From: Eledone cirrhosa | Taxonomy: Eukaryota | Length of the DNA stretch: 64,000 bases | Assembly (NCBI GenBank): GCA_964016885.1 | Contig: OZ024763.1 | Location: 11,718,001-11,782,000 of the forward strand | Direction of reading: 5' to 3' | Shown here: piece after piece, positions 1 through 64,000 of the stretch | Numbering within the stretch: the stretch's first letter is position 1 | Layout: the number at the start of each line of letters is the position of its first letter | Notes under the pieces: model-generated | Told to the model about the DNA's origin: nothing | What the model saw: only the letters and a program-made list of their open reading frames with translations | Database searches by the model: none | Position numbers and translations under genes: made by a program

Positions 1-82
1 ATGAGCGGCCAGTTATGACCGGTTTGAACAGAAAGTGAGAGAATTCTGGCCGGTTGTGACCGGTTTAAATGCTAAAGGGTTA
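1..82. mobile_element. End of a TTAA-flanked (piggyBac-type) MITE, family P
   Basis: Ends ...AAATGCTAAAGGG|TTAA, the same terminus as the full copies at 44173-44604 and 49964-50156. Confidence 0.7.
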
Positions 83-272
83 ACAAGCTGTCGGCGACAA
101 TGGAGTAATCTCCCCTTAATACAAAGTGCAGTGTGAAGGGAAGCAATTCATAAAAAAAATTCAGCATGCTAAAGGTTAATTTAATTAACTGTAATTGAAG
201 GGTCTAGCCTTGTCCCACAACAGTTATGTTAGGAACACACATGGCTATCGAATACTCAGCTACTTATACTAT

Positions 273-450
273 GATTGTTTCTACTTTTTGGCACAAGGCC
301 AGCAATTACCCCAGTACATTACTGGTTCTTTATTTTATCGACTCCCGTAAGGATGAAAGGCAAAGTTAACCTCGGCGGGATTTGAACTCAGACTGTAAAG
401 GGCCGTAACTGTATGTTGCAAAACTTGGTGTCCAACCCTCTAATGAATTG
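273..450 (-). mobile_element. tRNA-derived SINE family A
   Basis: Reverse complement of the family A consensus (B box GAGTTCAAATCC; core CTTTGCCTTTCATCCTTACGGGGTCGATAAAATAAAGTACCAG; tail GTAGAAACAATT). Confidence 0.85.
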
Positions 451-683
451 TACTATCTGTAATGTCTGAGAATTTTGTTGATGATACATGGATTTGGAAT
501 ACTCAACCACGTATGCTATAATAGATGAAATGTACCTATAATTAATTCAAATGTTTAGTCTTATTACAGCACACACACCCCCATGCAGATTTAGCTGGTC
601 TTACATGAGGCTGCATCTCAAATATGTGTGTGTAGTTATGTATATAATGTTTGTATATGAATGTGGATGTAATGTAATGTGTA

Positions 684-730
<47 letters not shown>

Positions 731-750
731 TACATACATACATGAAGGAA

Positions 751-915
751 GGAAGGATTCAGGACCCCGGCAGCTGAGCGCCTGCTGTTTCAACAGCTAG
801 ATCCGAATGGATCTCAGCCATCGGGGTTCCGAACCCATCATATTATCCACTCTACTACCCCAAGTATTGAGTACTCTGGTGAATAATGGTCTAACTGGTT
901 TTTTTACTGTATCCA
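751..915. mobile_element. Penelope-like terminal segment with degenerate hammerhead-like fold
   Basis: Flanked by (TA)n; contains GTATTGAGTAC at 864; 845-905 is homologous in reverse to 22375-22440; minus strand reads CCGATGG..hairpin..GAAACAGC..GCTGCC. Confidence 0.4.
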
Positions 916-1354
916 TTCCAATATATATATATATATATATATACAAAGAGAGAGGGTGTAGGTAAGTATATATGTGGAACAAGAAAGGTTTTACTTAGTC
1001 CATGATAGTCTGGACACATTCCAGAGTAGCTGAAAATTGTTTGTTTATGCATGTGTGGGAGGAAGGTAAGTGGTAAGGGAGGGAAAGGAAGAGAATTTAT
1101 GAGAGGGTCGAGAGAGAGTAGGGATGAGAATGGAGATGAGGTATGTGGTCAGTTTGATCCTTTTTATACCAAACTCCATAAAACCTCCACTGGTTGTATG
1201 TTGCAAGACTTTAATAAGAACTGTTTGCAATTATCTTCCATCATAATTTTATGTAAGAACCTTTGTTAAGTTATGTTCCAAACACCAGCTTAATAATGAG
1301 AAAGTTAGTTATATTACTAAATCCCTCCAAATTTTTGATTATTTTCAAAATGGT

Positions 1355-3272
1355 TTAAAAACCATAGACAGTGTCTTTCATTAGAAATATGGCAATGAAA
1401 GGGTTAATGACATAGACAGTGTCTTTCATTAGAAATATGGCAATGAGAGGGTTAATGACATAGACAGTGTCTTTCTTTAGAAATATGGCAATGAAAGGGT
1501 TAATGACATAGACAGTGTCTTTCATTAGAAATATGGCAATGAAAGGGTTAATGACATAGACAGTGTCTTTCATTAGAAATATGGCAATGAAAGGGTTAAT
1601 GACATAGACAGTGTCTTTCATTAGAAATATGGCAATGAAAGGGTTAATGACATAGACAGTGTCTTTCATTAGAAATATGGTAATGAAAAGGTTAATGACA
1701 TAGACAGTGTCTTTCATTAGAAATATGGTAGTGAAAGGGTTAATGACATAGACAGTGTCTTTCATTAGAAATATGGTAGTGAAAGGGTTAAAGACATAGA
1801 CAGTGTCTTTCATTAGAAATATGGTAATGAAAAGGTTAATGACATAGACAGTGTCTTTCATTAGAAATATGGTAGTGAAAGGGTTAATGACTTAGACAGT
1901 GTCTTTCATTAGAAATATGGTAATGAAAAGGTTAATGACATAGACAGTGTCTTTCATTAGAAATATGGTAGTGAAAGGGTTAAAGACATAGACAGTGTCT
2001 TTCATTAGAAATATGGTAATGAAAAGGTTAATGACATAGACAGTGTCTTTCATTAGAAATATGGTAGTGAAAGGGTTAATGACATAGACAGTGTCTTTCT
2101 TTAGAAATATGGCAATGAAAGGGTTAATGACATAGACAGTGTCTTTCATTAGAAATATGGCAATGAAAGGGTTAATGACATAGACAGTGTCTTTCATTAG
2201 AAATATGGCAATGAAAGGGTTAATGACATAGACAGTGTCTTTCATTAGAAATATGGTAATGAAAGGGTTAAAGACATAGACAGTGTCTTTCATTAGAAAT
2301 ATGGTAGTGAAAGGGTTAATGACATAGACAGTGTCTTTCATTAGAAATATGGTAGTGAAAGGGTTAAAGACATAGACAGTGTCTTTCATTAGAAATATGG
2401 TAATGAAAAGGTTAATGACATAGACAGTGTCTTTCATTAGAAATATGGTAGTGAAAGGGTTAATGACTTAGACAGTGTCTTTCATTAGAAATATGGTAAT
2501 GAAAAGGTTAATGACATAGACAGTGTCTTTCATTAGAAATATGGTAGTGAAAGGGTTAAAGACATAGACAGTGTCTTTCATTAGAAATATGGTAATGAAA
2601 AGGTTAATGACATAGACAGTGTCTTTCATTAGAAATATGGTAGTGAAAGGGTTAATGACATAGACAGTGTCTTTCTTTAGAAATATGGCAATGAAAGGGT
2701 TAATGACATAGACAGTGTCTTTCATTAGAAATATGGCAATGAAAGGGTTAATGACATAGACAGTGTCTTTCATTAGAAATATGGCAATGAAAGGGTTAAT
2801 GACATAGACAGTGTCTTTCATTAGAAATATGGTAATGAAAGGGTTAAAGACATAGACAGTGTCTTTCATTAGAAATATGGTAGTGAAAGGGTTAAAGACA
2901 TAGACAGTGTCTTTCATTAGAAATATGGTAGTGAAAGGGTTAAAGACATAGACAGTGTCTTTCATTAGAAATATGGTAATGAAAAGGTTAATGACATAGA
3001 CAGTGTCTTTCATTAGAAATATGGTAGTGAAAGGGTTAATGACATAGACAGTGTCTTTCATTAGAAATATGGTAGTGAAAGGGTTAAAGACATAGACAGT
3101 GTCTTTCATTAGAAATATGGTAATGAAAAGGTTAATGACATAGACAGTGTCTTTCATTAGAAATATGGTAGTGAAAGGGTTAATGACATAGACAGTGTCT
3201 TTCATTAGAAATATGGTAGTGAAAGGGTTAATGACATAGACAGTGTCTTTCATTAGAAATATGGAAGTGAAA
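1355..3272. repeat. 48-bp minisatellite (~40 units) derived from a MITE terminus
   Basis: Unit CATAGACAGTGTCTTTCATTAGAAATATGGYARTGAAAGGGTTAATGA; the same sequence ends dispersed elements near 30930-31145 and 44080. Confidence 0.95.
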
Positions 3273-3289
3273 GAATCAAGATGGTTATC

Positions 3290-3420
3290 TTCTTCACCCA
3301 CTTATTCTTGAGAGGGTCGTGGGGCAAGAGTCCTCAAACATTCCTTCCAGCGGGCCCTGTCAGAAGCAATAGTTTCCAGTTGATCTGGATGGATCCCGAA
3401 ACGTGACCTGCCAAGCTCAT
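3290..3420 (-). mobile_element. RTE-clade LINE 3' fragment
   Basis: Homologous to 31640-31870 and 37862-38120, where the minus strand reads GHVVRM...RGRP..KWLDNI. Confidence 0.6.
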
Positions 3421-3576
3421 GTTTATATTTATGGAAATACCTTCCATCATAATTTCATATAAGAACCTTTAAGTTATGTTCCAAACATCAACTTAATAAT
3501 GGGAAACTTTCATTAGAAATATGGTAACGAAGGTTTAAGAAACGGTTTGTGTTTTGTCTGTATTTTTATTGATCAG

Positions 3577-3625
3577 GTCAGCAACCTCTGAAAGCACAAC
3601 TTGTCAGTACTATTTAATCAAGAAG
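3577..3625 (+). CDS. Candidate internal exon (SATSESTTCQYYLIKK)
   Basis: Acceptor ttttattgatcag, weak donor AAG|gttgtt; ends in phase 0, compatible with 17518-17606. Confidence 0.3.
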
Positions 3626-3877
3626 GTTGTTTACATACACACACATGTAACACATTCATTGTGAAGGCTGCTCACCACACATACACCCCATACCACACAC
3701 ATGTACATGTTCAATGAAGCATAATCTATATATAAATACACACACACACACCTTTACCCAGTTTTCTCGGCTAATATTTATAGTGATTGACTTTTGTTAT
3801 AATCAGTTACATTGAGAAAACATTTCATTGATTTTTATTTTTGTTTTTACTCAGACCTTTTTCCTGTTTCTTCTTTG

Positions 3878-3915
3878 TACTCCTGAAGAAGAGCTTAAGC
3901 CCGACATGTCGAATT
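3878..3915 (+). ncRNA. Degenerate minimal hammerhead motif
   Basis: CTGAAGA-agagcttaagccc-GA(AA missing)CATGTC. Confidence 0.35.
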
Positions 3916-4500
3916 TTCTTTCCTCTTTCCAATATAAAGCGTGACACTAATGACTTTTTGTACCTCTGTTTGTTGTCTCCTTGAACTATATATATCATTT
4001 TATGTCTACTTCCTATGCTAGTATGGGTTACACAGGTTATTAAAGCAACCGAGAAACCTCTTATGAGATACAACATTGAAGGAGGCCAGCTAAACCTACA
4101 TAGGTTTGAGCTGTAACAACAAAAGGCCTGAGACCCCTATTATTAAAATATTAAAAAAACCTTTTATGAGATGCAACCTTGAAGGAGGCCAGCTAAACCT
4201 ATCCTATGTAGGTGTGAGCTGTTTATATAATTTAATTTTTCTGTTGTGACTCAGTTGTTAGGGGTTCAAACCCTACATTGACCAGCTGTTGATTGTCTTT
4301 CCATTTTTTATCAGTGGTAAATTGGGAGAGTCGTGTCAATGAATACAATAAGCAGTCTCATATGAGGTTTCTTGAGGTATTTTAACAATAGGGCCCCCCC
4401 AGTCCTATCCTGTTCTTGATACAGCTTACACCTATCTAGGTTTACTTGACCTCCTACAAGACTGTATGTTAAGGCTTATATTTAGGGTTATTATTTTGAA

Positions 4501-4685
4501 AGGGTGAATTGGCAGTATCAGTAGAGGGTCGGACGCCATGCTTTCTAGCATAGTTACGTCCTTTTACGGTTTGAGTTCAAATCCCGCCGAGGTTAACTTT
4601 GCCTTTCATCCTTACGGGGTCGATAAAATAAAGTACCAGTAATGTACTGGGTAATTGCTGGCCTTGTGCCTAACGTAGAAACCAT
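4501..4685 (+). mobile_element. tRNA-derived SINE family A
   Basis: A-box-like TGGCAGTATCAGTAG, B box GAGTTCAAATCCC, family core and tail. Confidence 0.85.
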
Positions 4686-4831
4686 TATTTTGATGGTTTT
4701 CACCAACTTCAAATTCTACGTAAAAAGGTTGGGACTTTTGCCCATTTCCCAGACATAAAATAGGAATCAGCTTATATTTGAATATATATGTTACATTATA
4801 CTCTGCATGTTTCCCTGTTATTTGTAAATCC

Positions 4832-5460
4832 AAATGTACATATATACACACATACATCATATGTACATATATACACACAAATGTACATATATACACACAT
4901 ACATCATATGTACATATATACACACAAATGTACATATATACACACATACATCATATGTACATATGTACATATATACACACATACATCATATGTACATATG
5001 TACATATATACACACAAATGTACATATATACACACATACATCATATATACACACATACATCATATGTACATATATACACACAAATGTACATATATACACA
5101 CATACATCATATGTACATATGTACATATATACACACAAATGTACATATATACACACATACATCATATGTACATATGTACATATATACACACAAATGTACA
5201 TATATACACACATACATCATATGTACATATGTACATATATACACACAAATGTACATATATACACACATACATCATATGTACATATATACATATATACACA
5301 CAAATGTACATATATACACACATACATCATATATACATATGTACATATATACACACATACATCATATGTACATATATACACACAAATGTACATATATACA
5401 CACATACATCATATGTACATATATACACACAAATGTACATATATACACACATACATCATA
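4832..5460. repeat. TA/CA-rich compound minisatellite
   Basis: Tandem ACACACAAATGTACATATATACACACATACATCATATGTACATAT variants. Confidence 0.9.
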
Positions 5461-5733
5461 ATCATCATTGTTGTTTAATACCGTTTTCCCTGCTAGCAAG
5501 GGTTGGACATGCTGTCACTGACCAGTCAGTACTCAAGGGCAGGGCCTTGTACCTTGTGGTGGACTGGGCCCCCCCCCCCCCCCCGACATACATACCCATG
5601 CCCTGAGTGCATTTACTGTGGCATCATCACTAGAGAAGTCTGTCATGTCTTTGGCATGACAGACTTGCTGACCCCTTTTGTGGCTGGACTTCTACAGCTG
5701 AATGCTTTTCCTATCACATGTACACACGCGCGC

Positions 5734-5770
<37 letters not shown>

Positions 5771-5839
5771 TATGTGACTAAATGTTTCTTCCTGTTGAAA
5801 AGGGGGTGAGCCCTCTAAAATAATATACTCATATATATG

Positions 5840-6900
5840 CAAATGTATATAGACATACATACAAGTATATATACATACACACAAGTATATAGACATACAT
5901 ACAAGTATATATACATACACACAAGTATATATACATACACACAAGTATATAGACATACATACAAGTATATATACATACACACAAGTATATAGACATACAT
6001 ACAAGTATATATACATACACACAAGTATATAGACATACATACAAGTATATATACATACACACAAGTATATATACATACACACAAGTATATATACATACAC
6101 ACAAGTATATATACATACACATACTTATAAGCATACATATACACACTTACATGTAAATATACATATAGACATACATACACATATATAGACATACACACAC
6201 ATATATAGACATACACACTCCTCCTCCCAACCCCCTTATATGGTAGTGTTGGTTGTGGTGGTGGTACTGGTGGTAGTGTTGCTGGTGTTGGTGGTAATGA
6301 TAGTATGGGGGGGGGGGTAATGGTAGTATTAGAGGTGTTGCTGGTAATGGTAGTGTTGATAGTTGTGGTGGTGGTTGTAGTAATGGTATTGGTGGTGGTA
6401 ATAGTGGTGATTATAGTTGTGGTGGTGGTTGTAGTAATGGTATTGGTGGTGGTAATAGTGGTGATTATAGTTGTGGTGGTGGTTGTAGTAATGGTATTGG
6501 TGGTGGTAATAGTGGTGATTATAGTTGTGGTGGTGGTTGTGGTAATAGTGGTGATTATAGTTGTGGTGGTGGTTGTAGTAATGGTATTGGTGGTGGTTGT
6601 GGTAATAGTGGTGATTATAGTTGTGGTGGTGGTTGTAGTAATGGTATTGGTGGTGGTTGTGGTAATAGTGGTGATTATAGTTGTGGTGGTAATGGTAGTG
6701 TTGGTGGCGGTGGTAGTGTTGGTGGTGATAGTGGTTGTGGTAATAGTAGTGTTAGTGGTGGTGGTGGTAATAGTGTTGGTAGTGGTTGTGGTAATAGTAG
6801 TGTTGGTGGTGGTAGTGGTTGTGGTAATAGTGTTGGTGGTGGTAGTGGTTGTGGTAATAGTAGTGGTGGTTGTAGTAATGGTAGTGTTGATAGTGTTGGC
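5840..6900. repeat. 20-bp ACAAGTATATATACATACAC array followed by GGT/GTA low-complexity array
   Basis: Direct tandem periodicity. Confidence 0.9.
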
Positions 6901-7009
6901 ACAACCTTGGCAAAAATGATGTAACTACATGAGAATTTCTTCCTTCCCCATGTCCCCACCCCACCTATCCAATGGCTGGTTCCCTTGTCTTTTCCAGCAC
7001 AATCCACTC

Positions 7010-7576
7010 TTTTCCCTCACTCTAGCCTTCATCTCTCTCTCTCTTCCCCCTCACTCTAGCCTTCATCTCTCTCTCTCTTCCCCCTCACTCTAGCCTTCAT
7101 CTCTCTCTCTCTTCCCCCTCACTCTAGCCTTCATCTCTCTCTCTCTCTCTTCCCCCTCACTCTAGCCTTCATCTCTCTCTCTCTCGAGTTTTCATCTCTC
7201 TCTCTCTTCCCCCTCACTCTATCCTGCCTCTATTGGTCTCTAGCTTTCTCCCCCTGACTCCCACTCTCTCTATTACTCACTCACTCTCACACTCTTCCTC
7301 TTTCTCACTCTGTTACTCACTCTCATTCCCTCAACCTCCCCCTCTCTAGCTATCTCTCACTCTTCCCCATTATTCTTCCTCTTTCTGTCTGTTTCTCTCA
7401 CGCTCCACTGGTTGTTGGTACACACACACACACACACTAGCAGCTACAGAACACACACACACATACACACGCATTAGCAGCTACAGAACACACACACACA
7501 CACACACACACTAGCAGCTACAGAACACACACACACACACTAGCAGCTACAGAACACACACACTAGCAGCTACAGA

Positions 7577-7607
<31 letters not shown>

Positions 7608-7651
7608 CAGCTACAGAACACACACACACACACACACACTAGCAGCTACAG

Positions 7652-7687
<36 letters not shown>

Positions 7688-8160
7688 CAGCTACAGAACA
7701 CACACACACTAACAGCTACACTACACTACACTACACACTAACAGCTACACTACACTACACACCACACTAACAGCTACACTACACACTAACAGCTACACTA
7801 CACTACACCACACACACACAGCTACACTACACACCAACAGCTACACTACACACCAACAGCTACCCTACACTACACTACACTACACACTAACAGCTACACT
7901 ACACTACACACTAACAGCTACACTACACTACACACTAACAGCTACACTACACTACACACTAACAGCTACACTACACTACACACTAACAGCTACACTACAC
8001 ACTAACACCTACACTACACAGTTACAGCTACACTACACTACACTACACAGTTACAGCTACACTACACTACACAGTTACAGCTACACTACACAGTTACAGC
8101 TACACTACACTACACAACTGAGACACTATCAGCTACACAACACACACTATAGCAGCTACA
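7010..8160. repeat. Serial CT-rich and CTAGCAGCTACAGAA(CA)n / CTACA minisatellites
   Basis: Direct tandem periodicity with gradual unit turnover. Confidence 0.9.
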
Positions 8161-10145
8161 CAACATCAGCTCATCTACTACTACTACTGTTGCTCCTCTT
8201 CACCTCTACTACTACCACTACTACTACTACTACTAGTAGTAATAGTGGTGGGGCTGCTGTTTCCAAGACAGGCTGTGTGTGTGTGTGTGTGTGCACATAC
8301 ACACACACACATATATACATACAAACACACGCACATATATATATACATACAAACACATACATATATATATACATACAAACACATACATATATATATATAT
8401 ATATACACACTCATATATATATATATATACACACACACTCACTCATATATATATATATACACACATTATGTATATAACGCTAGCTAGACATTATTCTGGA
8501 ATAGCTCCGTTCTATTTATTTATTCATTCCACAATTCCACAACCGTTTCCATTCTTTCATTCCTTTCTCTTAACCCTCCCTTCACCTCTCTCTCACTATC
8601 TGTCCCCCTCACTATCTGTCCCCCTCACTATCTGTCCCCCTCTCTATCTGTCTCTCTCTTTATCTGTCCCCCTCTCTATCTATCTATCTCGCTCTATCTC
8701 TATCTGTCTCTCTCTATATATACCTGTCTTTCTGTCCTTCTCCCCCCCTCTCTGTTTCTCTGTCTCTGTCCTTCTCCCCCTCCCCTCTCTATCTCTGTCT
8801 CTCTGTCTCTGTCTTCTCTATCTCTGTCTCTGTCCTTCTCCCCCTCTCTCTATCTCTGTCTCTCTCTGTCCTTCTCCCCCTCTCTCTATCTCTGTCTCTC
8901 TCTGTCCTTCTCCCCCTCTCTATCTCTGTCTCTCTCTCTCCTCCTACTCCAGTGTATATATATGAGCAATAGCACCCTCTCACCACCACTCTCACTCACC
9001 CCGGGTTTCCACTCATTGCTGGCTGGCTACATAATTGTGTCTATATATACATATATGTACACACACACACACACACACACACACTAGCTATATAGTTGTC
9101 TATATATACATATATGTACACACACACACACACACACTAGCTACATAGTTGTCTATATATACATATGTACACACACACACACTAGCTACATAGTTGTGTC
9201 TATATATACATATGCACACACACACACACACACACACACTAGCTACATCATTGTGCGTGTACATACATATGCACACACACACATTTGCTTCATCCTTATG
9301 CATGTATATACATATGTGCATACACATACATACGCACACACACACACTGGCTATATCGTTGTGCGTGTATATACATATGCACACACACACACATATACAC
9401 ACATATATATATAGAGAGAGAGTTTGCATATGAATTACTGGATATTTTAAACTACACACACATCACACACGTGTACACATATTATACACACACATACGTG
9501 TGTGTGTGTCTAATTATCAATCGTAATTACATATTTATTAACTACCACCGGCGACAGATATACCAGGGTGTCTGCGTGGTTGTTGTTCCACCTGCTAGAA
9601 ATAGCAGTGACACCCTGTTACATTGTAGCCACGGCTGGAGCGCTTTTGATCATAAATCTGCATGGTCAACGTTGACCTAGGGCTAAACAGTAACAGCAAA
9701 CTATCGGGGCACTATTACCTACTAGAAATAGCAGCCAGATGTATCTGAAGTGACACCCCGCCGTATTAGAAAAAGAGGGACATTGCATATTATGTGTGAC
9801 TTGATTTGAACACACCACCACATAACTTGAAGGCAGTTTTTTGGTCGTTGCTCTACCGCTTCTACCGATGACTTTGTGCATTATTCTGGTACTCTTATTG
9901 GTTTCAGTCATTAAACCGCGGTCATGCTGGGGTACCACCCTGCAAGAATTTTATCGACCCACAGCATTTATTTTGTGTAGTCAAGCTTGTTACCTATTTT
10001 ATTGAGCTCCCTTTGTTCATACACACACATACATACACTTAGACAGAAAATAGAATCTACGCCCTGCTTACACGTATTGAGTGCTCATTCAGTTAATGTT
10101 TCAATGTTTTAAATACAATGGTATTTTAAACATCCACACTAATAC

Positions 10146-10191
<46 letters not shown>

Positions 10192-10791
10192 GGTATCCAC
10201 AGTAAGTTGTGGGGTCTATTCTGCATGAAGAACTCAATGTAACCCATATGTTGAAAATGTTGTAGGTTAAGATAAATCTCGGAAAACAATAAAACATTAA
10301 AAGGAAAACAGAGTCATGATATAAGTTAAAACTTGACTTGATTTTTTTATTTCATTGTTTTAACTTATATATATATATGAGAGAGAGAGAGAAGAGGATG
10401 GCTGTGTAGTAGCTAGTTAAGTTAGGGTTAAAAATGGAATGAGAATAAGAAGGGTGGGGGGTCCTCACCAGTTGTCTACTGGGGATTCACGGATATTTCA
10501 ACGCTTTAAAGACAATATATCTACCCCAGAGCGTTCAATAACTGGGTAAGTTATTGGGAAAACGGAGGAGGGAGAGAAGGAAAATAAAAGGTAAAAGGGG
10601 AAGAACAGAGAAAATAGCGACAAAAAACAACAAACCGAAGAATGTGCAGCAACTGAAGGCAAGAGAATCCAGGACCACAGAACTTGAAGAGCGTGTGATC
10701 GAACGAAAAGACACGACTGACCCAAGCGAGTGTAAGTGAGAAAAGGACTGCTAGAAGGTCAGCCGAGGGAAACAATGTGGTGGCAGGCAGA

Positions 10792-10817
<26 letters not shown>

Positions 10818-10822
<5 letters not shown>

Positions 10823-11253
10823 CTCGGACCGGGTGATGTGTTGTTTCCTTGAGCAAGACACTTTATTTCACATTGCTCCAGTTTACTCAGCTGTAGAAAT
10901 GAGATGATAGGACTGGGGTCCATATCATTCCATTGCAAAGTGGTCGTGGAGGTGCCACGGCAAAAAAGCACCCAGCCCACACTGTAAAGTGGTCGTGTAG
11001 GCGCCACGGCAAAAAAGCACCCAGCCCACACTGTAAAGTGGTCGTGTAGGCGCCACGGAAAAAAAAAGCACCCAGCACTCACTGTAAATGAGGTTGGTGT
11101 TAGGAAGGGCATCCAGCTGTAGAAATCAAGCCATATCAGTTCCCGTATGAGCAAGGAATGGTCAGCCGACCAGACACTGCCCACAACAGGACAACCCGTC
11201 TAACCCATGCTAGCGTGGAAGAACGGACGTAAAACGATGATGATGATGATGAT
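10818..11253 (+). mobile_element. CORE-type SINE family B, 5'-truncated, with internal triplication
   Basis: CCTTGAGCAAGACACTTT...CTCAGCTGTAGAAATG core; RTE-like tail AACCCATGCTAGCGTGGAAGAACGGACGTAAAACGATGATG. Confidence 0.85.
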
Positions 11254-11267
11254 ATATATATATAAAG

Positions 11268-11643
11268 CAAATTTAATATAGAAATGGCTTCTACAGGACT
11301 AGAACTGTTTCATTTGAAGGAAATCATCAGGATGAAACAGTTCTAGTCCTGTAGAAGCCATTTCTATATTAAATTTGTTGTTTACACTCAACTAATGTAT
11401 TGAGTACCTTACTGCGGTTACCCCCAATTGAACCCAGGACTCATACACACATACACATATGCGTGTGTGTGTGAGTCCCAGGTTCAATCGGGGGTAACCA
11501 CAGTAAGGTACTCAATACATTAGTTGAGTGTAAACAACAAATTTAATATAGAAATGGCTTCTACAGGACTAGAACTGTTTCATCCTGATAATTTCCTTCA
11601 AATGAAACAGTTCTAGTCCTGTAGAAGCCATTTCTATATTAAT
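11268..11643. mobile_element. Nested foldback element with hammerhead-core motif (Penelope pLTR-like)
   Basis: ~180-bp arms inverted around a (CA)/(TG) centre, each arm internally palindromic; CTGATGA-tttccttcaaat-GAAAC. Confidence 0.65.
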
Positions 11644-11849
11644 TCTTATATATGTATCCACTCACTGTAATTGAGGTTGGTGTTAGGAAGGGCATCCAGC
11701 TGTAGAAATCAAGCCAGAGTCAGTTCCCGTATGAGCAAGGCATGGTCAGCCGACCGGACACTGCCCACAGCAGGACAACCCGTCTAACCCATGCTAGCGT
11801 GGAAGAACGGAGTAAAACGGTGATGACGATGATGACACACAAACATACA

Positions 11850-12010
11850 CACGACAGGGTTCTGCATAGTTTCCATCTACCAAATTCCACTCACCAGGCG
11901 TTAGTCAGCCCAAGGGTATAAAAAGAAACCCAAGGTGCCACACAGTAGGACTGAACCCAGAACTGAATAGTTGTAAGCCGAGCCCCTTAACCCCTCAGCC
12001 ATATCTGCCT
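11850..12010 (-). mobile_element. Older CORE-type SINE family (also ~16455-16565, ~20870-20985, ~52640-52750; + strand ~46080-46190)
   Basis: CCAAGGTGCCACACAGTAGGACTGAACCCAGAA is the reverse complement of a B box plus CORE. Confidence 0.65.
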
Positions 12011-12645
12011 TATATTTATTTATTTTTCTAAAATTTGAATTATTTTATTTTGGTTATTGATAATTCTAATATTTATTATTGGTGCACCGTTTTAAACCTT
12101 GCCCCTGCCCCCAAATCAGATCGGTATAATCAATTTATTGATCCCCTAGAGATACTTTATTTTATTGACCCCCCCCCCCCCCCCCGGAAGGATGAAAGAC
12201 CAAATCGATTCGGGCAGTATTTGAACTGGGCTCATTGATGATAATAATAATGACAAATTCTCTATAATATAATAATGATGATATATAATTGTTATATATG
12301 TGTGTGTATGTATATAACATTATTGTGTAAAAAAAAAAGAAATTATTGTGTGTGTATATATATCATCATCGATTAACGTCCATCTTCCACGCTAGCATGG
12401 GTTAGACAGGTCCTATTTTGAGGCAAGTTGTGTCAGGTGACTGTCTCGCTCAAATAGGGGTGTTTCTGGCAGGTTTTCTACGGCTGGACGCCCTTCCTAA
12501 CGCCAACCACACACATATATAATATGTACTTTTAAAAAATTTCCTTTACTCTCTAAAAAAATTGTTTTTCCTCCCTTTTCTCCCCCCCCCCTAAAAATGT
12601 CTTTCCACCACTCCTCCACACACCCTCGAAACACTTTCTACCCAC

Positions 12646-12705
12646 TGTTCTCCCGATGAAGGGCTTATGCCCGAAACGCTCCCCCCCCACTCTCAAGCGT
12701 GAAAC
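12646..12705 (+). ncRNA. Degenerate hammerhead motif
   Basis: CCGATGA-agggcttatgccc-GAAACGCT...AGCGT: stems II and III present, core mutated. Confidence 0.4.
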
Positions 12706-12980
12706 TAATACTAATATCATTTGTACTGCCTCGCTGTTTTTCATTCTCTGTTCATTTATTAAACTATATATATATATATATATATATATCATATGTGTGT
12801 ATATAATGTATGTATGTATGTGTTTGTGTGTGTATAAGCAGTGACACTGACATAGTGTGACTTAGGATAGAGGTGTATATAAAGATATATACAATATACT
12901 TATGTATAATAAACCTATATGTCTGACTATGAATATTTAAAGCTGTGATCACATCACAGCCATCTCAGTAACCACGTGAG

Positions 12981-13030
12981 AACAACAGACACTGGTATTT
13001 CAGGATGCTTTATCCATCATCAGTAACGTT
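12981..13030 (-). ncRNA. Candidate type I hammerhead ribozyme
   Basis: Minus strand: aacgtta CTGATGA tggat aaagc atcct GAAA taccagt GTC tgttgtt. Confidence 0.35.
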
Positions 13031-13149
13031 TATTTACATGGTATTGAGACATGAATAGGCTGCAGCTTTGATACTTTTCCCATATGAAACATCTGCTGGG
13101 GATGCTCATTTGCATATAGTGTACAGCTTAAAACAAATAGCCAGAACTA

Positions 13150-14390
13150 TATATGTAGTGGTGAGGTGGTGGGGAGGTGGTGGGGAGGGTAGTAGTGGTG
13201 AGGTGGTGGGGAGGGTAGTAGTGGTGAGGTGGTGGTGTGGTATTAGTGATGTGATTGTGGTGGTCTGGTATTGGTGGTATAGGTGGTAGTAGTGGTGGTG
13301 GTGTTGATGTGATGTGGTGGTGATGGTAATGTGATGGTGTTAGTGGTGGTGATGTGATGTTGGTATTGTTGGTGTGGTATGGGTGGTAGTGGTGATGGTA
13401 TAGGTGGTGGTAGTAGTAGTGGTGGTGGTGGTGTGGTATAGGTGGTAGTGGTGGTGGTGTGGTATAGGTGGTAGTGGTGGTAGTGGTGGTGGTGGTGATG
13501 GTATAGGTGGTGGTAATGTGATGGTGTTAGTAGTGGTGGTGGTGGTGGTATAGGTGGTGGTAATGTGATGGTGTTAGTAGTAGTAGTGGTGGTGGTAATG
13601 GTGATGGTGGTAGTAGTAGTGGTGGTGGTAATGTGATGGTGTTAGTAGTAGTAGTGGTGGTAATGGTGATGGTATAGGTGGTGGTGGTAATGTGATGGTG
13701 TTAGAGGTGGTGGTGGTGGTAATGTGATGGTGTTAGTGGTGGTGGTGGTGGTGGTAATGTGATGGTGTTAGTGGTGGTGGTGGTGGTAATGTGATGGTGT
13801 TAGTGGTGGTGGTGGTGGTAATGTGATGGTGTTAGAGGTGGTGGTGGTGGTAATGTGATGGTGTTAGTGGTGGTGGTGGTGGTGGTAATGTGATGGTGTT
13901 AGTGGTGGTGGTGGTAATGTGATGGTGTTAGTGGTGGTGGTGGTGGTAATGTGATGGTGTTAGTGGTGGTGGTGGTGGTAATGTGATGGTGTTAGTGGTG
14001 GTGGTGGTGGTAATGTGATGGTGGTAATGTGGTGGTGTTAGTGGTGGTGGTGGTGGTAATGTGATGGTGTTAGTGGTGGTGGTGGTGGTAATGTGATGGT
14101 GTTAGAGGTGGTGGTGGTGGTAATGTGATGGTGTTAGTGGTGGTGGTGGTGGTGGTAATGTGATGGTGTTAGTGGTGGTGGTGGTAATGTGATGGTGTTA
14201 GTGGTGGTGGTGGTAATGTGATGGTGTTAGTGGTGGTGGTGGTGGTAATGTGATGGTGGTAATGTGGTGGTGGTGGTAATGTGATGGTGTTAGTGGTGGT
14301 GGTGGTGGTAATGTGATGGTGGTAATGTGGTGGTGTTAGTGGTGGTGGTGGTGGTAATGTGATGGTGGTAATGTGGTGGTGGTGGTGTCG
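13150..14390. repeat. GGT-rich minisatellite (GGTAATGTGATGGTGTTAGT(GGT)n)
   Basis: Tandem periodicity. Confidence 0.9.
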
Positions 14391-14459
14391 GTTGACTGAC
14401 TCTGACTTAAATCAATATAGACACACTACTTAGACCATCAATCAGTTACTTTATATCTG

Positions 14460-14940
14460 CTCTGTGTGTGTGTGTGTGCTTGTGTCCCTGTGTGTGTATC
14501 TGTGTGTATGTATGTGTGCCTATGTCCCTGTGTGTGTATCTGTATGTATGTGTGTGTGCCTGCCTATGTCCCTGTATCTGTGTATGTATGTGTGTGTGTG
14601 CCTATGTCCCTGTGTGTGTATCTGTATGTATGTGTGTGTGCCTATGTCCCTGTGTGTGTATCTGTATGTATGTGTGTATGCCTATGTCCCTGTGTGTATC
14701 TGTATTATGTATGTATGTGTGTGTGTATGTGCCTATGTCCCTGTGTGTGTATCTGTATGTATGTATGTGTGTGTGTGTGCCTGCCTATGTCCCTGTGTGT
14801 GTATCTGTATGTATGTATGTGTGTGTGTGTGCCTGCCTATGTCCCTGTGTATCTGTATGTATGTGTGTGTGCCTATGTCCCTGTGTGTGTATCTGTATGT
14901 ATGTGTGTGTGCCTATGTCCCTGTGTGTGTATCTGTATGT
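14460..14940. repeat. GCCTATGTCCCTGTGTGTGTATCTGTATG(TG)n minisatellite
   Basis: Tandem periodicity. Confidence 0.9.
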
Positions 14941-15498
14941 AAACCAACAAACCATCTGTCTGCTTATCTTAGCTCTAGATCTTGTTATCTGTGTAATGTC
15001 TGTTAGACTATTGATTTATATGGCTGTGTGTGTGTGTTGATGTATGTGTGTGTGTGTATATATATTTGAGTCTGTATGTATGTGTGTGTGTATATATATA
15101 TTTGAGTCTGTATGTATGTGTGCCTGACAATGTGTGTGTGCACGTGTCTTGACATATGTGTGCTTGTTTATATGTGTGTGTATGTGTGTGGCATTATATG
15201 TGTGCTTGTTTATACGTGTGTGTATGTGTGTGTGTGTGTATGTGGCATTATGTGTGTGCCTGTCTATATGACTATATGTTGTCCATTCAGTAGTAAAGTT
15301 CTTTCCTGTTAGACCTGCAAGGTTGATAAATTAGTTTTCACACAAACACCTTCCCACCTCTCTCTCTCCTTGTGTGTGTGTGTATACTCGTTAACTGGAG
15401 TTAGTCACTAGACTACAGCCATGCTGGAGCACTGCTTTGATTTAGTCAATCATATTGATCCCAGTATTTATTTTTTCAAGTCTATTTGACATAAACCC

Positions 15499-16250
15499 AG
15501 ACACCAAGGAAGGTGATGTCTTTGGTATAGTCTAAGACACCAAGGAAGGTGATGTCTTTGGTATAGTCTAAGACACTAGGGAAGGTGATGTCTTTGGTAT
15601 AGTTTAAGACACTAGGGAAGGTGATGTCTTTGGTATAGTTTAAGACACTAGGGAAGGTGATGTCTTTGGTATAGTCTAAGACACTAGGGAAGGTGATGTC
15701 TTTGGTATAGTTTAAGACAATAGGGAAGGTGATGTCTTTGGTATAGTTTAAGACACTAGGGAAGGTGATGTCTTTGGTATAGTTTAAGACAATAGGGAAG
15801 GTGATGTCTTTGGTATAGTTTAAGACAATAGGGAAGGTGATGTCTTTGGTATAGTTTAAGACAATAGGGAAGGTGATGTCTTTGGTATAGTTTAAGACAA
15901 TAGGGAAGGTGATGTCTTTGGTATAGTTTAAGACAATAGGGAAGGTGATGTCTTTGGTATAGTTTAAGACAATAGGGAAGGTGATGTCTTTGGTATAGTT
16001 TAAGACAATAGGGAAGGTGATGTCTTTGGTATAGTTTAAGACACCAAGGAACGTGATGTCATTGGTATAGTTTAAGACACTAGGGAAGGTGATGTCTTTG
16101 GTATAGTCTAAGACACTAAGGAAGGTGCTGTCTTTGGTATAGTCTAAGACACTAAGGAAGGTGCTGTCTTTGGTATAGTTTAAGATGCTAGGGAAGGTGA
16201 TGTCTTTGGTATAGTTTAAGATGCTAGGGAAGGTGATGTCTTTGGTATAG
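15499..16250. repeat. 36-bp minisatellite (~21 units)
   Basis: Unit AGACACTAGGGAAGGTGATGTCTTTGGTATAGTTTA. Confidence 0.95.
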
Positions 16251-16577
16251 CCTGAGAGTCTTCCTCACCCTAGGGTTGGTGCCACAATAAAATGCACTCA
16301 TTAGAATACAGGATCATGTCTGGCTCTCAGCGAACATGGAGGTCAGTGACTCCACTTGAATTCTGACCAGTCTATAATGACATGTCCAACCCTTGCATAC
16401 AAAGAAAACAGACAGCAATGGTGCTGATATATATATATATATATATATGACTGCCTTGTGCAGCAATTCCTATCTACTAAATTCCACTACAAGACATTGG
16501 TCATCTCAAGGCTATAGTAGGAGAAACTTGTCCAAGGTACTGAGCACTGAGACTGAACCCAGAATTTATATCTTAGT

Positions 16578-16772
16578 TTTAAGTTCTTCTGCGCCTTTTG
16601 GTGCATCAAGCAGTAAGTAGTCGCCAACGGTTACGATCACTGGCAGCTTTTTCGTGTCCCCGACAAGTGATGTTGGCTGCCATCAGGTCTTTTTGGAATG
16701 TTCGTCGCCAGGGGATCCTGGGGCAACCCTGCTTCTGTTTGCTGCCAGGTAGAGTCCAGTTCATCGCTGTTT
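16578..16772 (-). mobile_element. RTE-clade LINE 3' end remnant
   Basis: Minus strand translates AMNWTLPGSKQKQGCPRIPWRRTFQKDL...DRNRWR, a typical RTE C-terminus. Confidence 0.7.
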
Positions 16773-16925
16773 TTGAATTTATATATAATCAGGCTAAAAT
16801 CAATACATGTTTAGGGTCAAACTATATATAGATGTAGTATAGCCCCAACAGAGCTCCCTTCTCATTTTGACTTCCTCACGAGTTTCAAACTGGATCCTGT
16901 CTCATTCTCAACATCTACTGTGGCT

Positions 16926-17505
16926 GGGGTATATTCTAAACAGCCTCCCTGATAATTTCCCCAATTTCTGGGGTATATTCTAAACAGCCTCCCTAATAAT
17001 TTTCCTAGTTTTTGGGGTATATGCTAAAAGACTAGCTGTAATAATTTTCCCAGTTTCTGGGGTACATGCTAAAGACCCACTAATAATTTTCCCAGTTTCT
17101 GGGGTATATTCTAAACAGCCTCCCTAATAATTTTCCTAGTTTTTGGGGTATATGCTAAAAGACTAGCTGTAATAATTTTCCCAGTTTCTGGGGTATATGC
17201 TAAAGACCCACTAATAATTTTCCCAGTTTCTGGGGTATATTCTAAACAGCCTCCCTAATAATTTTCCTAGTTTTTGGGGTATATGCTAAAAGACTAGCTG
17301 TAATAATTTTCCCAGTTTCTGGGGTATATGCTAAAGACCCACTAATAATTTTCCCAATTTCTGGGGTATATTCTAAACAGCCTCCCTAATAATTTTCCTA
17401 GTTTTTGGGGTATATGCTAAAAGACTAGCTGTAATAATTTTCCCAGTTTCTGGGGTATATGCTAAAGACCCACTAATAATTTTCCCAGTTTCTGGGGTAT
17501 ATTCT
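16926..17505. repeat. Minisatellite with 131-bp trimeric higher-order unit
   Basis: GGGGTATATTCTAAACAGCC recurs at 17101, 17232 and 17363, with two variant subunits between. Confidence 0.9.
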
Positions 17506-17517
17506 GACTGTTTGCAG

Positions 17518-17606
17518 TTATCACCCTTAGAGTACTGGAAAGTTTTATTGATATCTGATATTCTTGGATATTCACACTTAGAAGAAATGGCTGACGATGG
17601 GAAATT
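17518..17606 (+). CDS. Candidate internal exon (LSPLEYWKVLLISDILGYSHLEEMADDGK)
   Basis: Acceptor ctgtttgcag, donor gtatgt, open for 29 codons plus 2 nt in unique sequence. Confidence 0.45.
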
Positions 17607-18163
17607 GTATGTATTGTCCAATATTTGATATATATGACGTAAAATGATGATGATTATATATATATATATATATATATTATCGTCATCATCATCGTTTAAC
17701 GTCTATCTTCCACGCTAGCATGGGTTAGATGGGTTTGTTGAACTTGAGGCAAGTTTGGTTGGGTGACCATGTCTCACTTGTATAGAACTGTTTCTGGCTG
17801 GGTTTCTACTGTTGGATGCCCTTCCTAGTGCCAACCACGTTTACAGTGTGGACTACTTTTTATCGTGTCTCCTACACGACCACTTTACAGTGTGGACTGG
17901 GTGCTTTTTGTCGTAATACCTACATGACCACTTTACAGTGTGGACTGGATGTCCTGTGATACCAACATAAAGGATGGTGGGAGGATGGAGTAGGGGGTGT
18001 GGGGTAGGGTGTATATTGGGTTAAGAGGTGGCTACTGACTTTAGGTTTAAGTTTGTATGTAAGGGAAGGCAGGTCTTCTGTATTACTGCATAGAGCCAAA
18101 GATTTTGATCCAGTGGCACCACTTTTAGAGTGGTGTAATTATGTAAGGTCAGTTTATATATAT

Positions 18164-18505
18164 ATCATCATCATCATCATCATCATTTTACGTCCGCTTT
18201 TCCCTGCAAGGGTGGGATGGGAACTGATTCTGGCTTGATTTCTACAGCTGGATGCCCTTCCTAACACCAACCTCATTTACAGTGAGTGCTGGGTAATTTT
18301 TTTTCTGTGGCACCTCCACGACCACTTTGCAGTGGAATGATAGGGACCCCAGTCCCTATCATCTCATTTCTACAGCTGAGTAAACTGGAGCAATGTGAAA
18401 TAAAGCGTCTTGCTCAAGGAAACAACACATCAGCCAGTCTGAGAATTGAACTCACAACCTTTCGATTGCAAGGCCAATGCTCTAACCACTAAGCCATGTG
18501 CCTCC
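18164..18505 (-). mobile_element. Full-length CORE-type SINE family B
   Basis: tRNA-like head GGAGGCACATGGCTTAGTGGTTAG...GAGTTCAATTC, CORE, (ATG)n tail. Confidence 0.9.
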
Positions 18506-18579
18506 AGCACATATATACATATATATAGATATGAAAAAGAAAATTTCGCTCTACATAGCTGAATACAATAAATGTAATG

Positions 18580-18856
18580 AGTTTTTCGAATATTAATAAT
18601 TGTTTCTACTTTTGGCACAAGGCCAGCAACTACCCAGTGTATTACTTAATAACATTCGATTCGTTTGCAATTTTGCAAACAAACCCCAATTTTATAGCCA
18701 TGTCAGTAGAATGAACCCTTCATTCTTGCTCTTATGTTGGCATGCCAACACAAGAGCAAGAATGAAGGGTTCATTCTACTGACATGGCTATAAAATTGGG
18801 GTTTGTTTGCAAAATTGCAAACGAATCGAATGTTATTATTAATATTCGGAAAACTA
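18580..18856. mobile_element. Spacer-less palindrome (foldback) with a SINE A fragment in the left arm
   Basis: Centre TTGGCATGCCAA (18737-18748); arms 18647-18742 and 18743-18838 nearly perfect. Confidence 0.8.
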
Positions 18857-18953
18857 TATATATATATTGTATTTCGAATCGGGATATTTGCCCACCCCTT
18901 GTGACTGCTCTATTTTACCATCCTGTCCAGCCAGCCGATTAACTCAATAGGAC

Positions 18954-19000
<47 letters not shown>

Positions 19001-19170
19001 GCACACATACATGGTTAACATAAGTTATGTTAGATAACATATATCATCATCATCGTTTGTGCGTGTGTGTGGTATAGTAAATAAAGATATAATTACGAAA
19101 TAAATATGACAAGGTCAATGTGTGTGTCTGTGCATGCATATATATATATATATATGTGTGTGTCTGTGCA

Positions 19171-19246
<76 letters not shown>

Positions 19247-20429
19247 ATATATCATCATCATCATCATCACTATTTTTATGTCTATTTTACTATGCTTGGC
19301 TGGGTTTAGAGGTGTTTCACACACTTCACATAGTTTACAGTGTGAACTGAGTGTATATTTGTGTCACTGGCACCAGGCAGACTGTCTACAACAGGATTAA
19401 AGGGTACTTTCTACTCTATCAGATTTTATTAGGGAGTTACACCTTGCCTAGATGGGTTGCCTGCACATGGTGGACCTTATGAAGAAAACATTTAATTTAC
19501 AGCTCACACCTATACAGATTTGGTTGGCTTCATATGCAGTTACTTCTGATAGGATGAGGTTTCTTGAGTGTTTTGATAAGGGCTCCAGCCAGTCCTATGA
19601 TGGAAAGTAATGTGAAATGGAGTGCCTTGCTCAAGATCACAACACACATATCAAACACTCTTTTATGGCATTTATGTCTCTTTTGCTTGTTCCTTCCTGT
19701 TTTGGAATGATTTTTAACAATTCAATGCCCTTCCTCTCAATAACCACTTATAGACATAAGTGGTTGTAGAAGACACACTCACACTCACATTCACATACAT
19801 GCACACACACACACATTCACATACATATACATATACTCACATACATACATACACACACACACACACATATACTCACATACACACTCACACACACACACAC
19901 TCACATACTCACTCACTCACATACTCACGTTCACTCACACATACTCACACTCACTCACACATACTCACACACACACACACACTCACATACATACACACAC
20001 TCACATACATGCACACACACTCACATACACGCACACACACACTCATACACACATTCACACTCACATACATACACACACTCACACACACTCACATTCACAC
20101 TCACATACAAACACACTCCAGACCATATATTTCTCCTTGTACATCTGTGTGTGTGTGTGTGTGTGTGTCTAACTATATAATAATAATAATTGTTTCTACT
20201 TTTGGCACAAGGCCAGCAATTACCCAGTACATTACTGGTACTTTATAATATAATAATAATAATAATAATAATAATATGGAGCAGGAACGAAGTATCAATA
20301 TAAGATCATTATGTTTATTCACACGGGACTTGTGTTTCGGGATCGATCAGCTCAAGGTCCGATCGTTGGTGAACCATCAGTAATTAAACACCAATACACA
20401 ATATATATATTTATATATACTTATACATA

Positions 20430-20464
<35 letters not shown>

Positions 20465-21244
20465 GTATATATATATACACTCCAAAGCAATAGAGTACTC
20501 ATTCAACCCTAATAAATCTATTAATCTTTACTGTGGTATTGAGTATACAGTCATGCAACAGTCAATACTAAACAAATGTATATATATATATATATATATG
20601 GGTGTATATACACACACACACGTATATGTATGTATATATGTGTGTGTTTGTATATATATATGAGTGTGTGTGTATGCAAACATGGAAAATAGACATGATA
20701 ATGATAATATAATACACAAGTTCAATTTTACCTGTTTTAGTCAGACTTCAGTCATGTTTCAACTCCTTTCAATGTATCTAGTTGATTATATTGACCTCAA
20801 TGCATATGTTATCGATCTGTTTTTGTCAAACAAGGCATAAATACACACACACACACACGCACACGCGCGCGTGTACAGTTTCTGTGTATTAAATTTCATT
20901 GGTAAGACATTAGTAGAAGACAAGGCCCCATGTTGGTCTGAACCCCAAATCCTGTGATAGTTAAGGGAACTCCTTAACTAAACAAACACAATATTCGGTT
21001 TTATATATGGTTTTTCTCACAGATGCGAGAAAAACCACAAACCCTCCATCGCAATTCTACTTTTGAAAAGCATAAGAACTGTGAAACCGGTAAACGAAAC
21101 AAATAAATATTCTTAAGACTCCAGTTGCATTTTTGATTTCATCTTTTTTCCTTACACTTTCACTCATGTAGGACATCTTGTTTTTTTTTTTCTTTTTTTA
21201 TTTCATTTAAAAAAAAAACTCATTTTCTTATATATATATATATA

Positions 21245-21550
21245 TGGCCTTGCAATCGAAAGGTTGTGAGTTCAATTCTCAGACCGGGTGATGTGGTGTT
21301 TCCTTGAGCAAGACACTTTATTTCACATTGCTCCAGTTTACTCAGCTGTAGAAATGAGATGATAGGGACTGGGGTCCCTATCATTCCACTGTAAAGTGGA
21401 TGTGTAGGCACCACGGAAAAAAAGCAGCCAGCACTCACTGTAAATGAGGTTGGTGTTAGGAAGGGCATCCAGCTGTAGAAATCAAGCCAGAATCATTTCC
21501 CGCCCCACCCTTGCTAGCAGGGAAAAAGCGGACGTAAAATGATGATGATG
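21245..21550 (+). mobile_element. CORE-type SINE family B
   Basis: Matches 52775-53120. Confidence 0.88.
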
Positions 21551-21675
21551 ATATATATATATATATATAAAAAACATGGGAAGAAAGAGGGAAACTGCGT
21601 GGTTGCATATGGGTTACATATTATAAAATTAGTCCCTCATCAGTGATTTGCCAACCATCATTGGTATTTCATCGC

Positions 21676-21742
<67 letters not shown>

Positions 21743-21844
21743 GTAATCTGAGTTTTTCAAACAAATCGAATATTATTATTAATATTTGAAAAATTCAGAT
21801 CACATTTCTTGTGTTCAGCCATGTAGAGCGCTAAACTATTTGTT

Positions 21845-22035
21845 AGTGGTGGAATGGCAGTATCGGTCAAGGGTGGGACGCCATGCTTTGACGCATAGAG
21901 TTACGGCCCTTGCCATTCTGAGTTCAAATCCCGTCGAGGTTAACTTTGCCTTTCATCCTTACGGGGGTCGATAAAATAAAGTACCAGTAATGCACTGGGG
22001 TAATTGCTGGCCTCGTTCCAAAAGTAGAAACAATT
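21845..22035 (+). mobile_element. tRNA-derived SINE family A
   Basis: Family consensus. Confidence 0.85.
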
Positions 22036-22055
22036 ATATATATATATATATATAT

Positions 22056-22250
22056 ATTTAATATAGGTGAGATTCTACAGGACTAGAACTGTTTCATTCT
22101 TCAGAAATCATCAGGAATTCCTGATGATTTCTGAAGAATGAAACAGTTCTAGTCCTGTAGAATCTCATCTATATTAAAACCTTTATACTCTGCAATGTAT
22201 TGAGTACCTTGCTTACTGTGGTTACCTCCGATTCAACCCGGAATAACGTA

Positions 22251-22252
<2 letters not shown>
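22056..22252. mobile_element. Foldback element with hammerhead-core motif, same family as 11268 and 47980
   Basis: Palindrome centred on CAGGAATTCCTG; CTGATGA-tttctgaagaat-GAAAC; unique tail with GTATTGAGTAC; (TA)n flanks. Confidence 0.7.
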
Positions 22253-22295
<43 letters not shown>

Positions 22296-22369
22296 CTAAC
22301 TCATGCTAGCATGGAGAAAAAGGACGTTAAACGGTGATGATGATGATATATGATATATATGTGTTTATA

Positions 22370-22555
22370 CTAGTTTTAAACTAGTAAGCCCATTATTCAG
22401 CAGAGTACTCGATACTTGGGATATTAGAGTGTAGATGTAGTGGAGAGTCAAGGCCAGACGCCAGAGCTCTTGCCATTTCGACAGCAAATCCCAGTGTAGA
22501 ATTTGGTGTTAAAACGGCAAGAGCTCAACCGTCGGGCCCTAACTCTCTACTCTCT
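22370..22555. mobile_element. Foldback related to 751-915
   Basis: Inverted GAGCTCTTGCC / GGCAAGAGCTC; AAAACGG..CCGTC helix-III-like end. Confidence 0.45.
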
Positions 22556-22587
22556 ATCTATCTATCTTATATATATATATATATATA

Positions 22588-22855
22588 TCATCATCATCAT
22601 CATCATCACCGTTTTACGTCCGTTCTTCCACGCTAGCATGGGTTAGACGGGTTGTCCTGTTGTGGGCAGTGTCTGGTCGGCTGACCATGCCTTGCTCATA
22701 CAGGAACTGATCTGGCTTGATTTCTACAGCTGGATGCCCTTCCTAACACCAACCTCATTTACAGTGAGTGCTGGGTGCTTTTTCGTGGCGCCTACACGTC
22801 CACTTTACAGTGTGGGCTGGGTGCTTTTTTGCCGTGGCACCTCCACGACCACCTT
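22588..22855 (-). mobile_element. SINE family B 3' portion
   Basis: Reverse complement of 10990-11253. Confidence 0.85.
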
Positions 22856-22891
22856 GCGGTGGGGGGGGGGGGGGCATATTGTTTATATGCT

Positions 22892-23818
22892 TCAGCATGT
22901 ACCCATGGGAGGTCGGGTACCCTGTATTACTGCGTGACGCCAGAAGTCACGGTCGTGTGTCATTGACTTTGAGAGGTGTAGTTGGGTAAGGTCGGCTTTT
23001 ATCACCTCATCCCAAGTCATCTTGGGTCTCCCCACTCCGCGGTTTCCATCAACTTCTAGTGCTCTGCACCTTTTTATGCAGCTGTCATCCTTCATACGCA
23101 TCACATGTCCATACCAGCGTAACCGCCTCTCCTGCACGCAGCATTTGATTCCTCTTATGCTCAGTCTCTCTCTCAATTCATTTATGCTTTGTCGTTCACG
23201 TATATTACTGTTACACATCCATCGGAGCATGCAGGCTTCGTTTCTCTCTAATCTACGTAAGTCTTCCACCTTCAGCGCCCAGGTCTCACTACCATGCAAC
23301 ATCGCTGTTCGGATACACGCATCATACAGTCTGCCTTTCATTCTGAGGGAGAAGCCTTTTGCAGCTAGCAGTGGTAGTAGTTCCCTAAACTTCTTCCATC
23401 CCGTTCTTACCCTAGTTATTGTACTTTCTGAGCACCCACCTCCGTTGCTAATTCGGTCACCTAGGTAGCAGAAGCTGTCTACTGTTTCTACAGGGCCCTC
23501 CCAGAGATTGGTGGTACTTGTTTCCTGTGGCTGTTTGCTTGCTGTTTCAGCACAGCTGCTGCATGTGAATCCTACATTCTTAATTAAGCTTCCTGAGATC
23601 CCGCTACATCTCTTGTGTACCCATTGTTTGCATTTGGGGCAAAGAATGGAGTTCCTACCTACACCTTTCCTACATACTGAGCAAGGCCATTTCCCTGAGG
23701 GGATCTGGGTTCTGTTTTCTCGTCTACTTATAAGGACCTTAGTCTTTGTCATGTTGACTTTGAGGCCCTTTCTCTCTAGTCCCTGCTTCCAGGTTTGGAA
23801 TTTATTCTCTAGTTCTAT
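22892..23818 (-). mobile_element. 5'-truncated RTE-clade LINE: open RT C-terminus containing a PHD finger
   Basis: GLKVNMTKTKV, FCYLGD, MLHGSETW, RRLRWYGHVMR, GRPKMTW; C4HC3 insert CSVC..CPKC..H..C..CSSC. Confidence 0.93.
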
Positions 23819-23828
23819 ATATTCATTT

Positions 23829-23867
<39 letters not shown>

Positions 23868-23872
<5 letters not shown>

Positions 23873-24195
23873 AAATGAAAATCCGAAGGCAAGGTAAAAT
23901 TCCAATCATTTAATCACGACACATGTTTCAATAAGAGATAGATCGATTGTGAAGCCATGATCGATTATCACTGATCTCATCAGGTGAAAATGAATTGTCT
24001 TCAAATTCTTGATATGAGGGAGAAAAAAATAACGATGTTCTCTCACAGAATTCATTCCCTCATATTCCTTCATTTTCACCTGATGAGATCAGTGATAATC
24101 GAACATGGCTTCACAATCGATCTATCTCTTATTGAAACATGTGTCGTGATTAAATGATTGGAATTCTACCTTGCCTTCGGATTTTCATTTTGATA
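23868..24195. mobile_element. Inverted-repeat element with a hammerhead motif in each arm
   Basis: Arms 23868-23994 and 24069-24195 are near-perfect reverse complements; (TA)n on the left flank. Confidence 0.75.
24071..24156 (+). ncRNA. Minimal type I hammerhead ribozyme candidate
   Basis: tcac CTGATGA(24080) ... GAAAC atgt GTC(24145) gtga; helix I tcac/gtga extended by cattt/aaatg. Confidence 0.55.
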
Positions 24196-24345
24196 CTTAT
24201 ACTCCATTTTACATCATCTAGCTGTTCCCTTGAATGGAATTGGAGATACACAAAAGCGTGGAGAACTTAACATTGCTAACATAAAGTTATTGGACCTTTT
24301 TACACAACCAATAATGCACCTTACTATATATATATATATACACAC

Positions 24346-24405
<60 letters not shown>

Positions 24406-24947
24406 AAGAGAGATATGAATAGGTAGATAAGTCTGTAAGTAATATAAAATTAAGTGGATATAATATACTTATGTGTATAATGCACACACACGCAGCAAAC
24501 CAGACATCCTTCTGCACACGTGTGTGGTGGTGTGTGTATATATATATATACACACATATATATATACACACATATATATGTACATACACATGAGGTGTTT
24601 GTCTATAAGTGCTAGAGACAGCTGATAATGATACTAGCAGTGATGAAAACCAGCTTTTCTCCATTATAAGTAGTGTGTAAATACATCGACTTTCATTAAC
24701 TCTGTTGGTTAAACATCATACTTATATAGAGATATATAGCTTAGATACTGTTGATGTGGTGTCGATATCTAAGAGGTCTAACTTTAGACCATTATAACCC
24801 CTCCATTGCCACCTCTCTAATGAAAGACACTGCCTATTATTTTCAAATCATTTTGAGAAAAAAAAAAAATCAAGAATTTAGAGACTGGGGTGGGAATGTA
24901 GATATATAACTAACTTTGTCATTATTTAGCTGGTGAATATAGTTTAA

Positions 24948-25460
24948 TTTAACGCTTTAGCATTTAAACTGGCTGTATCCGGCCAGAATTCTCTCATCTC
25001 TTTCAGTTCAAACCGGCTGTAACCGGCCACTTATACTGATGTTAAGGTATTGTTCTCAAAAGGGATACTATCAAAATCTCATAGATTCGATATCATGCGA
25101 GATAAATCCTTTACCATGAAAATACAATAGTAAATATAGAGTAATCATCATCATCATCATCATTTTACATTCGCTCTTATGTAAAATTGTGAAAGATTTA
25201 AACATTTTTTTTTTTTATTTAGATAAATATAATGAAGCTTTATTTTAGAGAAACCAGGCAGGTTCAGGTAGTTTAATAACAAAATGGTTAACACTTTAGC
25301 ATTGACATTACATTTCATATACTATTATGCTTTCATGGTAAAGGCTTTACCTCATAATTATCTCACATAATATTAAATCTATGAGATTTTGATATTATTT
25401 ATTTTGAGAACAATATTTTAACATCAGTATGAGCAGCCAGTTACGTGTCTAACTGGGCTA
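24948..25460. mobile_element. Two decayed family P (TTAA) MITE copies in opposite orientation
   Basis: TTAACGCTTTAGCATTTAAA and TTAACACTTTAGCATT termini; internal homology to 44173-44604. Confidence 0.65.
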
Positions 25461-25622
25461 ATCTTGGCTCCTCTTAATGTGTGTTTGTGTGTAGCAGGTC
25501 TAACTTTAGACCATGTTAATGTGTGTGTGTATGTATATATATAGTAAGTCTGACATAAGACTATTGTTAATATGTGTGTATATATATATTTATATAGTAA
25601 GTCTGACATAAGACTATATTAA

Positions 25623-25656
<34 letters not shown>

Positions 25657-25683
25657 GTAAGTTTGACATAAGACTGTTAATGG

Positions 25684-25732
<49 letters not shown>

Positions 25733-25759
25733 GTATATAGTTGGTCTAACATCAGACCA

Positions 25760-25830
<71 letters not shown>

Positions 25831-26049
25831 TCAGGCACATTGGACAGTTCAGTCCTGGATACAGTTTGAAAATATCAGTGGATTGTCTTTGAACGTAGTT
25901 CTGTTTGATCACAATTGACCCCGGGCTAAACAACCACCATCATCACCACCTTGCTGCCACTTGAAATACTGTGGTCTTTGATCATATGCCTGCTTAGTCA
26001 GTATTGACCTAGGGCTAAATAACCACCACCTCTTATACAACTATTCCCA

Positions 26050-26525
26050 TCAAAACCACCATCACCAGAACCACTACCACCATAGCCATCACCACCACCA
26101 CCATCACCACCACCACCACCATCACCACCACCATCATCACCACTACCACCATAGTTATCACCACCAACACCATCACCACTACCACCATAGCCATCACTAC
26201 CACCATAGCCATCACCACCAACACCACCACCATCATCACCACTACCACCATAGCTATCACCACCAACACCATCACCACTACCACCATAGCCATCACCACC
26301 AACACCACCACCATAGCCATCACCACCAACATCACCACCATCATCACCACTACCACCACCACCACACCCACCACCACCACACCCACCACCACCACCACCA
26401 CCATCAGACCCACCACCACCACACCCACCACCACCACCATCAGACCCACCACCACCACCACCACCACCACACCCACCACCACCACCACACCCACCACCAC
26501 CATCAGACCCACCACCACCACCACC
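26050..26525. repeat. (ACC)n-rich low-complexity array
   Basis: Trinucleotide periodicity. Confidence 0.9.
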
Positions 26526-26675
26526 AGTATCAAATCAACATTGTTTAATCTCTCTGGTCGATAAAATCCGTTGGCAATAAAGACTGGAAAAATCAATCAA
26601 ATGACACGAAATATTTCACTTTTGTGAGTTTGAGGAGATCAATACTTTGGTGTGTGTATCAGTGTTTGGAGTGCT

Positions 26676-26707
<32 letters not shown>

Positions 26708-26988
26708 GTCTGTGTGTGAGGGGTTATGGTTGTTTTATTATCTCGTTCTGTTGTTCCTTGTCTGTTTAAAAACACCTTTCCTCTCATGACCTTCCCGCCA
26801 TGTCTCTCTCTCTCTCTCTCTCTTCTCTCCATATATACATATATATATATGTATATATATACACACATATATATATATATATACACATACACACACACAC
26901 ATACATATAAACATTGTTACATTTGTATCTGTGTATTAATCTACAAGTAGACACCTGTATGTATGTGTGTGTGTGTGTGTGTGTGTAT

Positions 26989-27026
<38 letters not shown>

Positions 27027-27269
27027 TATATGTATATAAAAAGTAAATAGTAACATCTAAACAAACAATACAGTACATTAAAGAAATATATTAGTTTAAC
27101 ACTTGATATAATAGGAAACAAGTCTTAACGTTTTGGACACTAGTCCTTCACCAGAAGATAAAATGAGAAAGAAAAAAAGAAACAGAAAGATAGTGAGAAG
27201 AGAAAGTGACAGAAAAAATATGTTTGGAGGAAAAGCATGTTTGTGTTCAATCAGCCATTTTGGCACGTG

Positions 27270-27300
<31 letters not shown>

Positions 27301-27381
27301 CAATTTTTTGGATTGGGGTATGGTTTCTTAGGATGTTTGAAAGTAATGTTTTACAACCAGATGCCCTTCCTTACACCAATA

Positions 27382-28376
27382 TTTTAATGGCAGTTGCTTC
27401 TGTCCTCTCATGGGAAGTAATGTGGTTTTAATGGCAGTTGCTTCTGTCCTCTCATGGGAAGTAATGTGGTTTTAATGGCAGTTGCTTCTGTTCTCTCATG
27501 GGAAGTAATGTGGTTTTAATGGCAGTTGCTTCTGTCCTCTCATGGGAAGTAATGTGGTTTTAATGGCAGTTGCTTCTGTCCTCTCATGGGAAGTAATGTG
27601 GTTTTAATGGCAGTTGCTTCTGTTCTCTCATGGGAAGTAATGTGGTTTTAATGGCAGTTGCTTCTGTCCTCTCATGGGAAGTAATGTGGTTTTAATGGCA
27701 GTTGCTTCTGTCCTCTCATGGGAAGTAATGTGGTTTTAATGGCAGTTGCTTCTGTCCTCTCATTGGAAGTAATGTGGTTTTAATGGCAGTTGCTTCTGTT
27801 CTCTCATGGGAAGTAATGTGGTTTTAATGGCAGTTGCTTCTGTTCTCTCATGGGAAGTAATGTGGTTTTAATGGCAGTTGCTTCTGTTCTCTCATGGGAA
27901 GTAATGTGGTTTTAATGGCAGTTGCTTCTGTCCTCTCATGGGAAGTAATGTGGTTTTAATGGCAGTTGCTTCTGTCCTCTCATGGGAAGTAATGTGGTTT
28001 TAATGGCAGTTGCTTCTGTCCTCTCATTGGAAGTAATGTGGTTTTAATGGCAGTTGCTTCTGTTCTCTCATGGGAAGTAATGTGGTTTTAATGGCAGTTG
28101 CTTCTGTTCTCTCATGGGAAGTAATGTGGTTTTAATGGCAGTTGCTTCTGTTCTCTCATGGGAAGTAATGTGGTTTTAATGGCAGTTGCTTCTGTTCTCT
28201 CATGGGAAGTAATGTGGTTTTAATGGCAGTTGCTTCTGTCCTCTCATGGGAAGTAATGTGGTTTTAATGGCAGTTGCTTCTGTTCTCTCATGGGAAGTAA
28301 TGTGGTTTTAATGGCAGTTGCTTCTGTCCTCTCATGGGAAGTAATGTGGTTTTAATGGCAGTTGCTTCTGTTCTCT
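27382..28376. repeat. 44-bp minisatellite (~22 units)
   Basis: Unit TTTTAATGGCAGTTGCTTCTGTYCTCTCATGGGAAGTAATGTGG. Confidence 0.95.
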
Positions 28377-28392
28377 CCGTGATTGAAATTGG

Positions 28393-28640
28393 TAATATTG
28401 TGCGTGTGTGTGTAGTCAGGTAAGATGTGTGTGTAATATTGTGTAGTTAGATAAGATATGTGTGTAATATTGTATGTAGTCAGGTAAGATATCTGTAATA
28501 TTGTATGTGTAGTCAGGTAAGATATGTGTGTAATATTGTGTGTAGTTAGGTAAGATATGTGTGTAATATTGTGTGTACTCGGGTAAGATATGTGTGTAAT
28601 ATTGTGTGTAGTCAGGTAAGATATGTGTGTAATATTGTGT
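28393..28640. repeat. ~33-bp minisatellite
   Basis: TAATATTGTGTGTAGTCAGGTAAGATATGTGTG variants. Confidence 0.9.
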
Positions 28641-29224
28641 TATGTAATGTACTCTGTAACTCTATGACTTGCAGTGATTTTCAAGGTCAACAGGTTGGTG
28701 TGAAGGGGAGGTAATTCTGTTTTGTTGAAACACCTGTTGTAGAGGTTTTGTGTCAATGTTAGAATTTTGAAGGATTGTGGTTGTCACACACACCCATGTT
28801 TGCATAGAAGTGTATATATACATGTGTGTATATATGTATATGTGTGTGTGTTTATATATGTGTGTGTATACATGTGTATATATGTATATGTATGTGTATG
28901 TATGTTTATCTGTTATATAAATGCTAAGATTTGTATGATAAACTTAAATGATACATTTATATACAAGCTAAATGTGATGGTACCATCTCTAAGAATTGAA
29001 CTCTATACCAGCTGTATACTGATTACTGCCACAAATATTTTATTTACACATATCACATACTCTTTAGTTTGATTTGTTTTAGCCATTCGCAATGCTGGGT
29101 TGTTTGTATGTGGGATCAACACCTTTTCATGCATGTGTATGAGACTAAGGCTGTTTCATGTATGTGTTTGTGTATATGACCAATAACTTTTCATGCATGC
29201 ATGTGTATGTCTTTGTGTATATTT

Positions 29225-29710
29225 GTATATGAAACCAAAGCCTTTGTTATGTATGTCCATTGGTGTTTGTATATGAGTCCAAAGCTTTTGTTATGTATGT
29301 ATGTCCATTGGTGTTTGTATATGAGACCAAAGCTTTTGTTATGTATGTATGTCCATTGGTGTTTGTATATGAGACCAAAGCCTTTGTTATGTATGTATGT
29401 CCATTGGTGTTTGTATATGAGACCAAAGCCTTTGTTATGTATGTATGTCCATTGGTGTTTGTATATGAGACCAAAGCTTTTGTTATGTATGTATGTCCAT
29501 TGGTGTTTGCATATGAGACCAAAGCCTTTGTTATGTATGTATGTCCATTGGTGTTTGTATATGAGACCAAAGCCTTTGTTATGTATGTATGTCCATTGGT
29601 GTTTGTATATGAGACCAAAGCCTTTGTTATGTATGTATGTCCATTGGTGTTTGTATATGAGACCAAAGCCTTTGTTATGTATGTCCATTGGTGTTTGTAT
29701 ATGAGTCCAA
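29225..29710. repeat. 48-bp minisatellite
   Basis: TATATGAGACCAAAGCCTTTGTTATGTATGTATGTCCATTGGTGTTTG. Confidence 0.93.
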
Positions 29711-29751
29711 GGCCTTTCCTCCCTCCTGTATAAATTTGTATGTATCTCTAG

Positions 29752-29824
29752 TGAACTAAAGGAGTGGTCAGTCTACAGAGATATGGTCATTGAAAAAGTT
29801 GTTGAAGTGCTCAACTTACTATAA
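29752..29824 (+). CDS. Candidate terminal coding exon (ELKEWSVYRDMVIEKVVEVLNLL*)
   Basis: Acceptor tatctctag; phase compatible with the 17606 donor; protein-like composition. Confidence 0.35.
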
Positions 29825-31994
29825 TTATGGCTGTCAATTGAGTAATTGAGTGAAGTAGGTGGAAAATATATAAATAAGGCTCTTATGTATACTACTGGCT
29901 GTGTGTATATGTGTGTGTGTGTCTATGTGTGTATATATATATATATATATAATATAATCATATATCATACCACAAGAACCATTGTTAAGTGGGTCTAAAA
30001 ATATCTGGAGTTGAGTGAGACCAAACTGGATTGAGGTCAGCCATACCAGCAAATTGTGTGGCAGATGTTAGCTAGTCTTCTTCGAGTTCTCTATGAAGAA
30101 GTTGTTATTTTGAAATTATGGTGTGTCTAGATGTGTGTGTTTGTGTGTGTGAGTCAGAGACAAGTGATGTGTCAAAATGACCATGTAATGTAGCATGTGT
30201 GGCCATTCACAAAAGAAAGAGATGTGAATTTGTCTCTCAATGCTGGCAATGTGTGATATCCTTGCTGGGAAAGTGTGTAAAACTCTGTCTCATCCTAACT
30301 AGTGTGGTAGCAAAGGACTTAGTGTGGCTTTTCACAGGATATGAGAGGTGGGTTTGTATCCCAGTATTGATATTGTATTGTGCAGTGTTCTTTCTGGATA
30401 ACATGTTAAATTCTCCACATCCTACCCTAACTGAGCTAGCAGCAAATACTTGATTTGTGGCTTTCCACTGAAGAGATATGAATTTGTGTATCCCAGTGTT
30501 GGCAATAGGCAGAGTAATTCCTGACCAACATGTTAAACTCCTTTCATCCTAACTGAGTTGGTAACAAAGGGCTTAGTTTGTAGTTTTTATGGGAATAAAG
30601 TGATGTGAATTTGTATCCCAGTGTAATGCATTGTGTAATGTATTCTAGGTTCTTTAGTTACAGTTGAATAATCTATTGGTATTAAGTAGTTATTACAGCT
30701 CACACCTGCATAGGTTTCATTGGCCTTCTGTTAGGTTGTGTTTCATAGGAAGGCCTGGAAGGTAAAGTTGGCGTCAGCAGGATTTGAACTCAGAGTAAAG
30801 GGAGCTGGACTAAGATATTTAATCCAACATTTTTACAAGTCTACCAATTCACTGCTTTCACAGCAAACTATCTGAAACAAGCCTCTGCTTTGAAGATACA
30901 AAATTGTTTGTATTTTTCTATCAACCTATCTTTCATTAGAAATATGATAATGAAAGGGTTAAAGTGTTTGTTTATCTAAAAACTTTCCATCATAATTTTA
31001 TCTCTGAACTATTGAGTTATATTTCAAATATTAGCTCAATAACAAATTTATATTATTAAATCTTGCCAAATCATTGATATTTTCCAAATTATTTGAAAAA
31101 TCATAGATATTGTCTTTCATTAGAAATATGGCAATGAGAGGGTTAAAGTGTTTATATTTATCTAAAACCCTTCCATCATAATTTTCTATAAGACCCTTTA
31201 TTATGTTCCAAGCATCGGCTTAATAACAAGAAAATGGCAACGAAAGGGTTGAGGGTATATAACACAAAAAATCGAATCCATTTCTCATGGCATTCTCATA
31301 AAAAATTGTCTGAAAGAAAGAGAATGTTAAGAAATGACATGGTAGCATGTGTAATTTGTCTGCAAGGAATTCTGTTGTACTTTCTTACTCTTGATTCTTC
31401 ATGTTTTATGATAAATGAAGAATTCTTTTCTTGCCTCCCTCCCTTCCTCTATTGTGCTGGAGGGGGTGGGACAATACTGCACCTGTTTCACCAAAGATTC
31501 CACTACTAACATACTTTCTCTCTTTATTTCATTTGTCTGACACATTGTCTGTAGCTATAATTGTTTCTAACATGAGCAAGAGACCAGACATTTTGCAGAG
31601 AGAGGAAAGTTCATTAAATCAACCCTAATGCCTAATTCTTCACCCACTTATTCCTGAGAGGTCATGGGGGCAGAGTCCCCAAGCATGCTTTCCAGCGGGT
31701 TCTGTCACAAGCATCTCCAGTTGATCCAGATGTTATCCAACCATCTTACTTGGAGTCTACCCCTGGTTCTCTAGTTAGTTGTTTTACCCATAAAATCTGT
31801 CCAGCAATTATTTCCTGAGACATTTTAACCACATGTCAGTAATATCAGAGCTTGATCTCTCAATTCAAAGAAGTGCTAGACTAATGCTTTATTTTATTGA
31901 CCACAAAAGGATGAAAGGCAAAGTTGACTTTGATGGGATTTGAACTCAGAATGTAAAGAGCCGAATCAAATACCACAAGGCATTTTGACCGATG

Positions 31995-32230
31995 CTTTAA
32001 TGATTCTGCTAATCGACCGCCTCCCTACTCACCACCACTGGCACGGAGTTGGCTACCTGCAGGTGTGCCTCATGAGCTGGAATGGCTCTTCCAATGTGTC
32101 CTCCTCACTATTCTCTGGGCAAGCGCCTTCTCAATTCTGTCTGCCGGGACTGCGGAGCAACCAGCACATGGGCTCCCATTTGCATATAATAGTGAGAGAT
32201 GAAAATGAGACGGAGGCAGTGAGTGAAAGA
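31995..32230 (+). mobile_element. CRE-like (RLE) non-LTR element 3' fragment
   Basis: Homologous to the minus strand of 35845-36125. Confidence 0.55.
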
Positions 32231-32426
32231 GAGAGAGAGTATCAACTCACACACACACACACACGCTTGAGAAGACAATGATAGATGTTTCTCATTGTCA
32301 GTCTAGTTCCTTTTACATAGGAGGATTCTTATATAAAATTATGTTGTAAACTTTTGATTTAATTAGTAAAACTAACTCAATCACTCAACCATCCAGCCAA
32401 CATGTCAGCTAGACATTATTATTATA

Positions 32427-33070
32427 GGGCGGTGGATTGGCAGTTATCGGTAGAGGGTCGGACGCCATGCTTTGATGCATAGAGTTACGGCCCTTGCCAT
32501 TCTGAGTTCAAATCCCGCCGAGGTTAACTTTGCCTTTCGTCCTTACGGGGTCGATAAAATAAAGTACCGGTAATACACTGGGGTAATTGCTGGCCTTGTG
32601 CCAAAAGTAGAAACAATTATTATTGTTGGCTAGGGCGGTTGATTGGCAGTATCGGTAGAGGGTCGGACGCCATGCTTTCCAGCATAGAGTTACGTCCCTT
32701 TATGGTCTGAGTTCAAATCCTGCCGAGGTTAGCTTTGCCTTTCATCCTTACGGGGTCTATAAAATAAAGTACCAGTAATGCACTGGGGTAATTGCTGGCC
32801 TTGTGCCAAAAGTAGAAACAATTGTTATTGCTGGCCATTCTGTCAATAGTGGTGGATTGGCAGAATCGGTAGAGCGTCGGACACCCTGCTTTGCAACATA
32901 TAGTTACATCCTTTTGCATTCTCATTTCAAACGTCGCCAGGGTTAGCTTTTACCTTTCAGCCTTACAGGGTCGCTAAAATAAAGTACCAGTAATACACCG
33001 GGGTCGATTTAATTGGCTTTCCCCCTCTCACCAATATTGCCGGCCTTGGGCCTAAAGAAGAAACAATTAT
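32427..33070 (+). mobile_element. Three head-to-tail SINE family A copies
   Basis: Heads at ~32427, ~32633 and ~32848, each with B box, core and GAAACAATT tail. Confidence 0.9.
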
Positions 33071-33187
33071 GACTACAACAACAACAACAACAACAGTGAT
33101 AATGTTTGTTTTGCAAAGAGAGACTGAACCATTTTGCTGGTGTTGTTAACATTTGCCTACAGATGTCTTAAATCAACACACACCCTC

Positions 33188-33243
<56 letters not shown>

Positions 33244-33423
33244 AGATTTTCTCTCTATCTCTCTCAGATTTTCTCTCTATCTCTCTCTCTCTTTGTTAGA
33301 TTTTCTCTCTATCTCTCTTTCTCTCTGTTAGATTTTCTCTGTCAGTTTTTCTCTCTATCTCTCTCTCTTTGTCAGTTTTTCTCTCTATCTCTTTTTCTCT
33401 CTATCTCTCTCTCTTTGTCAGTT

Positions 33424-33492
<69 letters not shown>

Positions 33493-33754
33493 GTCTGTCA
33501 GTCTCTCTGTCTCTCTTTTCCATACACATGACATCTATTATATATTTCATTGTTGTCAGTTTTGCACACTCCCTCTCTCCCTCCCTCTCTCCCCTTCCCT
33601 CTCTGCCTCCCCTCTTTCTCCCCTCGCTCCTCCTCTCTCCCCTATCTCTCCCCTCGCTCCTCCTCTCTCCCCTATCTCTCCCCTTCTCCCCCTCTCCCTC
33701 TCTCCATCCATCCACAATATGACATCTATTACACACTTCATTGTTGCCAGCCCC

Positions 33755-33878
<124 letters not shown>

Positions 33879-34171
33879 TACATCTATAACCAATCCTCCA
33901 CATTTACCACTTCTTGCACTCTGTAAATGTTATATATTTATATTTCACTTTTAAGTCTTCAGTTCTTCAATTCCTTCTTCCACTTTGTTTTACTACAAAC
34001 CTTACAATTCCTCAGCCCCTTCCCCTCTCTCTTTCTCTCTTGTCCCACCCTCTCTCTGTCTCTCTTGCCCCCCCTCTCTATTGGCTCCCTCTCTGTCAAC
34101 ATGAAACATATTCATTGTTGTAACATTCTTCTTTCTTTCTCTTTCACATCTCTCTCTCTCTCTCTCTTTCA

Positions 34172-34243
<72 letters not shown>

Positions 34244-34668
34244 CTTGTGAAATGATCAATTTTCTCCTCCTGTTTCTCAGAACAAACCTTTCTTCCTTGC
34301 AAAATAATATCTTATTTATTTGTTTATTCTAATGTATGTGTATACATGAATATATATATATATATATATACACATACACACACACTATAGTTCCTGTTTT
34401 TAAGGTTTAATCTTTCCTGTTTCTTTGTCTCATAGAAAAGGAAAAAAAGCAGCATTGCGTCTCCACATAATATTGTTGTTGTCACTGTTGTTGTATTGGT
34501 GGGGCTGAGAAGGTGGGGTGTTGTTTGACAGGATTGTTTGTGCAAATACTGTCGAATTTAATGACAGAAATCAGTAAATGAATAACAAGAATAATGTAAC
34601 TAGGAGTACATTATCCAATGTATATGGACGGTTGTTTTCTTTCTAATATGTTAGGATGCTATGTGTAC

Positions 34669-34723
<55 letters not shown>

Positions 34724-34727
34724 CATG

Positions 34728-35240
34728 TGATATACCAAAATACCCAACTATAGTGTATATTATGTATATGTCATATGATATACCAATATACCCAACTATA
34801 GTGTATATTGTGTATATGTCATATGATATACCAATATACCCAACTATAGTGTATATTGTGTATATGTCATATGATATACCAAAATACCCAACTATAGTGT
34901 ATATTGTGTATATATCATGATATACCAAAATACCCAACTATAGTGTATATTGTGTATATATCATATGATATACCAAAATACCCAACTATAGTGTATATTG
35001 TGTATATACCATATGATATACCAAAATACCCAACTATAGTGTATATTATGTATATGTCATATGATATACCAAAATACCCAACTATAGTGTATATTGTGTA
35101 TATGTCATATGATATACCAAAATACCCAACTATAGTGTATATTGTGTATATATATGATATACCAATATACCCAACTATAGTGTATATTGTGTGTGTGTAT
35201 ATATATACTATCAAATGAAATAGTAATATACCCAACTATA
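34728..35240. repeat. 48-bp minisatellite
   Basis: TGATATACCAAAATACCCAACTATAGTGTATATTGTGTATATGTCATA. Confidence 0.93.
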
Positions 35241-35259
35241 AAGGAGAACTAAAAAAAAA

Positions 35260-35536
35260 GTTTAAAGTCTGTCTTAAGCCAGAAGGCTCATTTGGCCAGT
35301 GCTTATCCTGGTTTCTTGGCCTGAAGCAACTGAGAGTACGAGACTTCCCCCTGGACAGGACGCCAGTCCATCGCAAGGTTAAACCTCAAGCTATTGTTGG
35401 TACTCATTTTCAGCTGAGTATACTGGAGCAACGTGAAATGAAGTGTTTTGCTCAAGAACACAACACGCAACTCGGGAATCAAACCCACGACATTATGATA
35501 GTAAGTCCAACACCCTTACCACTAGGCCACGTGCCA
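35260..35536 (-). mobile_element. CORE-type SINE with a different 3' half
   Basis: tRNA head and CORE as in family B, followed by GCGATGGACTGGCGTCCTGTCCAGGG. Confidence 0.75.
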
Positions 35537-35844
35537 TAAAGGAGAGGCCACGTGCCATAAAGGAGAACACAAATGAAGAATTCACAAAGAGTAAGAAAGA
35601 AAAAGAACTGTTACTTGAGACATATACAATTTGGGACTATACAATTATTAAGAATTGAAACTGTTGCTTATGTTAATATGGAGTTTGGGTGAAGAATTAC
35701 TAAATGACAGTTGAAAATGGGAGTGGGATTGCAGGGTAGAAGAATATTACCTGGGTCCCTGAGGATTTTATGTAAAAACCTTTCAGTTACTACTACAGAC
35801 AACTTGTATCAACAGGTGAAGTAATTAGTGTAAAAATACACACA

Positions 35845-36125
35845 CATGAACACCTGGTCCGAACACAGAGGAGCTGAACTCCCAGTCATTGCCTCTGTCT
35901 CTCTCGCCCTCCCCATCTCTCACTATCATGAGAAAATGGGGTCCCACGTGCTGGTTGCGCCACAGCCCTGGCGGACAGAATAGAGAAGGCGTTTCCCCTG
36001 GGGTAAGGTGAAGGAGATGCGCTGGAAGAGCCATTCCATCTCGCAAGGCTCACACCTGCGGCTAACCAGCTCAGCGCCTATGGTGGTGAGTAGGGAGGTG
36101 GCCAAGGACACCAGACGTCCCCACT
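35845..36125 (-). mobile_element. CRE-like (RLE) non-LTR element 3' fragment
   Basis: Reads LLTTIG...EWLFQRIS..(Q)GNAFSILS with frameshifts, resembling the FQRIS..IQRGNA end of CRE-type elements. Confidence 0.6.
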
Positions 36126-36299
36126 GAGGATTATTGCTGTATTGAACTCTGTCCATATCCCTATAACAGTGATTACTACCATCATTTCACTACAAACCTC
36201 TCTCGTCTCACAAAATACCATTTTGTAAAGCAATCACTATTCTAAGTCTTTATTTTTTCCTCTTCTTGTAATTTATAATCTCTCCTCTTTTTCTCCCTC

Positions 36300-36595
36300 C
36301 TCTCCATCTCTCTCTTCTCTCTCCCTCTCTCCATCCCTTTCTTTTTCTCTCTCCCTCTCTCCATCCCTTTCTTTTTCTCTCTCCCTCTCTCCATCCCTTT
36401 CTTTTTCTCTCTCCCTCTCTCCATCCCTTTCTTTTTCTCTCTCCCTCTCTCCATCCCTTTCTTTTTCTCTCTCCCTCTCTCCATCCCTTTCTTTTTCTCT
36501 CTCCCTCTCTCCATCCCTTTCTTTTTCTCTCTCCCTCTCTCCATCCCTTTCTTTTTCTCTCTCCCTCTCTCCCTCTCCCTTTCTTTTTCTCTCCC
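36300..36595. repeat. 30-bp pyrimidine minisatellite
   Basis: CCATCCCTTTCTTTTTCTCTCTCCCTCTCT, about 9 copies. Confidence 0.95.
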
Positions 36596-36706
36596 TCTCT
36601 CTTCTTGTTTCTCTTATTGATTGTTGCTTCTATGTTTATGAGCTTTTTATTATGATCAATTACATGTATGTGTATGTATGTGTATATATATATATATATA
36701 TATGCA

Positions 36707-36746
<40 letters not shown>

Positions 36747-37172
36747 CGCACACACACACATACACACTGACAGCCACACATGTATATATGTGTGTGTATC
36801 TCTGTTAACAAGAAGAACTGATATGGGCCATAAACCAGTCAATAAACTGTCTTATTGACTGATTCTGTAGTAGGTGGGGGAGCTTATTTTCTCCACTAAT
36901 ACAGTCATTCCTCGTTAATTAAATTCATTATCTTCCCAGTTTTGTATATTAATTGGGGGACTGGTCCTTAAAAAGACTCTATTGCTCTCTAGGATCTATC
37001 AATCCATTTATTGTGCTACATTAAACACTCTATATAACATGTCCCTGTGTGTATTATTACTTTAATAATATCTCTTTGTGAGGTCTGACTGCACAGTTGC
37101 AGCCAGCCAAGTAATGCAATAAATAGTCATTTGTATGTGGTCGGTCACTCCCAATGGCCCTATTCATTTTAT

Positions 37173-37690
37173 CTCTTAACATCCTGAAAATATTTAGAAA
37201 TGGGTTTGTGAATTCAAATATTTATAGTATGTTTATAAGTGGACAGACTGTAAAACTTTGCAGTATTAGAGTAAAGATTTTAATATTTAATGTGATGCAG
37301 TCATAGTTGTTTTGTACTAAATATTTATAGTTATAGTGTCTTTATTGGTGGACAGATTGTTGTGAAACTATGCATATGAGAGTAAAGATTTTAATATTTA
37401 ATGTGATACAGGCATAGTGTTGTTTTGTACTAAATATTTATAGTATCTTTACAAGTAGACAGATTGTGAAATTTTGCAGTATTAGAGTAAAGACTTTAAT
37501 ATTTAATGCAATGCAGTCATATAGTTGTTTTGTACTGTTTATAGTTTCTTTACTAGTGGACAGACTGTCGTGAACATTTACAGTATTAAAGTAGAATCTT
37601 TAATATTTAATATGATGCAATCATAGCACTGTTTTGTATTTTCAAGAATCTCTTGCTAATGTGGTTTCATGTGGTACAGGATGTTGTTAA
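37173..37690. mobile_element. MITE-like element with internal diverged tandem repeats
   Basis: Ends CTCTTAACATCCTG ... CAGGATGTTGTTAA; related copies at 45070-45553 and 45787-45885. Confidence 0.55.
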
Positions 37691-37861
37691 CTGATTCCTG
37701 ATATTTCTATGATTTTCAAATCATTTTCAATGTAATCATGATTTGGAGTATTTAGTTATATAACCAACTTTCTCATTATTAGGTTGGTGTTTCGAACATA
37801 AAGTAACACATATTTGCATAGATTTATGATGAGTTTTAGATAAATATAAACATTTTTAACC

Positions 37862-38120
37862 CTTCTTCTCCTACCACTTATTCCTGAGAGGGTCGTGGGG
37901 ACAGAGGCCTCAAACGCTCCCTGCAGCGGGTCCTGTCAGAAGCAACAGTCTCCAACTGATATGGCTAGATCCCCAAGTGAGGCCACCCAAACTCATGGAT
38001 GTTATCCAACCATTTTGCTCAGGGTCTACCCCTGGATTTCCTTACCTGTTGGTTTTGCCAGTAAAATATGTCCAGCGATTCTTTCCTGAGACATTCTAAC
38101 AACATGCCCCTAGTATCAGC
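37862..38120 (-). mobile_element. RTE-clade LINE 3' fragment
   Basis: Minus strand GHVVRMSQERIAGHILLAKPTGK..RGRP..KWLDNIHE. Confidence 0.7.
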
Positions 38121-38584
38121 AATGATCTCTCCCCCTTTCATTGTCATATTTCTAATGAAAGACCCTGCCTATCATCTTCAAATGCTTTTGAAGATAATGA
38201 AGAATTTGGAGGAATTTAGTAATATAACTATTTCGTGTTTTACATGAAATTATGAAGGAAAGGTTTTAGATAAATATAAACACAGCCCTTTCATTGCCAT
38301 GATGTTCAAACAAATTAGAAAATAGAGAATTTGGGCAGGGGGAGGGGATAGTAATGTAATTTTCTCATTAAGTTGGTATTTGGGACATAAAGGTTCTTGC
38401 ATAAAAGTATGATGGAAAATTGTTAGATAAATGTAAACACTTTAAAATCAGAAAGCTTGTACTGTAGAGGCAGGAGTGGTCTGTTATCAAAAGGGTTAAT
38501 ACATAACATTTTAGTCTAGATGGGTGGGCAAATATTATTTATCTTATAAATAATTAAGAAGTGTCAGAGTTAAGTGTGTGTGTG

Positions 38585-38618
<34 letters not shown>

Positions 38619-39972
38619 TGTGTGTGTGTGTGAATATACACACACGCACATACACTTATATATATGTATATGGCTTGAATATCATAATTTAATGTTATTT
38701 AGATATATGGTTGATTAAATCTCATTGATTAAATAAGCACATCTTTGTATGAACACTGTATGTGTAAACCTGTGGCTGTGTGTATACACACTATCTATGT
38801 AAACCTCTGTGGCTGTGTATGTGTGTGTATGAACACTGTAAACCTCTGTGGCTGTGTATACACACTGTATCTATATGGAAACCTTTATGGATGTGTGTGT
38901 TTATGAACACTGTATGTATATGTAAACCTCTATGGATGTGTGTGTTTATGAACACTATGTATATTTAAACTTCTGGCGATGTGTGTGTGTTGAATGTGTT
39001 GGTGTGTTAGGAGTATGTAGGTGCCTGCTTTGTAAGTGCAGGTGTATATTGTAGCTGTTTTTGTCCAGTATGTATGTGTGTGTGCGTGATTGTATCTGTA
39101 TGTATATGTGTGGGCAATTGTGTGTGTGTGTGTGTGTATGTATGTATTGGGGGGGGGGGGGGGGTCAATTGTATGTCTATGTGATTGTATCTGTGTTTGT
39201 GTGTTGTAAAAAGTTAAAATATATCTGATTCGTTCGTTTACATAGTTGGCAGTGATTAGTAAATTTTCTCCAATGAAGAATCTTTGTATGATTAGATATA
39301 ATTAATTAATTAAGTGTTATGGTTGATTTTAAATATTAACATTTCCACATCGACACAAACTATTTAGGTTTGATCAGTTGCTGACATCATTATGTCCTTG
39401 GCTTAATTAATTGTTTTTGAAATTTGAGCCAAACTTTTTATCTTTCCTTCTTCTTCCTATCATTTTATTTTTATATATTTCCATCTTTTCATCCCTCGTT
39501 GTTTGACCTTTCCCCTCATCATATTTCTAACAAATGATGCTGCCTATGATTTCTAAATCATTTTGAAAACAATCAAGAATTTAAAGGGATATGTAATATA
39601 ATTAATTTCTTCATGATTAAACTGGTGTTTGGAACATAACTTAACAGAGGTTCTTACGTAAAATTATAACGGATGTATTGTAAATAAATGTAAATACTTT
39701 AAAATGAACAGCCTTGTGTTATAGTACCAGAAGCATTTTGGGACAGTTTCATATGAAAGGGGTTAAAGTTTGTGTTGAACTTTGTGCCTCATCTGGCCAG
39801 GATTAGTTGTTGTTGTTGTTGTATCTCACCTGCTGGTTTAGCTAGCCTACATTGAGGTTATAGTTCATTGGAGGTTCCCAGGCTGTTTTAATGATAGGGG
39901 GGGGGGGGGGGCTATAACAAGAAATGTTGGGATTTGAAATCATTACAGGAAAAAGTAGAATGCTTCAAGGTA

Positions 39973-41260
39973 TCTACCAGTCCCTCCACTCTACCACTCC
40001 CTCCACTCTACCACTCCCCCCACTCTACCACTCCCTCTACTCTACCAGTCCCTCTACTCTACCAGTCCCTCTACTCTACCAGTCCCACTACTCTACCAGT
40101 CCCTCCACTCTACCACTCCCTCCACTCTACCACTCCCCCCACTCTACCACTCCCTCTACTCTACCAGTCCCTCCACTCTACCACTCCCTCTACTCTACCA
40201 GTCCCTCTACTCTACCAGTCCCTCCACTCTACCACTCCCTCTACTCTACCACTCCCTCCACTCTACTCTACCAGTCCCTCCACTCTACCACTCCCTCTAC
40301 TCTACCAGTCCCTCTACTCTACCAGTCCCTCTACTCTACCAGTCCCTCCACTCTACCACTCCCTCTACTCTACCAGTCCCTCCACTCTACTCTACCAGTC
40401 CCTCCACTCTACCACTCCCTCTACTCTACCAGTCCCTCTACTCTACCAGTCCCTCTACTCTACCAGTCCCACTACTCTACCAGTCCCTCCACTCTACCAC
40501 TCCCTCCACTCTACCACTCCCCCCACTCTACCACTCCCTCTACTCTACCAGTCCCTCTACTCTACCAGTCCCTCTACTCTACCAGTCCCTCCACTCTACC
40601 ACTCCCACTACTCTACCACTCCCTCCACTCTACCAGTCCCTCTACTCTACCAGTCCCTCCACTCTACCAGTCCCTCCACTCTACCAGTCCCACTACTCTA
40701 CCAGTCCCTCCAATCTACCAGTCCCTCCACTCTACCAGTCCCACTACTCTACCAGTCCCTCCACTCTACCACTCCCTCTACTCTACCACTCCCTCCACTC
40801 TACCAGTCCCTCTACTCTACCAGTCCCTCCACTCTACCAGTCCCTCCACTCTACCAGTCCCACTACTCTACCAGTCCCTCCAATCTACCAGTCCCTCCAC
40901 TCTACCAGTCCCACTACTCTACCAATCCCACTACTCTACCAGTCCCTCTACTCTACCAGTCCCTCTACTCTACCAGTCCCACTACTCTACCAGTCCCACT
41001 ACTCTACCACTCCCTCCAATCTACCAGTCCCTCCACTCTACCAGTCCCTCCACTCTACCAGTCCCTCCACTCTACCAGTCCCTCCACTCTACCAGTCCCT
41101 CCACTCTACCAGTCCCTCTACTCTACCACTCCCACTACTCTACCAGTCCCACTACTCTATCAGTCCCTCCACTCTACCAGTCCCTCCACTCTACCACTCC
41201 CTCCACTCTATCAGTCCCTCCACTCTACCACTCCCTCCACTACTCTACCACTCCCACCAA
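39973..41260. repeat. ~17-18-bp minisatellite (CTCTACCAGTCCCTCCA variants)
   Basis: Tandem periodicity; explains the 449/455-aa ORFs. Confidence 0.95.
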
Positions 41261-41869
41261 CCCATCTTTATAGACTACTACAATATTCTATCCATCCCTG
41301 AAAGGAGGAACAGTTGACCATGGCAGGATCTGAACTCAGGGTGTAAGATATTGAGTCCTACACTTCACCAACTTTGTAAATCTGAGAAAAGATTGAATGG
41401 AAAAACAGGCGAATTTTTCCAATTGATACAGGTTCTCTCTTTCTATTTATTTCCCTCTCTCTCCCCTTCTCTCTCCCTCTCATTCTTTCTCACTCTCTCT
41501 CTCCTCCTCCTCTCTCCCACCCTCTCTGTCTCTCTGCAGCATCTTTGATCGTTAAAGTTTGCCTGCTAAGACCTTCTTGGGGTTACTCAGCATCACCGTT
41601 CGTTAATAATTAATTGCCATTTTTTTTTTTTTTTTAATGAATCAATGGGGTGGGGTGAGGGAGGAATGATTGATCATCATCATCATCATCATCAGCAGCA
41701 GCAGTAGCAGCATGGGGATATTGATTGGGTCTTTTATTCCTGTTTCTTTGATACTGCTGCTCTTTTAATGATAACAGAGAAACACAGCATCCTCTTCACC
41801 CACACCAGCTCTTACCCCTCTGCTTCATCTTCTTCTTGCTGTTGTTGGAGGTGGTGGTAGTGTATTATC

Positions 41870-42860
41870 ATAGCCATCACCATCACTATCATCATTATCA
41901 TTACCATTATCACCAGCACAATCATCATCATCATCAGTACCATTAGCACCATTACTATTACCATCATGATCACATATGCAGACCGCAAATATGTGGGCAG
42001 AGTCACAATCAGCATCACCACCACCACCAGCATCATCATTGTCACCACCACCACTGTCACCACCACCACCACCACCAGCATCATTACCACTACCACCACC
42101 ACCACCATCATTACCACTACCACCACCAGCATCATTATCACCACCACCACCACCAGCATCATTATCACAACACCACCACCAGCATCATCAGTCACCACCA
42201 CCACCATCAGCATCATTATCACCATCAGCACCACCACCACCATCATCATTATCATCACCACCATCATCATTATCACCATCACCATCGTTACCATTATCAT
42301 CATCATTACCAACATAAGCACCACCACTAACATCAACATAAGCACCACCAATAACATCAATATTAATCACCATTAACATTATCAACATAACCATCATCAT
42401 CAATATAATCACCCATTAACATCACCAATAGTATCAGTAACATCACCACCATCAATATAACCACTATCACCAATAAACCACCACAACCACCATCACTAAT
42501 ATAACCATCACAATCACAACCACCAATATAACCATCACAACCACCACCAATATAGCCATCACAACAACCACCACCATCACCAATATAACCATCACATCCA
42601 CCATCATCACCACCAATATAACCATCACAATCATCACCACCAATATAAACATCACAACCACCACCAATATAGCCATCACAACCACCACCAATATAGCCAT
42701 CATCACCAATAAACCACCACAACCACCATCACTAATATAACCATCACAATCACAACCACCACCACCAATATAACCATCACAACCACCACCAATATAGCCA
42801 TCACAACAACCACCACCATCACCAATATAACCATTACCCCCCCCCCCCCCCCATCACCAC
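41870..42860. repeat. (ACC/ATC)-rich low-complexity array
   Basis: Trinucleotide periodicity. Confidence 0.9.
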
Positions 42861-42967
42861 TTCTTGTCATTATTCAGTGGCGATATTGTGTTTTCCAGTG
42901 ATAACGAAGATTTTACTTTTTTAGTAATACCCACTAATTAGTTTCCCTTCACCTGGAAATACAGAAA

Positions 42968-43560
42968 CTAAAACAATAGAAAATACATAACAAAAGTATA
43001 TAAAATAACATAAAACAATAGAAAATACATAACAAAAGTATATAAAATAACATAAAACAATAGAAAATACACAACAAAAGTATATAAAATAACATAAAAC
43101 AATAGAAAATACATAACAAAAGTATATAAAATAACATAAAACAATAGAAAATACATAACAAAAGTTTATAAAATAACATAAAACAATAGAAAATACATAA
43201 CAAAAGTATATAAAATAACATAAAACAATAGAAAATACACAACAAAAGTATATAAAATAACATAAAACAATAGAAAATACACAACAAAAGTATATAAAAT
43301 AACATAAAACAATAGAAAATATATAACAAAAGTATATAAAATAACATAAAACAATAGAAAATACATAACAAAAGTTTATAAAATAACATAAAACAATAGA
43401 AAATACATAACAAAAGTATATAAAATAACATAAAACAATAGAAAATACATAACAAAAGTATATAAAATAACATAAAACAATAGAAAATACATAACAAAAG
43501 TATATAAAATAACAAAAGTATATAAAATACATAACAAAAGTATATAAAATATACAACAAA
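42968..43560. repeat. 42-bp A-rich minisatellite
   Basis: AAAACAATAGAAAATACATAACAAAAGTATATAAAATAACAT. Confidence 0.95.
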
Positions 43561-44172
43561 AGTATATAACATAACATAACAAAAACAAAACAAATACAAC
43601 TATCTGGAAAATATAATCAATTCTGTGTTTGAGAAGCTGCTAATTCAATATTAGACACACTGTTGTTACTGTTGTTGTTGTTACTGTCACTGTTGTTACT
43701 GTTGTTGTTGTTACTGTCACTTATCACTGTTATTACTGTTGTTGTTACTGTCACTGTTGTTACTGTTGTCTTTCTATTTATTATTATCTTATTCTTCCCA
43801 AGTTTTCACCTGGTAGAGAGAAGGTGAGAGCGTTTGTTTTTAATCTGTTCCACCATTCTAAGATGGAATATAATGATGTTAGCATTTAGCTCCCTCTACC
43901 TAGGGGACTACCCCTTCCCCTTCTGCCACAAAAAAAAAGAAGAAATAGTTATAGTTTTTGCTCTGCCATATAAGATGTCTCCATCTCTCCCATTTTATCT
44001 CCTTCCCCGCCAAATGTCAATCTGCCTGCATCCTTTACACCAAACAATTCTTAATTGTTTTCAAAATGATTTGAAAATAATAGATTCTTTCATTAGAAAT
44101 ATGGTAACAAAATGGTAAAGCTGTTGTATATTTATCTAAAACCCTATCATAATTGTATGTAAGAACCTTTAA

Positions 44173-44604
44173 CCCTTTAGCATTTACATTACTCTATATT
44201 TACTATTGTATTTTCACAGTAAAGGCTTTACTTTACATAATATCTCGCATAACATTTACATTACTCTATGTTTACTATTGTATTTTCACAGTAAAGGCTT
44301 TACTTTACATAATATCTCACATAACATTTACATTACTCTATGTTTACTATTGTATTTTCACAGTAAAGACTTTACTTTACATAATATCTCACATAACATT
44401 TACATTACTCTATGTTTACTATTGTATTTTCACAGTAAAGGCTTTACTTTACATAATTATCTCACATAATATTGAATCTGAGATTTTGATATTTTTTATT
44501 TTGAGAACACCTTAATATCTGTATGAGCGGCTGGTTACAGTTGATTTGAATAGAAGGAGGTGAGACAATTCTGACCAGATATGACTGGTTTAAATGATAA
44601 AGGG
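44173..44604. mobile_element. piggyBac-type MITE (family P) with TTAA duplication and internal 72-bp tandem
   Basis: TTAA|CCCTTTAGCATTT ... AAATGATAAAGGG|TTAA. Confidence 0.85.
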
Positions 44605-45088
44605 TTAAGTTATGTTCCAAACAAGCAAGTTTGTTATATTGGAATCACAAGTGACAGTTTATTTTCATTAGGAATATGGTTAATGAAAGGTTGAAGGCCA
44701 TATCATCATTTTTCTATGTCCACTTTTCTATGCCGGCATGAGTTGTATGGGATATATTGAGGCAATATTTTACAGCTGGATACACTTAGGTGGGGGTCCA
44801 GTTGGTATTTTGTTTTGAGGCTCAAGAGCTAAGAAGACCTTACAGCAACCATCTAACAGCCATTTTGAGAAAAATCTTTGCCTGCTTTGGGCCCCAAAGG
44901 GGTCTTGTACCACCTTGCAAAATTTCTTTTGGAGGCCCTTCTTCCTGGTATAACCCTTTAGTGTCTCTTCTTACAGCACACTGGGATATGGTGTACCCCT
45001 TCTAAACCAGATACATACAGCAATAAGACAATTATCTCCTGTAATGATTTAGCAGAAAATATCTTAAAACTAGTTTGTTAATTCAAAT

Positions 45089-45270
45089 GTGGACAGTGTC
45101 TTTACTAGTGGACAGTGTCTTTACTAGTGGACAGTGTCTTTATTAGTGGACAGTGTCTTTACTAGTGGACAGTGTCTTTACTAGTGGACAGTGTCTTTAC
45201 TAGTGGACAGTGTCTTTATTAGTGGACAGTGTCTTTACTAGTGGACAGTGGTCTTTACTAGTGGACAGAT
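45089..45270. repeat. 19-bp minisatellite inside a MITE
   Basis: GTGGACAGTGTCTTTACTA, about 9 copies. Confidence 0.9.
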
Positions 45271-46304
45271 TGTTGTGAAAATTTGCAAAATTAGTGTAAA
45301 GACTTTATCATTTAATGTGATGTAGTCATAGAGTTGTTTAGTATATTCCAACAATGTCTTGCTGATATGGCATCATGTGGTTTGTTAATTCAAATGTGTA
45401 CAGTACCTTTACTAGTGAACAGATTGTTGTGAAAACTTGCAGTTTTAGACTAAAGGCTGCAATATTTAATGTAATGCAACTATAATGTTCCTTTGTACTT
45501 TTAAAGAATGTCTTGCTGATGAGGCTTCATGTGGAACAGGATGTTAAGAGTTAAATGATATTTAGGTTATTGATGATGACAATGTTTTCCCAAAACGTAT
45601 TGTTTCAAGTAGAAGATCATGAGAACATTTCAAATTTGTTCAAAGTAAATTTCTTAACCCTTTTGTGACCACATTTCTAATGAATTACACAGTCTGTGAG
45701 TTTCAATTAATTTTGAAAAAATAATCAATAATTTGGAGGGGTGGTGGGATGGATTTAACAAAATGACTGATTCCTACATTATTGGTAACTCTTAACATCC
45801 TGTACCACATGAAACCACATTAGTGAGACATTCTTGAAAAGTACAAAAGAACATTATGGTTGCATTACATTAAATATTAAAGTGTCCATGGCAGCATAGA
45901 AAATGGAATTATGATGATGATGAGAATGATGGTCGTGGTATATTACTGGTACCAGATTAATTAACTCATGCTATGTGTGGAGTAGACCTTGCTGTGAAAG
46001 ACAAAGTTGACTTCCTGGAAGGAACACATGTGGGAGGAAATATACACAAAATACACTCGCTCATAGACGTACAGACATACAGACACTGGGTTCAGTCACA
46101 CTGTATAGCTCCTTAGGCAAGTATCTTCTACTACAACCTTAGGTTGACTAATGCATTGAAAGTGGAATTTAGTAGGCAGAAACCTGGCATGTATAATTAT
46201 TTTTAATTTTTTCACCAAAATGTTTTTAAAAAAGGGTCTCAAATTTCATATAGCTTAGGGTCCCAGCAGGTGAAAGTTTAGCCCTAGTCATACAGCATTA
46301 TATA

Positions 46305-46490
46305 CGGTGGATTGGCAGTATCGGTAGAGGGTTGGACGCCATGCTTTCTAGCATAGTTACGTCCTTTTACGATCTGAGTTCAAATCCCGTCAAGGTTAAC
46401 TTTGCCTTTCATCCTTACAGGGTCGATAAAATAAAGTACCAGTAACGCACTGGGGTAATTTCTGGCCTTGTGCCAGTAGATACAATGATA
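46305..46490 (+). mobile_element. tRNA-derived SINE family A
   Basis: Family consensus. Confidence 0.85.
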
Positions 46491-46689
46491 TTAAAAGTAG
46501 ATACAATTATATTATATGTTTGCGTGTGTGTGTTATATTTATGCTTGTGTCTTAATCCTGTAACTCAGTGGCTCAACAAAGAAGGGATCAATAAAATTGG
46601 TCCCAGATGTGAAAATAATATATACTGGGGTTAATATGATGAACTAGATTAAGAAGATGCCATGGTATAAAGACAGATCAATAAAAGAA

Positions 46690-47405
46690 TATGTACACAC
46701 TGCAAAGTGGTAATGTTGCTGATATGACAAAAACGCCTTGTACACACTGTAAAATGGTCGTTTTAGTGCCATGATAAAAAGTGCCCTGTCCACACTGTAA
46801 AATTGGTGCCATGATAAAAAGTGCCCTGTCCACGCTGTAAAATGGTCGTTTTAGTGCCATGATAAAAAGTGTCCTGTCCACACTGTAAAATTGGTGCCAT
46901 GATAAAAAGTGCCCTGTCCACGCTGTAAAATGGTCGTTTTGGTGCCATGATAAAAAGTGCCCTGTCCAAACTGTAAAATGGGTGTTTTGGTGCCATGATG
47001 AAAAGCACCCTGTCCACAATGTATTGGTGCCATGATGAAAAGTGCCCTGCCCACACTGTAAAATGGTCGTTTTGGTGCCATGACAAAAAGTGCCCTGTCC
47101 ACACTGTAAAATGGGTGTTTTGGTGCCATGATGAAAAGCACCCTGTCCACAATGTATTGGTGCCATGATGAAAAGTGCCCTGCCCACACTGTAAAATGGT
47201 CGTTTTGGTGCCATGACAAAAAGTGCCCTGTCCACACTGTAAAATGGGTGTTTTGGTGCCACGATGAACAGCACCCTGTCCACAATGTAAATGTGGTTGG
47301 CGTTAGGAAAGGCATTCAGCTGTGGAAACCAAGTTAGTTCTAGTCTGACTTGTCTCGTAATGGGACATCTCATGTAACTCATGCTAGCATGGCAAAATGG
47401 TGATG
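46690..47405 (+). mobile_element. SINE family B-related 3' part with a tandemly amplified internal module
   Basis: Repeated CACACTGTAAAATGG..GGTGCCATGATAAAAAGTGCCCTGTC, then GGTTGGCGTTAGGAAAGGCAT and an RTE-like tail. Confidence 0.8.
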
Positions 47406-47426
47406 ATATCTATCTGGTATATATAT

Positions 47427-47562
47427 GTGAGTCCCAGGTTCAATCAGGGGTAACCTCAGTAAGTAAAGTACTCAAAACATTTGTAGCATGTATTCCTGAT
47501 GATTTCCTTCGAATGAAACAGTTCTAGTCCTGTAGAAGCCATTTCTATATTAAATTTGTTAT
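47427..47562. mobile_element. Rearranged copy of the hammerhead-core foldback family
   Basis: GAGTCCCAGGTTCAATC...GTACTCAA joined to CTGATGAtttccttcgaatGAAACAGTTCTAGTC. Confidence 0.65.
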
Positions 47563-47749
47563 ATATATATATTGGGTTTTGCCTACCGTAATTTTCAATG
47601 TGTCAAGCTATCTAAATGTATGCTATTACTCTCAGGACCTCCTACCCTTATCGAGTGCTTTGCTACTCATTCCTTATTGGAGGTTGACTTTGCTTGGCCA
47701 CAACCAAAACTTCGATTTTACTAAGCTTCCACTTGTGTATATATATGTG

Positions 47750-47808
<59 letters not shown>

Positions 47809-47827
47809 GTATATATGTATATATATG

Positions 47828-47862
<35 letters not shown>

Positions 47863-47937
47863 GTATATGTATATATATGTATATATATATGTATATATAT
47901 ATATATATGTATATGTATATATATGTATATATATATG

Positions 47938-47977
<40 letters not shown>

Positions 47978-47980
<3 letters not shown>

Positions 47981-48170
47981 GTTATTCCGAGTTGAATCGG
48001 AGGTAACCACAGTAAGTAAGGTACTCAATACATTGCAGAGTATAAAAGTTTTAATATAGATGAGATTCTACAGGACTAGAACTGTTTCATTCTTTAGAAA
48101 TCATCAGGAATCTCTGATGATTTCTAAAGAATGAAACAGTTCTAGTCCTGTAGAATCTCATCTATATTAA

Positions 48171-48172
<2 letters not shown>
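47978..48172. mobile_element. Foldback element, inverted near-identical copy of 22056-22252
   Basis: Same palindrome and GTACTCAATAC tail, between (TA)n tracts. Confidence 0.75.
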
Positions 48173-48207
<35 letters not shown>

Positions 48208-48806
48208 CACACAGCCATATGTTTTAGTTTCTGAAGGGTTAGAACTGTGCTGCTGGTGTGGTGTAGTTGCTTCTTAAAGAAACTTCTGTGATAAATTGTG
48301 TGTGTGTGTATGTGTGTGTGTGTGTGTGTGAATATATTGACATATACACTTGTATACCCACTCTCCTTCTCTCTCCACCCCACTGGTTGTCTCCCCACCC
48401 CACCGGTTGTCCCTCCACCCACTCTCCTTGTCTCCCCATCCCACTGGTTGTCTCTTGAGAGTTAGTAAACAATGCATTGTAATATATCTTTTGACATGAA
48501 TATTTCTATGTTAATGTGTGTGTGTATATCTATCTATATATATATATGTGTGTGTGTATATATATGTATGCATGCACACACATGTAGTGTAAGGATGTTT
48601 ATAGTGTTATGTGTGAAAACATGTTCAATACATGTATGTAGAATGCTTAGGTATGTGTGTATATATGTCTGGCGTATGTGTGCATGGACATGTGTATGTA
48701 TGTATGAATGCTTGTGTGTTTTCACTCATAAAATTAGATATAAATATTTATATACACATTCTTAGAGATTTATGTATAACGGTGTGTGTGTTATCACACA
48801 TACAAC

Positions 48807-48850
<44 letters not shown>

Positions 48851-48987
48851 CATTTGTGTGTTGAAAACATGAATGCATGTAATAAAGGTTTACAAAGAAT
48901 TTTATACAATCATCATCATCATCATTTAATGTCTATTTCCCATCTTGCATGTGTACATGTATCTCTCTCTCTCTACACATATAACAC

Positions 48988-49061
<74 letters not shown>

Positions 49062-49116
49062 CCCTATACAAAGAACATTCTTCTTTCCTTTACCTATTCT
49101 ACGGAAATACTTTATG

Positions 49117-49168
<52 letters not shown>

Positions 49169-49738
49169 TATATGCACACACACTCATATAGGAGTACATG
49201 AAAAAAAGATAAAATTTACAGCTCACACCTACGTAGGTTTAACTGGCCTCATAAGAGATTTATTGGGTATTTTATTAATACGTTCCCCCAGTCCTATCTT
49301 GAAAAGCAACATGGAGTGAAGTGTCTTGCTTAAGAACACAACATGCTGCTCTGTCCAGGAATCAAACACCTAAACACTCGGCCATGGGCCTTCCTGTAGA
49401 AATTTGCCATTCATAAAATAAAAGCGGGATATATATATATGGTTGGTGTTAGGAAAGACATCCAGCTGTAAAATACTCAGTCAAATTTTAAAGTTCTCAC
49501 TAGAGCAAGGTGCGACATGGCCAACCATGATCAAACTTGGCTCCTTGCATGGACGATCTGTCTAACCCATGCAAGCATGGAAGAATAGATGCTAAACGGA
49601 AATGATGAAATATATATTATAGTGACAAGCTTATCGGAAATATGTACGCTATAATCCCTATTGCTCACATTTACTCGCTCAATGTAATAGGTTTGACTGT
49701 ATAATCGAGCGAACATGTCTCGGAGTGTTAATAAAATG

Positions 49739-49787
<49 letters not shown>

Positions 49788-49963
49788 GTTGTCAAAGACA
49801 TGGCAATCTCGCTAATGCTAGTGCCACGAAAAAATGCATTCAGTAAAACGTGGGACTGAATGTAAATGAGATGCAGACCCCTGGCCTGTCTGGGTGATCA
49901 TTAGCCCAGCATCAGTACTGAAAACCCATTTTCAGCCCTTGCTAGCAACCCTGTCAGGATTAA

Positions 49964-50156
49964 CCCTTTAGCATTTACATTACTCTATATATACTATTGT
50001 ATTTTTGTGGTAAAGGCTTTATCTTACATAATTATCTCGCATAATATTGAAGATTTTTGTTATTTATTTTGAGAACAATACCTTAACAATAGCCTGTTTG
50101 AACAAAAAGAGGTGAGAGAATTCTGGCTGGATATAGCCAGTTTAAATGCTAAAGTG
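49964..50156. mobile_element. piggyBac-type MITE family P
   Basis: TTAA|CCCTTTAGCATTT ... AAATGCTAAAGTG|TTAA. Confidence 0.8.
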
Positions 50157-50253
50157 TTAAGTGGGCAAAGAGGACTTCTTTCTCATATTCCCATCAATTA
50201 GACAAGTCCTTTCTCCAGTACAGTATCTGTCCACCTGTTTCTATCCTCTACAT

Positions 50254-50517
50254 CAGGGATTTCCAAACATTTTCAAGCGCGGAAACCTTTTAGGTTCAGA
50301 AACTTTTGGGGGAACCCTAAAGTCTGTTATCTGCTCATTATATAAATATACTCCCGCTGAGGTTGACTTTGCCTTTGCCTTTCATCCTTACGGGGTCGAT
50401 AAAATAAAGTACCAGTAATGCACTGGATAATTGCTGGCCTTGTGCCAAAAGTAGAAACAATTATATAAATATACTCCTCTACCTTTTTTTTTGCAGAACC
50501 CACTTTGGGAACCACTG
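50254..50517. mobile_element. hAT-type MITE with 8-bp TSD, carrying an inserted SINE A
   Basis: TSD CTCTACAT at 50246-50253 and 50518-50525; TIR CAGGGATTTCCAAA / TTTGGGAACCACTG. Confidence 0.85.
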
Positions 50518-50697
50518 CTCTACATATATCATCATCATCATCATCATCACTTTTATACATCTGTTTTCTGTGCTTGCATGGGTTTGACAGGTTGTCCACA
50601 TTCTGAGTTTAGCTGTCACTTGACCTTATCTTGCACATATGTTCCATTTTTTGGCTTGGTTTCTACAGCCGAGTGCTTTTTATGGAGCACCAGCAAT

Positions 50698-50728
<31 letters not shown>

Positions 50729-51773
50729 CACACACACATAGAAACACTACTTCCTGCATTGCTAACCCCCTTTGAAAGAGTGTTTGTATGTGTATATAGT
50801 TATGCTAATATATCCATGTAGTTCTCTATATACTATCTATAACTATTTCCCATATATCGCTCCCTACACTTTGCTTCTACACAGCTAACCAAAAAAAGAC
50901 TGTGTATATATGTGTGTTGTGTATATATATTACATATGTAAGTATATATCATATATTCATCATTTATTCAGTATATATATGTATGTGTGTGTGTATATCT
51001 ATGTATGTATGTGTGTGTGTATATCTATGTATGTATGTGTATATTTATATATGTATGTATGTGTATATTTATATATGTATGTATGTGTATATTTATATAT
51101 GTATATCTATGTATATATATATGTATATCTATGTATATATATATGTAGATATATGTAGATATATGTATATCTATGTATATATATATGTATATCTATGTAT
51201 ATATATATGTATATATATATATACCCCCATAGAAATGGTTACTTCCTACATGACTAAGCCCCACCAGAGAGCAACAGTATAGTTATGCTAATATATTCAT
51301 GTACTACCCTCCTGCCCGCCCCTCTCTCTCCATACACAGACACACACACACACACATATGTGTGTGTGTGTGTGTGTGTGAGTCTGATGTGTCTATCATC
51401 CCCACCTTATCAAGCAGTTACCATAAGATCTGTTATATTATTTTAGCACAATTATATATACTGTCTCTACCATCTGGTTTGAACACCACAGTCACCTCCT
51501 CTCACTACTACTGCCATCACTCCCCAACCTTCCCCTCCACCCCCTCTCTTTCACATTATCTTGTTTCCTGGATGTATCTCTCTCTCTCTCTCTCTCTCTC
51601 TCTCCCACAAACACCAACAGTACAACTGGTATCTCTCTCTTTCTTTGATGATTTACCTCACCCCACCTAAAGTAATTTTCCCTGAAAATTATGTTTCTTC
51701 TGCAGAATCCCATGGACACACATACACACACACATACATACATACATACACACACGCCCCCCCCCCCCCCCCT

Positions 51774-51819
<46 letters not shown>

Positions 51820-51859
51820 AAAATCACAACCACCAACTTACTACTACTACAACTCCAAC

Positions 51860-52350
51860 TACAATGCCACCACCATCAAGTTCAACAACCATACCACCAA
51901 CATTGCCCACCACCATCAACTATTACTACAATGCCACCACCACCACCAACAACACCAACAACTACTACACCAATACCACCAACACCGCCACCATCAACAC
52001 TGCCACCACCACCAATACCGCCACCATCAACACTGCCACTAATACCACCAACACTGCCACCAACACCGCCACCATTAACACTGACACCACCATCAACACT
52101 GCCACCAATACCACCAACACCGCCACCACCAACACCACCACCATCAACACTGCCACCAACACCGCCACCATTAACACTGCCACCACCATCAACACTGCCA
52201 CCAATACCATCAACACCGCCACCATCAACACTGCCACCAACACCGCCACCACCATCAACACTGCCACCAATACCACCACCATCAACACTGCCACCACCAT
52301 CAACACTGCCACCAATACCACCAACACCGCCACCACCAACAACAACCAAA
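51860..52350. repeat. CCA-rich minisatellite
   Basis: CCACCATCAACACTGCCACCAA variants. Confidence 0.9.
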
Positions 52351-52774
52351 TTAGTTTTCTTATTCAATATTTCTGCAGCTGCTGAGAGAGAGAGAGAGAG
52401 AGATAGATATAGAAATGGAGGGATAGAGAGATATTGAGAGAGTGGGGCTGGGTAGGAAGAAAGGGGAGTGAGAGACATTACAAAAGTTTGTTGGAAAAAC
52501 AGTCTTCTCTCTTCCCCCATCTCCCCGTCCCACTAAATTCCTGTGGTGTCTCTATACACAGTTATTGCTGAATCTGGACTTTCTCTCCCTCCCTCCCCTC
52601 TCACCCCCCTCTCTCTCCATCTCTCATCTAAAAAGTTTCCTGAGACTTTAGTACTAGAAGACACTTGCCCAAGGTGCCACCCAGCAAGATTGAACCCAGA
52701 ACCATGTGGTTGTAAAGCAAGCTCATTAACCACACAGCTATGCCTGTGTCATATATGTATATATATATATATAT

Positions 52775-53120
52775 GGAGGCACATGGCTTAGTGGTTAGAG
52801 CATTGGCCTTGCAATCGAAAGGTTGTGAGTTGTGAGTTCAATTCTCAGACTGGGTGATGTGTTGTTTCCTTAAGCAAGACACTTTATTTCACATTGCTCC
52901 AGTTTACTCAGCTGTAGAAATGAGATGATAGGGACTGGGGTCCCTATCATTCCACTGCAAAGTGGTCGTGGAGGTGCCACAGCAAAAAAGCACCCAGCAC
53001 TCACTGTAAATGAGGTTGGCGTTAGGAAGGGCATCCAGCTGTAGAAATCAAGCCAAAATCAGTTCCCGTCCCACCCTTGCAAGCAGGGAAAAGCGGACGT
53101 AAAATGATGATGATGATGAT
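52775..53120 (+). mobile_element. Full-length CORE-type SINE family B
   Basis: A box TGGCTTAGTGG, B box GAGTTCAATTC, CORE, tail GCGGACGTAAAATGATGATG. Confidence 0.92.
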
Positions 53121-53686
53121 AAATGCTATTGAAATGCTGGGTAAATATTCTATAGCTGTTGATCGCGAATAGATGGCTGTCGTTTATTTATCTATTATTT
53201 CTTCATAGATGCCTTTTAATCTTATAGCCTGGTTTAATTGGTTTTTGTGTGGTTGATTATGCTGATTGGGAGAGGAAATGGTGGATATATTTTATCAAAT
53301 ATGGACATAATTTATAGTATATATATATATACACACACACATTATATTAATAAATGGAAACTATATTTATAAAACCTTAATTTTATTATATATATTTCAA
53401 GGCAAATTTTGGTGCGCTTTCAACAGATAAAATACAAAATTTGTTTTATAAATGTTGACATACTCGCAGAAGAACAACCTTGACGGTTGGAGGTTCGCTG
53501 GATATTATATATATATATATATATATAGATATAGATATATATATATATAAGCAAAAGGATATTTAGTTTGTTGGTAATTCAACAAATATATATATATTTA
53601 TAACAGATTCGAAGCACCAGACAGGTTTTCTGGAGTATAATATCAATGATATTAATAAATGGAAACAATATTTATAAAACCATATT

Positions 53687-53747
53687 TATTCTATTATATA
53701 TATTTCAAGGGTACCAAAACTTTGGTACGCTCTCATCAGATAAAATA
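53687..53747 (-). ncRNA. Minimal type I hammerhead ribozyme candidate (mirror copy)
   Basis: Minus strand: tattttat CTGATGA gagc gtaccaaa gt tttggtac cctt GAAA tatat ATA atagaata. Confidence 0.65.
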
Positions 53748-53873
53748 CAAAGTTTGTTTTATAAATATGACATATCCAGGAATGATACCTTAATGAGACC
53801 TGACTATCCAGGTAAAACTTGAACCGTTAAGGTCTCATCCCTGGATATGTCAATATTTATAAAACAAACTTTG

Positions 53874-53934
53874 TATTTTATCTGATGAGTGCGTACCAAA
53901 GTTTTGGTACCCTTGAAATATATATAATAGAATA
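53874..53934 (+). ncRNA. Minimal type I hammerhead ribozyme candidate
   Basis: Helix I TATTTTAT/ATAGAATA (8 bp, 1 GU), CTGATGA at 53882, 8-bp helix II core, GAAA at 53915, 2-bp helix III, ATA triplet ending at 53926. Confidence 0.65.
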
Positions 53935-54529
53935 AATATGGTTTTATAAATATAGTTTCCATTTATTAATATCACTTATATATATATCATCATCATCATC
54001 ATCATCGTTTAACGTCTATGTTCCACGCTTGCATGGGTTTGAATGAGGGGTACATGAGTCCAGACACTAATTGACACATAGCCCTTTGCTCCAGAAAATG
54101 TAAACATGGTGGCTGGGTAAGACTCTTTAGGAACTTACATGTCTACCGGGCACAGACAGAAAGACGTGCTTTTCTGCCTGCAGCATATCACAAAATCAAA
54201 TTTCATGTGAAGATACTGTTCTCATAACAACAACAAATGCATGAATTACATCTTGTTTTGCAGAACTGTTGAAATAATTATTATGAATAAACGATTTATG
54301 TAACATCAGCATCTTTCTTAATGTTATTCTTTTATATATATACACTTGCACCTCTCTAAGACAATGTCTCTAGACTGAGATCTTTGGCACTACGCAGTAA
54401 TACAGAAGACCCGCCTTGCCTATGTACAAAGCGAAACATAGTCAGTAGGCACCTCTTAACCAAATATACACCCCAATCCACTACCCTATCCTCCCACTAC
54501 CACCAACAGCACGAGATAATGAGATCGAG

Positions 54530-54782
54530 ATCGTGTAGGTGTCACAACAAAAAACACACACAGTCCACGTTGTAATGTGGCCGTGTAGGTAACACGGTAA
54601 AAAGTTCCCAGTTCCACACTGTAAATGTGGTTGGTGTTAGGAAGGGCATCCAGCCGTAGAAAACCTGCCAGATAGTCGTATATGAGCGAGACACGGTCAC
54701 CCGACCAGCCTTGCCTCAAGTGGGACAACTCCCGTCTAACCCATGCTAGCGTGGAAAATGGACGTTAAACGAAGATGATGAT
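54530..54782 (+). mobile_element. SINE family B-related 3' part
   Basis: GGTTGGTGTTAGGAAGGGCATCCAGC...AACCCATGCTAGCGTGGAAAATGGACG. Confidence 0.75.
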
Positions 54783-55065
54783 ATTTATAGTATTCATTGT
54801 TCATTGTTGTTTTTGTTATCTACTATAGTTGGTATATACCCAGACAATATATTATTCATGGTGTTCCCTTGAATATCTTAATAAGTTCATTCTGATGGGA
54901 GGAATTAATTCATTTCTCGCATCATTGAATGTATAGAGACTGCCTCAGATAATTAGGGCGGTGTTGCCTTATTGCTACTAAGGTTTAGTGTAGAACTTGA
55001 TATTTTAAATATATATATATGCATAAGTGTTGTAGTTTGCTTGAAGCATTGTTGAATAGGAAATT

Positions 55066-55318
55066 TAAATTTAAATATTTTTGAAACCCATACAATGCAT
55101 TAGAAAATTAAAGGTGCTAAGATAACAATAGAATCTTACCTTAGCAAATTTCGATCGATTCTTTAAGACCTGCACAAGGACACTCCCTTGATAGTGGATT
55201 TTTAAAACCGAAAACATTTGGGATTATTAAATTTACTAAAGTAAGTAAGATACTATTGTTATCTTGGCACCTTTAATTTCCTAATGCATTGTATGGTTTT
55301 CAAAATTATTTAAATTTA
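55066..55318. mobile_element. Foldback with ~75-bp imperfect inverted arms
   Basis: CATACAATGCATTAG..AATTAAAGGTGC.AAGATAACAATAG and its reverse complement at 55253-55295. Confidence 0.65.
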
Positions 55319-55490
55319 CACACACACACACACACACACACATTTATAGAGAGAAATTAATAAATCATATGAATACACTAATTTCATAACTGAAGAATTG
55401 AGCTGCAACAACAACGAGAGGACTGGGTGATTTTGTTTCATAAATTTTGTATATATATGTATATAAAATATGTGTGTGTGTGTATATATA

Positions 55491-55652
55491 CACAGTGAAA
55501 TTCACGGGGTATAGAAACAAATTTGTTGTAAGGAAAAATTCTTTATAATGACATCAACCTAACACATCGAGTGTTTGGCCGAGGATTGAAAAAAATTTCG
55601 TTTTACTGAAAAATTTGTTATAATGGTATTCGTTATAACAGTTTTATTTGTA
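55491..55652. mobile_element. Possible Tc1/pogo-type MITE remnant
   Basis: CAGTGAAA start, recurring TTCGTTATAAC-like motifs, ...TTTGTA end. Confidence 0.35.
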
Positions 55653-55951
55653 TTTATATAAACACTGCAAATGTGGTTGGTGTTAAGAATGGCATCCAGC
55701 TGTAAAATACCTGGCCAAAATTTACAGTCCTCGTTGGAGCAAGGTATAGCGTAGCCAATTGTGGCCAGATTTGCCTCCCAGCATGGACAACCCGTCTAAC
55801 CCATCCATGCATGGAAAAATGGACGCTAAACAGTAATGATGATGAAAACCAGAGCCAGTTTTGACCAGATTGGTATCAAAAGGGTTAACTCTTTTGTGAC
55901 CATATTTCTAATTAAGAATTGTGAGAGTTTTACTAATATTATTTCATTGCC

Positions 55952-56072
55952 ATACTGAGTTCAAATCCCGCCGAGGTTAACTTTGCCTTTCATCCTTACG
56001 GGGTCGATAAAATAAAGTACCAGTAATGCACTGGGATATTTGCTGGCCTTGTGCCAAAAGTAGAAACAATTA
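55952..56072 (+). mobile_element. SINE family A, 5'-truncated
   Basis: B box, core and tail. Confidence 0.8.
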
Positions 56073-56538
56073 TTTCATTGGTAGATTTGCAGTGTCGGTA
56101 CTATCAAGATAGTAATTTAACATATGGTTCTGATAACAAAATTATGTTGGAAGATTTTAAATTAAGTAGGAACCCTTCAAAATGAGTGGCTTTTGTTTTA
56201 TAGAAGCAGAGTGGCGGTTTTGGCCTGGTTGGTATCAAAGGGTTAATAAGAAGTATTATAATATAGATTATTGAGCTGAAATCAATAACAAGTGTTATTG
56301 AATTGAATCTGTTCCCCCGCCACTTCTCTCTTCCAGCTGACCTCTCTGTCTGTTTCAATTCCAGCAACATATCCATTACATCATTGTTGTGTGTGTGTAT
56401 TGAGGTGTGTGTGTGTGTATTGAGGTGTGTGTGTGAGAGAGGGAGACTGCTTTGTCTGTTTCAATTCCAACAACATATCCATTACATCATTGTTATGAGT
56501 GTGTATTGATGTGTGAATGTGCATGTGACTATGTATTG

Positions 56539-56574
<36 letters not shown>

Positions 56575-57462
56575 GCTGGAACAATCTGTCTTGTTTCAGA
56601 AATCTCTCTAAGAATGAAGAATCTGTGTTAGTATGCATGTGTGTATGTGTATCTCTGTGTTAGTATGTGTATCTCTGTGTTAGTATGCATGTGTGTATGT
56701 GTATCTGTGTGTTAGTATGCATGTGTACATGTGTATCTATGTGTTAGTATGCATGTGTGTGTGTGTATCTGTGTGTGTGTAAGAGAGCTGGAATAATCTG
56801 TCTTGTTTGAATAATCTTTTTTCTCAAGGGTCAGTAATATAGCGATATTGAGCTAGACTGTACATGTATGTGTGTGAATATGTATGTACATATGTATGTG
56901 TGTGTACATGTATGTGTAAACATGTATGTATGTGTGTACATGTATGTGTAAACATGTATGTATGTGTGTGTACATGTATGTGTAAACATGTATGTATGTG
57001 TGTGTACATGTATGTGTATGTGTAAACATGTATGTATGTGTGTGTACATGTATGTGTAAACATGTATGTATGTGTGTGTACATGTATGTGTAAACATATC
57101 TGTGTGTGTGTGTGTGAGATTGGTAGAGAGCAAAGATATCTATCAAAATAACTTTATTTCAACCATATAGCTTCCTGCTTGATTTAAATTATAAAGAAAT
57201 ACAACCAACTTTGACATTTTCATGGTCTACCTGCTGATGATTAAATCTTAGTTGATTAGCAAAGTAATAATTAATTTACAGATATCTGGAAATCTGGTAA
57301 GAAAATAAAGAAAGAAATAAACATAAAATAAATTATTAGTTTATTTTTTTAATTTTATTTTCATTTTTTTTTTTTTTTAGTTTAGTTCTTAGATTAATTA
57401 TGCTACTGTTGTAAAATATAATTAATTAGTGTTTGGTAGCAAAATGAGGGCGAATAAATAAT

Positions 57463-57635
57463 AATTGTTTCTACTATAGGCCAGCAATTACACCAGTACA
57501 TTACTGGTACTTTATTTTATCGACCCCGTAAGAATGAAAGGCAAAGTTAACCTTGACAGGATTTGAACTCAGACCGTAAAGGGCTGTAACTCTATGCTGC
57601 AAAGCATAGCATCGGACCCTCTACCAATACTGCCG
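57463..57635 (-). mobile_element. tRNA-derived SINE family A
   Basis: Family consensus, reverse complement. Confidence 0.85.
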
Positions 57636-58179
57636 AGAATAAATAATAATAATAATAATCCATATTATAAGAGTGCTGACCCTCCGTCTGTCTGTCTGTT
57701 CCTCCGTCTGTCATATTCACGAGGGTAAGTGCCAAGCAAGAAATATATACATAGACAGAGAGAGAAAAAAGAACACCATGTGTTTTCCAACATAATTTTG
57801 TTTAAGAACCTCATATTAATTACTTAATAATTTAAAATAATAATTTAAGTAAATCCTTCAAAAATTCTTCATTAACCCTTTTGATACGAACCTGTCCCAA
57901 ATCACCCATTTAAATCTAATATCTTCTTACATAACATGGTTTTTAATGTAAAATTAAGTTAAGATCTTAGTAATGAAATAATAATTTTAGTAAATCCCTC
58001 CAAATTCTTCATTAATTAATTGAAATGGAGTGGATTTTGTTAGAAACATGGTCACAAAGGGATTAAATGCCTCAGTATTTGATCTGCTTCACTGGAATCT
58101 GAGATCAACTTTTGTCTTTCATTCTTTCAAGGTCAATACTAAAGTAACAGTGCAGAAAAGGAGACTTTGTATATGGCAG

Positions 58180-59415
58180 GGACACAGGGGTTGGTAGTAG
58201 TAAGAACAAGAATCCTGAAGAAGTGGATAGCTTCTATTACTTATGTCACTGAGAGCATAGCTAGAATAAGAACAGGCTTAAAAAGCTCAAGGAGCTTCTA
58301 GCTCTGTTGACAACAAAAGGTTTGCTGTAGGATGCCTGTGTGTGAAGTGCGATGTTACATGGTAGTGAGACATGGGTTGTGAATGTAGAGGTTGTGTAAT
58401 GTTACATGGTGGTGAGACATGGGTAGTGAATGTAGAGGTTGTGTAATGTTACATGGTAGTGAGACATGGGTTGTGAATGTAGAGGTTGTGTAATGTTACA
58501 TGGTGGTGAGACATGGGTAGTGAATGTAGAGGATGTTACATGGAGGTGTGACATGGGTAGTGAACGTAGAGGATGTTACATGGTGTGACATGGGCAGTGA
58601 ATGTAGAGGATGTTACATGGTGGTGTGACATGGACAGTAAATGTAGAGGATGTTGCATGGTAGTGTGACATGAGTAGTGAATGTGTAATGTTACATGGAC
58701 AGTGAATGTAGAGGATGTTACATGGTAGTGTGACATGGACAGAGAATGTAGAGGATGTTACATGGTAGTGTGACATGGACAGAGAATGTAGAGGATGTTA
58801 CATGGTGGTGTGACATGGACAGAGAATGTAGAGGATGTTACATGGTAGTGTGACATGGACAGAATGTAGAGGATGTTACATGGTAGTGTGACATGGACAG
58901 TGAATGTAGAGGATGTTACATGGTAGTGTGACATGGACAGAGAATGTAGAGGATGTTACATGGTAGTGTGACATGGACAGAGAATGTAGAGGATGTTACA
59001 TGGTAGTGTGACATGGACAGTGAATGTAGAGGATGTTACATGGTAGTGTGACATGGACAGAATGTAGAGGATGTAACATGGTGATGTGACATGGACAGAG
59101 AATGTAGAGGATGTTACATGGTAGTGTGACATGGACAGAATGTAGAGGATGTTACATGGTAGTGTGACATGGACAGAGAATGTAGATGATGTTACATGGT
59201 AGTGTGACATGGACAGAATGTAGAGGATGTAACATGGTGGTGTGACATGGACAGAGAATGTAGAGGATGTTACATGGTGTGACAGTGAATGTAGAGGATA
59301 TATGAAGACTCTACAGGAATGAAGCAAGTATGTGTGAGAACTGTGAATAGAGAGAAACACTGAGTAGATGAGGAATTGAATATAGTAAGAGAGAGAAGTC
59401 TGTTGGTATGTAGTG
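58180..59415 (+). mobile_element. Decayed RTE LINE whose internal MLHGSETW segment expanded into a 38-40-bp minisatellite (58351-59299)
   Basis: Flanks align colinearly with the 22892-23818 protein on both sides of the array. Confidence 0.8.
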
Positions 59416-59429
59416 TTACAGCCTGACAT

Positions 59430-60335
59430 ACAGGCTATATACACCCTCACTACAGGCTATATACACCCTCACTACAGGCTATATACACCTTCACTACAGC
59501 CTATATACACCCTCACTACACAGTCTACATACACCATATACACCCTCACTCCACTGTCTATATACACTATATACACCCTCACTACAGTCTATATACACCA
59601 TATACACCCTCACTACACAGTCTATATACACTATATACACCCTCACTACAGTCTATATACACCATATACACCCTCACTACACAGTCTACATACACCATAT
59701 ACACCCTCACTCCACTGTCTATATACACTATATACACCCTCACTACAGTCTATATACACCATATGCACCCTCACTACACAGTCTATATACACTATATACA
59801 CCCTCACTACACTGTCTATATACACTATATACACCCTCACTACAGTCTATATACACCATATACACCCTCACTACACAGTCTATATACACCATATACACCC
59901 TCACTACACTGTCTATATACACTATATACACCCTCACTACACAGTCTATATACACTATATACACCCTCACTAGTCTATATACACTATATACACCCTCAAT
60001 ACAGTCTATATACACTATATACACCCTCAATACAGTCTATATACACCCTCACTAGTCTATATACACTATATACACCCTCAATACAGTCTATATACACTAT
60101 ATACACCATCACTACAGTCTATATACACTATATACACTATATACACCCTCACTACACTGTCTATATATACTATATACACCCTCACGACAAGCTATATACA
60201 CCCTCACTAGTCTATATACACTATATACACCCTCACTACAAGCTATATACACTATATACACCTTCACTAGTCTATATACACTATATACACCCTCACTACA
60301 CTGTCTATATACACTATATACACCCTCACTACACA
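59430..60335. repeat. TATATACACCCTCACTACACAGTC minisatellite
   Basis: Tandem periodicity. Confidence 0.93.
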
Positions 60336-61482
60336 TTGGAGACACTCTGCCACTGTTTCTCTTTGTGTATCTCTCTCTCACTCACTCTCTCTCTCACTTA
60401 CTCCTTCCTTCTCTCTATTTCACAGTCTCCCTCTCAGTCCCCCTCCCCCTTCCTCTTCTAAGACCCTCTCTGTTAGAACAAGGTCAAGGTCTCAACAGCT
60501 GAACTACACAGCCAACTCCCCCCTCATCCAGCTTACTACCTCTCTCTCTCCCTCCCCCTCTCTCTCTCTCTCTCTCTGCAGTACAGTCCTGACTTATGAG
60601 CTGTGTTTAAGGGCCACTCCCGCCCCCCCACCCTTCACCCTAGCAGCTGATTTTATCCTTAGCAACCTTCCACTTTTCCTTAGCCATTGTACTACTACTA
60701 CTACTACTACTACTGATGCTGCTACTACTGATGCTGCTACTACTACTACTACTAATACTACTGCTGTTGATGCTACTACTACTACCACTACCAGCATCTC
60801 TTTATTTCTGTTCCAGCATTTTCTAGTCTCCCACTGTTAAAACATGCATGAACAGGAGTGTGCACACACACACACACACACACACATACTTTTGTATAGA
60901 CATGCACATACACACACAAGCTTAGGCATACAAATGCACACAGCCATGCATATTCACATAATACAGTCATACATACATAACACACACACACACATACACA
61001 GCCATGCATATTCACATAATACAGTCATACATACATAACACACACACACATACACAGCCATGCACACACTTGCAATTGTCTTTCTTTTTTCTTCCTAGAT
61101 GTTTTCCATTCTCTCTCTCTCTCTCCCCCACACTCACGTGCTTTCTCTCCCTAACACTCACACACCTGCTCTCTCTCTCTCTCCCCCCTCTCTTTCACAC
61201 TGACATGCTCTCTCTCCCCCTCTCTTTCACACTGACATGCTCTCTCTCCCTCTCTCTTTCACACTGACATGCTCTCTCTCCCCCTCTCTTTCACACTGAC
61301 ATGCTCTCTCTCCCCCTCTCTTTCACACTGACATGCTCTCTCTCCTCCTCTCTTGCACACATGCTATCTTTCTCACATACACATGCAGACATGCACACAA
61401 ATACCCCTTTTTCCATTCTCATTCTCTGTCTCTCTCTTACATTTCCTCTCTCTCACAAACATTTTTTTCCACATGATCTGTC

Positions 61483-61579
<97 letters not shown>

Positions 61580-61609
61580 GTTTCTCTCTCATTTTTTCCA
61601 CGTGATCTG

Positions 61610-61645
<36 letters not shown>

Positions 61646-61842
61646 TAGAGAAACACATGCGGACACATACATACACATATATATATATATATATATATAT
61701 AACCATCCATCCATCCGTCTCTCTCATTATACAACACCCCTCTCACAATAACACCATTCCCCCAATAACAGAGCACCTCTCTAATTCTTCATGGATTATC
61801 TATCCTGATTATTAGCAATAACAACAACAATAATAAATAATA

Positions 61843-62020
61843 ATTGTTTCTACTTTTGGCACAAGGCCAGCAAATACCCAGTACATTACTGGTACTTTAT
61901 TTTATCGACCCCGTAAGGATGAAAGGCAAAGTTAACCTCGGCGGGATTTGAACTGACCGTAAAGGGACGTAACTATGTTGGAAAGCATGGCGTCCGACTC
62001 TCTACCGATACTGCCAATCT
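61843..62020 (-). mobile_element. tRNA-derived SINE family A
   Basis: Family consensus, reverse complement. Confidence 0.88.
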
Positions 62021-62094
62021 AATAATGACAATCTTAATCGCCTCCATCATTGTTGCACTCATCAAATTAAGCAGCAATCATTTTCTTATTGATA

Positions 62095-63510
62095 TTATTA
62101 TTATTTGCTCTATTGCCCTGTTGCTGGGTTCAGGCATTCAACCTAAGGCAATAGATTTCCTTGTAGAGAGAGCGAGCTTATCTGAGAATGTGTGTTGTTC
62201 CTAGTAACCAAGGTACAGCTCTGATGATTTGGGTATCATCATCATCATCATCATCATCATCGTTTAACGTCCATTTTCCACGCTAGCATGGGTCTAAACT
62301 ATAATAAAGTAAGGAGTGTGGGACTGCGTCCAGAATATAATTTTTTATCCTGTTTGTAAAATAAGTTGGATTACTTTGAATAAATAATGAATGAATATTA
62401 CATAATTTATCTACTAAATTTAGTTATTCTTGATTAAATATAAATAATTTTGTTGCTTATTTTAAGATTCACTTCTTTAAAATTTTCAAATGTCAACACT
62501 TCCGGTTAGCGATCGCTTAAATAAACATTCATATATTTCCGTCACTAATTTTCTCCTAATGCAGTTTATATATAATATCATCTTTTTTTAATGTATCATG
62601 GATTACGTTACTGATTACATAAGACAGTGTAACGACACAGTCTTTGCTCAATTTCTGTGTATATTATCAATTACGAATTTATTTGATCATATCTACATGT
62701 AAATATATATACTTGTGTATAATATCAATATACACACTACACATGCTAGCAGAAAAACCACCCAAAGTGTGGCTTTTCTGCTAGTTAATCCTAATGCTCC
62801 TACCACAGGGATAATGTTTGTGGTCATCCTCCACATGTAGTTGATCTCTAATCCAAGTCTTTGTATTTGACAGTTTCTCCATTGTTTTTACAGATATAAT
62901 CTTGCCAGCTGGTACAGCAATATCTATCAGGCTACATGTTCTATCTGTTTGTGATTTATGATGATATCTGGTGTATTGGCAGATATTTCTCGGTTATCAC
63001 AAGCATATTATCCAGAATGAATATATTGCCATTTTCCATGACTGTTTTTGGTTGATGTTCATACTGTTTGTAGGAGGTTTGGATATCATGAAAACAGTAG
63101 AGCATCCAGTGCACATATTTGGCAATGCAGTTATGTCTTTTTATATAATCAGTTTGTGCCAGCTCTTGACATCCAGAGATAACATGATCTACCGTTTCTT
63201 CATATTTGTAGCATATTCTGCATAGAGGGCTATTCCCATCTTTCACTATTCTGTGTCTATAGGCTTGAGTGTTTAGAAATTGGTCTTGTGCAGCTACTAA
63301 GATACCATCCATCTCTGTTTCAGACCAGCACTTCTGAGTTAAGCTAGTGGGCCACGCTGATCATTGTCAGAAAAGAGCTCTGGGAATCTACCATGTAGTG
63401 CTTTTGCTTTGGTTTAATTTCTCTGTTTGAAGTTTCTTTGCTGTGATCTTCACAATCTTAGCTAACTGTACATCACTCTGGTGTTGATCTTTCCTTCCCC
63501 CCAAAATTAC
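62095..63510 (-). mobile_element. Decayed R4/Dong-like RLE non-LTR retrotransposon 3' part, interrupted at ~62235-62785
   Basis: LHGRF, AAQDQ.L.T, CRIC..ETVDHVISGC (CCHC), RHN, PDII..IDIAVP, KYKDL, GALG, LLGTTHILR, (AAT)n tail. Confidence 0.85.
62293..62784 (+). mobile_element. Non-autonomous Helitron-like insertion
   Basis: 5' TCTAAACTATAATAAAG; 3' hairpin CTAGCAGAAAA..TTTTCTGCTAG ending CTAG|T. Confidence 0.55.
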
Positions 63511-63516
63511 TGGCAT

Positions 63517-63817
63517 GGAGGCACATGGCTTAGTGGTTAGAGCATTGGCCTTGCAATCGAAAGGTTGTGAGTTCAATTCTCAGACTGGGTGATGTGTTGT
63601 TTCCTTGAGCAAGACACTTTATTTCACATTGCTCCAGTTTACTCAGCTGTAGAAATGAGATGATAGGGACTGGGGTCCCTATCATTCCAATGCAAAAGTG
63701 GTCGTGGAGGTGCCACGGCAAAAGGGCATCCAGCTGTAGAAATCAAGCCAGAATCAGTTCCCGTCCCACCCTTGCAAGCAGGGAAAAGCGGACGTAAAAT
63801 GAAATGATGATGATGAT
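63517..63817 (+). mobile_element. CORE-type SINE family B with internal deletion
   Basis: Head, CORE and tail nearly identical to 52775-53120. Confidence 0.9.
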
Positions 63818-63853
63818 GTGTCTAATGTAGAAACAATTATTTTTATTATTATT

Positions 63854-64000
63854 GGTGGATTGGCAGTATTGGAAGAGGAACTGACGCCATGCTTTACAGC
63901 AAAGAGTTACGGCCCTTAATGGTCTGAGTTCAAATCCCGCCGAGGTTAACTTTGCCTTTCATCCTAACGGGGTCGATAAAATAAAGTACCAGTAATACAC
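63854..64000 (+). mobile_element. tRNA-derived SINE family A, running off the window end
   Basis: Family consensus. Confidence 0.85.

Follow-up and report, generated by a model that had tools for sequence, protein, structure and literature searches.

The DNA analyzed here, referred to as the window (64,000 nucleotides), carries a family of short hairpin elements which are likely 5'-truncated insertions of the end of a Penelope-like element (PLE). This end would be a pseudo-LTR carrying a predicted type I hammerhead. A hairpin would consist of two copies made from one template and placed head to head; a tail is present on one arm. The assignment to the PLEs is supported by the architecture and the ribozyme motif, as read from the sequence, and not by protein. 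Families of this kind are already known; the hammerhead of the present one is mildly unusual and its tail is long. The original prediction had proposed inverted partial pseudo-LTRs of PLEs, and the variable junctions, partial tandems, one-sided tail and microsatellite flanks reported below agree with the published pattern. The window itself is microsatellite-rich, animal-type DNA with fragments of SINEs and RTE-like LINEs.

A BLAST search of the element against the 64-kb window returned five copies (A, B, B2, C and D) with nine arms, where none would be expected by chance; a 24-nt stretch of the arm has nine exact matches in the window and none in 100 shuffles. The near-identical copies predicted at 22056-22252 and, inverted, at 47978-48172 are A and D (95.9% identity across 193 nt). 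The relatives predicted near 11268 and 47427 are present as copies B and C. All of A to D had thus been noticed beforehand, and B2 (11464-11650, minus strand) is an addition. Copies B, B2 and C constitute a second subfamily, about 80% alike to that of A and D. The arms of copy A are 60 nt long with one mismatch between them, as expected from the predicted palindrome of about 60 bp per arm. An adjacent inverted arm, 5'-truncated and placed head to head, is present in all five copies, and head-to-head joints on opposite strands also occur in the public runs X1, X4 and X15. The features are as follows.

22056-22252, plus strand: copy A, first subfamily.
22057-22116, minus strand: inverted short arm of copy A, a second 5'-truncated copy without the tail; one mismatch in 60 nt to the sense arm; (TA)n at its end.
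22117-22165, plus strand: predicted type I hammerhead motif of copy A, assigned by anatomy, with upstream letters and variants taken from reads.
22166-22178, plus strand: remainder of the shared arm of copy A, holding the inner end point; inverted arms and upstream tandem copies stop at 22174-22187.
22179-22252, plus strand: one-sided tail of copy A, about 70 nt, ending at 22246-22252.
22035-22057, unstranded: left flank of copy A, (TA)n, the tail of an upstream SINE-like repeat.
22253-22291, unstranded: right flank of copy A, (TA)19.5.
47978-48172, minus strand: copy D, subfamily of A; full 6-bp 5' strand of stem I at 48108-48113.
11264-11445, plus strand: copy B, second subfamily; core in the inverted arm, sense arm beginning within stem II, tail running into AC/AT repeats.
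11464-11650, minus strand: copy B2, 97% identical to B; junction as in B, core CTGATAA, tail to tail with B.
47427-47565, minus strand: copy C, second subfamily; inverted arm (core on the plus strand at 47496) fused straight to the tail.

Between 11076 and 11833, an RTE 3' end occurs as two direct copies of 177 nt (95%), and B and B2 lie tail to tail in the interval that separates them, with equal inner junctions. This arrangement is read as a local duplication or a re-mobilization of the whole hairpin unit.

The element was found in public runs in 14 rows from 10 studies with 11 organism codes; none of the 14 rows is on record as RNA. Four runs were mapped to positions 22088-22258 at a likeness of at least 80%, a threshold outside which more divergent reads fall, and the reads show only 30 letters upstream. 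X1 (7790 contigs mapped) may be the window's own sample. X15 consists of raw RAD-seq reads of a different sample that bears the same species label; of its 12,467,656 reads, 6535 were mapped. For X4 the number mapped was 336, and for X5, from organism B, it was 119. The evidence from reads comes from these four runs; of the nine rows with a share under 0.4, X5 alone contributes.

The anatomy of the sense arm is that of a type I hammerhead, here a predicted self-cleaving motif. In copy A a remnant of stem I (22117-22120) is followed by the core CTGATGA (22121-22127), a U.U pair at 22128/22139 that opens stem II, and stem II itself (TTC/GAA, 22129-31/22136-38) with the 4-nt loop II (22132-35). 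GAAA follows at 22140-43, and then stem III (ACAG/CTGT, 4 bp, 22143-46/22155-58) with the 8-nt loop III (22147-54). The predicted cut lies after 22159 (triplet GTA), and the 3' strand of stem I occupies 22160-65. The segment between CTGATGA and GAAAC is 12 nt long throughout while its letters vary, as had been claimed. The core is intact in six of the nine arms. Only the sense arm of copy D has the whole 6-bp 5' strand of stem I, with a seventh pair supplied by the other arm; the remaining arms are truncated inside stem I. A scan of the window for the core with a stem I of at least 4 bp gave five matches, of which three come from the hairpin family and two from another family; the average over 100 block-wise dinucleotide shuffles was 0.07. 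With a stem I of at least 6 bp and a stem III of at least 4 bp, one match was obtained, versus none in the shuffles.

Stem I comprises 6 bp in both subfamilies once letters from the reads are added. In 1237 X15 reads the letters preceding 22117 end in TTTTTTGATACCCAG (agreement 0.57), and letters ending in CCCAG before 22117 were also found in one X5 contig (146 loose letters). Many copies therefore extend upstream, and stem I of subfamily A becomes AGATTC/GAATCT. The letters preceding 22118 end in GGC in 512 X15 reads (agreement 0.49), and those behind 22162 begin with GCC in 1294 reads and likewise in X4 and X5. Together they give the stem I GGCTTC/GAAGCC, with two pairs changed on both sides relative to AGATTC/GAATCT, these changes being pooled from unphased loose ends with an X15 consensus agreement of 0.49-0.63. 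X1 and X5 show GGCT, not GGC, which amounts to one extra T or an offset. On the basis of the CTGANGA/GAAA/NUH core anatomy and the paired changes in stem I, the structured RNA of the original prediction is classed as a predicted type I hammerhead motif. Loop II (22132-35) accounts for eight of the variants listed, the stretches 22120-22131 and 22136-22162 for none of them. No two-sided changes in stems II and III were seen in seven aligned arms, two of which have the last pair of stem II broken.

Rfam gave no hammerhead match at gathering score. The best hammerhead match was RAGATH-1 with 20.4 bits versus a gathering score of 56.3 (E 0.43); at gathering score only two tRNA-like SINE heads were returned, and hairpin-driven miRNA matches fell below it. 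The hammerhead fold (-8.8 kcal/mol) lies 3.4 kcal/mol above the minimum-energy fold (-12.2 kcal/mol), with a folding z of -0.1. CTAG is part of loop III, and pairing of two strands of stem III as a dimer is predicted at -14.8 kcal/mol versus -2.4 kcal/mol for the monomer hairpin. U10.1-U11.1 at the start of stem II is a natural hammerhead variant and the best tolerated mismatch at that place, according to the available part of the source (PMC3088659). In the consensus of minimal PLE hammerheads, in the sections available (PMC4209133), stem II opens with G10.1-C11.1 and loop III is short and palindromic, so that a motif with U.U and an 8-nt loop III is classed as a variant. Since it is missed by Rfam and would escape descriptors that require G10.1-C11.1, such families may be undercounted. 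Most genomic arms, having lost part of stem I, would not be expected to cleave, and RNA transcribed across the two arms would fold into a duplex of 60 bp instead of the ribozyme; for these two reasons the inserted copies are likely inactive as ribozymes. Upstream of 22117, subfamily A has a T-rich tract that ends in CAG at the start of stem I and resembles a splice acceptor, a feature not observed in subfamily B. In Drosophila virilis Penelope the end of an intron falls at the 5' terminus of helix I, as given in the accessible part of PMC4209133.

The inverted arm of each copy ends 0-9 nt past TATATTAA and is followed by TA repeats (decayed in B2), while the forward part continues through the tail of about 70 nt, which is unique, as predicted, and present on one arm only. 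The outer ends of the insertions are fixed and the inner junction varies. When the fold-back points were mapped relative to the core, as the original prediction had proposed, three junction types were found among the five copies. In A and D the junction is at most 7 nt upstream of CTGATGA. For B and B2, a core-bearing arm meets one that begins within stem II, and in C the inverted arm is joined directly onto the tail and there is no internal palindrome. A fold just 5' of CTGATGA, predicted for every copy, is accordingly a property of two of the five, and the three other copies, as variants, strengthen the retroelement reading. Opposite-strand joints in the reads connect 22117/18 with 22136/37, 22118 with 22194/22203, and 22136/38 with 22182-89, among others.

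Two 3' end points were recognized, an inner one at 22174-22187 and an outer one at 22246-22252. The inner end is documented by joints from 22174/22177/22178 and by loose ends behind 22180 and 22187 that enter TA; behind 22180, 346 reads pass from the element into (TA)n. Exits into (TA)n behind 22246 were counted in 441 X15 reads and 64 X1 contigs. The stopping point of inverted arms is nearly uniform (22174-22187) in the two subfamilies, and variable 5' truncation with fixed 3' ends occurs in the window copies as well as in the reads. Head-to-tail joints from 22174-78 to 22117 with 15-20 letters between them, equal to a period of 78 nt, occur in X15; the commonest is represented by 73 reads with 16 starts, and about 90 of the 6535 X15 reads, over three rows, are of this kind. 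In X1 the head-to-tail joint runs from 22177 to 22120. Sequence variants exist among these joints in both runs, and the upstream tandem copy ends where the inverted arms end. Such partial tandems, forming a direct pseudo-LTR, are present in X15 and X1 reads and in none of the five window copies.

The hairpin insertions have AT-rich or microsatellite flanks at which a target duplication is not discernible. The (TA)n flanks of the original prediction were recovered at all inverted-arm ends except that of the decayed B2 and at the tails of subfamily A. They are absent from subfamily B tails, which end in (AC)n or mixed AC/AT and run into (AC)n in X1, X4 and X5. At 11445, 11464 and 47427, and at loose ends behind 22233-22241, the tails of subfamily B pass into (AC)n and its inverted arms into (TA)n. 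The AC repeat may be part of the element or of compound targets. No significant conserved structure was detected in the tail (folding z -0.1 to -1.25).

The family had been called young. This applies to A and D, and not to the family as a whole, for which the broad spread of identities in X1 (1062 contigs at 99% or more, 2153 of 7790 under 90%) indicates mixed age. The predicted mirroring of arm-specific variants was seen at 22133, which is G in both arms of copy A and A in both arms of copy D. The share of G in the depth at this position is 0.1% in X1, 1.2% in X4, 4% in X15 and 0% in X5. As it is rare in the runs yet present in both arms of copy A, the mirroring is not due to chance, and both arms derive from one template, or one arm from the other. 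The arms of copy A retain one mismatch; copying at insertion and later homogenization both fit the mirroring.

Two further, unrelated families in the window have the layout of the hairpin family together with textbook minimal PLE hammerheads. The head-to-head pair at 53551-53976 has a minimal hammerhead in each arm, with cores at 53739 (minus) and 53882 (plus), a long stem II, a palindromic TATA loop III and a stem I of 8 bp. One side carries about 95 nt of tail, and (TA)n borders the pair at either end. A third, decayed arm (53344-53462) is located 100 nt to the left of the pair. The other family, from 23870 to about 24325, has an equal layout with cores at 23983 (minus) and 24080 (plus), a 47-nt stem II, a palindromic ACATGT stem III and about 125 nt of tail, with (TA)n at either side. 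With three hammerhead families of one layout in one window, the pattern is routine in this genome.

The window also contains a near-perfect palindrome at 18647-18838 with 96-bp arms, which is present in a single window copy and in which no hammerhead core was found, and older palindromes at 55066-55318, 45461-45878 and 25019-25444. A 326-codon frame at 22892-23869 (minus strand) encodes the C-terminal part of an RTE-like LINE with an inserted PHD finger; the 3' untranslated end of this LINE terminates in (GAT)n and is repeated many times over in the window. A homologue search with this frame gave no close named relative, the best match standing at 63%. The SINE and RTE ends in the flanks resemble octopus repeats. 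In the Octopus vulgaris genome, PLEs account for 6.83% and comprise 190 families, according to the part of the report available (PMC13282606). If the host is an octopus, the hairpin family may be among those 190 families.

A Pfam search of the window frames (24 + 107 = 131) gave no PLE reverse transcriptase or GIY-YIG domain; a single PHD domain was found, in the RTE-like ORF. No ORF start running through the pseudo-LTR and tail was found in the hairpin family. Coding within the arm or tail was considered and rejected, as ATG-bearing frames contain stops and subfamily B has a 4-nt deletion or a stop. The exact 24-nt arm pattern had no match in viral, metagenome or prokaryote contigs. A degenerate hammerhead pattern matched 3 viral and 41 metagenome loci, none with hairpin-family sequence and most without stems I and II. 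Unrelated metagenome and viral contigs (L005/L012, L016, L020 and L003/L033) hold hammerhead-like motifs in which stem I measures 5-6 bp and stem II has U.U at its base. No description of the hairpin family was found in the literature or in motif-searched supplements; Dfam and Repbase lay outside the scope of this search, and the family may be catalogued there.

A route to such insertions can be proposed by analogy with Anolis Poseidon. Published PLE insertions, in the portions of the sources available, are 5'-truncated, form partial tandems and often have an adjacent inverted 5'-truncated copy; they carry a one-sided tail of 30-40 bp, and target duplications are hidden in microsatellites (PMC8557442, PMC3846280). 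The Anolis Poseidon protein cuts AT-rich DNA in vitro; it uses two reverse transcription start sites whose spacing equals the tail, with uncleaved RNA as the main template, according to the accessible text (PMC11167929). By extension, a PLE reverse transcriptase/GIY-YIG endonuclease would cut AT-rich microsatellite DNA, and reverse transcription, with uncleaved RNA of the element as template, would be primed at two positions. Of these, the outer start (22246-22252) would give the tailed arm and the inner start (22174-22187) the short arm. Each cDNA would terminate prematurely, in many cases within the ribozyme or close to it, and the truncated cDNAs would be joined head to head via one or two bases of microhomology. 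The core, upstream of the predicted cut, is retained in the window copies, which fits an uncleaved RNA template. As to the source of this RNA, a non-autonomous or heavily truncating element is slightly favored over a full-length PLE transcript, because arm and tail keep no coding frame.

Three other explanations were weighed against a PLE origin. The source could be a non-LTR retrozyme, in which 78-nt hammerhead units in tandem undergo self-cleavage into monomers or circles, with the dispersed hairpins as by-products. The head-to-tail joints with their 78-nt period and sequence variants in X15 and X1 agree with this, as do the CTAG of loop III and the predicted stem III dimer, and animal retrozymes have been proposed to derive from PLE pseudo-LTRs, in the part of the preprint available (bioRxiv 10.64898/2026.07.22.740005). 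A retrozyme is nevertheless improbable: none of the five window copies is tandem and tandem joints make up about 90 of 6535 X15 reads, the predicted cut (22160) is not where the copies begin, the core being retained upstream of it, a unique tail follows the last unit, and published monomers measure about 220-390 nt in the sections available (PMC7229834).

Highly improbable is a SINE-like repeat moved by another LINE, with hairpins arising later by local fold-back duplication of the DNA or by assembly error. It would account for the local inverted pair B/B2, which has equal junctions and lies between two direct RTE 3'-end copies, and for tails that end in microsatellites as RTE ends do. However, random fold-back would not be expected to stop inverted arms at 22174-22187 in both subfamilies, and neighboring SINE and RTE copies are not folded in this way, whereas the two other hammerhead families are. 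Opposite-strand joints in the raw reads of another sample (X15) and in contigs speak against assembly error. The original prediction had named a MITE with fixed terminal inverted repeats and no core conservation as its counter-case, and a MITE or fold-back DNA transposon inserting in TA would indeed be short and non-coding, with an inverted repeat and TA flanks. The inverted repeat is not terminal, however, as a 70-nt tail lies outside it; its length and center differ among copies, C has no internal palindrome, and conservation tracks the ribozyme core and not the ends. Since terminal repeats are not fixed, this explanation is excluded with near certainty.

Given a PLE origin, a more specific reading is put forward tentatively and is rather unlikely to hold in full. 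The family would be a non-autonomous PLE parasite of about 150 nt with a distinct hammerhead subtype, characterized by a U.U-opened 3-bp stem II and an invariant 8-nt loop III that acts as a dimer interface in 78-nt tandems. It would be present at very high copy number across about ten related species, and its second subfamily would carry or write its own (AC)n at the tail. Were this true, the second subfamily would seed microsatellites while spreading, and thousands of tiny insertions, each readable at its two junctions, would map both priming sites of the PLE reverse transcriptase in vivo. Apart from this specific reading, the hairpins are useful as material, being very short and numerous probable PLE insertions in which both 3' ends, the fold-back junction and a rare shared variant can be read from single reads. 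With them, the two-start-site model of the PLE tail can be tested in vivo, and so can the question whether truncation favors the ribozyme.

The comparison with named systems refers to the portions of the cited accounts that were available. The insertion units of EN+ PLEs (Penelope/Poseidon, Neptune, Nematis and Hydra, with Pen2a_Av of Adineta vaga and PAc of Anolis) share with the hairpin family the pseudo-LTR end with a type I hammerhead. They also have in common the adjacent 5'-truncated copy in inverted orientation, partial tandems, a tail on one side only, and targets that are AT-rich or microsatellites (PMC8557442, PMC3846280, PMC11167929). The hairpin family differs from them in its tail of about 70 nt, versus 30-40 in the published units, and in having no ORF linked to it. 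The minimal metazoan PLE hammerheads of Cervera and De la Pena 2014 (PMC4209133) are likewise of type I with CUGAUGA and GAAA cores, and share an open loop I, a short stem I and the potential to dimerize through stem III. The present motif departs from them by U.U in place of G10.1-C11.1, a 3-bp stem II, a 4-bp stem III and an 8-nt loop. One row in Fig. S3 of PMC4209133, a partial Poseidon of Hydra magnipapillata, may share the U.U and a longer stem III, although its reading is uncertain. Non-LTR retrozymes (PMC7229834; bioRxiv 10.64898/2026.07.22.740005) are also non-coding, have a type I hammerhead and some head-to-tail units, and are presumed to be PLE-driven. Unlike these, the hairpin family is mostly dispersed and inverted, has a 78-nt period and a tail, and is not bounded by the cut site. 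Naiad PLEs share the preference for (TA)n, the inverted copies and the tail; they are without a canonical hammerhead in the account available, whereas the hairpin family has the full three-stem motif (PMC8557442).

Follow-up and report, generated by a model that had tools for sequence, protein, structure and literature searches.

Insertions of Penelope-like elements (PLEs) are described as carrying an adjacent inverted, 5'-truncated copy and a tail of 30-40 bp, often at one end only, with a bias towards (TA)n targets (PMC8557442), and head-to-head pLTRs, of which the inverted one is shorter, have also been reported (PMC3846280). Dual minimal hammerheads have been found 100-700 bp apart on opposite strands, and these motifs are dimer-dependent and weakly active in vitro (PMC4209133). 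Work on PLE protein has indicated that AT-rich DNA is nicked and that internal reverse-transcription starts account for the tail, that the PAc hammerhead cuts only with the protein of the element, and that hammerhead mutants left PAc insertion in vitro unaffected (PMC11167929). The choice of internal start sites by PLEs is described as incompletely worked out (PMC8557442, PMC11167929).

The architecture presented below is already in print for PLEs (PMC8557442, PMC3846280, PMC4209133), as are long inserts between the core halves, in two plant PLE motifs, and a G·U-closed stem II, in two Hydra-clade motifs (PMC8557442). In the literature covered, which was largely open-access and included passages of PMC13282606 and PMC7229834, we found neither the present family, nor an animal PLE whose 47-nt helix II is mostly paired, nor the end motif that is common to the two families compared here.

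The locus lies in a window of 64,000 nucleotides of Eledone cirrhosa (contig OZ024763.1, positions 11,718,001 to 11,782,000). Its head-to-head, 5'-truncated copies are interpreted, with a probability of roughly 0.8, as the stump of a single Penelope-like insertion, for whose long-stemmed hammerhead cleavage is predicted in the parent RNA alone, and there likely only as a dimer or with the assistance of a protein. The layout is likely no new system, but the ordinary footprint that a PLE leaves on inserting into a TA repeat.

Layout of the locus and extent of the family

The inverted arms, described in the initial annotation as near-perfect and some 125 bp long, are indeed present as 127-bp arms (23868-23994 and 24069-24195) with two mismatches (23960/24103 and 23897/24166) and a 74-nt spacer, and their outermost 2-4 nt are TA, which leaves the assignment of these letters to arm or tract ambiguous. 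The extent of 23868-24195 given there proved too small, as the family coverage takes in the spacer and continues to 24324. The features are:

23832..23869, no strand: (TA)19 tract, left end, the likely target
23868..24065, minus strand: longer 5'-truncated copy (spacer and left arm), which passes into (TA)n at the first 3' end of the family
23868..23994, minus strand: left arm, 127 bp, with the family-majority letter at both arm mismatches
23995..24065, minus strand: family sequence upstream of the hammerhead (spacer), with its own hairpin (-16.1 kcal/mol) and a poly-T whose length differs between copies
24066..24068, no strand: filler of 3 nt at the head-to-head junction; behind 24065, as well as before 24069, the family no longer agrees with the window
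24069..24324, plus strand: copy with the shorter 5' part (right arm and one-sided extension), starting one base outside helix I
24196..24324, plus strand: one-sided extension, 129 nt, tail-like; family sequence rather than unique flank, with depth in runs X1, X4, and X9
24325..24400, no strand: interrupted (TA)n tract, right end, the likely target

The family was followed with the query 23995-24325 (331 nt), at 80% likeness, in 4 of the 11 sequencing runs listed, where it matched 860 contigs out of the 17.1 million of X1, 1677 reads out of the 12.5 million of X9, and, in two other organisms, one contig in X4 and two in X6; the family is multi-copy. Contigs with 8-15 differences bridge the arm and the extension, and a second class of copies (10 contigs, 75 reads) stops at the equivalent of 24195 and then enters (TA)n. 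Given these contigs, these copies, and the family depth as far as 24325, the unit consists of two unequal, head-to-head, 5'-truncated copies between TA tracts, with the 129-nt extension on the right copy only. The spacer belongs to the left copy (24065→23868), as its upstream portion, since it passes into the arm start on the opposite strand (joint 23995→24069) in 10 X1 contigs, and since eight contigs run on beyond 24065 into further sequence. In one contig the inversion joint is another one (24162/24275), and no head-to-tail joint is found among the four joints listed for the 331-nt stretch, in which units longer than 331 nt would show none.

At the two arm mismatches, the letter of the left arm is present in 697/719 and 310/326 of the X9 reads. 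The polymorphic letters, among those listed, are all common to both arms, which fits a single template, if only weakly.

The X9 read pile-ups at 24052, 24069, 24162/24165, and 24238/24241 were considered as element ends and rejected as library artefacts, given that AATT is found at 24049, 24162, and 24238 in the window and at the 24069 join in the family, and that the loose ends are heterogeneous; X9 is also uninformative on starts at 24069, because of the restriction site there. The T>A changes at 24197/24198 were rejected as TA ends, being subfamily substitutions. As a separate observation, the right copy (24069) and one X6 contig from another organism both start one base outside helix I, with unrelated sequence upstream (n=2).

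The hammerhead motif of each arm

The motifs and the domain inserted between their core halves are:

24070..24157, plus strand: right type I hammerhead motif (helix I 24070-79/24146-57, core 24080-86 and 24134-37, helix III 24137-44)
23906..23993, minus strand: left type I hammerhead motif (core starting at 23983; by symmetry with 24145, the cut is predicted to fall between 23918 and 23917)
24087..24133, plus strand: helix II domain, 47 nt (stem closed by G·U and interrupted by two pyrimidine mismatches and a bulge; the apex, 24104-24115, is variable)

The right-arm core, 47-nt insert, and GTC triplet had all been correctly identified, and each arm contains a full type I motif. In the right arm, CTGATGA (24080-24086) is followed by the 47 nt, by GAAA (24134-24137), and by the GTC ending at 24145, with the cut predicted after C24145, and CUGANGA, GAAA, and NUH are all present in the correct order. 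Helix I is formed by 24076-79/24146-49, a 2-nt bulge, and 24070-75/24152-57 (4 + 6 bp, with 10/10 standard pairs), while helix III has 2 bp as a monomer and 8/8 pairs in the dimer register. The two motifs point outwards, on opposite strands.

The loose core pattern alone is weak, with five matches in the window where 2.6 were expected, and with 11/100 shuffles reaching five. The full descriptor, which was composed after the element had been seen, has exactly these two matches in the 64 kb, whereas only 1/300 dinucleotide shuffles contained any match, and 0/300 a match with a helix II of -8 kcal/mol or lower. This descriptor misses the hammerheads of a comparison element at 53.7 kb, in whose helix I there is a G·U. 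The fifth loose core match, at 57234-57292 (plus strand), has a long spacer and lies outside the full descriptor.

No hammerhead family of Rfam was matched at the gathering score, nor among the 16 matches with E up to 10, which is probably owed to the long insert, and an Rfam match is not defining for the class. The sub-threshold matches (miRNA, snoRNA) were rejected, given that they reflect the hairpin only.

Helix II and predicted folding

The base of helix II, which had been thought to pair poorly, can pair: G24087·U24133, A-U, and U-A adjoin the core and are followed by a C×U mismatch, and 14/17 register positions of the stem are paired in the right arm, with one more in the left. The end-closed helix II hairpin reaches -9.4 kcal/mol, a value equalled by 1/2000 shuffles. 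Folding of the right-arm motif, as proposed in the initial annotation, indicates that helix II can form beside the core, but that the catalytic form is not the minimum. In the isolated 90-mer, the monomer catalytic fold has -10.9/-13.3 kcal/mol, against an MFE of -15.4/-16.9 kcal/mol, and the predicted pairing probability is 0.14-0.22 for the helix II base and 0.04-0.05 for helix III, with z about 0.

The ACATGT palindrome noted in helix III, if taken as the dimer helix, is out of register with A15.1-U16.1, and the catalytic dimer register is instead the 8-nt stretch 24137-24144, with 8/8 pairs, two of which are G·U. This stretch scores -7.4, and the 6-nt palindrome -6.8. The double hammerhead has -37.4 kcal/mol, against -26.6 for two monomers, and the cofold MFE is lower, at -44.2. 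A separate hairpin of -16.1 kcal/mol occupies 23995-24065 (minus strand), directly upstream of the hammerhead on the family sense strand.

The description of the locus as carrying twin hammerheads holds in that the motif with the long helix II is present in both arms, but not in the sense of a working pair. As the hammerheads lie on opposite strands, read-through RNA of the locus is predicted to bury both motifs, with an arm-arm pairing probability of 0.999 and a helix I near zero, and the loss of helix I to this pairing would prevent the two motifs from acting as a pair at the locus. Given that any read-through RNA would form the 127-bp hairpin, the locus itself appears to be a relic, rather than a working twin ribozyme.

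Variation among the copies

The variant counts comprise 36 rows from 24084 on, four spacer rows having been left out of the best 40 of 42 rows, and a subfamily with an extra A behind 24154 was clipped and not counted. All counts derive from a single reduced-representation library and from a few related subfamilies, so that the reads are not independent copies and the p-values overstate independence.

Among the listed variants, no position reaches a minor frequency of at least 10% in the core (0/12), helix I (0/20), helix III (0/6), or the helix II stem (0/35). In the 13 single-stranded and A15.1-U16.1 positions of the core, N7 is the only variable one (284/633 reads, listed variants), and this restriction of the variation to N7 points to constraint at the RNA level. 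At the same threshold, among the listed variants and in non-independent reads, the structured hammerhead has 0/73 variable positions, compared with 18/168 downstream (Fisher p=0.002), and the helix II stem has 0/35, compared with 4/12 in the apex (Fisher p=0.003). The copy-based view of helix II, which had been suggested as a check, supports a stem that is conserved across copies, with the common changes in the apex.

When the minor frequency is lowered to 4%, two stem positions vary among the listed variants, of which 24100 keeps a G·U and 24088 breaks a pair (35/649 reads). The change 24103 A>T (697/719 reads) restores a pair and 24115 A>G (412/751 reads) adds one, and 4/5 of the listed substitutions in the paired register of helix II keep, restore, or add a pair. 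No two-sided compensatory change in helix II was seen among the listed read variants, and no substitution in helices I and III.

Coding frames

No RT or GIY-YIG ORF was linked to the family, given that the short-frame protein and Pfam searches found no homologue and a metagenome pattern scan returned 0 matches, and PLE membership therefore rests on the architecture. One frame is a weak candidate for the start of an ORF:

24154..24270, plus strand: open frame of 38 codons, the first 14 of which are within the arm

In this frame, 8/14 family variants are synonymous (P=0.015, or 0.063 for the best of three frames), and the frame is broken in the second subfamily. No homologue was found in the protein atlas (none), by sequence search (one candidate, none scored), or in Pfam. 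The frame may resemble the hydrophobic N-termini of PLEs.

Two other frames were rejected. The frame 24064→23909, considered as the C-terminus of an endonuclease, yielded no candidate and no Pfam match, and has 1-2-nt deletions at 24023 in 77/119 reads. The frame 24194-24325 had three phmmer matches, each of which was a total from 3-15 separate stretches in a long, repetitive protein.

Origin of the locus

The PLE traits seen here are the hammerhead in a repeated terminal region, the inverted 5'-truncated copy in a head-to-head position, and the (TA)n at both ends. The one-sided extension has 129 nt, compared with the usual PLE tail of 30-40 bp, and a target-site duplication is unreadable, because both ends lie in TA repeats. 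Following published PLE biology, a GIY-YIG endonuclease would nick the (TA)n, and reverse transcription would start at internal sites downstream of the hammerhead, with the ends falling 48-50 nt and 179-180 nt past the cut site. Reverse transcription would then halt early, and the inverted copy would be made in the same integration. If the parent RNA is a tandem, its 8-nt strand of helix III would pair with the second copy in the catalytic register.

The hammerhead may also be a non-cutting relic or a look-alike, with the long hairpin kept for some other reason, such as protein binding or priming, a reading that is compatible with a PLE origin and that we consider unlikely, although far from negligible. 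It would agree with a catalytic fold that is not the MFE, either as a monomer or as a dimer, with the poor cutting of minimal PLE hammerheads in vitro (PMC4209133), and with the hammerhead mutants that left PAc insertion in vitro unaffected (PMC11167929). Among the listed variants, however, 0/12 catalytic positions vary, whereas N7 does, and helices I and III have no substitution, while the PAc hammerhead does cut when given its protein (PMC11167929).

A second alternative is a non-autonomous, PLE-dependent element, i.e., a solo pLTR family or a dispersed monomer of a non-LTR retrozyme, which would have no ORF of its own, would be mobilised in trans, and would leave the same inverted footprint. 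The short-frame searches, which found no ORF, and the high copy representation fit this alternative, and retrozymes have been reported as derivatives of PLE pLTRs (bioRxiv 10.64898/2026.07.22.740005). It nevertheless appears distinctly improbable, as the copies are inverted rather than tandem, with no head-to-tail joint (0/4 listed for the 331-nt stretch, where longer units would not show), and as the weak helix III and the lack of an evident loop 1-loop 2 module are unlike the canonical retrozyme hammerheads (PMC7229834).

Finally, a foldback DNA element of the MITE type that has long terminal inverted repeats and a fixed centre, once captured a hammerhead, and inserts at TA would account for the near-perfect 127-bp arms, the TA at both arm ends, and the small size, but is highly improbable, given that the spacer elsewhere joins the arm on the opposite strand (10 contigs) or runs past 24065 (8 contigs), that the family extends 129 nt past one arm only, that one contig has the inversion joint 24162/24275, and that a core varying only at N7 points to RNA-level constraint. 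Among the 15 titles listed, of 287 in the literature, none concerned a hammerhead-bearing MITE.

The 53.7-kb element and the common end motif

The Penelope-like reading of the locus can be set beside a second foldback in the window:

53603..53981, no strand: comparison element, with 129-nt inverted arms that carry hammerhead cores; a tail of 44 nt, on one side only (53646→53603), leads into (TA)n
24190..24206, plus strand: 17-nt motif across the first 3' end, 16/17 identical to the tail start of the 53.7-kb element (53646-53631)

By inspection, helix II of the 53.7-kb element is G·U-closed. The two elements had been said to lack similarity outside the core, which is contradicted by the 16/17-nt motif at the arm end. 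The match has a BLAST E=0.038 and was reached in 1/5000 shuffles, and 7/5116 window tiles score as well, the element's own tiles included. The distance from the cut site to the arm end is 48-50 nt in the 24-kb element and 48 nt in the 53.7-kb element. The proposed recurrence of the architecture in independent families is thus upheld in that the layout is present in a second family, but the families are not "sequence-unrelated", since the 17-nt end motif and the spacing are common to them. The recurrence of the layout is expected, given that it has been published for PLEs (PMC8557442, PMC3846280, PMC4209133). When DNA of both families was aligned five ways, the hammerhead cores were not placed in register.

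Given that there is one pair of families and that the motif is AT-rich, the common motif and spacing are a lead. Two otherwise dissimilar PLE families of this genome might keep a common ruler, with a first reverse-transcription start some 48 nt past the cut marked by the 17-nt motif, and with the 47-nt helix II as the selected protein-docking arm of a protein-assisted ribozyme, a proposal that is speculative and, on balance, improbable. If it were true, PLEs would contain an overlooked class of hammerheads, those of long helix II, which standard descriptors miss, and the 17-nt motif would rank as the first cis signal of internal initiation that PLE families have in common.

The locus itself is ordinary retroelement debris. 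It does offer a natural test of cleavage by a hammerhead whose helix II is G·U-closed and 47 nt long, a form that Rfam misses and that falls outside the core spacer of 7-17 nt used in PMC8557442. The common end motif and spacing also make the choice of internal start sites by PLEs open to testing.

Two further observations were made around the 53.7-kb element. A third, decayed copy of its family, about 85% identical and with an altered hammerhead core, lies at 53341-53462 (minus strand), and a second inverted pair, of 26 nt, lies in the centre of the foldback (53768-53852).

The LINE junction and other features of the window

The left TA tract borders on a LINE:

22608..23822, minus strand: neighbouring 5'-truncated LINE, a separate insertion, with the open frame 22892-23869
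23823..23832, plus strand: 10 nt that repeat the end of the element, at the edge of the TA tract that faces the LINE; the 10-mer occurs three times in the window, all at this locus

The LINE is presumably an RTE, as labelled in the initial annotation. Its frame (22892-23869, minus strand) has 325 codons from stop to stop, with PHD-finger matches only in Pfam (E=8.9e-07), and the long open frame suggests a young insertion. The (TA)n tract noted at the 5' truncation point of the LINE was confirmed, as (TA)19 and the truncated LINE frame are both present, with the 10-nt copy of the element's end between them. The (TA)19 tract is flanked by the arms of a 10-nt palindrome (23823-23878). In the simplest reading, the 10-nt copy is possibly snap-back filler from the joining of the LINE 5' end; alternatively, priming may have occurred from both sides of the tract.

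Elsewhere in the window, a 134-codon fragment of another non-LTR element (62956-63360, minus strand) has a weak zf-RVT match, and we assume it to be Dong/R4-like. Near-identical, borderline tRNA matches at 18431-18503 (minus strand) and 63524-63587 (plus strand) are probably the heads of a tRNA-derived SINE.

Comparison with known systems

The non-LTR retrozymes (PMC7229834; bioRxiv 10.64898/2026.07.22.740005) resemble the present family in being non-coding repeats with a type I hammerhead and a low GC content, but are described as head-to-tail tandems, whereas an inverted pair is found here, with no tandem joint seen among the four joints listed. In PLE-X1_sMoe and PLE-X1_sTam, which are marked as deviating in PMC8557442, some 45-50 nt likewise separate the core halves. 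These elements are from plants, lack the endonuclease, and target 28S, and their insert is drawn mostly as a loop, whereas the insert here is mostly paired and conserved (PMC8557442).

The minimal, dimer-type PLE hammerheads (PMC4209133) share with this motif a weak helix III that is better paired as a dimer, a helix II larger than the canonical one, and opposite-strand pairs. Their helix II has 6-8 bp, compared with some 17 register positions and an apex here, and their consensus has a G10.1-C11.1 closing pair and an unpaired base between 9 and 10.1, where the present motif has neither, and a G·U instead (PMC4209133). A stem II whose base is weak or mismatched has been described before (PMC3088659).

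The PLE hammerheads of the Hydra clade are also of type I, near the 3' end, with (TA)n targeting and a short, self-complementary helix III, and nearly all the PLEs of this clade insert at (TA)n (PMC8557442). Two of the motifs listed (Penelope-13_HM and Penelope-17_HM) have a G·U-closed stem II, and one family has an attached inverted copy, but their stem II domains are short, in contrast with the 47 nt between the core halves here (PMC8557442). Compared by eye, the Hydra-1_oBim motif row in PMC8557442 had no sequence match, and Naiad_Ovul ("HHR_half_core") was rejected as the same family.

The EN+ PLE insertions (PMC8557442; Pen2a_Av, PMC3846280), as described in these sources, differ from the locus, which has no ORF between or beside the copies, an extension of 129 nt where theirs has 30-40, and no readable target-site duplication. 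They nevertheless have the same unequal head-to-head copies, the same extension at one end, the hammerhead in the repeated end, and the (TA)n ends that are found here.

Follow-up and report, generated by a model that had tools for sequence, protein, structure and literature searches.

Mirror-image hammerhead motifs in an Eledone cirrhosa fold-back that probably marks a Penelope-like retrotransposon insertion

The analysed window, a 64,000-nucleotide stretch of Eledone cirrhosa DNA (assembly GCA_964016885.1, contig OZ024763.1, positions 11,718,001 to 11,782,000 of the forward strand), contains a head-to-head pair of repeat ends, which is probably the remnant of one insertion by an endonuclease-bearing (EN+) Penelope-like element (PLE) retrotransposon at a TA-rich site. 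The putative assignment to PLEs is purely an argument from architecture. Both of the mirror-image hammerhead motifs carried by the pair are confirmed as real, and the locus contributes a further family of hammerheads to retroelement debris of a known class. From predicted folding, the hammerhead at this locus is probably silent, and a hammerhead on both strands of a PLE scar does not mean two working ribozymes.

The two arms lie head-to-head at 53647-53768 and 53853-53974, are identical at 120 of 122 positions, and share approximately 25 nt of further homology inward, in agreement with the inverted arms of approximately 150 bp that an initial annotation of this DNA had described. The left, long arm (53647-53793, - strand) is an inverted, 5'-truncated copy of the terminal repeat with its 5' end 54 nt upstream of core residue C3, and the right, short arm (53801-53974, + strand) starts approximately 81 nt upstream of C3, has no tail, and stops 2 nt short of a (TA)n run (53977-53986). 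A tail is present on the left arm only (53598-53646, - strand); it measures 49 nt to the first TA run and may reach approximately 70-85 nt, as family reads run on to about 53562-53576, and a contig from sequencing run X1 that spans 53562-53696 carries it. Where the two 5' ends meet, the junction (53794-53800) is composed of short reiterated pieces of the 5' part of the right arm, and the 5' start of the right arm forms a hairpin (53801-53852, + strand) with predicted energies of -18.4 kcal/mol as RNA and -9.0 kcal/mol as DNA. The surrounding window is animal-type DNA rich in microsatellites, TA runs flank both ends of the fold-back, and any target-site duplication is unreadable; the (TA)n run adjoining the 3' end of the right arm and a (TA)n/(TAGA) microsatellite (53504-53549) between the tail and a third copy of the repeat are the likely targets.

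Each arm contains an intact type I core together with a helix I of 8 bp and a palindromic helix III of 2 bp, located on opposite strands as the initial annotation had proposed. The right-arm hammerhead (53874-53934, + strand) consists of the helix I 5' strand (53874-53881), CTGATGA (53882-53888), GAAA (53915-53918), an AUA triplet (53924-53926) and the helix I 3' strand (53927-53934), and the same annotation's reading of it as a minimal, dimer-type hammerhead of the Penelope-like kind, with a predicted cut after 53926, is consistent with the sequence. The left-arm hammerhead (53687-53747, - strand) is the better copy of the pair and consists of helix I (53747-53740/53694-53687), CTGATGA (53739-53733), GAAA (53706-53703) and AUA (53697-53695), with a predicted cut after 53695. 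The CUGANGA core, GAAA, an NUH triplet and three helices in type I order are all present. The short palindromic helix III would allow dimer formation through ATATATAT (53918-53925), whose self-duplex has a predicted energy of -3.2 kcal/mol. Helix II has three pairs at its base, followed by a C-C mismatch and then by a stem of 7 bp capped with a 4-nt loop; the 8-bp stem originally described would leave a loop of just 2 nt and is not upheld. The closing pair 10.1-11.1, previously given as G-C, is G-U (A-U in some reads), and no extra base follows A9. The basal part of helix II in the right arm also contains a U-U mismatch (53890/53913), which is why a strict descriptor scan missed that arm; position 53890 is A in 1191 of 1432 family reads from run X12.

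As a control for chance, the hammerhead descriptor scan was run on 40 locally dinucleotide-shuffled windows, which gave a mean of 0.1 hits with a helix I of at least 4 bp and none with a helix I of at least 8 bp (n=40). The real window gives three hits with the strict descriptor and four with a relaxed one, the added hit being the right arm. An Rfam search detected no hammerhead at gathering score in the whole window, nor at E<=5 in its 52-56 kb portion. A pattern scan of metagenome_contigs gave no matches, and scans of viral_contigs gave none and then four, all of which were dismissed as chance matches without helices I and II.

The motifs resemble the metazoan PLE hammerheads described in part of PMC4209133 in having a CUGANGA/GAAA core, a long helix II and a helix III that is tiny and palindromic, and in occurring as pairs on opposite strands; in Schistosoma, minimal hammerheads lie 100-700 bp apart on opposite strands, and the Drosophila-type hammerhead has a similar U-AU-AU helix III. 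They differ from the material in that source in the length of helix I, which is 8 bp here and 4-5 bp in the Schistosoma consensus, in the C-C mismatch kept in helix II, and in lacking two features of the PLE consensus, an additional unpaired base following A9 and a G10.1-C11.1 pair. Within the same part of PMC4209133, G-U is found at 10.1-11.1 in hammerheads of the limpet Lottia, and hammerheads of Marsupenaeus and Saccoglossus(2) have no extra base after A9. No cutting was seen with single minimal motifs, and cutting by dimers was weak (PMC4209133, in part). The repeat family is absent from the examined portion of the hammerhead alignment in PMC4209133, and a literature search that covered few subscription papers returned no cephalopod or octopus hammerhead report on this family and nothing on a G10.1/U11.1 hammerhead pair.

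PLE insertions take the form of such a fold-back by default, according to the available parts of PMC8557442 and PMC3846280. EN+ PLE insertions have an inverted, 5'-truncated copy, a tail of 30-40 bp on one end, and a (TA)n bias that hides target-site duplications (PMC8557442, in part), and head-to-head PLE repeats carry palindromes at their junctions (PMC3846280, in part). The locus matches these units in its head-to-head truncated copy beside a terminal repeat, its tail of 49 nt or more on one end only, its junction palindrome and its likely (TA)n targets, and differs from them, as they appear in those parts of the two sources, in having no coding frame and a tail of at least 49 nt instead of 30-40 bp.

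A probable course of insertion can be modelled on PAc (Poseidon, Anolis carolinensis), for which the available part of PMC11167929 reports that AT-rich sites are nicked on both strands of the DNA, that reverse transcription starts at two internal sites with the tail representing the gap between them, and that uncut RNA is the main template, the hammerhead cutting only with protein and being dispensable in vitro. By analogy, a PLE nuclease would have nicked both strands of AT-rich DNA, and reverse transcription would have begun at two internal sites of the RNA, giving one tailed and one tail-less arm. Each cDNA would then have halted at a point 54-81 nt 5' of the core, followed by joining of the two 5' ends. 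The template was likely uncut RNA, because the arms contain sequence from either side of the cut; both sides could also have come from a tandem or circular template, which is allowed for under the non-autonomous alternative considered below. The hammerhead of the parent element would likely cut only as a dimer through the palindrome in helix III, or with the help of protein. The element had been described as ribozyme-processed, a description that is not supported, as all three arms begin 54-81 nt upstream of the core with both sides of the cut site copied.

Features that stand against a PLE origin include the absence of a linked reverse transcriptase (RT) or GIY-YIG frame in the window, tails longer than 30-40 bp, the unreadable target-site duplication, and the deviations from the PLE consensus. 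None of the 115 complex frames of at least 55 aa in the window (repetitive frames filtered out) matched RT or GIY-YIG Pfam families, and longer copies joined to a PLE RT/GIY-YIG ORF, envisaged in the initial annotation, are not found in the window; short end fragments would not carry such a frame. The tail was considered as the N-terminus of a PLE protein, a reading that is not supported: the frame opening at the core ATG runs into a stop at codon 17. The terminal repeat of PAc, by comparison, overlaps the start of its ORF (PMC11167929, in part), whereas the 40 codons that follow the stop here have no convincing homologue, the one weak match (E 4.7e-4) of this 40-aa frame being to a repetitive protein.

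The third copy of the repeat (53341-53503, - strand) is separate, more diverged and tail-less, lies between microsatellites, and starts 77 nt upstream of C3. The initial annotation had recognised its dead core, CTGTTGA, which is placed here at 53426-53420 and is accompanied by a 5-nt deletion in helix II, but had confined the arm to 53344-53460, and the arm is longer. Its identity is 85.8% over 127 columns, compared with 120 of 122 positions between the left and right arms, suggesting that the pair arose in one event and the third copy in another. Compared with the right arm, the third copy differs at 1 of 13 core positions and 37 of 156 other positions, and an alignment of the three window copies contains no compensatory pairs. 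The core change is private to this copy, as 472 of 486 X12 reads at that site carry the intact core A.

The 5' ends of the right and third arms are no more than approximately 4 nt apart, a spacing also compatible with a short element whose 5' end is fixed, and it is possible, though unlikely, that the repeat is a short non-autonomous PLE derivative of approximately 230-260 nt, akin to a retrozyme or a solo terminal repeat and mobilised in trans. Such an element would insert by the same chemistry as proposed for a PLE, with no coding parent possessing this exact end. Besides the near-coincidence of the two arm starts, this explanation draws on the lack of a linked coding frame in the window and on sequencing reads from the family, where 5 of the 15 joints listed, of 34 in all, end at 53801-53805. 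The joint cluster may however be an artefact, the window holding no family sequence upstream of 53801, and a fixed 5' end would also be expected from cDNA run-off at the transcription start of a coding element. Animal non-LTR retrozymes are likewise short, non-coding, PLE-related and equipped with a type I hammerhead (PMC7229834, in part), and according to a 2026 preprint, retrozymes originate from the terminal repeats of PLEs (bioRxiv 10.64898/2026.07.22.740005, in part). The left and third copies are arranged head-to-tail 313 nt apart, inside the 150-450 bp range of retrozyme units (PMC7229834, in part). Retrozymes, however, are defined in the available parts of these sources as tandem, head-to-tail arrays, and they give circular RNAs (PMC7229834; bioRxiv 10.64898/2026.07.22.740005), whereas the principal feature here is an inverted pair. 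The sole same-strand pair in the window is split by a microsatellite and is about 85% identical, with a predicted probability of about 0.004 for helix III of the left-third dimer. A retrozyme array at this locus was rejected, as the locus contains only the inverted pair and a diverged, core-mutated third copy, and a half-active dimer of the left and third copies was also rejected, at a predicted probability of <=0.015. Insertion by a coding PLE remains the preferred explanation.

The initial annotation had further held that the element yields a hammerhead whichever strand is transcribed, and an active ribozyme from either strand is not supported by folding predictions. On either strand the whole element is predicted to fold into a single hairpin (about -234 kcal/mol) that hides the ribozyme. 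The arms are head-to-head, and read-through RNA of either strand therefore makes the antisense arm first; the predicted silence of the locus follows from the approximately 150-bp duplex that such RNA would form. For + strand transcripts starting at 53400, 53600 or 53700, the predicted pairing probability of helices I and II rounds to 0, even when the RNA ends just past helix I. Starts at 53770 or 53801 give predicted probabilities of 0.999 for helix II and 0.003 for helix I, and a whole arm folded alone gives about 0.2 for helix I. Only a transcript starting inside the central gap is predicted to free one arm.

These predictions bear directly on the idea of a purpose-built fold-back element that processes its own RNA with a hammerhead active from either strand, which we consider very improbable. 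Both cores are intact and the helix variants of the family mostly keep pairing, as such an element would require, and yet the intact cores can be attributed to the youth of the pair, which has 2 differences in 122 positions. Against a purpose-built unit stand the helix I and II probabilities, which round to 0 in + strand transcripts whose start is at 53700 or to its left, the inclusion in the copies of sequence upstream of the cut site, and an inversion point that varies between copies, with left sides at 53586-53761 among the listed joints, so that the fold-back is not a fixed unit.

Part of the stretch is present in 10 sequencing runs from 6 studies, the best of which may be the window's own source. 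The family was surveyed by comparing 4 of 14 runs with the stretch at a likeness of at least 80%, many of the records fitting in part only, and is high-copy, with matches to 7992 contigs in X1 and 27,504 reads in X12, a RAD/reduced-representation library whose read counts may stem from few loci. Seven contigs in each of X4 and X6, which come from other organisms, also match. Among the listed helix variants, which as a small number of consensus strings from the reduced-representation library do not amount to a covariation test, pairing is mostly preserved: in helix I, 53930 G>A changes G-U to A-U and 53929 A>G changes A-U to G-U; 53889 G>A changes G-U to A-U; and 53922 A>G keeps the dimer helix III through a G-U pair. 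No core variants of the left or right arm occur among the 40 of 142 rows listed, where only approximately one would be expected in the right-arm core.

A loose end from a related subfamily, AGGCATAACATATTTTTAATATGATATCCC (5320 reads), has, as we read it, three double-sided changes, one single-sided change and one broken pair in helix II and retains the C-C mismatch, and another loose end has CTGATGA followed by the same AGG base. At 53905-53960, X12 also contains a far deeper related subfamily (10,000-20,000 reads, probably from few loci), in which helix II is longer and its pairing differs, and a similar loose end occurs in X6, from another organism. At 53700, 223 X12 reads leave the arm at the ATATAT loop and enter a different sequence, possibly an insertion into the palindromic loop; the sequence reached is one that we take to resemble a Helitron-type end. 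Piled read ends at 53405, 53441 and 53576 were rejected as ends of the element, as they fall on AATT in a RAD library and are presumably restriction ends; those at 53567 and 53766 are not accounted for by AATT.

Two further hammerhead families with the same build are present in the window, one at 23.86-24.33 kb and the other as four insertions at approximately 11.3, 22.1, 47.5 and 48.1 kb. The second family is a fold-back (23862-24325) with CTGATGA at 24080 (+ strand) and 23983 (- strand), an ACATGT helix III palindrome, a GUC triplet, a 4-bp helix I and a G-U closing pair. Its arms are 97% alike over 133 nt, its left end meets (TA)n, and its right end bears a tail of up to 129 nt (single copy). 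The third family (11258-11657, 22057-22250, 47420-47560 and 47978-48175) has a CTGATGA core, a weak 3-bp helix II with a basal U-U, a 4-bp helix III and a GUA triplet; its arms pivot within approximately 10 nt of the core, its tails are 68-74 nt long, and the copy at 11.3 kb in turn forms, by duplication, a larger inverted repeat of 194 nt. Across the three families, all five two-armed insertions measured have a short arm ending at or within approximately 2 nt of (TA)n and a long arm with a tail; the 47.5-kb insertion was left out of this count, its second arm being a tail fragment only. Similarity between the families is limited to the core and a short tail motif.

The recurrence of a hammerhead core at the equivalent place in three otherwise unrelated families argues against a DNA fold-back transposon, such as a MITE, with terminal inverted repeats that contain a hammerhead-like string by chance, an explanation we regard as the most improbable of those considered. 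It would account for the long, near-perfect inverted arms, the small size and the TA flanks, and is at odds with the asymmetric ends, of which only one is tailed, with the occurrence of a single arm on its own in the third copy, with a centre built of arm sequence, and with the variable inversion points and solo arms that the family reads suggest.

The tail motif, TTAYACTC, is present at the tail start of all three families (window positions 53633, 24197, 11382, 11526, 22183 and 48038). At the principal locus it takes the form TTATACTC (53633-53640, - strand), 6 nt beyond the endpoint of the short arm, and in five insertions the distances beyond the short-arm end are 6, 1, 4, 4 and 5 nt. It is not enriched across the window, where 8 matches were found and 7.47 expected, and its position alone is notable: 6 of the 8 matches sit in hammerhead-family tails. 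The chance of finding it within 7 given positions is approximately 4e-4 per family against the window background. Families 1 and 2 served to choose the motif, and the degenerate base was introduced once family 3 had been seen, so that only family 3 provides a partly independent test. Family 1 has a tail of at least 49 nt, those of family 3 measure 68-74 nt, and the one of family 2 provisionally up to 129 nt, compared with the published 30-40 bp, which they exceed by a factor of up to two or three, and these lengths, together with a motif adjoining the short-arm end, are possibly a new detail. Tentatively, and with considerable doubt, TTAYACTC may be a signal for internal RT initiation, 1-6 nt 3' of the inner start, and perhaps one RT mobilised three short non-autonomous families; distant common ancestry would also explain the sharing of the motif. 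In PAc, internal initiation involves an AC-rich stem-loop, described for that single element (PMC11167929, in part). If the placement of TTAYACTC holds genome-wide, it would offer a testable cis-signal for internal initiation by Penelope-like RTs.

Several other features were observed in the window. A 325-aa open frame (22892-23869, - strand) with a PHD finger (Pfam E 9.5e-7) abuts the (TA)n beside the second fold-back, and the sequence following the PHD finger appears to resemble the C-terminal portion of a non-LTR reverse transcriptase of the RTE type. A 134-aa frame (62956-63360, - strand) that matches zf-RVT weakly and below cutoff (E 0.0087) is likely the 3' part of a non-LTR element. Long inverted repeats that contain no hammerhead core are found at 18647-18838, 25019-25444, 45461-45878 and 55066-55318, the first of which is a 96-nt palindrome with no spacer that adjoins a TA run. 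The tRNA-like heads of SINE-type repeats lie at 18431-18503, 52782-52852 and 63524-63587.
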